From: Vicugna vicugna
Taxonomy: Eukaryota
Assembly (NCBI GenBank): GCA_013265495.1
Contig: MU057887.1
Span: 445,985 to 509,984, forward strand
Length of the DNA stretch: 64,000 bases
Direction of reading: 5' to 3'
The notes beneath the pieces were generated by a model that was not told where the DNA came from, made no database searches, and saw only the letters and a program-made list of their open reading frames with translations. Below, in pieces: positions 1-64,000 of the stretch (its first letter is position 1; each line of letters opens with the position of its first letter). Made by a program: the position numbers and the translations under genes.

Positions 1-561
1 CAGGCTGCGTTTCCAACCCCTGCAGATTTGAAGCCTGGCTTTTGTTCTCTCTGGCCCCTCAGCTTTCCCGAGGTTGAATCCTCACCTATAAAAACAGGAT
101 GGTGGGACCCACTTCCCCAGATGATCTGAGGGCCAGCCACTCACGACATCACTCTCCAAACACCTGGGGGCCAGGAGCCCCTCCTGGGGCACCAAGGCTG
201 CCCTCAGGAAGGTTACGTTCTGGATGAACACACAGACATCGAACATATGCCTCAAATAACCCCCAACGTGTCAGCCCCAGAAAGCTCCAGCAGAGCCTGG
301 CACACAGGCAGTCCAGCTGAGATGCCTGAGACACCCTCCGTACTCATCTCTCTGGGAGCCTGCAGCTCTGAGACTCAGTGTTTCTGGGCTGGATCAGCTG
401 CCCTTCCTCCAAGCTGTTCCAGTTTCACCAGACCAGCTGGAGGCCCTTTCCTAAGGGTGTCATTGGCCCCTTGTGCCTGGGGGTGAGCAGGCCCCAGGGT
501 GATATCCACCCAGCCTGAGCCCGTGGTCCTACCCTGCACCCCCAACACCATGGCCCATGGG

Positions 562-983
562 GGGCTGGAGGGTGGCCCCCAAAGAGGTGTCTACCTCCTA
601 ATCCCCAGAATCTGTGAATATTCCCTTACAAGGCAAAGAGGATGAACGAAGATATGGCGAGAAGGAATTTCTACTGGGTTGTCTGAGTGGGCGGTAAACG
701 CAGCCACGTCTCTCAGAAGAGAGGCGCAGAGGTTGTTCAGAGACAGGGCTGGGGGGAGGCCATGTGACCGCAGAGGCAGAGACTGGAGCCCAGGAATACC
801 TGCAGCCCCCAGAGACGGGAAGAACAGGAGAAAGATTCTCCCCTGGAGCCTCCGAGGGAGCTCGGCCCTGCCCACACTTTGATTTCAGACTTTTGGTCCT
901 GGAACAGTAAGAGAGTACATTTCTGTTGCTTTAAGCCACCAGGTTGCAGTAATTTGTTATAGCAGCTGTAGGAAGCTAACACA
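562..983 (+). mobile_element. MaLR solo LTR (MLT1C/D-like)
   Basis: MLT1-type words: GGCCCCCAAAGA..CCTAATCCCCAGAATCTGTGAATAT near the 5' end and TTTCTGTTGCTTTAAGCCACC..GTAATTTGTTATAGCAGC..AGGAAGCTAACACA at the 3' end. Subfamily from recall. Confidence 0.8.
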
Positions 984-1065
984 CCCACCTTGCAAATGGG
1001 CTAGTAGGAGTCCCCACAGCCAGGATCGTGGCCAGGACCGGATGCACGGCATAGACTTCTTTGGA

Positions 1066-1656
1066 CACACATATACCACAGCTTCTTTGTCCAGTCATCT
1101 GTCAGTGGACTTTTAGGTTGTTTCCATGTCTTGGCTACTGTAAATAGTGCTGCCATGCATACAACGGAATACTTACTACTCAGCCGTAAAAAAGAATAAA
1201 ATAATGCCGTTTGCTGCAACATGGATGGACCTGCAGATTGTCATTCTAAGTCAAGTCAGAGAGAGAAAGACAAACACCATTATCACTCATATGTGGAATC
1301 TAAAAAAAGACACCAATGAACTTATTTACAGAACAGAAACAGACTCACAGACAGAGAAAACAAACTTATCATTACCGAGGGGGAAAGAGGGTGGGAGGGG
1401 ATAAACTGGGAGTTCGATAAATTTGCAGGTACTAACTAATATATATATGTATGTTTGTATATATAAATAAATAAAATAGATAAACAACAAGGTCCTAATG
1501 TATAGCACAGGGAACTGTACTCAATATCTTACAGTAACCTCTAATGAAAAAGAGTATGAAAAGGAATATATGTGTGTACATGTACGACTGAAACATGATG
1601 CTGTACACCAGAAATTAACATAACACTCTAAACTGACTATCCTCCAATTAAAAAAA
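1066..1656 (+). mobile_element. 5'-truncated L1 with 5' inversion
   Basis: 1066-~1157 is antisense L1 ORF2 C-terminus (minus strand AALFTVAKTWKQPK..DDWTKKLWY). ~1158-1656 is sense ORF2 end (YYSAVKKNKIMPFAATWMDL), 3'UTR and A-tail. TSD TTCTTTGGA at 1057-1065 and 1657-1665. Confidence 0.85.
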
Positions 1657-1804
1657 TTCTTTGGAATAACACATACCTACCACATAGTAGGGGCTAAATA
1701 CAGGAGTCTTCTCTCCTGACCACCTTGGCCACCAGCTTGGAGGGCAAACCAAGGTCTGAGCAGGGCCGACCACAGGGACAGAGCAGGTGAGCTGCGACTG
1801 ATTT

Positions 1805-2255
1805 TGCTACCAACCTGGGTTCTGGACGCTAATCAATAGAAATGGGTAAGATGCTAGAGTAGGAACTCAGGCAAGGCTTTACTGGGACGTGCAGCACGAG
1901 GGAGCCAAACAAGTAACAGGTGCCCTGCTTGCTCCCTGACTGGAGGGGGGAGGGGGCCGTGAGCTGGTCCCATAAATTGGGCGGGCAGGGGGCGCGGCTT
2001 GGGTGGTCTGCCCACCTGCTCGGTGGCGCCGTGTGCAGGGATCGTGCGTGGTACCCTGTGCTTGCTCCCGACACTTCAGAAGTGGCAGTTGGGTTTTGAT
2101 CTTTTCGTATCTTTGGCTCATAATTTGCCCCAGCTGCGCACACATATGTGCAGTCATTTTCATTCCCATAGAGTTTCTCCGTATTCTGTTGCTGGAGGAG
2201 AGTTTGTCCAGGTGCCAACACTGCTGTAAAGGGTCCCAGGTCCCAGCCTGTCTCA
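1805..2255 (-). mobile_element. ERV1-class solo LTR
   Basis: Minus strand starts TGAGACAGGCTGGGACCTGGGACCC and ends CCCAGGTTGGTAGCA (TG...CA). AGTAAA polyA-like signal near 1878-1883. 4-bp flanks ATTT/GTTT. Confidence 0.7.
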
Positions 2256-2855
2256 GTTTTACCCTCAGAAGCGTCCCCTGCTCACAGTGACAGCAGGTCC
2301 AGTGACTGCCGCTGACTCGGCCCAGGCCCTGCACTAAAAGCTTTCTACTCATCACTCTTTCAACAGTGTCTTCTGAGTTCCTTTTTCACTTGAGGCATGG
2401 TCCTGGCTCCGGAACTTAGCAGGGAGCTCCCTGAAAACGGTTTCAGCTGCCTGGGGGGAGAGTTTTCTGACAGCATCTAGGCAGCGCCCAGGAGGCTGAG
2501 AGCACACAGGATGGGGGTCAGGAGGGGTCCCTGCAGGAGGGACATTTAGACTTAGCCCATGAGAGACAAGGAGGAGCTGGCCAGGCGAAGGGGCAGGTGT
2601 GAGCTGCCCAGGTAGAGAGGGCGGCAGACGCCTGAGCTCCAGACCCAGCCTGTGTGTGTGGAGCTCAGGACTCGAGGCCAGAGCTGTGCTCAGGGGCGTC
2701 CAGGAGGGGCACCCAGGGTGGCAGGGCCCACGCGTGTCGGGCTTAGAGGGCCAAGGAAGGCTTCTGGACTTCCTCCTGAGACAAACAAGAAGTCATTGAA
2801 ATATTTCAAACCAAACAATGGAATCACCAGCTTTAATGTTTAAAAATCTCTCTGC

Positions 2856-3250
2856 ACAATGAGCTAGCACTTCACACCCACCAGGGTGGCTGTAATAAAA
2901 AAAAAATCAGTAACAAGTATTGGTGAGGGTGTGGAGAAATCAAACCCTCAGACAGTGCTGGGGGGGTGTCAAATGGGGAAGCCACTTTGGAAAACAGTCT
3001 GACAGTTTCTCAGAAAGTTAAACACAGAGTTCCCACATGACCCAGCAATTCCACCCCTAAATATATGCCCAAGAGCAATGGACACAGTGTCCAGTGTCCA
3101 CACAAAAACCTGCACGTGAGTAGTCACAGCAGCAGCAGTTGTAAGAGCCAAAAAAGTAGAAACAACCCAAATGTCCACCAAGAGATGAATGGATACAGAA
3201 AATGTGATCTAGCCATATGATGGAATATTACTCAGGCATAAAAAGGAATC
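2856..3250 (+). mobile_element. Old L1 (L1MB-like) ORF2 3' fragment
   Basis: CACTTCACACCCACCAGGGTGGCT..CCACTTTGGAAAACAGTCTGACAGTTTCT..GACCCAGCAATTCCAC..ACAACCCAAATGTCCA..GGAATATTACTCAG are L1 ORF2-end motifs. Confidence 0.8.
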
Positions 3251-4904
3251 CATGAGGGAGAGATTATGATCGTTTTCAAATAAGGACACAGCTCAGAGGC
3301 ACCGTTGACTTGCTCAAGGCCACAGAGACTGACGGCAAGTCCAGGGGCTTAACCTGCATGCCCCGTGGGGAACTGTCCAGGGAGGCACCCCAGGAAATTC
3401 ACAGTCATGTGACTTAGCTTATCATGCCTTTTAGGGTGGTGGCCATTAGGAGGCTGGTTAGGACGTGAACATGAAATACAGAACTCATCTGAGAGCTGAG
3501 GTTGCTGGCAGGGTGTTCAGATTTGGGCACCGGTACCCAAAGGGCAGCATCAAAAAAGTCCAAATCGGAACTGCTCTGTGTCTGAGCTGGGAGAGGCAGA
3601 GAATGGGCCAGGGTGCCTGCCCATGTGTATATGGAAATAGAGGCAGGAATGGGGCAAGAACATGGGGTTCTGACACGACTGCTGGGGCCGCACCCAGCTC
3701 TTCCCCCCAGGCCTTGGTGTCCCCACCGGACCACATGGAGGTGGACCTGGATGACCAGGGAGCCCCCTTCCAGCTGGCCAGGTGGAACCAGGGATAAATG
3801 GGGTTGGAAGGCGGGTAAGCAGCAGTCAGATCAGATAGAGGCCTGGAGTCCAGGCGCTCAGTGCCCAGCTGTTCCCCAGGGACTGGGGATGCCCCATCCC
3901 TTCCCCTCCATCCATAGCCCCTGCTCCCCCAGAGCCCTGAAATACACACTCAGCACAGCAGAGCTCGCACAGAGCTGGCAGCCTGGGGTGCAGGTTCAAG
4001 CTCTGGCAGGAGGCTTGGGAAGAGTCACTGCAACCAGTAACCCCTGTTTTCTCCTCTGTGAAGTAGAGGGGGTGCTGCCAGCCACCTCCCCAAGCTGCTG
4101 AGGGATGAAGGGAAGTGATGGAGGGGGAAGTGCTTGGGAGTTGGGCGCCCCCACCCCCCACTGTCATCCTCCAAGCTCTGACCCACAGGGTTGGCCAGGG
4201 CAAGGGGCCAGTGGGGAGTGACTGGGCCACCTGTGGCCCACGTGACAGAGGGAGAGCAATTCTGAGCCGTCACAAGCTTTTAGGGCCGAGAGGACCAGGG
4301 CCCCCCCATGCCTGCCAGCCTCCAGATCTCACAGATAAGGAGAGATTAATGTCTAGTCGGGGCTTCATTCCAGAGATGGACAAACCAGTTTGCCCCTGCT
4401 CAACCAGAGAAACCTCCCCCTCCCCCAAGGAGGGGAGTCACCGGAGCACCCCTGACCCTCCTCTGCCTCACAGTAATGCCCTTTGGCCTTGACCCAGGGG
4501 GCTCCAAGAGCTTCTCCAGGACCTGCGGCTCTGATAGCCTTCAATCCCCTGTGCCCAGCAAGGGACTGGACAGCTGGCAGCCCTGGGGGTTGAGGGGATG
4601 TTAGTTACACTCAGGTCCTAAATCAGGACATCCCTGCCCCTACCTCCCTGCCCCCACTCAGATGTCACAGGGTGGGAGAAGCGGTCACTCGCTCCACAAA
4701 CTCTCCGAAGCCCAGGGATGGGTCCCTCATCAGAGAACTGGCCTCATGGATCTCAAAGAGGAAAGCGTGAGGCGTGGGAAGAGTCTGTCTGCTTCTCTGA
4801 GTGGCTGAGCGGCTTGGCCAGGTTACTCTCTGGGCTCCAGACCCTCAGCTGAATTAGAAGGTCGAGCACCCACTCGTCCTCCAAACATACTCTTCCCGCA
4901 ACCT

Positions 4905-5060
4905 TCCCCATTCACTTAAGGGCAACTCCATTCTTCCAGCTCCTCGGGCCAGAACTCGGGGCCACCCCTGATTCCCCTTTCCCACACCCTACATCCAATC
5001 CATCAGCAACATCCCGGTGGCTCAGCCTTCCCAAAACATCCACAGTGTGAACACGCCTCC
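4905..5060 (+). mobile_element. L2 fragment
   Basis: GGCAACTCCATTCTTCCAGCT..CCCTACATCCAATCCATCAGCAA resembles the L2 3' region. Confidence 0.55.
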
Positions 5061-5954
5061 TGCCTCCACTAATGCCCAAAGGGTGTCTGATGTGAACCAA
5101 GATGAACTTGGCACTTTGAAAGAGCCTCCTCTCTCCTACTCATATTAATTTAAAAGTTCTTTCACTTACTCATTCATCAAACACTGATGGGCCTGTGCCC
5201 TGTGCAGGGCACCAAAGAAGATCCTATCACGGCCAGAGAGGGGCTCTTATTCTGGGGCTCAAGGGAGCAAGACACAACTCTGGCATGATCTCACAGCTAC
5301 ACATGTCATGTACAGAGAGCCACGAAGAAAGACTTCCTGGAGGAGGAGGGATGTGGGCCAGGCCTTGGAGGACAAGGGGCTTCCATGAAGGACTGCAGAG
5401 CACAGGCACCCCATGTGGTGGGCACAGCATGTACAAAAACAGCCTTTGAGCAGCAACCTGGGGGTAGCAGTCGAGCCAAGCCCAGTCCTGAGAAAGCATC
5501 ACTTGCTGATGTCAAAGTTGGGAAGCACCACAGAGGGCAAGAGAGAGCATGGTAGGTTTGGGAGCGTGCCAGTTGTCGGTGGGGCTGGTGCTGGGGGTGA
5601 GGGGAGAGAGGGAAGGCAGAGAGGTTGGCGGGTGCTAACCGACCACGCGGGGCCTTGGCTACCAGGGCGACTTTATCCCGAGGACGGTCAGGGCCCCTGA
5701 AGGGTTTTGCATGAGGCAGTAACCACCAGATTTGTACCCTAGAAAAGCGCCTCCAGTCTCTGGGCAAGAGGAGACCAAGCAGGAGGCAGATTAGGGTGTG
5801 GATGCTCGGGTCCCGTGACATGGGTTTAAATCTGCCTCCCTACTCCCCCCCTGGGGGGTGCTGGGCACCTCTGTCTGTCTAGCATAGCAGTGTCAGGCAC
5901 TGTGCGGGGTGCTGGCATTAAACATGAGGTTCCCGCATTCAGGGAGCTTAGAGG

Positions 5955-6115
5955 CAACCTCTGAGCCTCAGCTTCCTTATTCGTAAAATGGAGGTAATAA
6001 TTGTACCTGCCCTCCAGACTGGATGAGGTAAATGAGTTAATGTGTGTAAAACGCTCATCATAGTCCCCGACACATGTGGGCAATTGTTAACAGTTACTAG
6101 CAAACTATCATGTTA
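5955..6115 (+). mobile_element. MIR SINE
   Basis: MIR core CTCTGAGCCTCAGCTTCCTTATTCGTAAAATGGAGGTAATAATTGTACCTGCC..GAGGTAAATGAGTTAATGTGTGTAAAACGCT. Many other MIR fragments are present but not listed individually. Confidence 0.75.
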
Positions 6116-6156
6116 TTAGTTATTAGCAAGAAGACACAGCAGAGTCAAGTGTGTAT

Positions 6157-6524
6157 GTGATGGGTGAGCTGTGTCTCTGATATGCTGGAGTCCTAACCCC
6201 AGACGCCTCAGAATGTGACTGCGCTTGGAGACGGGGCCTTTAAAGAGGTGATTAGGTTAAATGAGGTCATCAGCTTGGGCCCTACCTAATCCAAGATGGC
6301 AGGTGTCCTTCTAAGAAGAGGAGATGAGGACACACACCACAGAGGAAAGACCGTGTGGGGACGCAGGGAGCAGACAGCCACCTGCAAGCCATCGAGAGAG
6401 GCTCAGAAGCAGCCAGCCCCGCTGACGCCTTGATCTCAGACTTCCAGCCTCCAGAATTTCTGCAGTGTAAGTCCCCTCCGCCATCTGTAGTGTCTGTTCC
6501 AGCAGCCCTAGCAGAGTCGTACCA
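6157..6524 (+). mobile_element. MaLR solo LTR (MLT1A/B-like)
   Basis: GTCCTAACCCC..CAGAATGTGACT..GGGCCTTTAAAGAGGTGATTAGGTTAAATGAGGTCAT..CCTTGATCTCAGACTTCCAGCCTCCAGAA. Confidence 0.8.
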
Positions 6525-7140
6525 TGTGTCAGGCAGCGGCAGCAGGACCAGAAAGGAAGGGATGGATCTGAGTCACCTGGGAGGCTGGCGTGCCCAGCAC
6601 ACAGTGGGCCCTCAGTAAATGCTTGTACAGTAAGGTTGGGTTCTGCGTGAGCGGGGACTGAGACGGAGGCCTTCTGTGGCCTGGAGAAGGCAGGACAAGC
6701 CTGACGGGGCCAGGCAGAGGGCGATGGCCTGGAGGCTCTAACCCCCGACACAGCCCAGCACCCCCAGTAATTTCACTGCAAGACCGACCGACCGCAATTC
6801 ACGCCTCTGCTCTGTGGGGGACACTTCCCGTACCCTGAGTTAACTGAAAAAGAAACTAAGGCTTTGAAGACAGAACCAGAGTCAAGGCCCTTCAGAGCCC
6901 CGTGGGATGCTCTGCAGGACAGGTGGCTGCAGCTGGGGGCCCCTGAGAACCACTCGGAGCCGGTGGGAGGTGGGTGGGCTCCCAGAGGCTCTGGTTTGGG
7001 GTTTCTTTGCTCGCATTTTGTTTTGTTTAATTTTTTTCACTATGTATGCTTCGTTTTGGAAATTTCTATTAGTGTGACTTAAAGTTCACCAATATTTTCT
7101 TTGGAAATGTCTAATCTGCCATTAATCTATCCAGTGCATT

Positions 7141-7412
7141 TTTTTTTTGAAGTACAGTCAGTTTACAGCATTGTGTCAATTTCTGGAGCACAGCACAACG
7201 GTTCAGTCATACGTATGCATACATATATTTATTTTCACATTCTTTTTCATTAAAGGTTATTAGAAAAAATTGAATATAGTTCCCTGTGCTATACAGTATG
7301 AACTTGTTGTTTATCTATTTTACATATAGTAGTTAGTGTCTCCAAATCTTGAAATCTCAATTTATCCCTTCCCATCCCTTCCCTTCCTGGTAACCGTAAG
7401 TTTGCTTTCTAT
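7141..7412 (-). mobile_element. L1 3'UTR fragment (artiodactyl-type)
   Basis: Poly-T followed by GAAGTACAGTCAGTTTACA..TTGAATATAGTTCCCTGTGCTATACAGTA; same family as the 1066-1656 and 37087-37909 copies. Confidence 0.75.
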
Positions 7413-7825
7413 CATGTCATTTTGAAGTGACTGAACCTCAGCACATTGAGAAGCCTGGCTTGCAGGACATCTCGGACTTCGCCCACACCGAGGGCAAGTG
7501 CTCGCAGTGGGGAGGATGGCCTCTCCCCCTGCCCCCAACCCCTCTGACTTCTGAAGAAGAGAGTCGTGGAAACCGGCTCAGGCCCCTCTGACCCTTGGAG
7601 AAACATTTCTGGGTCAAGAATTTCCAACCCATAAATCCCCCAAGTTTCAAATTCAAAGGAGGCCTGTGCAGGGCTGGGTTTGCACAACCTTTCACATCAC
7701 ACAGCTTCCTGCTCCGTGGCATCCGGCAAGCATGCATTCTGGGCCAGGGTTCAGAGAGATGGGCTGAGATACATGATTTAAAGTCACATGGAACTAACAT
7801 GGTGGTGTAGACAAGTATACTTTAA

Positions 7826-8218
7826 AATCAAACAAACTCGTAGAAAAAGATCAGATTTGTGGTTACCACAAGTGGGGAGTGGGGAGGGAGGACCTGAATG
7901 AAAGTGGTCAAAAGCTATAAACTTCCAGTTATAAGACAAATAAGTACGAGGGATGTAATGTACAGCAGGCTAAACGTAATGAGCATTGCTGTACGTTACA
8001 TACGAACGTCGTCAAGAGAATAAATCCTGAGTTCTCATCACAAGAAAAAAACCATTTTTCTATTTCTTTAATTTTTGTATCTAAATGAGATGATGGATGT
8101 TCACCAGACCTATTGTGATCATCACTTCATGATGTACGCCAATCAAATTATTATGCTGTACACAGTAAGCGTATACAGTGCTGGATGTCAATTATATCTC
8201 AATAAAGCTGGAAGGAAA
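7826..8218 (+). mobile_element. L1MA/MB-type 3' end
   Basis: GTGGTTACCA..AAACTTCCAGTTATAAGA..GTTCTCATCACAAG..GTCAATTATATCTCAATAAAGCTGG. Confidence 0.75.
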
Positions 8219-8959
8219 AATGATAAAATCAGATGGAAGCCTCAGGGCCCTGGAATTTGCCTAATCAAAAAAAATTTTTGGAATGTCCACATGGTGTGTT
8301 TGGACTGCAGCAGGGGGTGGTGTCAGGTGTCAGGGCCTCTTTGTCACCCCAGTTTCCCTCCGTGGACACCAGCGTGGGTGTCTCCCAGGTGAATCTGCCA
8401 CCACGACTCATCTGTCCTGCACTTTTCCCCTCTTCAGAATCTGCCAAATAAAAGTCAGCATTCTTGAAGTGGAAACTTGTTTATAAATCTAAGACTTTTT
8501 TTTTACAGAACATTTTTGGGCTGTAGCAGAGTATTATTTTAACATTTCCTCTCAAATGTTTTTTCCACATTTGGGCAAGGCAGGAGACCGAGGAATTTTT
8601 GTTTGTTTTTTCAGAAGATACAGCAGTGTTTGGAGAAGACAATGAGTTCCTGAGCTTTCTCTCTCTCACGGGGGATCCCAGGCTGAGCCTTCAAGATCCA
8701 CTCTGCTGGCCTCTGCCAGTCAAACTCTGTGTTCACACAAAATTGCTGGACGAGAAAAGTTAGTCCATAAAAATTCCTGCAGGAAAACCCCACCCCTTGC
8801 TTATCTCGGGGCATCTCTGTTCCCTGGAGATAAGGGTCTGTCCTTCCACTCCTGGCATGTCAGAGCTGAGAGGCCATCAAACCTCCTCCCCTGTTTACAG
8901 AGGGGAAACTGAGGCCCCTGGAGAGGAACAGTTCATTTTGGCTGAGCATAGAATCCTTT

Positions 8960-10745
8960 TCTCCCAACGTTTTTCCTTTGAAAAATGTCAAATCTATAGA
9001 AACATTGCAAGACGAGTACAATGACTCTCCATACTTGCCAGCTGTTAACATGATGCTACATTTGCTTTGTCTCTTGCTTTCTCTTTCTCTCCTTAAATAC
9101 GTGCGTGATTTCCGGATATCGCGACACCTCACCCACAATAGTCCAACACATGTGTCTTTCTACAGAGCCACAACACGGCGGTCACATTTGGGAATTTTAA
9201 TGTCTAATCTACATGATTACCCAATACACATTCTGTAATTCAAGTTTCTCTCATTGTCATACGAACTACTGTAGTGTTCATTACAGCTTCTTCTTTTTAA
9301 CCCAAGAATTCACCAAGGATGACAGTTGAGTTGTTACGTCTTCTTCAGTCTCCCATAATTCTCTCCTATTTTGTTGTTTTGTTTTTGCTTTTGCCTTTTA
9401 TGGCGTGAAAATTCTTGCACATCCAGGCCAGCTGGTTGGCAGAAAGCCCCTCAGTTTGGATGTGTCTGATTGTTTCCTGTTGATTAGGTTCAGGTTAGAC
9501 TTCCGGGCCAGGAGCACTCCATAGATGATGTGAGCCCTTCCCAGAGCCACGACACCCGGAAGCGCACGAGGTCCGTCCATCCCCTGACTGGTGGCATTGG
9601 GTTTGATGATGTCATTAAGTTGGTGTCCCCAGATTTCTGCGTATCTTGTTTCCTAAAAAGATTTCACCCTATGATTTTAACATCTTTTGAGATGATTCTT
9701 TCTTGAACCAGTTATTACCAGGATGGTTGTAAAATGTGACTTTGGTTTTGTCATTCCTTCTACATTTATCAGTTGTTCTTTTTTTAATTAATTTTTTTCC
9801 TTCCAGTTTTATTGAGATAGAATTGTCATGTAGCCCTGTATCCATTTTCTGAGGGGGGGAGGTCATTGGGTTTTTATATATGTATGTATGTATGTATGTA
9901 TTTAATAGAGGTACTGGGGATTGAACCCAGGACCTTGTGCTTGCCAGACACGTGCTCTACCACTGAGCTCTACCCAGCCCCCCCCCAGTTGGTATTCTTC
10001 TTTAAAGAAGAATTTTCCCTTCTCTTTTAAAAATTTTTATATTAAAGTATCATTATTGACTTAAAGATTTGTATTTTATCCACTGGGCTGAATGGGTTAC
10101 TTTGATTATTTATTTTAATATTTTCTCAATCTGGCTGCGGGGAGCCCCTTCAAGCCCCTTCTGTGCTAATGCCTTTGACACATCCCCATCATTCTTTGAG
10201 CGCTTCTTTATTCTGGATTTTCCCTGTCCCATTCCTGGAGTCGCCATCTCTGCAGAGGCCCTGGTGCCATTTACTGGGAAGTAGGGTTTCGGGTCCAAGA
10301 GTTCTAACTGAGCTCTTGCAACTGGTGTCATTGCTTCTAGGCCCTCTCAGTAGACTGGGCTAGAGGGTTGTTTTGTTACTTCTTCATAACGATATTATTC
10401 ACTGAAAAGACTGCAGAGCCCTTCCTCCACTCCAAATCTCCCTCATGCTATGCTGAGAACCCAAGTTCTGACAGCACCAGTCTTAGGGTTGAAAGTCCCA
10501 AAGTTGCCTCCAAACTGCTCTGCCTCACCCACTCACCCCCCCCCCCACTGCCTCACTAGTGAGAACCAGGGTCTGTTCCATTTCTCTTTGTCCTTGGAGG
10601 ATTCTCCACCAAGGGAACACAGGCAGGCAAGCTGGATTCAAAGTCCCTCAGACAGTCCTTTTCTTCAAGTGGTTAAGTCATCAACATCACACGCAGGTTC
10701 ATTAGTTACTGTTGGGTTCCAATTTTAATTTTTCCCCATCCTTTT
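8960..10745 (-). mobile_element. Degenerate old L1 (L1MC-like) with younger insertions
   Basis: T-rich, L1M 3'-region-like text (TTTGGATGTGTCTGATTGTTTCCT..; TTCTTGAACCAGTTATTAC). Boundaries approximate. Confidence 0.45.
9853..9986 (-). mobile_element. tRNA-Ala-derived SINE (Vic-1-like)
   Basis: Reverse complement of the tRNA-like head (GAGGTACTGGGGATTGAACCCAGGACC..CTCTACCACTGAGCT) with a (TATG)n tail. Confidence 0.8.
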
Positions 10746-11099
10746 ACTTTTATTTCTTAACTGTAAATCCTAATATTTAAAGTGCCCTGGGAGATGAGCA
10801 AGGTTCCTGATGCTGGAGGGAACCATCTAGTCCAGATGAAGACCCTGTCACTATTTTCAAAATCCCCTCCTCCCCCCAGGAAGCAGGCCTTAAAACCCCA
10901 ATCCATCTTTTGAAACAGCCCTGGGCTGGGTGGCAGGACGCCAGCACTCCACCAGCCTCGGCGTTTCCAGGGAGCCCACTTGCAGCCCTGGCTGACCCCT
11001 GGCCTCCCTGGGCCATGGTCTTGCTCCTGTGAACTAGAAAATTCACACCAGAGATCTGCGTACAGCTCACAGATCCAGGACTTCAAGGTTTCCATGACA

Positions 11100-11547
11100 C
11101 CACTTTCCCCGTTAACCCGTTTCATCTTCGCAAGAGCCCAGTGATTGGTGCATACTAGGGTTTCCGTAAATAGAATTGCATAAAGAAATTAGCGCCCTCA
11201 CTTTACAGTATGGAAACTGACGCTCAAAGAGGGGATGGTTTGCCCCTAAGGAATCATTAGGCGAGAGACGCCGTGAAGGCTCCGTTCCAGCCTCGACACA
11301 CAGTAAGGGCTTTGGTCGGGGCTCTGGGAAAGTCCCGCGCGGACAGACTTGTGCCCTGGACGCCTCGCGCTCCCAGGGAGCCCGGGGCGGGGTGTATGCA
11401 AATATCCTGCGAGGAGGCCGAGGATTGGCTGGCTCAGGCAGGGGCGGGGCGCGCCGGGGCCCAGGGCCCGCAGGTGCGCGGAGCGGGAGAGGCGCGGTGC
11501 CCTCTCGCTGCCTGGACCACCCGCCCTGTCTCAGCTTCTCCCAGGCG
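11100..11547 (+). promoter_or_regulatory. UPK3A: UPK3A proximal promoter / small CpG-rich region
   Basis: GC boxes GGGGCGGGG at 11384-11392 and 11441-11449, octamer ATGCAAAT 11396-11403, inverted CCAAT at 11424-11428, directly upstream of the ATG at 11548. No TATA box seen. Confidence 0.65.
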
Positions 11548-11599
11548 ATGCCTCCGCTCTGGGTCCTGCTGGCCCTCGGCTGCCTGAGACTTGGCTCGA
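11548..11599 (+). CDS. UPK3A: UPK3A coding exon 1 (signal peptide)
   Basis: ATG at 11548, MPPLWVLLALGCLRLGS, donor GTAAGC at 11600. Confidence 0.93.
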
Positions 11600-14500
11600 G
11601 TAAGCGGGGGATGAGAGGAGGGGGCTATGCCCAGGGAGGGGCGTGTCCTGCATGCACCTTGATCCTCCGGAGGGGTCTCGATGGGAAGTGGCATTAGGTT
11701 CGGGAACTTGACTTACTCACTCCAGGAATAGACGTGAATGCCTGCTCTGTGCCAGGCCCTGTGAAGGCTCTGGGGGCCCAGATAGTAATAATAATAGCCA
11801 ACAGTGTTAGTAAGCTTCCTCTGATGCGGATTTAAGTGCTCTGTGTTGGCTGCTGTAAGACACAAACAGGAGGCTGTGGGAGAGCAGAGGGGGACTGGTC
11901 TAGACTCACAGTGATGCCTGGACTCGGGAGCTGGAGGGATATTTCAGGTGAAGGAGCAGCATGGGCGAGTTCAGGGAGGAGGGGGTGGCATGCTGTATCC
12001 TGGGAACATCCCATCTATTGTCCATCAGTGTGATTGGAGCACGAGGTCAGGAAGTTTGCAGAGAGCTGAGGCTGCAGACCCAACGAAAGAGGGTCCAGCA
12101 CTTTAGGGCCTCGCTGCTTCTCCAGAGAGGCTGGGCTGTGTTGGAGCAGGGTGCGGAGCCAGGAAGGGGCCCAGCAGGAGAGCGACACAGTCAGGTTTGC
12201 AGGTTGGAGAGCAGAGGACGGGGGAGGGCTCCTTACTAGGGTCCAGGTGAAAAGGGTGGACTCTAAGACTGGGCTGACGGGGGTGGAGAAATGCTTAGGA
12301 GGGGCAGTGGGGTTATTGGCGACAGCATGTCTGTTGCGGGGAGCAAGAGGGTAGCTGTTTAGCTGGATTGCCCAGTTTCTGGTCAGGATCGCTGGGTGGG
12401 GACAGGGGTGAAGCTTGTGTCTGAGACAAGTTCCTGAGATAGCCTGTGGGGAGAGTGAAATCCAGTGCCTGGCACACAGCAGGTGCTCAGTAACTGCAGA
12501 CGTGTGTGTGCAGGGGGTGCCCACTCATGTGGCCAGTTTTGCCAGGGGTCAGCCCCTATCCTCATTGCCTCCTCCAGGTGTGAACCTCCAGCCCCAACTG
12601 GCTAGTGTGACCTTTGCCACCAACAATCCCACGCTCACCACCGTGGCCTTGGAAAAGCCTCTCTGCATGTTTGACAGCTCCGTGCCCCTCCCTGGCACCT
12701 ACGAGGTCTACCTCTATGTACTGGTCGACTCAGGTAAAGGTCCTGCCTCCCTCGGGCTACTCAGAAAGGGTCTTTGACCTGTCTGCAGGGAAGCGGGAAG
12801 GAGGCAGGTAGAGGGGTGCTCCATCCCTGGAATTAACCTGACCCATGCACCTCACCAACACGCACCGGTGTCTGCTCTGTGCCAGCCCTGGGCTGGGTGC
12901 TGTGGTCACAGACGCGTCTCTGTCCTGGAGGGACATCCAGCCTAGCAGGGGAAATAATGCCACCACCAATCACTGAGTATGTCTATTGTGGCAGGTGCTT
13001 TGTACACCTTACAGCCAATAGTTACAAGCAGTCTGCCAGGTCACTGTAACGGTGCCCATCACAGGGGCAAAGAATCGGGGCTCACAATGGCAGAGTAATT
13101 CACTGGAGCTCCCAGAGCTGGAGAACAAATCAGATTCTCTGGTCCTCAAGTCCAAGTCCTTGCCAAGGTTTCTCCAGGTGGTTCAAAATCAGGGTGTGGG
13201 AGGGAAGCCATGCATTCGGACCTGCCATCTCTGGCCTCACCCACACCTGTTCACTGGCAGGATCCTGGGATCGGAGAGTAGGAACCCGATGACAGCCTCT
13301 TATGTTTCTAGCAGCCAGGCATTTACACCAGCGCATGTAAGAGCATCATTTTATTCTTTCAGCAGACATGTACTGACTGACTACCTGTGCCCAATCCCAG
13401 TCCCAGCCTGTGGGCACTGCAGAGTATTTTTCTCCCATTTCACGGAGAGTCAGAGAGGTAAAGTGAGTTGTCCAAGGTCACCCAGCAAGTAAGGAAGAAA
13501 TCCTAGGACCAGCACAGCGCTGGCACAGAGAGGATGCTTAGGGACATTGGATGAATGACTGAATGGGTGACCGATCTAAGGTGGCCAGGAACCTCACCCC
13601 CAGCCCCTGGCACTACCTCCACAGCCAGCTCCAGGAATGCCTCTGTACAGGACAGCACCATGACCCCATTCAGCTCAACATTCCAGCAGACGGAGGGAGG
13701 AAGGACAGGTCCCTATAAGGCCGCAGCCTTTGACCTGACCCCATGCAGTGACCTGCCCAGCTTGGATGCTGTCGGGGATGTGTCTCAGGCCTCGGAGATC
13801 CTGAACGCCTACCTGGTCAGGGTGGGCACCAACGCGACCTGCCTGTTCGACCCCAACTTCCAGGGCCTCTGCAACCCACCCCTGTCAGCAGCCACGGAAT
13901 ACAGGTGCGTGTAAGCGGCAGCGGGAAAGCGGCAGGTGGGCCCCAGCCCCTGCCTCGGGGCGCCCCTGAGGGGCTACAGTGTGAGAGCCCTTTCTCCAGA
14001 ACCTACCATGTGCCAGGGCTGTCTCAGGTACCATAAAGGCTTCCTGGCTTCCTGGGCTGGCGACGGTGCCCGGGGCCCTGCGCTCAGAAGGACCCCTCTT
14101 GGCTTAATACTCTGCCACTGCCACCTTGAAATTCTTAATTTTTAAACATGGGGGTTCATTTTCCTTTTGCACTGGGCCCCACAAATTATGTACCTGCTTC
14201 TGTCCTATCACCTGTGTGGCAGTTCGTTTGACAGGGAAGGAACTGTGGTCCAGAGAGGGAGGGGAGGTCACCTCAAGAAAAGCTGGGCTCAGCACGAAGG
14301 TCCTACCCGTATACCCTTCCGTGGTCCACCCCAGCACAGAGGGTCCCTGATTCATTTTCTGAGCATCTTCTCTGTGATGAGCTGGGGGCTCATCCCTGAT
14401 CCATGGCCGGGCGTCTTACCCAGCCTTGGGTTAGATGACACCCACTCCTGTTACCTTGGAGATGCCTCGGTTGGGGTCTCTGTATCCTCAAGGCCACATT

Positions 14501-17500
14501 TGGGGCCCAGGCCACCCCTCACCTGCCATCCTCTCGCAGGGCTCGCTCCTCCTCTGGCCTGGGCCGCCGAGCAGGACACGAGTCCCGGCTCGCCCCTTCC
14601 CCACCCTCAGTCCTTACTCTGACCTTGTTCTTTTTTTTTTTTTTAATTATTCTTACTTTTTATTGAAGTGTAGTCGATTTACAGTGTTAGTTTCAGGTGT
14701 ACAGCAAAGTGATTCAGTTATACATGTACATACATACATTTTTCAGAGTCTTTTCCATTATACCTCATTACAAGAAATTCAGTATGGTTCCCTGTGCTCT
14801 GACCTTGTTCTTAGTATGTGAAAGCCTCTCCCTCTTCCTTGACCTCGAAGCCCACCCTGCCTTGGGGACACCAGGCACAAATTCCAGCCTCCAGAGTTCC
14901 CACCTTCGAATCTTGAGAATCAGAGGATTAAGCAAAATGCTGCATGCTACAGAGATTTTAAGGGTCTTCATTTTTTTCTTAAGTGTCAAACTGGAGGCTG
15001 TTGATTTCTTTGTTCTCAGAACATCTGTCATTTTAAACTGAGGGTGAAGAAGATCTAAAGCTGGCTACTTTGTACGGAGTCCCCTGGTCTTCCTTTATGA
15101 TTTGTAACACCTGACTGGGATGTTCTGCATATAAAGTTAGCCCTTATCACAGGGTGGTGGGGTTGCAAGCAGATATTACTCCTTTTTAAGGAAAAGTCCC
15201 TGCGGTGAAACCTAAGACCAGGCTGGGAATAGAGGAAGGCAAAGATGCAAGGATGCTGCATAGGCCAATTGTCAGCAAATACGCTACGTGCTAATAAATA
15301 CAACAGGGAAACAGGTGCTCCCAGAAGGAAAGCCTAGACTCTGGCGGCTTCGTGGAGGATGTGCTGTCTGACCTGCAGAAAGGGCCCGGGGTGAAGGTGC
15401 TGCTGATGCAAAGGCTCCCACCTAGATTTCTATCTCCTGGAAGTCCCAGCTCTGCCCCGACCCCCCATCCTCTTCCCCCTCCTTCTGGCCGAGGCTCACA
15501 GGATGGATAGAAGTCATTCTCTCTCCACTTCCTTCCAGGTTCAAGTTCGTCCTCGTCAATATGTCCACGGGCTTGGTCCAGGACCAGACCCTGTGGTCAG
15601 ACCCCATCCGCACCCACCGGCGTAAGTGGTGGGGCAGGGCTGGGTGGCGGTCCTCAAGGGAACCTGGGAAACAGACTCATGCTGTCACTCGGAAGTCTCC
15701 CCAGACACAGGCAGGCCATTGGGTTATGAGGAAAATGCATCTTGAAAGAATTTAACCTGAGAAATCCTCCTCCCTCCCTCTCTTCCTCAAGAGCAGGAGA
15801 TGCCGTGACCAAGGAAGATGAAGGATTTGCGGGTGTCTGGGTGGGCTGCACGGGTGTAACTGAAGTCAGACTCAGCGGCATTGCCAGCCCTGATAGTGTA
15901 TTTGCCTCCAAGGGGCATGGAGTTTATCCTGCATTTAGACCCAGCCGGCCCCTTTGTTGAACCCTCAGGACAACATTTCCATGTAAGATGTTTCCAGAGG
16001 CATCTTAACCTCAGGGGCATGGAAACAGCTGGAGACCCAGATGTTTTCCTAAAGATGGGTAGGGGGAGTCTCACAGGCCCAGGACATCCTGCCCTGTCCC
16101 CGCGCAAGCCTGCCTCTGAGTCCTTAACACAGATCCAAGATTTATACACACGGAATCATGTCTGCTGAACTTTAGGGGCAATGGAAGAGATTTCCAAGGG
16201 AAATTTTGCCGGCCTGTGACCCTAACTTTAGAACTCGCCTGCACCACACCTCAGCCTCCATGAGGTGACTGCTTGGCACCCAAGATGGGCTCAGCCTGGA
16301 GCACAGCGCTTTTCCCCTGGAGCCTCCTGCCACCCACGGTGTATGTGGCTGGGCGGCTCCTTCCCACCCTCGGGGCGTGCCCGTGCCTCGTGGTCCCGCT
16401 GAAACAGCACTGCCCTAGGGGCGAGAGTCCCAGGTTCAAGCCCGGCCTCTGAGCATCACTGCTGTGTGAGCCCTTCGGAACCCCATTTTCCCATCAGAGA
16501 AGTGGGAAGGAGAAGCCTTGCTGTTTTCCCAGACAAAAGCACCAGGCCCAGCCCTCTAGGGGCACAGCCTGGAGGTCAGTCTGTGCAGAGAATGTGTCCT
16601 TTGGGACCAGACAGACCTACAGGCTTGAGGCTGGCTTCTAAGAGCCCTTGCACGTGAACTCAACCTCCCTAAGCTGCAGTGAGCGGTCTGCAGAACAGGG
16701 GTCTCGTGGGATCTCTGTGGGACACTGAATGCAAAGTGCTGGCTCACAGGAGGACCTATAGGTGGTTTGTCCATTTAGTTCCAAAAGGGGGACACCGGCC
16801 AGAGCAGAGGGAGACCACGGTCCCCCTGGCTCCGTTAGGCCAGGCACCTTTGCTCTGCCTTCATTTCAGTCGTTTGTAATCTGTGTCCCATCCGTCTCAC
16901 CAGAAGACTTGAGTCAGTTTACAATTTAAAATTATGCAAAAAGGCAGTTAACTGAGAGAGAGACCAGACACACACAAGAGCAAGTTGGGGAGTGGGATGT
17001 GGGGGCAAGTCAGATAATTGCACCTCAAACCCAGGGGAGGCAGTCCCTGAGCAGGGTCCTGGCTTCATCCCTGAGATTTTCGGCCACCAGGGCAGGGGCC
17101 ATGGGTACTCCCCTGGGAGAAGGCTGAGGGGTGCGGTGTCTGGGGAGTAACTGAGCCTGCATCCTGTAGTCATCCCGTACTCGTCGATCGACACGTGGCC
17201 CGGCCGGCGGAGCGGGGGCATGATCGTCATCACGTCCATCCTGGGCTCCCTGCCCTTCCTCCTGCTTGTGGGCTTTGCTGGCGCCATCGTCCTCAGCCTC
17301 GTGTGAGTACCGATCAGCTAGGGGCGGGACTCAGGGACACACTCCAACGGTGGGTGGATTGGGGGGTGTCTTCCTAGGCCGGGAGAGCCCAGGAGCAAGA
17401 GAGCTGCCTTCCACGCTGGTGGGGCAGGGTCTAGTGAGAGGGGAGCAGGGTCCTGGGGTGTCCCAAGGTCAAGTCTTCAGCAGGGTTGGCAGCGAGGCTT

Positions 17501-19102
17501 TGTGGGAGGAGCCCAGCTCTGACACAGCTGTGCACTTTGGGCAAGTATCTTATCCTTCTATGCCTCAGTTTCCTCCTCTGAAACTGGAGACTGTAATGAA
17601 TATTATCTGCCCCGTGGAGCTGTGAGGGTAAATGAAGTATTCCCTGTAGAGCCGCAGGGCAGTACTCCACCCGTTGAGCAGGTATTAGCTTGTGTTGTCA
17701 TTATAATTCACCCACTTGCGGTACAGATGGGGAAACTGAGGCCTGAGGGGGGGAAGGTGGCCCAAGGTTATGCAGCCAGTTAACCAGAGCTCCTGAGTCT
17801 TCTGACTCCATGAGCACCTCTGATGTATGTCAATTTGGATTAGGACTCAAGGTCTCCTGTAGGGTGTTTGGAGCAACTGGTGGGAAGACAGGCAGGCAGT
17901 CAATCCATTAATCTTGGGAGAATGGAGCAGGGAGTGACTCAAGGCACCTGCAGGTGTGGGAATCCAAAGGAATCCAGGAAGGGCAGATCCTGCCTGGAGC
18001 ATCAGGGTGGGCTTCCTGGCAGAAGGAACAGCAGGAACAAACTCTTACCAGGGCAGGGATGAATCAAAAATTCACATGCAGTGTAATTCTCAGGAAGAGA
18101 GGAAGGGAGACCCAGGGGGCTTTAAAGATAGAGGGTGCTTGTTCCAGTGAGGGTGGGGTGAGCTGATGGAAAAGGTTCTTTGAGTAGGTGGAATTAAGTG
18201 GAAACATAGAAATTAGCCAGGCAGGAAAGACTTGTAGGGTGGGTGAGGGATGGAGTAGGGAGGGGACAGTGAACTGGGAAATCAGATAACCCTCTGACAT
18301 TTAAGTTAACAAAAACACAAATAATAGATGAGATTAACCATCAAGAGACTGGTCTGTCTGGCCAGACCTGGGAGCAGTCAGGATGTGGTTATGTCCCTTC
18401 CTCCCTTTGGGTAGCACCCTAATCTGGCACCGAAGGTCCTGTTATCTGACTTTTTCTGAGAACATTTGTCCCCCTACCCTCCCCCTCCCAACTCCAGCTG
18501 CACCAATCTTCCCAGTGTTACCCCAGACATTCCCCAGTCCTTCCTATCAAATGCCTGGAATGCCTTTCTGTGCTCCCACTTTCCTTTTTGAGGGCGAGAT
18601 TAACTGCCTCCTCCTCCAGGAAGCCCTCTGGTGGCTTCCATCTAGACCTGCCCATTCTATCTAGTCACTGTCTGCTGTGGTCTGTTTCCATATACAGTCT
18701 TAGCTCTTTGGGGCCATCTGCCCAGCTCATGGTTAAGACCTGTAAATTGTTCCAAAAGAGTGACACCTTCTTTATCCCAGGGCCTGGCACCCAGTAAGTG
18801 CTCTGGAAAGACTGGTTAATTGAATGAAGGCCTAAGACGACATCTGTGAAAGCAGTGGCTAATGAGAAGGGTCCCTGGCCAGCTGAGGGGTGTGGGTCTG
18901 CTCTGCGCCCCCAGCCCTGACTCTCTTCGTGCCCTCCATCAGGGACACGGGCAGTGCTGAGGGAGAAAACACCCACGACTCCCAGATCACGCAGGAGGCT
19001 GTCCCCAAGTCCCTGGGCACCTCGGAGGCTTCGTACACGTCTGTGAACCGGGGGCCGCCCCTGGACAGGGCTGAGGTGTACACCAGCAAGCTCCAGGATT
19101 GA
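11548..19102 (+). CDS. UPK3A: Uroplakin-3a, complete spliced CDS join(11548-11599,12578-12733,13625-13904,15539-15621,17170-17302,18943-19102), 287 aa
   Basis: Translation MPPLWVLLALGCLRLGSSVNLQPQLASVTFATNNPTLTTVALEKPLCMF...WPGRRSGGMIVITSILGSLPFLLLVGFAGAIVLSLV...YTSKLQD matches UPK3A. Exons 52+156+280+83+133+160 = 864 nt; all introns GT-AG. Confidence 0.97.
12578..12733 (+). CDS. UPK3A: UPK3A exon 2
   Basis: Acceptor CCTCCAG; VNLQPQLASVTFATNNPT..YVLVDS; donor GTAAAG. Confidence 0.95.
13625..13904 (+). CDS. UPK3A: UPK3A exon 3
   Basis: Acceptor CTCCACAG; SSRNASVQDS..CNPPLSAATEY; donor GTGCGT. Confidence 0.95.
14035..14202 (+). mobile_element. MER91A-like hAT DNA transposon remnant
   Basis: GGGGCCCTGCGCTCAGAAGG..CTTGAAATTCTTAAT..TTTTGCACTGGGCCCCACAAATTATGTA matches the recalled MER91A consensus. 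Confidence 0.7.
14633..14796 (-). mobile_element. Very short L1 3'-end insertion with perfect 16-bp TSD
   Basis: TSD CTCTGACCTTGTTCTT at 14617-14632 and 14797-14812 flanks poly-T plus L1 3'UTR-type sequence. Confidence 0.85.
15539..15621 (+). CDS. UPK3A: UPK3A exon 4
   Basis: Acceptor CCTTCCAG; FKFVLVNMSTGLVQDQTLWSDPIRTHR; donor GTAAGT. Confidence 0.95.
17170..17302 (+). CDS. UPK3A: UPK3A exon 5 (transmembrane helix)
   Basis: Acceptor CCTGTAG; IPYSSIDTWPGRRSGGMIVITSILGSLPFLLLVGFAGAIVLSL; donor GTGAGT. Confidence 0.95.
18943..19102 (+). CDS. UPK3A: UPK3A exon 6 (cytoplasmic tail, stop)
   Basis: Acceptor CCATCAG; DTGSAEGENTHDSQITQEAVPK..YTSKLQD; TGA at 19100-19102. Confidence 0.95.
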
Positions 19103-19210
19103 GCCCGGGGGGCTGCAGTCTCCCCGAGGGCCTTGCAGGTAGCCACGTTCACATCTAGACCCTACCCAAGGTGGATCAGGCCATGTTGGTCCAACTGCAG
19201 GAAAGTGCTT

Positions 19211-19216
19211 AATAAA
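19211..19216 (+). terminator. UPK3A: UPK3A polyadenylation signal
   Basis: AATAAA about 110 nt after the stop codon. Confidence 0.75.
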
Positions 19217-21471
19217 ATCTTCCTAAGAATTTGAGTTCAGTAAAGACTTAAAGAATGAATGAGTGAGAAGCTGAATGAATGAATGAATGTGGCATTGTCA
19301 TTTGAGTAGTTGCATTGTTTCTCTGGAAGGTGGGGCACAGGGCTCATTTTCAGTCAAAGCGGAGGTGGAGAGGGTAAGGAGGTTAGGGCTGCCAGGACAC
19401 CTGGGTTGTCAGACCTCCCTGAGCCTTGGTCTCTTCCTCTGTAAGATGGGAGGTCAGCGCCTCCCCTGATGGCTTCATGTGAGCTTTAGGGGTGCTGTGA
19501 GACAGGGTGTACATGCAGTTATTAGATGCTGCTTGGGGTGTGCTGGCTGCGAGGTACTGGAAGCCAATCTGGGCCCTGGGTGTGGCTCTGCTGGCCCCCC
19601 AAGTCATCTCTTTCTCTCTAGGGCTCAGTTCCTCATCTGTAAAATGGGATGATGTAAATGGTTAACTTCAAGGCCATACATGCCTGGGTTCCTTCACAGC
19701 TTTCTCTGAGGATCCCACCAAGGGCGGGCAGAAGAGGCTGCAGGACAGCAGCCTTCTGCTGGGGCAGAAGGGGAGGGGAGGGGCACCAAGTCCCCTGGTC
19801 GGGGGCAGAGGGGCTCTTCCGGCCCTGGGTCTCCACCCAGATGACAGTTCTGTCTTCGGAGCCAGGTAGCAAGTCTGCTTCCCTTTTTGGGACGAGCGAA
19901 ACAGGTTCCACTTCCCGTCATGGAAAGAAGAGGTTGGTCAGCGCAGGGTCGTTAAAGCAGGAGTGCTGACTGACAGCTGCCAGGAAGAGCCCCAGCGGCT
20001 GGTGGGGCACTCTCAGGGCACCGGATCGTTCACCAGGGGCACAGATGCTGAGACGACATGGTCAGATGCACCAGAGGGGTCAATGGCTGACAAGGCAGGA
20101 GGCGTTTGGTCCCTGCGGAATGCGGCTCTCAGACCCCTCCCGTGCAGCAGAGGGCGTAGGACTGAACCGCCATCATTGGGGTGGGGGGCAGTTTGTATTT
20201 TGAGGCAAGGCTAAGCCTTTGCCTGCTTCCAGCCAGCCCCATGCAGTCTGAGCAGAACACCCCAGCTGGTGGGTTGGGGTGGGTGGAGGAGGTGGGGCTT
20301 GGCTCTTGGGTTCTGGGCTGGACTCAAGCTTCACAGAAACTTCTAATTATAAATACCCACGGAAGCAATTTTTCTAGCTCACTTCTCAGATTCTGAAGGC
20401 TCCCCTCCTCCCATGACTGGGAAGGCGAGGCCTTCAGAGCTGAGCTTCCCACCCATAGAGGCTGCCTCATCCTCCCTCCCATCTCAATCATGGTTCATCA
20501 ATTAGCTAATCACTGTGGACATGCTGTGTGACTCTGGGCAAGGAAGCACCCTCTCTGGGCTCCTCTGACCTCATCTGTACAAAGGGATTCAGAATGCTTG
20601 GGAAGTTTGCTCCAAAATAGGTGATTTTGTTCTGAGATCTAATCAGTCACAAAGGGATGGCATTCAATTAAATCCAACCAAACCCTGAAAACTTGGAGCC
20701 ACCTATCTGGTCAGAACAGAAATGCACAGAGGAGTTGTCAAAGCAGATCCTTGGACAGAGCATGGTCTGGCCTTCAACACACAGATCTGGCTAGAGGTGA
20801 TTTAGGAAACAGAGGAAGGATTTCCTCCTCACCCAGTCAGGGCTGGAATAGTCAGGAGGACTTCCTGGAGGAGGTAGTACTTTTTTCAGATCCCTGCCAT
20901 TTCTAACCCAGAGCTCCTGAGGCCAGAGGTCCTGGTCCATGCTCTATCACCAGCAGATAGATGCTCAATAAACAGTAACAAGTTCCTGGGATGCCATACA
21001 TCTTTCTTGTTCCTCCATTTTTAAATAAATGATTCTAAATTTCACAAGCAACGCAGCATACAGTCTGCTTGACAAAAGAGAAGAAGAGCCTGTGAAACCA
21101 CCACCACATTGAGACAATGGCCACTTCTATCTCCCTGGAAAGTTTTCCCCTGCTCCTTTGTAAGCTCCCTCTCCTGTCCCTCACTTTCCCCCACTGATTT
21201 GCTTTCTGACAGTACAGATTCGACGGCACTTTCTAGAATTTCATATAAATGGAACCACATAGTATGGTCTCTTCTTTGTCTGGCTTGTCTCTACTGAGCA
21301 TAATTTTTCTTTTTTTTAAACTGGAGTATAGTTGATTTACAACGTTGTGTTAGTTTTAGGTGTACAGTAAAGTGATTCAGATATATACATATATTCTTTT
21401 TATTTTTAATTTTTTTCTTTTTAATATATACTTATTTTTATTATATTTATCATTATTTTTAATTTTTCCCC

Positions 21472-21553
21472 TTAACAGAGGCACTAGGGATTGAACCCAG
21501 AACCTGTGCATGCCAAGCACACGCTGTACCATTGAGCTATACCTTCCACCCCC
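21472..21553 (-). mobile_element. tRNA-Ala-derived SINE (Vic-1-like)
   Basis: GAGGCACTAGGGATTGAACCCAGAACC..ACCATTGAGCTATACC. Confidence 0.7.
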
Positions 21554-22930
21554 TTTTTTAACTTTTTGTGAGTTTTTTCCATAACATTCTTGTTTTTTTT
21601 TAATTGAAGTATAGTCGGTTTATAATGTCCTAATTTCTGGTGTACAGCAGAGTGATTCAGTTATGCATATATATATTCCTTTTGGTAATCTTTTTCATTA
21701 TAGGCAATTGCAAGAAATTGAATCTAGTTCCTTGTGCTGCACAGTAGGACCTTGCTGTTCATCTATTTTATATGCAGTAGTTAGAATCTGCAAATCCTGA
21801 ACTCCCAGTTTATCCCTCCACCCCCCAATATGTTTATATTCTTTTTCAGATTCTTTTCCATTGTAGGTTATTACAAGATATTGAATATAGTTCCCTGTGC
21901 TATCAGTAAGTCTTTGTTCTTTATTTTGTATACAGTAGTATGTATCTGTTACTCCCAAACTCCTAATTTATCCCCCCTCCCCTCTTTCCCCTTGGAACCA
22001 TACATTTGTTTTCTATGTCTGAGACTCTATGTCTGATGTGTAAATTAGTTCATCTGTGTCATTTTTTAGATTCCACATATAAGTGATATCACATGATACT
22101 TGTCTTTGTCTGACTTACTTCACTTAGGATGATAATCTCCAGGTCCATCCATGTTGCTACAAATGGCATTAGGTCATTCTTTTTTTATAAAAGTCAGCAT
22201 AATTATTTTGAGATTCATCATGTTGCAGCACGTATTAATATTTTGTTCCTGTTTATTCCACTGTGTGACTGTTCTACAATTTGCTGATCTGTCATTCTCC
22301 TGTTCATGACCATTTGGGTTGTTTCCAGTTATGAGTTATTGCAAATGAAGTTATGAGCAGTCGTGGACCAGTCCCGGCAGGGACCCATGCTTTCACTTCT
22401 CCTGGGGAAACACCTAGGAGCAGAACCACGAAAAACACCTGCTTATTTTCAAATATTTGGATTCAGAGGAAATTGAAAAAAAAAAATACAGGGAGAACCC
22501 ATGTAGCTTTCACCCAGTTTTCCCCAATGGTAACATCTTATCTGACTGTAGCATAATTATAGCAGATCCAGGAAATTAATATTGGTAAAATCCACAGAGC
22601 TGATTCACGTTTGGCCAATTTTACCCTCTGTCTTTGTGTGTATGTCTGTGCAGTTCCATACAATTTTATCACATGTGTAAGATTTGTGTCACCACCACCA
22701 CCAGCAAGGTATAGAACTGCTAATACTGTAAATCAACCATACCTCAATGAAAGATGCAGAGCAGTCCCATCACCACCAGACTCCCTCCCGCTACCCTTCA
22801 TAGCCCTCCCACCCCAGCCGCAAACCCTGGATCACTAATCTACTCTCTCCACCGATACAATTTGGTCATTTTTAAAACGTTGTATAAGTGGAATCATAGC
22901 GCATATAAAATTTTTTCCCTGTTTCTTATT

Positions 22931-23040
22931 TTGGGGGAGATAATTCAGTTTTTATTTATTTATTTATTTCAGTGGAGGTTCTGGGGATTGAATCCAGGAC
23001 CTCATGCAGACCAGGAACATGCTCTACCACTGAGCTATCT
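22931..23040 (-). mobile_element. tRNA-Ala-derived SINE (Vic-1-like)
   Basis: (TTTA)n tail then GGAGGTTCTGGGGATTGAATCCAGGACC..CTCTACCACTGAGCTAT. Confidence 0.75.
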
Positions 23041-23330
23041 GCATATAACTTTTTGAGATTTTTTTTTCCCAGCAGCATAATTCCACTGAGGTCTATCCAA
23101 GTCGTTGCACCAACAGCGCTTTCTTTTTCATCGCTGAGGGGTGTTTCGTGATGTAATGGACCGCAGTTTGTATACCTGCTGTCTCACTGAAGGGCATTCT
23201 GGTTGTTTCCAGTTCTTAGCTGTTATGAATACAATGGCTACAAACAATTACGTAAGGTTTTTTACTGAACACGATTTTTGTTTTTCTGGTATGAATACCC
23301 GAGTGCTATTTCTGGGTTGCATAAGGCATT

Positions 23331-23478
23331 TTTTTTGGGGGGGGGTAGATAATTAGGTTTATTTATGTGTTTTTTAATTCTTTTTTTTTTTTAATTTTTT
23401 TACTGGAGGTACTGGGAATTGAACCCAGGACCCTGTACATGCTAGGCATGGGCCCTACCACTGAGCTATATCCTCCCC
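23331..23478 (-). mobile_element. tRNA-Ala-derived SINE (Vic-1-like)
   Basis: TAATTAGGTTTATTTA..GGAGGTACTGGGAATTGAACCCAGGACC..CTACCACTGAGCTATATCCTCCCC. Confidence 0.8.
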
Positions 23479-23908
23479 ACAAGTGCATGTTTACTTTGAA
23501 AAAATTGCCAAACTATTTTCCAGAGTAGCTGGAAACCATTCTCCAGTCCCACCAACTGTGTGTAGGTGACTGTTTCTCTACATCCTCACCAGCACTTGGT
23601 GTTAATGCTATTTTTTATTTTACTTTTATTCTGATAGGTGTGCAGAATCCCTTCCCGTCTGTGCACCCCCCACCCCGTGTGAGAGTGCCTGTTCCTCCAC
23701 ACCCTTGGCTACACTCGCTGTGCTCAGGCTTTTACGCTGCGGCCATTCTAGTGGTGTGTAGTGGTGTTCCACCGTGGTTTTGATTTGCCTTTTCCCAAGG
23801 AATAATAATGTTGAGCATCTTTTCAGGTCCTTGTGGGCCATTCACATATTTTCTCTGATGAAGCATGTGTTCCAATCTTTTGCTCAGTTTTTAAAACCTG
23901 AATTGTCA

Positions 23909-24030
23909 GGGGAGGGTATAGCTCAGTGGGAGCGTGTTCTTAGCACACATGAGGTCCTAAGTTCAATCCCCAGTACCTCCATTAAAAATTAAAAAATAAA
24001 TAAACCTAACTACTCCTCCCCCCTCCAAAA
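23909..24030 (+). mobile_element. tRNA-Ala-derived SINE (Vic-1-like)
   Basis: GGGGAGGGTATAGCTCAGTGG..TTAGCA..GAGGTCCTAAGTTCAATCCCCAGTACCTCCATTAAAAA..TAAACCTAA. Confidence 0.82.
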
Positions 24031-25898
24031 AAATTGAGTTGTCTTATTATTGAGTTATATGAGTTCTTAGTATGTTCTAGACTGGGGCCTTAGTCAGATA
24101 CGTGCTTTGCAGGTTTCTCCCAGGCTGTGTGTTGCCCTTTGACTTTCATAGTGGTGTCTGTCCGTGACCCGACTTCCCTTTTCTTTACAGCCTCCCCACG
24201 CTCTCACACGTCTGTCTATTGCCCGTTTCTCTTTTACACCATCAGCTCCACCAGGGCAGGGGCTGGTTTTCCTACTGTGTCCTCAGCAACTAGCACAGTG
24301 GGTGTTCATGCCTGTCCCCCTGGCTGCTGGAGTGGGGCGGGGCCTGGACTGGGGAGTGGAGACCTCGGAGCAGCCTGCTGCAAACTCCCAGGCCAGCACC
24401 AAGGGGGCCTGAGCTGGAGCATGGAGGGTAGGCGGTGGGGGGAGGGCAGACAGAATGGCCAAGGAGGAGAGCCAGAGAGACTTTTCCAAGCTGTATGTGC
24501 CAAGCTCCCCTCCTCCCTTCTTCTCCTGCCGGCAAGCCCATCCTGCCAGCCACACATACCCCACCTGCTGCTCGGCCCTGGCATCACACTCCTACCTGCC
24601 AGCCTGTCCAGATGCAGGAACAGCACCAGGAGTTTCTAAAGGAAACTGAGGAGAGGGGAGGTGGGGGAAGGATCCAAAAGGCTTAATTAGCCTCTTTTCT
24701 GTTAGAATTTCTACAACCTTTGTGTGTGATGAGGCGATGCACACACGGTATACGGGGTGTGTGGTGTGTGTTATCTACTTAGGGTGTGGTCCAGAAGTGT
24801 ATGATACTTATATATCTGGCCTTTACACCCGTGCAGGGCATCTGGGTTTTATGATGTGGGCCTTTCCATGGCAACAGAGCAACATACTTCCTTTCTAGGA
24901 TGGAAGGATTGCCAGCTGGTCCCTGATGTCTTTTCTGTTTCCTCTTTGGAGCACCCTTTCTGGGGCCCCACCTGTGACTCTGACCCTGTTCTCCATTCTG
25001 ACAATGCAGTGCCCTTTCTGTAGCCAGACAGTCCCCAGCAGCAGTTCCCAGCAGACGCCCGCCTTCCAGCTTGGCCTCAATACTGTGGTCCTCTGGGTCT
25101 GTTTCTCAGTCTGCTAAAGGGAGTTAATAATACCTACTGCACAGATGACTGAGTATGAAGATGCGTGGGGAGAGCACATGGCACGGGGTAGGTGCTCGGT
25201 AAACAGCAGTGTACACACACACACAAGCATGTCCATTCCAGACGCTAATGTCCTACCGGGCAGCCCCTTGCCGTGTGCCCACGAGAGCGCCTGTGGCATG
25301 GAAATGAGTCAGGTCCAACCAGGAGCTCAGGGAGTCAAGCCTCGTGGTTTCACACACACACATTCACTCCTAGGTTCAGTCCACACTGAATGAGACATGC
25401 CTACAGCGGCCGGGTGGAGGCTGGGACATGGACTCCTACGCCATACAGCATCCACAACGCGTGACATACACATACACATCCACATACCAGCACGTGCTGG
25501 CCCCTGGCCCACCTGCCACACCACCGCCTTATCTGCTCTGAGTGCTCAAGGCGGCCAGCTGGCAGTGCCTCCCAGTACTTTTCCACCACTTGAGAGAAGC
25601 TGCATCTCTCATGGATACGGGTGGGAGGGGCATTCATTGTTCCTAAGGTGTCCCTTCTGCTGGCCTTGTCCTTGTAAGACTCCTTGGCTGAGTTGTTGGG
25701 TGGAGGGGCTGAGACTTCCAGCCTGTGCCTCAGCTGGAGCTGAACTGATTACTCCAGCTCCACCACCCTGGGATGCCCCGACCCCTGCACCTTGGGTCTG
25801 ACCTCTGACAGCCCCAAGCCCACAGGGTCCTATTTATCAAGGTCCATGCTGGGGTCTAGGGCCTTGAGGGTTTGGGCTGTGTCTCCTGCAGGTCCAGG

Positions 25899-26655
25899 TG
25901 TAAGAAGATTGGGAGTCTCTGGAGAAAGAGAATCAGGAACGACCTTCTTGACATAAGAGAAACCATTTTGGACTCAGCCACTTTGTGATCCAAGCCTGGT
26001 CACTATGCTTGCCCTTGAACAGGTCTCAGTAATCAATTATTTTTCTAATTAAAAAGAAAAATTTGGGGGGAGGTAATTAGGTTTGTTTGTTTGTTTACTT
26101 TTTTAAAGAAGGCACTGGGGATTGGACTCAGGACCTCCAGCATGCTAGGCATGCACTCTGCTACTGAGCTACTTACCCTCTCCCATTCCCCGTCAGTGAT
26201 CTTAAGAGAAATAAGGAAATGCAGGAACACAGGAAAAGCAGTCAAGAAACAATAGTTTAGCAATGAAACAGTCCTAGTCCCTTCTCCTGGGACGTATAGA
26301 ACAATCTGACATGGTCTTTGAGTTCTTGCAGGAACTAAGGCCCCCATCCAGGTAGAGGACAGAATGATGCTGCTGACCCTCCTGACTTCGGTCAGCTAAA
26401 GCTGGGGTATGTCGACCTTTGCCAAAATTCTATCTTGAATTCTCCTCTGCTCAAGCCTCTGCATGAATATGCATGTACCCTTCACTTCAAACTTCTGCAA
26501 CTTTGCTGTTGGGGAGATACTGCTTTGGGAGCGATCCCCAGTGTTCTCCTTTCTTGCTGCAAATAATAATGAGTCCTTCCTTTTCTTGCTCTTTGGCTCG
26601 GTTGTGTCTTTTGTCTCAACATCCACCAAGACTCCAGCCCAGCTTTCAGGTAACA
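25899..26655 (+). mobile_element. ERV1-class solo LTR with nested SINE
   Basis: TGTAAGAAG...TTTCAGGTAACA with a perfect 4-bp TSD CAGG (25895-25898 / 26656-26659). Confidence 0.78.
26061..26184 (-). mobile_element. tRNA-Ala-derived SINE (Vic-1-like) inside the LTR
   Basis: GGGGGGAGGTAATTAGGTTTG..GGCACTGGGGATTGGACTCAGGACC..CTACTGAGCTAC. Confidence 0.78.
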
Positions 26656-27779
26656 CAGGTGTCCAGCACCAGCACAGGTGCTCAGGAACTGAATTGCATG
26701 GCACTCCGATCCTGTGTCCCGGGCGTGGGGAGCTGTATCTAGCGGTGGTTACATGTGTCTTAGCCTCCTTATCTGGAATAATAATTATGGTGACTTCCTC
26801 ACAGGGTCGTTCCTAGGCTAAAGGAAGGAACCCAGGTAAAGGGCTCAGGCAACTGCTAGGCACCACATAGGAAGCCCTCCTCTGCTCCTCATTCCCCTGA
26901 GCCACTGGCCCTACAGTGTTCTGGGCTCTGGGCCCCTAAACATTCACAGGCTGCTGAAACTCACCAGCAAGACCTCCCTCGTGAATGGGAGGCTTCCTGT
27001 GGGGGTGGGGTGGGGTGCGGTATGTTAGCCAATTTTAAAACCAGCCCCTGGGGTGGGGGTGGGGAGTCCTAAGGAGGGTGGAAATAATCATTAACTCTGG
27101 CTTGGGCAGGGCAGGGAGGGTGGGTACGGGAAGGATGGGAAGGCTGGCAAGCGGAAGAGGCTTTTAATCCGGACATGTCTTGTACAAAGCAGGAAAAAGG
27201 CTTCCGGCCGCAGACAATGGGAGGAGGGGGCTCCCAGAATAATATCACTAGCGGACACTAAAACAGCTGCTTGCCCAGGTGCCAAGCCCATCTATGTGCA
27301 GTCACATTTGGTTCTCTCAACCACCTTAGGCGGGAGCACTAGCATCACCCCGTTTTACAGACGCGGAACCCAGGACACAGAGGGGCGTGAGGTCGCAGGG
27401 ACTCACGGGATCCGAACCTAAGCTTGTCCCATTCTCAGCCACCGGGCAAGAGTATTTCTTGATGAGGGAAGAGCACCGGGAGGACACTCACTCATTCACA
27501 AACATTTAGGCACCGATTGTGTGCCCAGATCCATTCTAGCTTCTGGTTATCCACGGGTGGTCCGGCTCTCACAGGGCGGCTAAGGAGAGACTGTAACAGG
27601 TGTACGTAATTTCAGAGAGTGGTAAGAACCTTGAAAGAAAAGAACCCGGGGCTAGGGGAGGGGATGGCGATTTTAGGTGGGCAGGGGTCTTTCGCAAGCC
27701 AGGCCTGTTTGGGGACCCGAGACCGGCCTGGGTCTGGACCCATCTCGGGTTGGAGACTTGAAGCTGTGCATGAGAGTGG

Positions 27780-28600
27780 TGCGGGACGTGGCTGCAGAGG
27801 GGCGCTTCCGATAGCACTTAATGCTCGCCACGTGTCTGCAAAGCGCACCTGCGCCCATTTCGCAGATGAAGAAACCGAAGACGCGCTGAGAGCGCGGGGG
27901 CAGGCAAGGAGCCGACTGAGGTTCGGAATCGCGAGCGCTCTCGCCGCACTCCACCGCGCATGCGCCAGAGGTAGGGCGGGACCTGAGTGGGAGGGCGGGG
28001 CCAGCCGCTCGGGCGGGGGGCGGGGCCTCCGGCCTCTGCCGGGCCGTTGCTTTCTGGGCGGAACCTTCGCGCGGCTAGGGCGGGCGCGCGGGGGAAGGAT
28101 TTGCGGCGCCGGGGCGGCCGGCCTCCACGGGAGTCGCTGCTGAGGGCTTCGCGGCGTCGGCTCCGGCTCCGGCTCCGGCTCCCACCCGAGGTCCGCGTAC
28201 TGTCCCCCTCTCCGCGGACCGCCTTCGGCCCGGCCCAGCCCAGCGCAACGGGCGCGCGGCCGCCCAGAGCCCGGAAGATTTGGACCGCTGAGTCGGAGTT
28301 GGCGGCGGAAGCGCGACCTCCGACCAGCGTCTCGGCGGCGCCGCAGGTGAGCTGGCAGGTGGGGGAGGCCCGGGGGTGCCGGGTAGAGAGCCCCTCAAGA
28401 CCCCGAGGCCCTCAGGAACCGTCCCGCACCCACAGGACCCCCGGCTCCCGCCACTCTGGATCCACAACCACCTCAAGGACCTCGACAGATCTCGCTCGGT
28501 TCCCAGGACTTCCCCTCTTCTCTTGGGAACCTCAGCCCCCGAGACCCCTCGGGATCCGCCCCGGCCGCTCCAGGACCCCTAGTCCCGGCCACCTCTAGCC
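27780..28600 (+). promoter_or_regulatory. FAM118A: FAM118A CpG-island promoter
   Basis: Very CpG-dense. Perfect NRF1-type palindrome GCGCATGCGC at 27956-27965 and multiple GGGCGG Sp/KLF boxes ~27974-28027. TATA-less. Confidence 0.85.
28050..28346 (+). other. FAM118A: FAM118A non-coding exon 1 (5' start approximate)
   Basis: Strong donor CAG|GTGAGC at 28346/28347 within the CpG island. The next acceptor of the gene is at 38645, 9 nt before the ATG. Confidence 0.65.
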
Positions 28601-28765
28601 CCTTCACTTTCAGGACTCTCAAGCCCCGAAACCCTTCAGGATTTCCCCTAGACTCCGAGACCTCCTGAGGACCTCCTGACTCTTAAGGGCCCCGAGACCC
28701 TTTAGGATCCTCATGTCCAGAAACCCCCCAAGAGTCCCTCAGGACCCCCGAGATCGTCCCAGATT
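28390..28765 (+). repeat. Degenerate C-rich tandem repeat (CCTCAGGACCCC/CCGAGACCC-like units)
   Basis: Recurring CAGGAC(C/T)C and CCGAGACC words throughout the start of intron 1. Confidence 0.5.
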
Positions 28766-30748
28766 TTCCCATCCCCAGGCCTCCACAGAACTCCCCTGGG
28801 CCGTGAGGCCCTCCGTGCCATCTCTCCTTAGCCCCCGAGGCCCCTGGGCCGCCATCCCCACCCTCGGCATCTGCCCTGCCCTCTTTGTCACCTGCGCTGA
28901 GGTTCAGGCCCCTTTTGGTTCTTCCTTCGCGCTGGTCTCAATGCTGGGTTTCTCTGGCCTGAGATCTGGGGGCCCATGGGTGCTCTGTGAAAGTATTCCA
29001 TGGGGGTTGTGAATTCTTGATAACATAAAAGATGTAGAGACATATAATGGGTCACCTGATGACTCTTTGTAACCACTCAGGGGCTATGATCTTAGCACTT
29101 TGTGTTTACTGTTGCATTGAGGCCAAAGCAGGACAGTGTTTAACTTTTAATGCTCTTTGGTGAGACTCGTATGGCCCCACAGAAGAGCCCAGAGATCAGA
29201 TCTGATGTGGAGGGAGGCAGAGCTAAGTAGGTGAGGGACTTGGGGCATTTTTTGAAGTTCTCTCCTCTTAATTTTTTCATTCACAGAGCTAACATTTTTT
29301 AAAATGGCTGTGATGCCAGAGAATTGTTTGGAGGTGATATGGACCAGGGTGGTGGCAGTGAGGACTGTGGCTTCCTCAAGCATGGCTAAGCTTCTTAAAG
29401 TCCAGACCCAAAAGACTAGTTTCCAAGAATTGGCACTGGAGCTGGAGATGACAGTCCCTGCTCTCAGAGCCGTACTGGAGGGAGTAGTCAAGCAAGTACG
29501 TAGTTTTAATAACGTGGTAACAGTGTAGTGGCACTGCACTTAGCTGGGGGTGCGCATCGGATTCTCAGGAAGGGGTGCTATGGAGGGCTTCTTGGAGGGA
29601 AGGAGGAGTGACCAGTAATCTTGAAGGTGGAGGTTGAGGAGAAGTTTGCCAGGGTCATTCCAGGAAAAGGACTGTATGCAAAAAGGCTTTGAGGCACACC
29701 ACAAAGCACATCCGATTCTGGAAACCAAGAAGTGTGGCTAAAGAGGTCATATCTTCCTAAGAACAAGGTCCTCAGGGTGCTCTTAGAGGGACTCTTAAGT
29801 GGAAAGAATCCAGCTTTATTCCCGGAGGCCCACCCTGCCCCTGGCCCTTTCTTGGGTTCCTGCTTCCACCATCGCCCTGAGTAAGTGGTGATCCAGCTCA
29901 GAGCCGAAGGAAAATGGGAGTTGGTCAATAGAGAGGAGACCAGAATGGGAGAAACTGGGACATTTGGCAGAGGGCAGGGCTTGAGACAGAAGTCCCAAAG
30001 AGTGAGGAGCTTCTGAAGCCCAGGAGAGGATTTGGCACCTGAAGGGAGTGGGGGGCCATTGAGGGGCTTAAGGAGGGGAGTGAAGATGGTTTTTGTGGTT
30101 TTGAACAGTCACTGGCTCTGGTGTGGGAGAATGGTTTGGGGGAAGCAAGACCACAGGAGTGGGGAAGGTGACCTGGACCAGGGTGGTGGTAGTGAGGACC
30201 GTGGCGTCCTCTTAAAGTTTAGACCCAAAATACTTTGTTCCAGTTGTTTCCTGTCTCAGCCTTCAGTTTTCTGCCCAGGGATTGACTCTGGAACTTTGTT
30301 ACTCCCGTTAGGCGAGATTTTGTCCTTTTGCCCACAGGGCAGGTCGCCTTGGGCCTTGTCACGGTGACTGTGTCTGTGTGGCAGAGTGAGCCCAGCGTCC
30401 ACGCAGGAGGTGCACAGTGGTGCAGTGGGCCTGGGGACGAGAGGCTGAGGCTGAGGCTGAGATGTAACCAGATCATGGAGCACTGGGAAGCTGGGCTCGG
30501 GGTCCTGAAGGAACTGGAAGGCCTTTGAAGGAGAGTTCAGATGTGTTGTGTCAGAAGCGTCATTCTGGAGACTGTGGGACCAGAGAGGCTGAAGCTGGAA
30601 GCAGGGTGGCTGCCAGCAGTCCAGACAAGCTGTGAGGACTGTGAGGCAGTGATAGAGAGTGTGGTTTAGAGAGCGATTTAGGGAGAGAAATCCACAGGAC
30701 TTGTTTTTGAAGTCTGGGCTTGGCCGAGGGGAGGGAGACTGCAGGATA

Positions 30749-30900
30749 ACGCTGTACAATAGAACTTTCCGTGATGATGAAAGTGATCTGTATGGGTGCT
30801 CTTCAGTACACGCGACACGTGTCTCTGTCAAGCACTTAAAAGTGACTAGTGTGATGGAGGAACTGAGTTGTAAATTTTATTTAATTTTAATTGACTAAAT
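30749..30900 (+). mobile_element. MER3-like hAT-Charlie element
   Basis: GCTGTACAATAGAACTTTCCGTGATGATG..AGCACTTAAAAGTGACTAGTG..GAGGAACTGA..AATTTTATTTAATTTTAATT. Confidence 0.75.
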
Positions 30901-33900
30901 CCTGGAAGGATACCCATCACATCCATGGGGCGTAGTGGGAATCACACTGCTGTAGGCTTTGTTCTTCTAAAGGTTACCCCTTTTAATGTTTTCAGCATCC
31001 CTGGGATATAAGATACTATTTTTTTTAACAGATAAAGGAAATAAAGCTCAGAGAGTCTAACTTACTCCCATATTAATTAGTACAGGCAGTTCCCGGTTTA
31101 ACTTCTAAGCCTGGACTCTCTGCAAGACTCTTCTTCCTCCCACAAGGAGCCTGCAGGTCTCTTTCCTAGGAGAATGAGGTGCTCTCGGTGGCTTTGTTTC
31201 CAAGCTGAGCCCTCCTTATCTGGTCCCCGCTAAAGTTAATGCAGACAGCTGTGTGATAAGCCGGCCTGGGGACCAAACAGAAAACTGTGCGAGCTGCTTG
31301 TTTTGCCCGAGGCTTCTTGCTGCCTCTCAGATCTTCCTCATGGCCATTTCTATTTACATTTCTGGAAGATGACCGGGGTTAGGAAGCGGGTGAACCTGCA
31401 GATCAGCCTAACTGCCGCTTGGTATTTGTAAAGATTTGGTGGTGAAAAGAGGTGAAAATGAGTGCCTTACATGGAGTTTTGGGGTCGCAGTGGACCAAGT
31501 GGTGTCCAGGATAGTGGCGAGCTTGGGGGACATGAGCCAGGAGTGAGTGTGTAGCCTGCCCCTGACTCCCTGATTCCCAGGGGTACCTTCAAGTCACTGC
31601 CTCTCAGAGTCTCAATTTTCACAACTATAAAATAGGGTATTTGGCCTCACATAACCGTTAAGATCACTCCAGCTCTAAGATTCTATAATTTATGTTTCAT
31701 TGGAGGTTCACTGTCTAGAACATCTCTTATTCCTCTTAGGATGGATAAATGCTGGAGGTTCAGCATGCCTTTGACCTCTGTATTGGTGTATTTTTACCAT
31801 TATTGGCTTATTAAGTAGCGTGTCTATTTGAGTTGTGCAACGTGTCACGTCTGATGAATGAACTGTTAAAACAGCGAACGCTTTAGCTGTTGGCAGTGTT
31901 CCTAGTAAAATGTCAGGTATATTTGTTTGCTCTGCTGAGCTGCAAGGATGTTAGGAGAAAGCGTGCCGAACTGCATTTGCCCTGCATTTGCCCTGGTGGT
32001 TGGCCTCTTAAAAGGGTTTAATGTCAGCCTTGGCCAGGTGAGAGGTAAGAGCCACTTCACAGGGTTGTTAGGAGAGGATTGAATGAGATAAGGCGTGTAA
32101 AGTGCTTAGTACTTTTCCTTGAATCTAATTAGGGTGTAGAAAGTGTCACTAATTAATGTTGCTTTTTGAACTAAATGTGACCGTTACATTTTTTATTAAT
32201 GGTGGGTTTTGTTGTTTTCTTGATTTGAGCATGTGTGCCCAAGCAACTCTGTTTGAAGGTCTGCTGATTTCAAGAAGCAGATAAACATATTTAGGTCATT
32301 ACAAAATAAGCATTTTTCCTCCACCACAGCTTACTTTGACTGAATGAAAAATCACTGGTTAAGTAGCATGTTTTCGAATTAACGTTTTGTACATTTTTTG
32401 TAAATTTTGTTTTCCTGTAAATTGAGGAAAGCAATCCATCCTGAAGATCCCTTGCTGGTCGGGCCTGGGTTTCAGTTCCGTCGGAACCGAGTTGAAGTGA
32501 AGATGCAGTTGTGGGGGCCGCCCTGGGAAAGCAGTGTTGAATGAAAGCTGGCTGTTGCTGAGGGAGATAGGCTGGTAGTTCATAGTCAGGGATAAACATC
32601 TTGTGTTAATTACCTTTCAGATATTGACTCACTTAAAATCTTCACAAGAGTCCAATCAGTGTGGATGATGGCATTCCCACTTGACAGACTTGAAAACTGA
32701 GGTTTGGAAGGGTCTCAGGGCTTGGGATGTGGTGTCTCCTGGCTCCAGGTCCTGTGTTTTCTCCACCACAGCCCCAGCGCCAGCGCTGCTCCAGTGCTGC
32801 CCCAGGTGTTGTTGTGGTGTCAGGGTGAGCCTCTCCTTTGCAGTCCTGGAAGCTTAATTTCTTCCATTTGCGCCTTGTTTCTAGCTCAGGTGAACCTAGT
32901 GATGCTCATCAAGCTCTCCAGCAGTGCCAGGTGATTCAGGAAGTCTGACTGTCAAAGGTACTTGAAAACTTACTCTTGTTGCCCAATGATTTCTGCTTCT
33001 GTTCCCTCCTCCTGAGTCATCACGGGGAACCAGATTGCTATGGAAAAGGCAGCTTGTGGCAGTCAGATCAGGGTAAGGGGTGAGGGTGATGTTAACAACC
33101 ATGTGAGTCAGTGTCAGGGAGCTGTGAGTTGAATAGCCACAGGCCCTCCCCTGTATATTGCCGTAAAGTGCTTATCGGTGCAGGGAAGAGCTTGTTTTAT
33201 GGCTGGAGGCCTCAGACCTGCCAAGGTGTAGTCGGTGTGCAATGGGTTTGGCTTCCTTTAAGCCATTCCAGTCCTTGGGAACCACAGTAGTTATATGGAT
33301 TACACTTAATACTAGTATTTTCAGGTCTCCTGTCTCCTGTGAGTAGCTGATTTATAAATCATTTCTTAGTGTGGGTTACTTTTGTAACAGTAGCAGAATG
33401 ATAATATTGAGGGTGAGAGCTTGCTGTGTGGCCGGCCTGTCCAGGAATCAAGTCATTTGCAGTCCCAGTGGCCTGGGGGCATCTTAGTTCATCACTGTAT
33501 GCATCGGCTACAGATGAGTTAAAACCCACCCTTTGGAAATTTTGATGAATATTTTCGATATACCCTCCCCTGCTGTGTAAGAGGGGTGTATTGAGAGTGT
33601 ATGTCTGCTGTGCGCCCCTCTTCCTTCGTTGTAAGGGGCTGTACAATGGGGAGCACTCATCTCCACGTTCTCTTATACTGCTCAAAATCCATGTCATTAT
33701 GTATAGAAAGAAATGAAGAGATTTTCCTAAGGATATTTTTGAGGGTCCTCCAGACTTGAAACTTCTAATTCATGGTTTGTGCTTGATAAGTGAAGGTGTG
33801 ATTTGTAATAGAAAGTGATTAGTTTTAATTTAAGTTTTTCTATTATGCGCCTTGTAATATATTCCTATTCTTGACATTTTCTCCCTCCCTTTCAAACTTT

Positions 33901-33989
33901 ATGGACTCTTTCACTCATTGATCTGTGCCTTTTTTTTTTTGGTCTTGATACTGTTGTCTTCTTTCCCACCCCTCTGCTCTTTCTGGCAG

Positions 33990-34340
33990 CGTAGAACCTG
34001 GATGAGTGCTTCAAAGAACGGCCAGTTCTGTAGATCCGCGCTGGGCCTGGTCCAGCAGGTCTTGCTGGGGTCACGCAGTTGTGGTCCTCTAGCTGCTGCA
34101 CCGGCACTGAATGGCTCTGGTAGCCGTGCCCATCTGCTAGGTGATTAGTGCTGCTTGTCAGCTGGGGTACCTTGGCTCCCCACTGGGGGCTAGACTGGGC
34201 TCCACGAGGCCGAGTTCCAGGAGCAGGCTCCAGTGTCAGTGTGCTTGTCACACGCTTGCCTGCCGACATCCCCTTGGCCAAGGAAGTCACATGACCAAGC
34301 CCAGCGTCAGGGAGGGAGGGGACTGAACTGTGTAAGAGCC
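33990..34340 (-). mobile_element. Old MaLR LTR remnant (MLT1J/K-like)
   Basis: TTGGCCAAGGAAGTCACATGACCAAGCCCAG resembles antisense MLT1; heavily diverged. Confidence 0.45.
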
Positions 34341-36776
34341 GGTACCGGGAGGCGCGATGGGGGAGGTGGTTAGTAAGCTACCGCAGTGGAGCTGGGGCGT
34401 TGGGGTGGGGGCTTTGTTCTGCCAGCTGTGAGTGACAAGTTCCGTATCTGTAGTTTATTCTAGTTTGCATTCAACTTAGTTTGATGAGCATTTATTTAGT
34501 GCTGGGTGCTGGGCAAGAATAAGGCAGTCTCTGGCTGCTCTTTATTTCCGTTCGTAAGCACTTATGTTCTCACATTTAAGCAGAAAGCGTCCTGTCAGAC
34601 CTTCACTCATGGCTTCAGATGAAGAGGACGGAACTATTTATACAAATCTGTGCTGGGGCGTGATTTTGCTTTCAGGAAATGCTGATAGGTCCTTGAAAAA
34701 AAAAATGGGTTGCTATGATGACTTGGCTTCGGGCCTGCAAACTGTGGTGACGACATAATCACCAAGGAAACCAAAAGATGCAGCTTCTAAAAGGTCTCGG
34801 AAGGCTTTTGTTACTGCAGTCTGGAAGCGGACTGGCTCGGAAGAACCGCGGTGAGGCTCGCTGTCCTACAGAAACTTCCAGGGGCAGGTACTAAGTGCTT
34901 TGGAACCTCTTGCTTGGTCCTCGATTTCCAAACCAGAAGGGCTTGGGGTGCTTTCTAAGTCATTGTGAGGTTTGGCTCCGATAATTATGTTGCTGAAAGA
35001 ACAGGAAATGAGGTAATGTCTTTATAAACTTGTTATAATGAACTGTAAATGTCTAAATATGGGCAGCTATGCGTTCATCACTAGAGTTATTGTGCTGAGA
35101 TTTAGCTAACTGGGTACTTCCTGTGTTGGCTGCTTTGATTCTTAAAGTATTAAAGCCTTGAGGCACATCTGCCGGCTGAGTCTGGAGCCTGCGCGGCTCG
35201 GCTGGAAGTGCTGAGGACATCCAGGCTCAGGAGCAGAGAGAGGCTTGAGCACTAAAACCAGCACCGAACTACACAGGAGTGTATGCGCGCACCTGTTACG
35301 TAAGTGTTCAGTGCTGGTAGTGATAACTTGTTCTTCTGGAAAACTTTGAAATCACTTAATTTTGGAGTTAAGTCCAGCCCACAGAAGTTTAGTTTACTCA
35401 GACTTTTTGCAGATACGTAAATGTTTGGGTTTTCAGTTTGTTTTTATGATCATGCATATTCGGAGCATCAGAAGCAGTTGAACAATAATTGAAAGAACTA
35501 GAGAGAGATTTTTAAAGTTCTTCACAATAGTAATGGTTTGGGGCATGTGATTTCTTAAGTCATTGGTTAACCAGAGACTTTAAAAAAAACGCTGTTGGAT
35601 GTTGTGTGGAGCAGGGTGAGTTGAGAGTCCCTCCCAGGTGGGAAGGAGTAACTGTTTTCAAGTGATGCAGGTTGTTTGGGGGGCAGTTGGATTAGTCAGT
35701 CGGTAAGCATCTGGCATTAACTTCTCACATAGGATTGAGTAAGAGTGACTCGGGGTTCCGTCCTGCAGTGGGAGGTTGAGAAGGGAGTCTGTGGGCGCCT
35801 GAGCTCTTTGACTTGGCAGTTTGAGTCCAGAACACGTCATATGAGAGATTCTCAAGCTTTCGAAACTCGGTCAGTTAAAAGATTTCCTATTTTATAGCTG
35901 TTAAACCTGAGGACTGGCGAGTAGTTAGGTCAGTCACTGAGATCTCTGGGCTGGGGCCCAAGGTCGCTTATACTAGCGGTTACATAACACAGTGGAAAAC
36001 CTCAATATTTGTTCCTTTCCTGAGAGACTATCTAGAAACAGATGACCTGGATGGTGACCCGCAGCGGGAGGGGCGATGGGGCTGAGCACTAGCCTTGGGC
36101 GGGCGACAGGCATCTGTGAGCAGCGTTTTCCTCACCTGCACACTGTGGGCTCTTAACATTTGGGGAAAGGTCACAGACCCTTGGGGAGTTTGATGGAAGC
36201 TCCGAGCCTTTGCCCTGGGTTGGGGTGGGGGGTCGGGGGGTTCACTGGCATGTACAGGAAGTTGTATCTGCATCTTCGGGGCTATTCTTAGGGCCGTGTT
36301 TAGCTTTAAAATCTAATAATGCTGCTCATAGACTGATGAAGCCTTGTCTCCTTACCCTGGAGAATTCCTTCTGGTGACCTGATTCTAACTGAGGGGAAAA
36401 AGATTACACTTGTGAAAAGGTGCTTTTCAGTCAGTGTGCGTAGGAGATGCAGAGAGGGCCCTGGTGTATTCTGCTGACCGCTGTTCTGGAAAGCAGTTTG
36501 ACAGTGTGTGCTGAGGTGTTGTACAGAGTCCATGTTCTTTAACTCAGCAGTTCTGCTTTTCAGAAATCTCTCCTGAATAGATAATTTCAAAATAGATAAA
36601 AAGCCTTGTGCACAAAGATGGTTGTCAGCGTTACGGTAACATCCTGCACTGGGGATGTAGATAATGTCAGTAACGAGGAGGTTCATGTATGCAGGTACTG
36701 CACTTGTGTTTATGAACAGTTTAATAATGTGAGGGAGATGCTTTTATTATAATGCATGAAAAAAGGAGGACATGGC

Positions 36777-36920
36777 GGCGGGGAGGGGATGGCTCAGTGG
36801 TAGAGCGTGTGCTTAGCATGCACCAGGTCCTGGGTTCAATTCCCCAGTCCCTCCATTAAAAAAATAAATAAACAAACCTAATTATCTCCCCCCCGAAATA
36901 AAATTTAAAAAATTTTTTAA
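36777..36920 (+). mobile_element. tRNA-Ala-derived SINE (Vic-1-like) with TSD
   Basis: GCTCAGTGGTAGAGCGTGTGCTTAGCATGCACCAGGTCCTGGGTTCAAT. TSD AAAAG(G/T)AGGA(C/T)ATGGC at 36761-36776 / 36921-36936. Confidence 0.85.
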
Positions 36921-37086
36921 AAAAGTAGGATATGGCCTATGGTCCCAAAGGATGTAAAATTTTTAAAGTAAAAAGTCTAGAGGGAAATGTACAATGCTAA
37001 CAGTTACTGCCTGTAGATAGTAGGATTATGGGCTTTTTAAACTTTTTTTTCCATATATTTCCTTTTTATATATATTAAAATTTTTT

Positions 37087-37909
37087 AAAATTGAAGTATA
37101 GTTAGTTTACAATGTCAGTTCCTGGTATAGTTCGTCATACATATACATACATTTATTCATTTTCATGTTCTTTTTTTCTTGTATATGTATATATATTTTT
37201 TATTGGAGTAAAGTCAGTTTACAATGTTGTGTCAGTTTCTGGTGTACAGCATAATGCTTCAATCGTACATTAACATGTATCGATTTTCATATTCTTTTTT
37301 ATTATAGGTTACTACAAGATACTGAATATAGTTCCCCATGCTATACAGTATAAACTTGTAGTTAATCTATTTTATTTATAGTAGTTAGTATCTGCAAATC
37401 TTGAACTCCCGATTTATCTCTTCCCACCCTCTTTTCCCCGTTGGTGACTGTAAGTTTGTCTTCTATGTCTGTGAGTCTGTTTCTGTTTTGTAAATAAGTT
37501 CATTTGTCTTTTTTAAGATACCACATCTAAGTGATATCATATGGTATTTTTCATCCTCTTTCTGGCTTCACTTAGAATGACAATCTTTAGGTCCATCCAT
37601 GTTGCTGCAAGTGGCATTATTTTATTCTTTTTTATGGCGGAGTAGTATTCCATTGTATAAATATACCACAACTTCTTTATCCAGTTCATCTGTCGATGGA
37701 CATTTAGGTTGCTTCCATGTTTTGTCTATCGTAAATAGTGCTGTTGTGAACATTGGGATGCAGGTATCTTTTTGAATTAAGGTTCCCTCTGAATATATGC
37801 CCAGGCTTGGGATTGCTGGATCATATGGTAAGTCCATTTTTAGTTTTTTGAGGAATCTCCATTCTGTTTTCCATAACGGCTACACCAAACTACATACCCA
37901 CCAACAGTG
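37087..37909 (-). mobile_element. 5'-truncated L1 (ORF2 C-terminus + 3'UTR) in FAM118A intron 1
   Basis: Minus [44 protein letters not shown] is the L1 ORF2 C-terminus. TSD TTAAAATTTTTT at 37075-37086 / 37910-37921. Confidence 0.88.
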
Positions 37910-38653
37910 TTAAAATTTTTTTAATATATTTCCTTCTTGATAGTAAGTATTATAGAATTAGGGGGAAATATGATTCTGGAAAAACTGTGGAAGATGGAAA
38001 TAGTTTGGCAATAGGGACCTAGCTGGTTTAAGATTCCTGTTTCATGTAAGCTAAGAATTGACCTTGTATTTTGACTGTTTTTTGGACTGGATTTTATTTG
38101 GCTGGTCTGGAGTTCAGTACGGCCAAGGGGAGGCCTGGCATCTCAGAAGACTTGCTCGAAGTGTCACGATCTATCTCAGGTGCACCACTCAGTAGCCTGC
38201 AGAGCTCATGGTCCCCTGGACGGTGTATCTGGCTTACTTTTTTATGCCATGTGCATCATCTTCCTCCTGTGATAAGTCATTTGTGTTCATGTTGACTGGA
38301 GGCTGTTCTGAAACACAGACATAAACAGGTCCATGTGCAAACACCCAGCACCGAGCCCACTGCTCCAGCTGTGCTCCGTCACCTGGTTTTCCTCTCTTTT
38401 CTGTCCAGTGTAGCACTTTGGAGAAGCTGAGTCTGAGACTTGGCCTGGCCTGCAAATCACAAGTTAGGAATGGGGGCTTAGGAACTGTTTTGGATGTATG
38501 TTTTTATAGATGATGCTTTTTGGATATTCTAATTTAAAGAAAGCTCCAGGACCTTTGATTTTAATTCCAGCCTCATCTCTCTTCCAGAATACTAATAAGA
38601 GAACTTTTATCTGGGAAGTAGAAGTTGCTTCTGAATCTCTTTAGGATTCACAG

Positions 38654-38700
38654 ATGGATTCAGTGGAAAAGACAACAAATAGAAGTGAACAAAAATCAAG
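38654..38700 (+). CDS. FAM118A: FAM118A exon 2, coding part (exon starts 38645)
   Basis: [32 protein letters not shown]; donor GTAAAT. Confidence 0.9.
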
Positions 38701-41700
38701 GTAAATAAAGTCGACTGCACTTTCAGACAGGTCTATGGCCTCCATCACAGGCCTCCTTGTCTGTTCTTTAGTACCTACGAAGGCGAAAGTGGGGTGAGAG
38801 CACTGGGTCAGGAGGGGAGCTCAGGGGCCCTGTAACTACCCCTTGCTTCCACGTGAGAAATGCTCCAGAAGGCAGTTTCCTTTCTGCCCAAGGAAGTGCC
38901 CATAGCCTGGTCCCCACACCAAGCAGCAGGTGATCAGAGGGTCACATCTAAGACCAGGGGTGCCACGCCTTGCAGGAAGGACGTCTCTGTCAGCGGGCAG
39001 GTTACGCTGTTGTGAAGTGAGGCTGGAGGAGGGGTGCTTGCCAGCGTGGGTTGGGACTGCTGCGTAGCGGAGGGCCGGCGCTTTGCCAGGGGTTTGCTTT
39101 TCTGTCACTGCAAGCAGGGATCATTTTGTCGTCATCGTTTGTATGCAGAAGCTCTTTGCATTTTTAAGGGAAATTAAACTGCTGAGCTTTGCTGTTCGTA
39201 AATGTCTATCACTTAAATGTGTGCTCAACACCATGGGGAACTCAAAGTGAGGAAGACACAACTGTCTCCAAGTCCCTTGTGGGATGAGGATAGAGCATGT
39301 GAAATTAATACACAAAAAAGAACAATGCACAGGATTTACTTCCAGTTAGTATAAGCTAGGGGGATGGTGTGTGTGTGTCCAGTGCAAGGCTGTACTTGAC
39401 CTCACCCTTCACAGGTGTTCCCAGACTGCACTGTTTTTCTTTGTGGTTGTAATACTTCCATGCTGACCGTCATTCTCTGCCTCCCTTGATTTTAAGTAGA
39501 AAGTTTCTGAAGAGCCTCATCCGGAAACAGCCCCAGGAGCTGCTCCTGGTCATTGGCACTGGTGTCAGCGCTGCCGTGGCCCCGGGCATCCCCGCGCTCT
39601 GCTCGTGGAGGGGCTGCATCGAGGCGGTCATCGAGGCCGCCGAGCAGCTGGAGGTGCTGCACCCAGGGGACGTGGCTGAGTTCCGCAGGAAGGTGATGAA
39701 GGACCGGGACCTGCTGGTTGTTGCCCACGATCTCATCCGGAAGATGTCCCCTGTAAGTCTTCTCAGACAAGGACTTTGGGTGGCACAGGGGGCAACTTGA
39801 TTCTGGGCACAGGTCAATCTGTGAATCTAGTGTTTTAATTTCTACAAGCCTGCGTCATGTTTGTTTCCCACAGAGCTGGGCTGATGAGCCAGAAATCTCT
39901 CAGTCCATTTGAATATTGTCTCTTTAAACAGAGGGGATGCCAGGCGCTGTGCGGGCTCCTGAAACAACCTGTGTTTCAGACGGAGCCTGGATACCTGAGC
40001 TTGTGTCAGGGACCAGCCTGCTGATCTCAGCCTTGGTTAGTGAAGGGTGGGGTGTCCAGGTCTGAGCAGGCCGGCCGGCCACGTCTCTCCTCATGACAGG
40101 TGGTTCCTAAGCACTTCAAGGTGGGAGAAGATGTAGCTTCTGTGTCTGCAGGTGGAAGGGACTACCAAGGGGGAAGGGCAGTGGGTGAGACAGAGATGCT
40201 CGCTGGGTGATGCCCTGGAGTCAGTGGGGCTGGTGCTCTCACCCAGGTCTCAGCCAGGTCATCGCCATCCAGGATGCGTGCGCACTGGCCTGTGGCAGGT
40301 TTCTGATTCTGTTTATTGAAGGACAGCCGTCATCTGAGGGGTGGGGAGATGTTGGATTGATAGGGAGAAAGTATGCAAACCAGCGTGCAGAATTCAGACT
40401 GCTGTGAAAAGAAACCTAAAAGCACATGGCTCAAATGTGACTGCATTTGTGTTTCTACAGAGAAGCCTGGGTGGGCAGCCACGGGAGAGCCTAGTGGTGT
40501 GGCTGTGGGGGGGACACGGGCTCCTTTTTCTTGGTCTGCCATCGTCACTCTGCAGCTTCCCCCTGACGCCCCAGGTTTGCCGCCCCAACTCCCACCATAA
40601 TGATGTGCGTCTTCTGGGGGGGGAGACTGGGACTGGGAGGGAGGGCCGTGCGGCATCCTGTCTGGATTTTGACAGGCAGGCCACATACCCCGCTCTGTTT
40701 TCATGGCATTGGCCAGAGTTCTCATGTGGCCAAACCTGGCTTCACCAGAGTCTGGGAGAGTCTGGGTGGCGTGCCAGGTGTGGGCGTCCTGTTCTCACGG
40801 GACAGCTGGCATCACAGGGCAGGGGTGGCTGCTGCTTGTTTTCATAAAGAGAGTGTGTCGGCTCAGAGCCGGCCGCCCGTCTGCGTGCTGCCAGTGGCCG
40901 CTGTCCCGCCCCAGGCAGGGCTGGGTAGTGGCCGCAGAGACCGCGACCGCGAAGCCTGCAGCTGCTTGTTCCCTGGTCCCTTAGAGACAGTAGCTGAGCC
41001 CTGTCCGGGGAGGCAGAGGGGGTAGACCAGAGGAGGGTCATAGGGCTGGGAGCCCGTTCAGAGGAGGTCATTCCTTTGAAGAGAGGCCAGCTCGGTTGAT
41101 ACTTGTTGAATCAAGGAGATGAGTATTTATCTTACTCTTTTCTTTACTTTTGTGTCTTTTTGAAAACTTCCGTAAAAAGAGCTGAAGTGAGGCCAGTCAG
41201 AATGGTGGTTTTCCCCAGCCATGTTCAGCAGGTTGAGAACAGATTTAGAGTAAGTGGAGAGTTAGTTTTATCAGGGTTGGGGTTTTGCCAGGGAAGTTGA
41301 CAGCGTTTTGAGGAGTAATTGCAGTGCTGCGTCGTGGAGTCTAGGCTGCCTGATGGGAGAAGTCAGGCCGGCGGCAGGTGAGAGACAGTGGGTCGTGGCA
41401 GCGTGTCTTGATGGGGTTGAAGTTTCCTGGGAGCCAGGGTGCAGGAGAGCTGGGCAGGTGGCGGGAGAGGCCGGACCAGGGGTTCTGGAAAGGGTCCCGC
41501 TGTTGGTGATGACAAGGTTTGGGATGTGACTGCGTCGTGGTTGGTGGAGGTGGGACAAGAGCGCAGTAGGAGAGTGCTGGGCGAGTTGAGAGGCCGTGGT
41601 ACAGACGGGGTCATCCACATGCAGGCACACCCGCCGCGAGCTATGACAGAGGTGGAGCTGGAGAGACTTGTGCACCCCCACATCTTCGCTGGTTGGGGCG

Positions 41701-44700
41701 TCGGGGTGCAGGGGTGTGGGGAGCCGGCTTCCAGTGGAGGAAGGAGGCAGACGTTCCCAGGAGAGGATGAAGACGTGGGGGCTTACTAAGGACGGGTCCC
41801 TGGGGACAGTGGAGGGGTTTTCAGGGCTGGGAGGGCTAGGAGAGCGTCAGAAAAGGGCGTGCCAGCCGTGGGGCAGCCGGCCTCTGCAGGGATATGCCTG
41901 GGGGAGAGCAGTGACGGCCACTCCCGAGCCTGAGGGGAGGGGGCGGCCCAGCCGAGGGCGGGCAGAGGGGTTGCGTGTGAACTCCGAGTTCAGGCTCCAC
42001 AGCCTGTGCCCCCAGCCCCGGGCGAGGCCGGTGAGGGGAGGTAGGACAGGCGGCGCAGGAAACCTCTGGACCCTGCGTCCTCCTTGCCCCGCCCCCGCTC
42101 CTCAGGTCCCCTTCACAGCAGCTCCCCAAGGGTAGATGTGTTTGCCCTCCTCCTGCGCCAGCCAGGCCCTGCCCCCCTGGGCAGTGGCCTTCGGCGCTGC
42201 ATCCACCCCGGACCTCCCCCTAGTCCTGCTGGAGCTCTTGGCAGCATGGCATGCTGCCTTTCATCTACTGTCCTAGACTGATGAGGAAGAGGAAGCTGGG
42301 CCTTTGTGTCTCTCGCAGAGGGAGAGGCGCAGTCTTCAGCGTGGTCCTCAGGGCCCCGCGTGACCAGCTTCCAGGTCACCTCTGACCTCACCTGTGACAC
42401 ATGCCTTCACTGTGCTCCGGAGGCCGGGCCAGTGCTCACCCCCCCCGCCTGTGCTGTCACCTCGGTGCCGTCTCACCTGTTCGTCCCTCTGATGGCGGCT
42501 CTCTCCAGGGCTCCTCACTTCTCAGCCTCTCCTCACACCCTGTATCCCAGCCCCTTCCTGATGCCCTTTGGCCCGTCCAACCTTTGCCCCCTCAGTACTC
42601 GCCCCTTTCTCTGCTTTGCTTTTCATCACGGTTGATGTCTTACTTACATTATTTGCATGTTATCTGTCTCTCTCCTCCTTTTACCTCTTTTAATAAACTC
42701 TACAAGGTCAGGGGGAGGGGACAGCTCAGTGGTAGAGTGCGTGCTTAGCATGCACGAGGTCCTGGTTTCAACCCTAGTACCTTGGTCAAAATAAATTAAA
42801 AAAACAACCCTAATTCCGCCCTCACAAAAAAAGACAAAACAAAAGTAAACCCTACAAGGTCAACAGATTTCTTTCTTTAAAAAAACAAAAGAAAACCCCC
42901 GTAGCCTAGCACCTGGTGTCGCAGCGCCCGCCTAGGCGCGCTGGCTGTTGACGGGTGATGTTTTTGTAACTCCGGTCCACCTCTCCGTAGCGCACGGGCG
43001 ACACCAAGCCCAACTTCTTCCAGGACTGCCTGATGGAGGTCTTCGACAACCTGGAGCAGCACATCCAGAACCCACTGGTGCTGCAGTCCATCCTCAGCCT
43101 GATGGACAGGGGCACCATGGTGCTGACCACCAACTACGACAACCTGCTGGAGATCTTCGGGCAGCAGCAGAGCAAGCCCATGGAGTCCCTGGACCTGAAG
43201 GACAAGACCAAGGTACGGGCCGGGGGCCAGGCCGGGCCGCGCCTTCGCACCGCCGGGGGGCAGCGGCCAGTTAGTGGTCAGGGAGGCGCCGCCCGCTCCC
43301 CGCCATGCAAGGAGCCGCGAGGGCCTGGGACGGAGGGCACTGCCCCCGCTTCTAGACGGGGGCGACGGTGGCGACGGTGGCAACGTCGCCCCCAGTTTGA
43401 TGCTGTGAATTGTGGTTAATTTGCTTACTTATTTATTTATTTTAACAAATTGGGGTTGCAGTGTATGTAAAGTTTTTATCCCTGTTTTTCTTCATTAATA
43501 CTCTACTGTGAGCATTTTGTCATTAAGCTGTTTTTATTGATTCATTTACTTGTTTACTTTTATTGAAGTGTAGTCAGTTACAGTGTGTACACAGTGTGCA
43601 CAGCATCATATTTCAGTCCTACATATACATACATGTATTCGTTTTCATATTTTTTCATTTAAGCTGTTTTTAGAAGCATGATTTTAAATGTAATTTCATT
43701 GTGAGGCTACACTATAGTTGTCACCTTCCTCTGTCATTGTTGGCACTCTTGACAGTTGTAAATAATGCTACAGGGGAAATTTTTACACTTTTAATAAATT
43801 CCTAGAAAAGTGTTAGGGTCAAAGGGTATGACTGTTTTAAAGAGAAATGATATAAATTACTGAAGTGTTTGCTGGAAGATTACCAGTGTCCATGCGCCCG
43901 CGCTATGTAAGGGGGAGTCCATTTCCCACATCTTGCCGGCACGTGGTGGTGCTGCAAACCAGACAGAGCACACTTCTCCCACTGGATAGGAGCACATGTT
44001 ACGTTTTTATTTGTCACTAAGGTTGAACATAATTTCGTTACATTGACTGTACTTCTGTGACCTGTTTGCCTAAAGACTTATAATATGACCACCAGCTCCC
44101 ATGCTGCCTGTGTTAACCTGCTCCACCATGGGAGGAGGCCTCAGCCCAGCTCCACACGCAGGGAAACTGAGGCACACTGAGACTGTGTCCCATTCGGGAC
44201 CCAGGAAGTGTGCCGGCTCGGCTCAACGCCGGGCTTCCCTTTGGCAGTCGCGGCCCAGGCCCCTGCCCTGTGAGGGGGCCGGGAGAGGCGCTGTCACCCT
44301 CATGGTGGGGCCGCTGGTGACACGTGATAGAACACCTGCTGCACGTCAGGACAGCGAGGGCCCATCTGTGAGGCTGCTCGCTGCTGCACATGGTGTCTCT
44401 GGAAATGCCCCGCAGATGGCGTGTAACAGAGACGCCGGCTGGTCCTGGGCCTGCGCCCGGCGGCAGGGGCGGTGGTGGCGGTCGATGGCCTGGGGCTGGC
44501 AGTCCCGCCCCCGATGCGAGAGGCCCGGCCTGAAGACGAAAGTGTGCACAAGTTGTGCGTCTCCTTAAGGACCTTGTTCTGCATCTTGACATGAAGTCAA
44601 CACAGAGCTACCTGAGGAATTATTTTTTCCATGTACATCTCTTTTGGGTGTAAAAACGATGTTTACACAGCAGTAATTAAAATACAACATGTGACTCAGA

Positions 44701-47700
44701 AGTGAAGGCCGTCCTGATCTCCCTAAAGGCACCGGTCTTAAAGGGCGAAACACTCTGAGATGCTGAAGGTACCTTCTCTGTCACTGTCTCGGGCTTTAGA
44801 GAGGCCCTTGCTGCTGTGGTGCGCGTGAGTAACCAGCACCAGCGGCCGAGGTGCCCGTGGGTCTTAAGGGCACAGCTATAAGGTAAAGCATCTCTCCTGC
44901 CGCTTCCAAGGTAGGTGAGAGGCCAGGAGCCGATGTAGGCATTTCCCTCTCGTGTGTGTCCGGCTTGCTCCCCGGCAGGTCCTGCGGTGGGCGAGGGGCC
45001 ACATCAAGTACGGAGTTCTGCACATTCACGGCCTGTACACCGACCCCTGCGGGATGGTGCTGGATCCTTCGGGATATAAAGACGTCACTCAGGACCCAGA
45101 AGTCATGGTACGCCCGGCCGGCCCGTCGCCGGCTGAGCCGTGGGGCGGTGTGTGCGGCCCTCTTGCCTAGGGGGGTGGTGGCACTTGTGCGGTGAGACTC
45201 CAGGCCCCAACGGTCTGGAACATTCTTCTCTGGCTGCTCCTCCCCACTCATCCCTTCTGTGTTCATTCAGCCACCTCCTCTCCTTTCTCTGCTTCACAAT
45301 CTCTTTAGCTTTCAAAACCTAGCTTTAAAATTTCACTCTTTGTGAGGTTATTTGATATCCTTGACGGAGTGAGGTGTTTGCAGACGCTGCTTCCCAGCTT
45401 TTTATAAGCTCGTTGATTATGGCTCTTAGGAGCCCCGGGGTCCTCACCGCCTCACCATCAAGCTCGGAGTCAGGCCTCTGGCCTCGGTGCTGATCCCTGC
45501 GCACAGGGTGGCCCCGTGGACGACTGGGCTGACGCCCTTCAGCTGCCTGAGGGATGGCGTCGGTGGGGATGAGAGATGCCCTGCTGACACTGAACCTCAC
45601 TGAGGTGTCTGGGTGTCTGAATTGGTGATTCTCTGCTGTGTGCCTGAGTGACCCCATTAATAATCTTGGCCTCCCCCTGCGCCTACTCCCTTGGGTCATT
45701 GTCACCAGTTCCCTCCTCAGCTCTCCTGCCCTCACTCCCTACAACCCTGTTCTCGGGACACCAGGCCCCTCCCTGCAACGTTCCCACCTGTGATCCATTG
45801 AGACATTCATTCCAGGGCACTGCACGTGCACAGCTCTAAACCAAAAAAAAACTTCATGTCCTTATGTTTTAACCATTTAAAGCTGTGCATAATTCTAGAA
45901 GGTCTGAATTGAGTGACCGCACTGACAAGGTTGCTGGTGGTGTGGTGAGCAGTAGCGCCTCTACACGGGTCTGAGGCCGGGGCCGGGGACCCTGGGTTGG
46001 AGACAGAGAGGCTCTTTCTTCCTGCCTTCCTTCCAGTGGGTCTTGGGAAAGGCCGCTTAGGCAGCCCGATTTAAAAGGGCAAGTGTGTGACGTTATGGTC
46101 TGTCCTAAGATCTTGCTGGCTTTCACAGGAAGTCTTCCAGAACTTGTACCGCACGAAGTCTTTTCTGTTTGTGGGCTGTGGAGAGACCCTGCGTGATCAG
46201 ATATTCCAGGCTCTCTTCCTCTATTCGGTGCCGAACAAGGTGGACTTAGAGCACTACATGGTTGTGCTCAAGGAGAGTGAAGACCACTTCTTCAAGCACC
46301 AGGCGGACATGCTTCTGCACGGAATTAAAGTCGTGTCCTACGGGGGCTGCTTTGACTATTTTCCAGGATATGTGCAAGACCTTGCTGCTCAGATCTGCCA
46401 ACAGCGAAGTCCAGGTACAGGATTTTTTTTTTTCACTTTTCAATGTACAAAACCGACAGGATTCTTCCAGTTTTTGCTTTTTTTTTTTGTAGATATACTT
46501 TACATACCATAAATTTGAGATGTAATTTTACATACAGTCAGATGCGCCAGTCTTCCCGTTATTTATTTATTTTTAGTGTCTCTGTGTACTTAAAAAACAG
46601 CAGATGGGGAACTTGGTGTGATGGTGACAGTCTGTAAGGAGAGCTCTGCTGCCACTTGCATAGCTGTGCGTGGAGCCCCACACGTCTGTCCCCGTTTCAC
46701 GCGACGTGGCAGCTTCACGTTGCCTTCCCCAGGAGGGGGCACTGCCCAGGCAGCTCCATTGGTTGTGACACTGAACACCTGGAAAATGGCGGAGTCTTGT
46801 ACCTTCACCCGTCACTGCGTTTTAAAAGCTAAAGCTGCAGAGGCACAAAGGGCTTTTATGAAGACTTTTCTTTCTGTTCTCATATGATGTCTTTTCCCTG
46901 TTCTGCTGAGTGCAACACACCTTTTCAGTGAATGTCCTCGGCCCTTCTTCTGGGGAGTTGGTCATCTGCCAGGAATGACCAAGGTGACTGAGCACTTCTT
47001 AAACTGGTCACCTGGACATAAAGGCTTTGAGGTTGGTGTCACTAAGCATGGATGACGGCAGACTTGGAAAGGCCTGTGTGGGCTCTCGTGTTGTAACAGG
47101 AAACCCAGCCGCGGTCACCCACGCGGTGGAGTTGGCTTAACCACCGAGGTGGCAGGACGTGACCAGTGGTGACCTTGAAGACTAGACAGCGCAGAGATCA
47201 TGGTGACCGAACGCACAGATAATCCAGCAACTTCATTTCTTCCCACTCGTCCTTTTCAGAATTGCTAATAATTAGCAAAATGGACCGATTTAAGCTGCAT
47301 TTCCATTAATAACAGCACACCTAGGACGGCAGGCAGTGTTTGCTGAGGGGGGAGGAGGGACTGCTGCCGCGTCACATGCTGCTCCCAAGTCTACGTTCTT
47401 GCGCTTGTTGCATCGTTAGTCCCAGCACCCGCTGCTGCTAAAGGATGAGGCAGGCTTGGCGGGGGGCTGACCTGCCTAGTTAGTGCCCGGGACCCCAGGC
47501 TGACAGCAGAGTGGAACGTGTGACTGGCTGTGTCCCCGCACGCGCTCTGGGGGGCAGCGGCTCCAGTCCCTCTGCCCCTTCCCACTGTCCCTCCCGCCTG
47601 CACTGGCACAGCTGCCTGGGGGGGCCAGCACCCAGCTGACGGCGGGGGCTTCCTGTCCCCGCTGGGCCCCCTGGCCGGACCCTGGCCGCTGAGTGGATTT

Positions 47701-50700
47701 GACAGCTGGCCGGGGCTGAAGGCCTGCTGGACTTGTGACCTGTGACTCTGTCCCTAAGGACACTTGCACTTAGTTTCTTGAGGTACTTTTGTTAGGCGAG
47801 GGCAGCACACCAGCAATGACATCCCTGATGGTGACAGTTCCGTGTGCCCAGCTGGCTCAGGCGGCTCCCACAGATGCCCCGGGAGGCGGAGAGGAGAGGG
47901 CGGGAGCCGGCCCCCGGCCCCCGGTCCCCAGGATGCGAGCGCGGGCTCCCCTGAGCGGGCCTCTCCTGCAGCCCCCCGCCCGGAGCCGAGCGGCCGAGGA
48001 GGAGGCGCCTGGAGCCTCGGCTGTGCTGACTGTCTTCTTTCTTCTCCAGATGCCGAGCGAGTGGACAGCACCACGCTGCTGGGTAAGGCCGACCGATTGT
48101 ACCAGCCTGTTTCTGGCCGACACGCGTCTCTGGCTTCCTGCCATCGTTTATAAAGTCACAGAAGTGTTTCTCACGTTAAATTCTTAGCCCGTGTTGTGTG
48201 CAGGCAGCCCCACCAGCAATGGAAATAGCAGTGGTGGTCCCGCCACAAGGAAGGGGCTAACAGTGCAGCCCTTCGGCCGGGAGGCAGCTGTCAAACGTGG
48301 GCCAGCTGCTGGCGCCTGAGAGTAACCGCCTGTCCTAGAACCCGGAGTTAGTCGCTGGGGTCAGAACGAGACGCTGCTTGTGTCATACCATTTGGTCTAA
48401 GATGGAGTAATTTTTGACCCATCCCCTTCAGAGATTTTAACTGCAAAGTTTTTAGCATTCTGTAAAATTTTCTGTTTATTACTTGTTTGGAACACGAGTA
48501 TCCTTCTGGGCTCGACTCTGCCCGTTTATTGACGAGCTGGGACCGAGCTCAGCGGCTGCTGCGCCCGCCTGGGGTGAACCTGGCGCAGGTCTCCCCACGT
48601 CGGCCCGTCAGTTGGGTTGGCGGGGGCCTCTGTGCCCCGGGTCCCCGCGGGCCCCAGCAGAGCTGCAGACGGGAAACGCCGTAGTGCCGGGTGGGCTTCC
48701 GTTTAGGAATTTCAACAGTTGTCCTCAGCCTTCCGTTTCTACCTTATGTCCTTGTGAAAGGTCACATTTATTATAGTTGCTTTCTCTGACTCCAGAACCA
48801 TCCATTTCTTTTGAAAAAAGCAGTAACTTGATAGACATCTGTCACACATGGCAGGGATTATTTGGTTAGTGTGTCAGTAAAATCAGATTTAGAGACTGGA
48901 TCTCAGAGGGTAGATTCTAGAATAGATGAGCTTTTTTTTTTAATTTTCAAAAAATTTTTAATTGAAGTATAGTTGCTTAGTTGCTGTATAGTATCATATA
49001 AGTTACAGGTATATAATATGCTTCACAATTTTTTGAAGGTTATGCTCCATTTATAGTTATTATAAAATATCGACTGTTTTCCCTGTGTTGTACAATATAT
49101 CCTTGTAGCTTATTTTATACCTAATAGTTTATATCTCTTAATCTGTTACCCCTATATTGTCCCTCCCCCCTTCCCCTCTCCTCTGGTAAATGCTAGTTTG
49201 TTCTCTGTATCTGTGAGTCTGCTGCTTTTTTGTTCTATTTTTTGGATTCTACATATAAATGATACTCAGTATTTGTCTTTCTCTGTCTGACTTATTTTAC
49301 TTGGTATAATGCCCTCCAAGTCCATCCATGTTGCTGTAAATGGCAACATTTTCATTTTTCTTTTTTATGGCTGAGTAGTATTCCGCTGTGTATACATTAC
49401 ACACACCACATCTTTATCCAGTCATCTGTTAATGGACATTTAGGTCGCTTTCATATCTTGGCAATTGTAAATAGTGCTGCTGTGAACCCTGAGGTGCATG
49501 TGTCTTTTCGAATTAGTGTCTTTGTTTTTTTCAGATATATACCCAGGAGTGGGATTGCTGGGTCATATGGTAGTTCTGTTTAGTTTGTGGAGAACCCTCC
49601 GTACTGTTTTCCATAGCAGCTGCGCTAGTTTACATTCCCCCCAGCAGTGCACAGGGCTTCCCATCTCTCCACATCCTCACCAACCCTTGTTATTTGTTTT
49701 CTTTTTGATGACAGCCATCCTTAGATAAGCTTTTTAATTAAAGTTTTCACCTTTCAGGTAATGCATGCCAGGACTGTGCAAAGAGGAAATTAGAAGAAAA
49801 TGGAATTGAAGTTTCAAAAAAACCCAGACAATCAGATACTGGTACAGTGTCCTTTCTTTCCGGGGGGACCTAGTGCAGCGGGCCTTGTTTGTGGGGTGTC
49901 CTCAGTTCCAGTGCTCCGCTTCAAAGCCCCTTGGTGGAGGGGGCAATGCGTATGTCACTCCAGCCGCCCAGAGGTATCCACCAAAAGGTGTCTGTTAAAG
50001 TTAGCATGTTGTTGAAGAAAGACACACAGAAAAAGCACACAAATTGTAAGGTCAGCCCAGTGAATTTTCACAAAGCGATACCCCCACGTAGTCACCTCCA
50101 GTTCAAGAAACGGAACGTTGTCGGAGCCTCGCTGCCCCCACCCCCCATCGCTTTTCAGTCGCTCCCTCACTGCCCTGGGGTGAGCACCATCTTGACTTAT
50201 GTCACCGTAGTCTCCAGGGAAAACCACTTTGAGTCATTTTTTTGTTAACCTCTTATCACTGAATTAGATTTATTTGAATATTTAAATCTTGATTTAAATA
50301 TTGATTTAAACTGTGCATTTAAATAGACAACCTCTGTTGACCCTAGGAAAGGCGACCTGGCTCACTCATACTGTCTCCTGCCAGGTTTCGGGAGTCTAGT
50401 TTCTGTTGTTTAACTAGCGCACTTGCTGACGTTATTGTGACTTCCCGGTGAGAAGCCTAGGCTGCCGCAGCCCCTGCCCCCCCGCCTCCCCCCACCGCTG
50501 CTGCCTCCTCGGCGTCCGGCACTGGGCTCCAGGACTGAAGGGGGATACGCCCTCTGGGCCGTCTGTAGGTTGGCACTAAAAGTTGGGAAACAAAAGCAAT
50601 TACTTAAGAAACAGGGAGGAAGCAGTCTTTCCTGGTCAGCGCGCCCGCGGGCCGCGCCCCTGGGCCCGGGCCCCGGCTGCTGCGCTAGCGGAGGGGTCGT

Positions 50701-52995
50701 GATACCGAGGTCCCGCGTTTCCTTACATTCCATTAGCTCTGCTCCCGTTTTTGACTGTTGCCTACTGGTGGTGGTTGGGTTGCTTTTTTTTTTTTTTTTT
50801 ATTTTTTTTTTTTTTGAGTCATTTCTGGATTCCTTTTTCCTCCTATGGTCCAAAAAAACACATTTCATGGTATTTTTAAACATGCACTTTCTCTCAGTCA
50901 CCCTGCCCCTCATTTCCCGAGTCATCCTCTGCCCACCTGCTTGTTCTGGGCGGTGCGCACCTGTCGCCCTGGAGCGCCCTCCTCGCCCTCCTGGACCACC
51001 GTGCGGGTCTGTCTTCTCCCCGCCCGCACCCCCTCTGCTGGCCTGTCCCCCAGGAGCCCCCTCGGCCCCGCGCAGGGCCTGCAGCTCCCCGGGGGCTGCT
51101 CGTCGCCTGTGGTGTGGGAGCCGCCATTCCGATCCCCCCTTGGAGCTCTGCCATCTTGGGTGTCCGCGTGTCCTGTGGAAGAGGGTCTGCGGCTCAGGCT
51201 GCTGTGGTTTGTAGGTGAACTGTCGCTTCCCTTTCTGGAAGCTTTTAGGATCTTCCTTGATGTTTAGACATTTCATGAGGACGTCTGTAGGTGGAAACCC
51301 TTTTGATGTCCCTTGCTCAGGTTTTTTTGCCCCCTCCGGCTGTCTTCTCTGTTCCCTCTTCCTGGAACCGTGTTAGTTAGGACCTCCTAGGTTGGCTTCT
51401 GCTGTGTTCTGTTTTCTCTAATATCTGAATTTTCATTTTGTCTTTTTTTCCCAAAAACTTTCTGGGAGATTCTCAAAATCATATTCTACTTCTTGGGTTA
51501 AATTTTGAGTGTTATTGTTAACTTCTGAGAGCTCTTGTTTTCTGACCTAGTCTCTCTCGTAGCATCTGTTGTTTTATGAGGAAGGTTATCTTTTCGGATT
51601 TCCTGGTTGTCTGACTGCTCCATTTCTGAAAACGTTAGGATAGAGGGTTTCCAGATAACTGGCTTTATTTTCTGTTAGATAAGAAAACCGCGGTACAACA
51701 CTCTCAAGCACCTGCGTAACAGTCCACCCCGCGCTTCTGAGAGCTGCGAAGCCCTCACCACGCTGTTACTGACGTGCTTCACGTCTAAGCTGGCTCCTCA
51801 GCGGGTGCTGGGGCAGTGCTGCGGCACGCGCTTCCTCCTGCACCGCAAGGAACGTGTGCTGTCGAAACAGCCTGTTACAAATGCAGAGACTCGTACCAGA
51901 CCTTAGTCAAGTAAAGCAAACATGGCAGGTTTTTAAGTGGCTGCTGGCAGTGCGCTGTGGCCTGAGTCAGGACTGGTGGCGGGAGGGGATGGCTGAGGTG
52001 GTGGAGGTGAGCGTGCTGGTGGCTGCTCCCTGGCTGCGGCTGACTCCGCACCCCCTCCCTCAGATTCGTACGTCAGTGCATGTATCTTCAGAGGGAGTTC
52101 CATTTTGATGGTATTTTGGATAAAATTCTGTGAAGTCTCTTAGCAAATATTTGGATTGTGAATTCAGCCGGTAGGAACATCTATAGCTAAATAAAAAGCT
52201 AAAGCTAGAGTTCGCTGAGTTGTCCCTGCAGGACCAGGGGCTCTTTCCCGTTAGCCTCTGCCCTGTTCCTTGTGCCCGCACGCCTGGGCTCCTCCGCGGC
52301 CTGCTGATCTGAGCAGCGGGCCCGCGTGACGGTTCTCTGTCCAGAGCGTGGATCATTGCTGCGTGTATGTAGCTTTTCTCCCCCTGGGGCGACCCATGGG
52401 TGGTGGTATCAGGCAGCAGAGCTCACTGCCTGCTGGACTTTGCTCCAGAGCAGTGGTCAGGCCAGTCAGCGGGGACCCCCTGGAGGCCAGCACCCACACC
52501 AGCAGCCTCCTCCCCAGGGAGCTCTGGCTTCAAAGCCCTCTAAGGCCACTTTCTTCCAGAAAGCTTTGTCCCGTTCTGCACGCAGAGGAGAGACCCGAGG
52601 TCATCTTCCCAGTGCTGCTGGCCGTTCTTGCTGGCAGGAGAGCTCAGAGCGCGTGGCAGGCTCCCACCTGCAGGCAGGCCCATTGCGCACACGCCCTGAC
52701 CTCCATCCTTCTCTCCACTTCCCTGGGCTCCCGTTGTATGTGTGAGATTTCCAGAGCTTTGCAGATCTAATGTCATAATTTACTTTGTCCCCGATGGTAT
52801 TTATAATTCACAGGCTATTTCTAGACGGTGGCTACTGTTTCCATTATGGAGGTGTGTTCAAAGTCTTTAGTACATGAGGAAAACTATAACCAGTTTTTGA
52901 AGTAGAAATCCCACTGCAAATACTTTTTAAAGATCCAGTTAATGTTTTGGTTTTCCTTTCCTTTTCTTTAAACAGATGATGCTGGAGGGTCTTGA
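38654..52995 (+). CDS. FAM118A: Protein FAM118A (SIR2-like domain), complete spliced CDS join(38654-38700,39500-39752,42991-43212,44979-45107,46129-46414,48050-48082,49758-49841,52976-52995), 357 aa
   Basis: [97 protein letters not shown] matches FAM118A. Exons 47+253+222+129+286+33+84+20 = 1074 nt; all introns GT-AG. Confidence 0.96.
39500..39752 (+). CDS. FAM118A: FAM118A exon 3
   Basis: [31 protein letters not shown]; donor GTAAGT. Confidence 0.94.
42711..42845 (+). mobile_element. tRNA-Ala-derived SINE (Vic-1-like) with TSD
   Basis: AGCTCAGTGGTAGAGTGCGTGCTTAGCATGCACGAGGTCCTGG. TSD TAAAC(T/C)CTACAAGGTCA at 42694-42710 / 42846-42862. Confidence 0.85.
42991..43212 (+). CDS. FAM118A: FAM118A exon 4
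   Basis: Acceptor [38 protein letters not shown]; donor GTACGG. Confidence 0.94.
43537..43658 (-). mobile_element. Short L1 3'-end insertion with TSD
   Basis: TTAAGCTGTTTTTA at 43523-43536 / 43659-43672 flanks TTGAAGTGTAGTCAGTTACA.. L1 3'UTR-type sequence. Confidence 0.75.
44979..45107 (+). CDS. FAM118A: FAM118A exon 5
   Basis: Acceptor [37 protein letters not shown]; donor GTACGC. Confidence 0.94.
46129..46414 (+). CDS. FAM118A: FAM118A exon 6
   Basis: Acceptor [33 protein letters not shown]; donor GTACAG. Confidence 0.94.
48050..48082 (+). CDS. FAM118A: FAM118A exon 7 (33-nt micro-exon)
   Basis: Acceptor TTCTCCAG; (D)[10 protein letters not shown]; donor GTAAGG. Confidence 0.9.
48937..49721 (-). 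mobile_element. 5'-truncated L1 in FAM118A intron 7
   Basis: Antisense L1 ORF2-end/3'UTR. TSD TAGAT(G/A)AGCTTTTT at 48923-48936 / 49722-49735. Confidence 0.85.
49758..49841 (+). CDS. FAM118A: FAM118A exon 8
   Basis: Acceptor CTTTCAG; (G)[27 protein letters not shown]; donor GTACAG. Confidence 0.92.
50230..51600 (-). mobile_element. Highly decayed old L1 (L1ME-like) including an ORF1 remnant
   Basis: Minus strand near 51210-51280 reads AAGATCCTAAAAGCTTCCAGA..CAGTTCACCTACAAA (KILKASR..QFTYK), like the L1 ORF1p motif. Boundaries approximate. Confidence 0.5.
52976..52995 (+). CDS. FAM118A: FAM118A last coding exon (stop)
   Basis: Long polypyrimidine tract + AACAG; (D)DAGGS; TGA at 52993-52995. 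Confidence 0.9.
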
Positions 52996-55566
52996 AATCT
53001 TTAAAACCAATAAAACTGCAACTTGAAAACCAGCCTTCTGTAACCACAGTGCCGTCCCATACGATGAAGAATGTCAGAGAACTCCACCCGGGATCTCCGT
53101 CCTAAACCGTCGAGCATCCCAGAAGAGCCCAGGGGTGCGTGGCGCTCGGGCGCTGGGTGAGAGCCCCGCCGTGTGTGCTGACTGCTCAGGCGGTGATGCG
53201 CACACACGCCAGGTGTCCTTTGCGAGGATGGATGGACGCCTACCTCAGGGACCACGCTGGCGGGCAGGGAGGCCTGCTACTCCCGACTCCCCTTTGACCT
53301 GCCCTCTGTCAGGTGGCTTTTTCTGATGAAAGGGGGAGAGTGAAGACTGTCCAAGCAACAGGAGTTGCCAAAGAGAAAATAGGAAGTTTGACACTTAAAT
53401 TTTATAATTTTTATGTGGAAACATCTGTTACTGTAGGAAAAAAGTTAGAAGTCTATTTGTTGCATTGTTAAATAGTAAAAGCGGACGGACCCTGGAGGCA
53501 CTGACTGCTGGCGAGGGTTGGGTGTTTGAAGAATGGCTAGCCCTGTGCGGCCCCTTTGGGGTTACATGACTTCAGTAACTTCGCTTCTGAAGAATGGCAG
53601 GTCTGATGCTGCCGAGCAGTGAAGTGGTGAGGAGCCAGAGGGCCTTTCCAAAAGTGCGTTTCGTGGTGGGTAGCTGAGAAGTTACACGTGGGCACAAGAC
53701 TAAGTTTGAAACTTCTAGTTAAGTTCTAAGCTTTCCAAGTCTTTATTGTATGAGGTAAGTCCAGCCTTTCTGTTCCTGTCTCTTAAAACCCTCGCCCCCG
53801 GCCCACGTTAAAGGGTGTGCATGCAGCGCAGCAGGGCCTGTGACACGGCGATGCTGTCGGGCTTCCCTGGGGCAGACGGCGCCCGGGCGGTGGCTCTGGA
53901 ACCCGGCACAGGCCCTACTTGGGCTGTTTCAAGGCTGCCTATTTTGTCGCTCCTCTGGGTTTAGAGAAAGTGAAGAACAAGAAACGCGAGGTTGCAATGT
54001 GCAGGGAACGAGAGAGAAGCCAGAGACCTGCTTAAGACCTTTTGTTTCTTTCCTTTTTGAAGCATGGAGAACAAATCTTTCGTTACTCTGGTCAGAAATA
54101 AAATTTTATCATCAACTCTGCTCAACTTTTCTTTAGCCGTGATACGGCATGGTATGTATTTAATGAGAAATTTTACCTTGAGTTGCCGTTTGGTTGTGAA
54201 ATTGATTACTTGAGTATGTTTAAGTATTTTAAAAAGCCAACATTTTAAGTTCACTTAAAAAAGAAAAAGACACACGAAGTGCAATGAGGGCAGGCTATCT
54301 GAATCTGAAAGTTGAGCAGACACAGGGTATAGCAGCACTGCAGCATGGGAAGTGACGGGGAACAGGACACAGAACTGGGAAAGTGGAGCCAGTTCCAGAC
54401 ATGCTGTGAGTCTCGAGACTGGAGGCCTTCTTGCTGTAATGAACGGACATATCTAGTCAGTTCTGCTGTTTGTTCTTTCAAAATGCAAATTTATTTCAAC
54501 ATGATTGACGTATTAGAAACAATCTGAATATAACTCATTTGCTTATGTATAATTTTGTCTGAGAAAACCAGGTGAGGGAGCGACTAAGTATGGCCTTGTT
54601 TGTTTTCTGTCTCAACCTAGAATAGTTCTGACATTTTCAGGTGGTTTTATTTTAATTAGTTATGCAGGTACCTATACAGTGAGCCTCCTTGCTGCCTCAA
54701 CAAAGCCTGAAATACTCTCTGATCCTTAAAAGGAGTTTGTCGCACCTGCTCTGGGCGAAAGCGGGAGCACAGCCGGCTGCCCAGAACTGGGGGGGGGGCT
54801 CCACCACCCGCCCTTAGACCCCCACCGGCTCCCTCCGACACCCTCCCCCCCACTTGACCACAGCAGCGTGCTTCACCCAGTGGGTGAGCTCACATGCCAA
54901 CTTCAGGGTGTTTCCTGAGATGAAGTGCCATATTTGCTACAGTATCTGTGTTTCTTAACCGTTTAACATGTGTAAAGCCAGCTATGTACTAGGGTCCTGT
55001 CTTCCTTTTTCAGTACGGTGCCCCCACCCCGTGTTTCCCATCACCCGTGCTCTCCATCGTGTGCTTCTGCGTAGCACGGGGTTTTCAGGAGTGTGGGTGG
55101 ACCGCGTCAGAACAGGGATCCTACTTTGAAGATCACCGACAGTCCATGAGTCCAGGTTAGGAGAGAACAGCCCCAGCAAAGAAGAGGGTCTATGCTGAGC
55201 TCACATGGCACCAAACGGACAGCTCAGTGTCAAGCTGGTGTCTTTCAAGGCACAGGGAGGCGGTGATGTAGATGTATTACAAGCACTAAAAAAGGACAAA
55301 TACAGTGGCTTCTGCTATTAAAGTTCTTAGAGATCAGCTGGAGGAGGCCAGGGAGCAAGGTTTTTGTGACTTAGTCTGTTTCTTAGGCACAGAGCGCGTG
55401 AAATAATGAGTGTCGTTCAGACTGCTTCAGGAGGCGCTCCTCGGTCAGCACTTGGGCCCAGATAGTCTTAAGTTCAGAGCAACCAGCTCCCTAGAATTTT
55501 TTAATTTTGAAATGGGAATGAAGTACTATTGAAAACTGCAACTTTTTTCCTACCCCAAACAATGTA

Positions 55567-55880
55567 TAGTGGGCCCCCTGTATCCCTGGGTTCTGTATCT
55601 GGAGAGTCAACCAACCTCAGATTAAAAATAGCTGATGGGAAAAAAAGGATTCTAGAAAGTTCCAAAAGCACTACTTGAATCTTCTGTATATCGGCAACTA
55701 TTTACACAGCATTTACATTGTACTAGGTATTATAACGTAGAGATGACTTAAAATATGGGGAGGATGTGCACAGGTTATATGCAGACACTACCATTTATAT
55801 AACGGATTTGAGCATCCTTGGATTTTGGTCTCTGTGGGGAATCCCGGAACCCAGTCCCCACAGATGACAAGGGATGACTG
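55567..55880. mobile_element. MER2-like TcMar-Tigger MITE
   Basis: Imperfect terminal inverted repeats (TAGTGGGCCCCCTGTATCCCTGGG / CCCACAGATGACAAGGGATGACTG) with internal TCAACCAACC..TTTACATTGTACTAGGTATTATAA..GAGCATCCTTGGATTTTGGT. Confidence 0.8.
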
Positions 55881-56052
55881 TGTTTAAGTAGAAAAGTCAG
55901 TTGTCACTTGGGAAAGCCTGTCTTCAGTGTTTACTTTTTAGCAAATTATATTTAGAAAAATGTAGATTGCATTGAAACAGATACAATTCAATTTCACCTT
56001 AATTTTTAGTTTCTAAAAGTTATAGATTGTAGGCAGTTGAAATTAGAATACT

Positions 56053-56058
56053 TTTATT
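56053..56058 (-). terminator. SMC1B: Probable SMC1B polyadenylation signal
   Basis: TTTATT on plus = AATAAA on minus, about 470 nt past the stop codon. Confidence 0.6.
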
Positions 56059-56524
56059 GGTATTTTCAATACTGACTTCAGTTCCTCTGATATAATTTTC
56101 CATATAACACAGGTTCAACAACCTATAACTAATATATTTAGAAACCAAGAGTTTCCCTTGAAGATTACCTAACGTACAAGGCGAGATCAGTGAGATGATG
56201 CAGGAGTCAAAGACTGCCTGCCTGGCTTTCGAAATGGAAGGTAAAACTATGGTACAAAACTACCTTTTTTTTTTAAACTCATTAAAGCTAACTTGTGTAG
56301 GAAACCCCGCCTACTGAATACTCTGACTACAGTGAGCGGTAGCACCTTCGGGAGGTAACGGTTGGGCTTCTCACGTGGCACACGAGCCGAGTAGCCGCGC
56401 AGCCCCGGGAGCCTGTTACTCAAGCAGCAGGACCGCGCAGTGAGCGCCGCGCAGCGCTCGGCCTGACCTGTCTGACCTCGCTCTCAGCTGCCAGCCACTC
56501 ACTGGCACTCCGCGTCCTAACGTC

Positions 56525-56626
56525 CTAACGGGGCTCAGGCTGTCTTCTGCTGCTTTCTCTGCCTTCAGTGTCTGGATACTGAGAAAGATCTAGGCTCAGA
56601 ACTTGGCTGAACATGCAGTCATCATG
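56525..56626 (-). CDS. SMC1B: SMC1B terminal coding exon
   Basis: Acceptor [44 protein letters not shown] at 56527-56525. Confidence 0.92.
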   Translation of the reverse strand, partial: HDDCMFSQVLSLDLSQYPDTEGRESSRRQPEPR

Positions 56627-59600
56627 CTGAAATGGGAGAGAAGACAGTTAAAAGTCAGTGCCTTTACTTAGGGAAAAAAGTGCTATCAAATGTAAAATAA
56701 GGGCCATTAGTGGGTCTAGATTTGCATTTAAAAAGGAACCTCTTTATAGCCACCTAAAAAGGTACCACTCGTCCACACTTACATCAGATTGATTTATGTC
56801 TTGTATTAGCTAGTAAAGGGTACCAGAACATGCCACCCAAAATATGCCTCTTGCACGTGGATTATTTTGAGCTAGAGGCTCCTGAGAAGCAGCAGATGAG
56901 GACAGGCTCCACCAACTAGGCACAAGCTCCCTGCAGGAAAGGGAGCTCACATTTATGTGAGAGGGGACACCCTCTTCACTCCTCATCAATGGAGAAGGCA
57001 CCTAGCTGAATCTGCAGAGCGAACCCGATCGAACAACCTCATTTACCATACTTTCCCTAGTCACCTTCTCACCACTTGCCTATTACCCAGAAACCTCTTC
57101 TCATTTTAGCCTAAGGTGGTGGGGGTACAGGCCCAGTTCTGGCCCCCCTGCGGCTACTCATCGCTGGGCGTGCCCACGTGTACGTGGGTGATGCACGCGC
57201 TAATAAACTGCTTTGCTCTCGTTACTCTGTCTTTCGTGCGTCTAATTTACAGGGTTCTCAGCCAAAGAACCTGAAATGGGTAGAAAAAGATTTTATTTCT
57301 GTCTACACTAGTAACGAGAATTTTCATTTCTCTCCTGCAGAATATTTCCAGTGACTCCTTGACATTAATTAGGCACAGGAAGGGAAATTAATATTTATCT
57401 TAGCTTAAAGGAAAACTCGGGAAGTGAAACCTGATTGTCCACGAACTGAAGGATTTGAATGAGAGGCTCTGCCCCACTAGCTCAGGTGAGTATTTGAACA
57501 GCTTTTCAGAAAGGTGGGTTTGAATTCTAGAAGTTACTCTACGACTTGGAACTGTAGTCAGTTTCCTTTCCCCTCTGGTACTTTTGGAGGCTAAATGGTT
57601 CCTTGTTGGCTCTACCACATGCATTTGTTTTTGCCGAAAGCATTCAGACACTACAGAAATAAATACAATATCGAGGGCTTACTCTGTAAGTTAACGGGTA
57701 CTATTATTTTACAAACAAAACTATCATACTTAACTGTTCTGCAATTTTTCAGTTTGTTTTTTCACTTAAAATATATCTTAAATCTCTGTGTACTGCCATA
57801 ATAGTTACTTTTAAATCTTATTTGATTAAAAAATCATTTAAGCCTATGTTCATCAACTGCAGAAATCAAACAGCATCTAGATTCCATCAGGAACCTGTAA
57901 TTGTGCTGTGAGGGCACCACGAAGGTGGTTTTACTCCTCTGCCCCTTTACTTCTGTTTACCTCTGGATAGATGCCTATCAGTGCATCAGCTTTGGAATAG
58001 AACTCCTCTTTGAGGGAGATGATTATCATCTGAAACTGTTCCTGAGCCTGCTCTTTGATGTAACTTGATACCTGGGAGGAAACAGAAAGCACGCGTTTCA
58101 TCAGTAAGGAAAAGCCCTGTTCCTGGGCTCTGAGGTCAGCGATTCTGCACGTCTCTGAACCTGCCCTTTTAGGTCACGAGGCACGTACTCCCCCTTCTGG
58201 TAATTCAGTAAACCCGCTACAACTGCAGAAATGGAAATAGCTCAGATTCCAAAATAAGAGGTTAGTGAAAAATATAAACCTCACTAAATCTATGATTGAA
58301 AACCTGAAGACTGTTTTTAAGAATAAAGCTCTAACTTAAGGTACTATTGTGAATATGCAATCAACCTTCTACAACAAGGTAGAACAAAAATTACCACTCA
58401 GGTACTTTATGAGGGTAAAGAAGGGGTGGTACTTAAAAACTCCCTATATTGCCAACTTAAAGCCTCAAGGTGGGAGAAATATGGCAATTATATATGTATT
58501 CATCATCTGCAGTCAAGTCTCTGGGTTAGAGGGAAACTCATGGCTGCTTCAGGAGGTTGAATTCTAAGGAATGAGAATAAAAACAAAATAGACTGGACAG
58601 AAACAGGTCTTGGTGAACAAACTACTCAGAATCTGGAGAATGATAAAGAATAAGCTAAACTCAAACCACAGTTTTATAAGATACTTGCCAGCTGCCTGGA
58701 TCTCTCTGCAAGCCTAGAGAGTCTTCTTCACGTGTAGGGGTCCTGACTACACTAAGAACACAAGTTTGGAAGCAGGAACAGCAGCGTTGGTTGAGGAATG
58801 AGTCACTAGCCGAGGCGAATGATGAGAGGAGGGAAACTGCTTTGGGCTAAAAGGCTGAGTTCACAGACAGAAGGAACCCCAGCATTAGAATCGATGGTAG
58901 CCACAGAGGACTTTAAAGTCTTGATACGGATGGGGTGCAAGCAGTAAGGCATGCATGTTGCTAGCAGAGTTGCCTGTAACAAACGTTGGGCGCCCTGATG
59001 ACAAGAGGGAGTGGAGCGCCCTCACAGCTGCTCATGCCATGTAACTGCTCGAACTCAAGTCGGCAGTGGGTACCAGGATGTAAATCTCAAAGGGAAAGTG
59101 GAAATCAAGAGGTTTTCAATATATATGATTTGTGCCAATGGAAGAGTCTTAAGTAAGATCTATTACCTGAAGATGCCACTAACACAAACATCTAAATTTA
59201 GTAGAAGACAGGGATACCTTAAATGCTACCAAGAGAAGGGTGGTCCACAGTGATGGATCCCCACCTCCACCCAACAAAGACACAAAGGAAACGGGGAAAA
59301 AGTGCTAAAATTAACCTAAGGGGAACTTTCTCCCAAATGAGTCAGGCTATGGGGCCCAGTTAGCTGATGCAGACTGGCTGGCATTCGAGAGAGACAAATC
59401 GAGGTTTTTTGTTCTGCTGTCCTTTTCCCCAGTTACCTTGGAGTCTGGGAGGTCACAGAATGTGGTTCTTGTCTGTTCTCTACAAGACTCAGGACTTTTC
59501 TAACTTTTGTGGGTGTGGCTTCTCACGTATACTGCGACGTGGTCAAAAAGCAAGGTCCTGGAGAGACTTGGGTAGGATGAACACAGCCTGGCAAAGGCTG

Positions 59601-62600
59601 CCATGAGAAGGTACCTCAAGCTGCACCTCCTGAAAGTCCTCTGACTCTCAGCAGAGAAAGAAGTCAGGGAGGTCGGCTTCAGAGACTCAGCCTGTCGAGG
59701 TGGCACCCCGAGAGTGGGTACCTCTCTCGGGGGTGGGCTCGCTGACGAAGAGCACAAAGCAGGCCTGTTTACAAATTAGCAATGAGAGGTCTCTGTCAGC
59801 ATGACTAGAGCAGCCTCTTTGTGAACAGCTGGAAATGCAAAGGCCAGTCATTTTCGGAAGATGGATAAACCTGGAATCAGAACCAGGAGTTTAATTCATC
59901 CATTTCTGAAAACGGATGGCTCTGGCATAGGACCATGACCCTGGGAATCTGCAGGACGGAGCTGTCCCAGCCCTGGGCAGTGATGGGCGCTGCCCATGTT
60001 TGCCTCCATCCTTTGGTCATACTTCCATGGCCAAGCCCATCCTCATGTCAAAAATTTAGTCAAGACGTGTGGTCTGAGAGCCTGTCTCTTCCAGGTGGCT
60101 TTGTGTATCTGTGCACTGATCTTTAACACTGACCTCAAACTGGATTCTCAAGAGTTAAACTGTGCCCTTAGTTTCCTCAGTCGCAAATGCTGAGAACGGG
60201 ATCATACACAAGTGAGGTAACTGGGTAAATTTTAATAAACAAGTGGGACAGAATTTCGAACTGTAATTCCTTTGGAATTTTATTTACACACGTTATTTTT
60301 GGACTTTCTTAAATAACTAACTTGGTCCAGTTGGCCATGGGGTCTACTATTAAGGACCCTCTAGGTCCCAATGCTCAGGGGCCTTGAGGAAAAGCAAGTG
60401 ACCCAGCAGCAATGCTGTGGGTTCAGCAGAGTGGTCCTCACCCACCTGACTCCCTGTGTTGACTCCTCAACAGCTCACTGAGGGTCCACTAAATCTTGAA
60501 TGAAAACTACTACCCTGATGCATCTTGTTTTTAGATATTTAACTTAGATTTTATTTTTAATCAGCAGTTATCAAACAAACATAGTTTGTTCGGGGTAAAT
60601 TGTCATCTGACTGCAACATGACGCTTGAATTGTAGACGTTCTATTGGAAATTAAGGGCAGAAAGAAACTTACTTTGCCAATGTTAGTATTGTCCAGGGCT
60701 GCGTCTACTTCATCTAAAACAAAGAATGGAGCAGGCCGAAAACTAGAAAAAGATTACAATCAAGTTATAACTCTGTTTCACCGAAGCCATGGAGGAGAGG
60801 ACTAACAGCATTCAGGGTAATGATTCACCCTTTTGGATGCTTCTGTCTACGTCACCAGTAATCTCTGTGTTGCTAAACACGGTGCTCAAGTCTCAGTCCG
60901 CATCCCATGTGACCTTTGCAGGTGGCATCTGGGGTGCTCCTCTCCCCGTTCCTCTGACTCACCCACTGTCCTTCCCAGTCTTTTCTGCCTACTCCTCATC
61001 TGACTTCTTGATGCTGGGGTGCCTTTGCGGCTCAGTGCTTAGAGCACTTCTACCTAATTAGCTCCCTTGGTGATTTCATCTGATCTTAAGGTTTTAGGTA
61101 TCATCCATACACCGATGGCTTCCACGCTTCTATTGATAGTTCTGACCTCTCTCTTGAACCCTCACCTCACATGTCCAGTGGCTTACTCAACAACTCCATG
61201 TGGGTGTAATAACTCAAAATCATGCAGAGTCAAACCCACCTGCCCCTCCAAACCTACTCCTTCCCGTGGTCTTCGCCCTCGCAGTTAACAGCAGCTCTCA
61301 TCACGCCAGTTGATTGGGCCAAAACCCAGAGAGTCACCCCTTGACTCCCTCATACCCCACGCCTTGTCTGCCCAGCCTTCCGTCCCACCGGGGTCCAGCC
61401 CATCATCTTCCACCGCGATCAGCACAGCACTTCCCTAACCTTGTGCCTGCTGCTGCTGCAGCCTGCTCTGTGCAGGTGCCAGGCTCACTCTGGCCTTTGG
61501 GCCTTTGCACCTGTCGTTCCTCATGTCTAGAATATTCTTCCCTTAGAATTCTCCCCTAGAATATCCATCCACAAGGTTTGCTCCCTTAATTAATTCCTTC
61601 AAATCTTTGCTCAAATGTTACTTTTCAAATAGGCTTTCCCAGGAGGCTTTAATGCTGCAAACCATTCTTTACTTACTACCTCCCTTCTTTCGTTGTCTCT
61701 ACAGCATCTGTCATTTTCTAATAGCCTCCATGTTGGAGAATTAGTTTACTATATTCCTTATTTATCACCTTATTTATCTTCACCAACTAAAATGAAGTAT
61801 CTTTGAGACAGGGCATTTGTTTTCTTCATTGCTGTCTCTGTAAGGCCTGTACCACCTCTCGACACACAGTAAATATTTAATAAATGTTTGCTGAATAAAT
61901 GGATGGAGATGGCACCCAGTAATAGTCTTATTCTGCTAAGATTTACTCAACTCAGGCTCCTTTTAGTGTAATGGCCAATTCCTTTTCCTTGAGACCAGTA
62001 AAAACAGTTGTAAAACTTTTATGTTCATCTTCCTGATCATGAAAACAGAGGCAGCATCATCTATACCTTAGATCTTCATCTAAAGCTTTGAATGTTGAAA
62101 TTTGCCTTAATTTTAGCTAACCCTTTTTTCCCTTGATTTATTTTACAAACAGTGCCACCATCATCAGCAGAAATGAGGTTAAACATTTTTGTCCCAGAAG
62201 AAATTGCTTAACATTCACTACTAACCAGCAGATCCTCGCACAGGGATTAGGAAAACAGTATACAAGTTAGGTGTTTTTACTTTGTTTGGGTTTGTTGTTA
62301 CTGTTTTTGGCAATCCTGATTTCACGTGTGGCCACTGATACTCCTTTTTTTTCTTTCTGATTCCTATAAAGATGGAATATTAGTAGATACTGACAGTAAG
62401 AAACTGAATAAAAATCTGTCAAGAACAGAATTCTCTCTTAGATTTGCTATCTAAATTGTTCTAGGCCTAAAACATAACCTGAATTGTCTGGCTGAAAAAA
62501 ATTGTTCTGTATCACATACATAACATGACTAAAGACAAGTAATGAACTGATTACCTGTGCACAGCGAACAGGAGAGCCAGAGCCGCCACACACTTCTCTC

Positions 62601-63853
62601 CCCCTGACAGATTATCCATCGGCATGAACCTTTTGCCTGGGGCCACACAGTTATAGCTAATTCCCTCCAGGTAAGGCTCTTCCGGGTTCTCTGGGCTAAG
62701 AAATGCCTGAAACACATGTTATTTATTCAGCAGTATCAGAAAAGCTATTAGCAAGTTTCAACAGCCACAGAGTTTAACTGCAGAATACCATTGATTAGAC
62801 TTTCCTCCATTTTGATGGAAAGATACCAATGTTCGTAAATAACGTATTTAGCTCTCCATGTGCTCAGACAGCAGGGCTGTCCGGCTGGGGAGCAGAGGGA
62901 AAACACCGCCACAGGCATCAGGGGTGAGCCTTCCCACCAGACTGCCCTCCACCATATGCCGCAGCCTCATGAAAACAATCTTCATTCAAATCACTCATTG
63001 GCCCTTTCGTCAAATCTTTACTGAACACCTATCATGGGCCAGGTACTATGGAAACAGAGATGAATCCTGCCCTCAAGGAATCAGCGGTTTATTTTAGTCC
63101 TACTTTACTGAAAACAAGTAAGGTATTTTTGGTTGCAATTCTAAATATCTGATTCAAGATTACCGGGGAGAGCAGGTGTCTAAGATCTGATCCTTGGAAC
63201 ACATTCCATCCCACAGTCTCTGCTATGGACAATGACCATGGAACGGGGAGACCGTCGTCACAAGGGGCATGTATCTAGATCTGAGTCTTGCCTTTAGTTC
63301 TTTCCTTCTCCTTTGTTACTCCAGGCAACTCCACAGACTCCGGATTCACAGGCTCTCCATTACCCTAACTACTACACAGACCACTGACAGCTCTATAAAC
63401 TCAAGTTTGTACCAGGTAACAGAATTTCAGAGCTGAAGAGAACTTGGAAACCAAATGATCTAACCCACTCATTCTGCAGATGAAGAACCAGGACCAGGAA
63501 GAGTCTGGCTTGTCCCGGCTGGCCAGTGGTGGAGCGAGTAGGATCTAGAACACGGGTCACTGTGACAGCCAGTCTTCACGAGTTGCCTTTGCCCCGTTAA
63601 GTGAGTTGCTCAAACAGTGTGGTGGCAATTTCCCACCAGGAAAAACCCCCACAACAACACAAAGTTCCCACTCAAACTTGGGGGTGAAAAATACATACTT
63701 GGGCACTGTGGTTTCTGCAGAGCTTCTTGTAGATCTGATCAATTGAGACTGAGATGTGCTCAAAACACTGGCTGAAAAGATCGTATCTCCTTTTTTTCAC
63801 CTGTTCAAACTCTTGCCTACATATTCTGGCTTCCTTTCTGCTGGCCTCAAAAG
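56525..63853 (-). CDS. SMC1B: Structural maintenance of chromosomes protein 1B (meiotic cohesin), partial: last five coding exons complement(join(56525-56626,57961-58071,60673-60742,62555-62706,63699-63853))
   Basis: [132 protein letters not shown] signature and Walker B present; synteny with FAM118A. The gene continues beyond the window end. Confidence 0.96.
56814..57307 (+). mobile_element. MER34-like ERV1 solo LTR in the last SMC1B intron
   Basis: CAGAACATGCCACCCAAAATATGCC..GGATTATTTTGAGCT; AATAAA at 57202-57207; ends CTACA. Perfect TSD CTAG (56810-56813 / 57308-57311). Confidence 0.8.
57961..58071 (-). CDS. SMC1B: SMC1B penultimate coding exon
   Basis: [41 protein letters not shown] flanks. 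Confidence 0.94.
60673..60742 (-). CDS. SMC1B: SMC1B exon (Walker B / D-loop)
   Basis: [23 protein letters not shown]; acceptor TTTTCTAG, donor GTAAGT. Confidence 0.95.
60850..61907 (+). mobile_element. L2 LINE 3' portion
   Basis: CT-rich L2-like body ending in the L2 tail ..CACAGTAAATATTTAATAAATGTTTGCTGAATAAATGGATGG. Confidence 0.65.
62555..62706 (-). CDS. SMC1B: SMC1B exon (ABC signature LSGGE)
   Basis: [50 protein letters not shown]; donor GTAATC. Confidence 0.95.
63699..63853 (-). CDS. SMC1B: SMC1B exon (C-terminal coiled coil into head)
   Basis: Acceptor CTCTTAG; (A)[51 protein letters not shown]; donor GTATGT. Confidence 0.94.
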
Positions 63854-64000
63854 CTAAGAGAGAATCAATGTTCTTTATTTTGGAGAACACCAAGGTTTTC
63901 TCAACTTTAAAGCATAAAATATTTCTAACATTGGATTTTGAGTCTGGTTCTCTTTAGTAAAGTCTACCTTCAAAATACCTCAAGTGTTATTAATTCCAAG

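Follow-up and report, generated by a model that had tools for sequence, protein, structure and literature searches.

Introduction

Outside SIRT1-7, the only vertebrate sirtuins are the paralogues FAM118A and FAM118B, which tie the depletion of NAD by bacterial anti-phage systems to animal innate immunity, a link published in 2024-2025. Baretic et al. (2025; PMC12700824) showed that both proteins together process NAD synergistically: each human paralogue alone displays no or very low activity, co-overexpression of the pair leaves cellular NAD at about 15% of control, and mutation of the Asn, the His or the filament residue of either paralogue abolishes the joint activity. For human FAM118A these mutants are N148A, H191A and the filament mutant F109R, the latter disrupting the head-to-tail filament contact. 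According to the same paper, the activity of the pair is modest, and the authors do not exclude other NAD-processing activities; the central sheet comprises seven strands in the FAM118 proteins versus six in SIRT1; and the head-to-tail homodimers and heterodimers of FAM118A and FAM118B predicted with AF2 and AF3 are of intermediate confidence. In the accessible text, electron microscopy of filaments (cryoEM) concerns FAM118B, not FAM118A (PMC12700824), and the role in the TLR pathway has likewise been demonstrated for FAM118B, not FAM118A (PMC12700824; 10.1101/2024.09.18.613514).

A first-pass annotation of a 64-kb stretch of Vicugna vicugna DNA (the whole stretch is hereafter the window) proposed that it encodes a FAM118A resembling bacterial antiphage NADases, and mentioned a link of FAM118B to NAD+ processing, filament formation and innate immunity. 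This link is indeed in print in both sources (PMC12700824; 10.1101/2024.09.18.613514). The description of FAM118A as "poorly characterised", on the other hand, is out of date, because tests of N148A and H191A with and without FAM118B, and of F109R, have already been published for the human orthologue. The NAD-processing interpretation of FAM118A is thus already known and not new, and the locus described here adds just one clean eight-exon gene model for a further mammal.

The FAM118A Gene of Vicugna

The plus strand of the window carries, at 38654-52995, an intact orthologue of vertebrate FAM118A with eight coding exons and a product of 357 aa. The model amounts to 1074 nt with a single, terminal stop; the AG acceptor is present at 8/8 exons and GT at 7/7 internal donors, and the product aligns without gaps to two rodent FAM118A proteins at 96.1% (P0013) and 95.8% (P0020) identity. 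All exons are on the plus strand. Coding exon 1 (38654..38700) opens with the ATG at 38654-38656, provides residues 1-15 and two bases of codon 16, ends at a GT donor and is 94% identical to an orthologue (P0018) by tblastn. Coding exon 2 (39500..39752; AG/GT) encodes residues 16-100, including the Rossmann motif GTGVS (39555-39569), W52 and the head-to-tail residue L19, and coding exon 3 (42991..43212) encodes residues 101-174, with the filament head residue F109 and TTNYD (43126-43140; N148). Residues 175-217, with HIHG at 45021-45032 (H191), come from coding exon 4 (44979..45107), and residues 218-312, together with the first base of codon 313, from coding exon 5 (46129..46414), which contains FLFVGCG (46162-46182), D240 and F292 and is 100% identical over 95 aa to dromedary FAM118A models. 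The C-terminal tail begins in coding exon 6 (48050..48082; 33 nt, AG/GT), continues in coding exon 7 (49758..49841), where the sole CxxC is found, and finishes in coding exon 8 (52976..52995), located by a pattern match with 0 mismatches, which supplies the last six residues and the stop TGA at 52993-52995. The span given in the first-pass annotation, 38654..46414, therefore has the right start, the ATG at 38654, and the wrong end: 46414 closes coding exon 5, and the exons at 48050-48082, 49758-49841 and 52976-52995 follow it. If the donor at 49842 is left unused, the frame of exon 7 continues to a TAG at 49871-49873, giving a 361-aa form; a primate model (P0029) aligns over all 361 residues of this read-through form. 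An AATAAA is found at 53009, downstream of the FAM118A stop.

A CpG island (27501..28500, no strand assigned) precedes the ATG by about 10 kb, with a GC content of 0.60-0.75 and a CpG observed/expected ratio of 0.84-0.93 in two 500-bp windows; it is probably the promoter or a non-coding first exon. Elsewhere in the window, none of the 11 long stop-to-stop frames matched a Pfam family at E<=0.01. A search of sequencing runs listed 24, 20 of which contain part of the stretch; of the words sampled from 44900-53100, five runs recorded as RNA contain a share of 0.28-0.32, which alone is no evidence of expression or splicing.

Public dromedary gene models of this locus (P0001-P0003) contain retained intron sequence and are devoid of the canonical first coding exon, and the Vicugna gene exposes both features. 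These models could be mistaken for damage; nothing was found that would speak for a copy decaying or unexpressed in this genome, whose probability we regard as close to negligible: the eight exons are open, the splice sites canonical, the canonical first coding exon intact in the Vicugna sequence, and the identity to rodent orthologues gap-free at 96%.

Putative Catalytic Motifs and Absence of a Zinc Module

The four motifs on which the first-pass annotation based its proposal are present as it described them, with codons GGC ACT GGT GTC AGC for GTGVS, ACC ACC AAC TAC GAC for TTNYD, CAC ATT CAC GGC for HIHG and TTT CTG TTT GTG GGC TGT GGA for FLFVGCG. In the spliced protein they begin at residues 35, 146, 189 and 229, in agreement with the order and with the numbers N148 and H191 assigned beforehand. 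FAM118A thus contains the complete SIR2_2 motif set in order: the GxGxS loop, the Asn of TTN(Y/F)D, the His of HG, and the hydrophobic strand followed by G. Cysteines occupy positions 50, 55, 113, 198, 234, 291, 307, 327 and 330. The protein has no Cys4 zinc module, since only C198 falls between H191 of the HG motif and G233 of FLFVGCG, and the sole CxxC (C327-C330) belongs to the C-terminal tail; the CxxC..CxxC module that the annotation reported missing after HG is indeed absent.

The residues tested in human FAM118A (F109, N148 and H191), together with D240 and F292, are kept at the same numbers in the Vicugna protein. An alignment of 88 sequences, which takes in 22 distant relatives, gave at least 90% conservation for G36, G38, W53, T147, T148, N149, D151, H190, H192, G193, G234 and D241, in the numbering of the orthologue P0036 (Vicugna numbering plus 1); in a 24-sequence alignment, N149, D151, H190, H192 and G193 are invariant (same numbering). 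L19 aligns with L32 of FAM118B (register RKFLKSL / RKLLPSL), so that both a head (F109) and a tail (L19) filament residue are present.

These data bear on whether the main role of FAM118A is that of a regulatory or scaffold subunit, which would bind NAD, co-assemble and switch on FAM118B catalysis with little turnover of its own. The near-inactivity of the human paralogues taken singly favours this, as does the loss of joint activity upon mutating the Asn, His or filament residue of either one, a result that does not reveal which active site does the chemistry (PMC12700824). The putative catalytic N148, H191 and D240 are, on the contrary, all kept in Vicugna FAM118A, and in the alignment of FAM118A, FAM118B and distant relatives the conservation of these columns is at least 90%, as expected of an active enzyme. 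We consider the regulatory alternative rather unlikely.

Family Assignment

The proposed membership of SIR2_2 rather than SIR2 was borne out by profile searches. Taken one by one, the exons are too short, and therefore orthologues and a local profile were used for the family test: single Vicugna exons stayed below threshold against Pfam SIR2_2, at 17.8 bits (exon 3, E 0.0037) and 12.8 bits, and exons 2 and 4 taken singly had no Pfam match at E<=10. Four orthologues, 92-95% identical to Vicugna FAM118A, all matched Pfam SIR2_2 (PF13289) with 46.8-58 bits (E~1e-12 to 1e-15), above the curated cut-off of 24.5 bits (4/4); none of the four matched the canonical SIR2 family (PF02146) at E<=1, and SIR2_2 was the only Pfam domain found in them. 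With a profile built from 20 distant SIR2_2 proteins that are not FAM118, the spliced Vicugna protein scored 186.5 bits (E 6.8e-56), in a test that is not fully independent because these 20 were picked as matches of a FAM118A profile; the best of 1000 shuffles of the Vicugna protein reached 4.8 bits against the same profile, and 19/19 scanned of the 20 proteins matched Pfam SIR2_2. FAM118A is thus a single-domain sirtuin without zinc module, of the SIR2_2 (SIRim) subfamily.

The asserted likeness to bacterial defence proteins also received support, as the orthologues matched the PADLOC models LmuA, ThsA, Dsr1 and SIR2. The ThsA matches (E 1e-6 to 1e-7) cover positions 98-195 in a profile of 242 and 105-230 in one of 478, i.e., the SIR2 part only, and the Dsr1 matches (E 1.7e-4 to 7.8e-6) only about positions 40-262 of 1227. 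Sequence-only searches of the PDB, with a single protein or a FAM118A profile, retrieved FAM118B and no bacterial sirtuin at E<=1; at the level of the PDB, the kinship to bacterial sirtuins is visible by fold comparison only, not by sequence search.

In a quick tree, the Vicugna protein falls within a placental FAM118A set (SH-aLRT 97), a branch with SH-aLRT 96 has the 17 FAM118A rows on one side, and one sequence (P0136), whose FAM118B label is a guess, is a long-branch sister of FAM118A. Between P0036, an orthologue of FAM118A, and the FAM118B rows, identity amounts to 44-50%. An intact FAM118B paralogue is present elsewhere in the same genome, with four open exons on contig C9412 and the motifs TTNFD and HIHG.

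Predicted Structure and Fold Neighbours

An AF2 model was made for the orthologue P0036 (95% identical to Vicugna FAM118A) from 88 diverse sequences, and reached a pLDDT of 80.6. A first AlphaFold model, from a shallow alignment of 25 close orthologues, had a pLDDT of 49.9 and was discarded. Residues 315-358 of the P0036 model are disordered, and the predicted fold of FAM118A comprises residues about 16-312, followed by a C-terminal tail predicted to be disordered.

The structural resemblance anticipated in the first-pass annotation holds for this model: the top Foldseek match was FAM118B (9r3e_B, E 2.7e-28, target TM-score 0.92), and ThsA, DSR2, KomBC and SPARSA came next. VIA-align gave Z-scores of 33.6 for FAM118B, 19.1 for SeThsA, 17.9 for KomC, and 17.1 and 16.7 for Avs5, versus 12.1-9.1 for canonical sirtuins and 9.8 for SirTM. 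By this measure, the predicted FAM118A fold is nearer to defence sirtuins (Z 19.1-16.7) than to canonical ones (Z 12.1-9.1).

A protein-modifying sirtuin, either a lysine deacylase or a SirTM-like ADP-ribosyltransferase rather than an NADase, would share the common sirtuin fold, which the model recovers (canonical sirtuins Z 9-12, SirTM Z 9.8). This identity is nevertheless very improbable for FAM118A: 0/4 orthologues match PF02146 at E<=1, the Cys4 module is missing, the modelled fold is clearly nearer to the defence sirtuins that degrade NAD (Z 17-19) than it is to deacylases, and co-overexpression of the human pair makes cellular NAD fall (PMC12700824).

Proposed Mode of Action

By analogy with the human orthologue, NAD would be bound in a cleft of FAM118A lined by G35-x-G37-x-S39, W52, N148, H191, D240 and F292. 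FAM118A alone would be nearly inactive, as the human protein is, and head-to-tail assembly with FAM118B through F109 and L19 may convert it into an enzyme that processes NAD, an NADase being the likeliest kind. We infer that the human-type activity, the synergy between both paralogues and the dependence on filaments apply in this species too, and that the physiological role of FAM118A would be in innate-immune signalling. Taken as a whole, it is highly probable that the locus encodes an intact FAM118A orthologue, a SIR2_2 sirtuin processing NAD on head-to-tail assembly with FAM118B. The earlier suggestion of an oligomerisation-activated NAD+-processing effector or partner thus finds support in the SIR2_2 match, the predicted fold neighbours and, by analogy, the human data.

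Some bacterial NAD-processing immune enzymes produce a signalling nucleotide. A mixed FAM118A:FAM118B filament that is licensed by its FAM118A subunit and makes such a nucleotide, rather than simply depleting NAD, is distinctly unlikely in our estimation; the 64-kb window contains nothing separating this reading from that of a plain NADase. If true, FAM118A would have a role in innate immune signalling that is its own and non-redundant.

Comparison With Known Systems

Canonical sirtuins (SIRT1-7, Sir2, Hst2) have in common with FAM118A the Rossmann-type NAD-binding fold, the GxGxS loop, and the Asn and His in equivalent motifs; FAM118A differs from them in being devoid of the Cys4 zinc module and of a Pfam SIR2 match (0/4 orthologues). 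The SIR2 domains of DSR2, KomBC/HAM-SIR2, Avs5 and SPARSA share the defence-type SIR2 fold (KomC, KomBC and Avs5, Z 16.7-17.9 with the P0036 model; DSR2 and SPARSA, Foldseek E 1e-8 to 1e-7) at 13-17% identity. In bacteria, these domains work with large sensor modules, either by fusion or as partners, whereas FAM118A is a stand-alone domain; DSR1 and DSR2, in particular, are long proteins (at least about 1000 aa) that start with a SIR2 domain and have a large sensor region at the C-terminal end, a build foreign to the 357-aa FAM118A.

Thoeris ThsA (PDB 7uxt, 8wc0, 6lhx, 8btp) resembles FAM118A in its SIR2_2-type NADase domain lacking the zinc module, in the Asn/His pair and, by analogy with the human protein, in filament-dependent activity (Z 19.1, Foldseek E~1e-8 and only 17-22% identity with the P0036 model). 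ThsA has a C-terminal sensor domain (SLOG), whereas FAM118A contains no C-terminal ligand-sensing domain, as judged by Pfam on the orthologues, and ends in a tail that is disordered in the P0036 model. Filament topology also differs between FAM118 proteins and ThsA, having arisen independently according to the paper on the human proteins (PMC12700824).

Among solved structures, the closest is that of the paralogue FAM118B (PDB 9r0p, 9r0s, 9r3e; also SIRal/SIRanc), with a sequence E of 2.4e-95, and with Z 33.6, an rmsd of 2.0 over 297 residues and 50% identity to the P0036 model. Both share the active-site and the head and tail residues; FAM118B differs in being a separate gene, on another contig, and in having two inserted residues ahead of the TTN motif. 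Human FAM118A, named SIRanc2 in the preprint (10.1101/2024.09.18.613514), is the orthologue; nothing species-specific was found in the Vicugna protein, which is 89-91% identical to human isoform models, with isoform-specific gaps. The human canonical model has the same 357 aa and the same numbers for F109, N148 and H191, and the two differ in species only.

FAM118A Gene Structure

FAM118A lies on the + strand of the window, where the first-pass annotation had placed it at 38654..46414. The start was right, with the start codon at 38654, but the proposed end is only that of coding exon 5. Two exons beyond 46414 were found by tblastn with the aardvark orthologue (P0018), and the final exon was searched for with a back-translated pattern from the last residues of several orthologues; it was matched with 0 mismatches, and is preceded by a pyrimidine tract and a CAG acceptor. 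The model thus comprises eight coding exons, all on the + strand (38654-38700, 39500-39752, 42991-43212, 44979-45107, 46129-46414, 48050-48082, 49758-49841 and 52976-52995), with AG at all acceptors and GT at all internal donors. The CDS of 1074 nt encodes 357 aa with a single, terminal stop, and the protein aligns gaplessly and at full length with two rodent FAM118A sequences (96.1% and 95.8% identity). Without use of the exon 7 donor, the frame continues through 49842-49873 to a TAG at 49871-49873, giving a 361-aa form with ten other residues in place of the last six; this form is also seen in a primate isoform model.

Exon 5 is matched best by dromedary FAM118A models (100%), which places the window in a camelid-like mammal. 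These models (P0001-P0003) diverge from the window outside exon 5, having another first exon and retained intron sequence. Their alternative first exon corresponds to a short open stretch at 34987-35010 (+), MLLKEQEM followed by a stop; the canonical first coding exon (MDSVEK...), absent from them, is intact at 38654-38700. The dromedary models appear to be artefacts of annotation or else minor isoforms, and the locus, as read from its sequence, supports the canonical protein, with splicing and expression in this species predicted from sequence and orthology.

A CpG island (27501-28500; GC 0.60-0.75, CpG observed/expected 0.84-0.93) is situated upstream of the ATG, at a distance of about 10 kb. 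Long frames are open there on both strands, and none matched a Pfam family; the island probably represents the FAM118A promoter or a first exon without coding sequence. In the last intron, two open frames, 320 aa long on the - strand and 257 aa on the + strand, overlie one low-complexity stretch (50410-51372); neither has a Pfam match, and they are probably not coding.

Motifs and Family Assignment

Direct reading bore out the motifs described in the first-pass annotation, namely GTGVS (39555-39569), TTNYD (43126-43140), HIHG (45021-45032) and FLFVGCG (46162-46182). With the exons joined by coordinates, their first residues are 35, 146, 189 and 229, so that the Asn and His are indeed N148 and H191. 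The absence of a Cys4 zinc module also holds in the spliced protein, since of its nine cysteines C198 alone falls within the stretch from the HG motif to FLFVGCG, and the sole CxxC (residues 327-330) belongs to the C-terminal tail. An 88-sequence alignment shows conservation of at least 90% in the columns of G35, G37, W52, T146, T147, N148, D150, H189, H191, G192, G233 and D240 (window numbering).

Assignment to SIR2_2 (PF13289) rather than canonical SIR2 (PF02146) was likewise sustained. Individual exons are too short to be assigned by Pfam, with SIR2_2 scores of 17.8 and 12.8 bits (cut-off 24.5 bits) and no match for two exons; all four orthologues tested match SIR2_2 (46.8-58 bits), and none of the four matches canonical SIR2 in Pfam at E<=1. 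PADLOC matches of the orthologues include LmuA (E down to 8e-13), ThsA (about 1e-7), Dsr1 and SIR2 models, confined to the sirtuin part in every case. A profile from 25 FAM118A orthologues retrieved 1535 representatives at E<=0.001, and SIR2_2 was present in 23 of the 23 matches scanned, some of them fused to NPHP3_N/NACHT-type NTPase (three), ankyrin repeats (three), TPR (one) or SH3 (one); SAVED and CHAT were matched below threshold in one protein. Using a profile built solely from 20 distant SIR2_2 proteins, the window's spliced protein reached 186.5 bits (E 6.8e-56) and the best of 1000 shuffles 4.8 bits, a control not fully independent because the 20 proteins were chosen as FAM118A-profile hits.

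The nearest non-vertebrate relatives of FAM118A (proteins P0249, P0253, P0266, P0245 and P0256) include SIR2_2 fusions with NPHP3_N/NACHT-type NTPase and ankyrin repeats, an architecture that resembles NLR-like immune receptors.

Predicted Structure

Modeling from a shallow alignment gave a poor result (pLDDT 49.9). The structure was then modeled for P0036, an orthologue with 95% identity to the window protein, from 88 diverse sequences (pLDDT 80.6; residues about 16-314 confident, both termini disordered). Foldseek, proposed as a check, placed FAM118B, the paralogue, at the top (E 2.7e-28), and all others listed down to rank 50 were the bacterial defense proteins ThsA, DSR2, HAM-SIR2/KomBC or SPARSA. 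Exhaustive comparison with 48,161 chains ranked FAM118B (Z 33.6) before SeThsA (19.1), KomC/KomBC (17.9/17.8), Avs5 (17.1/16.7), PsSIR2 (13.6), and canonical sirtuins and SirTM (12.1-9.1); by this ranking, the predicted fold is clearly of the defense-sirtuin kind.

The FAM118B Partner and Comparison With Human FAM118A

In a quick maximum-likelihood tree, the window protein falls among placental FAM118A (SH-aLRT 97), and the 17 FAM118A rows form one side of a branch (SH-aLRT 96). A second locus in the same 2.03-Gb assembly (contig C9412, 295284-306707, loci L005-L007) has four open core exons with 47-52% identity to FAM118A, carries TTNFD and HIHG, and reads as FAM118B. On these open exons, the known partner gene is present in this genome and apparently intact. 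Across the parts compared, its residues are identical or nearly so to the human FAM118B PDB chain.

FAM118A in the window is an ordinary intact orthologue. The first-pass annotation had suggested an oligomerization-activated NAD+-processing effector or partner in immunity, a supported interpretation of a kind already known. Baretic et al. (2025, PMC12700824) describe human FAM118A and FAM118B as SIR2_2 sirtuins nearest to ThsA that interact in cells. On epsilon-NAD, either protein alone is nearly inactive and the mixture robustly active, this joint activity being abolished when FAM118A carries N148A, H191A or F109R, and likewise by the corresponding FAM118B mutations; upon co-overexpression, cellular NAD falls to about 15% of the control level. 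A 2024 preprint (10.1101/2024.09.18.613514) assigns FAM118A and FAM118B to the SIRim subfamily and links the latter to TLR signaling. The window protein has, at identical numbers, the residues that were mutated in human FAM118A, and thus both the suggested interpretation and the proposed experiments have already been published for its orthologue.
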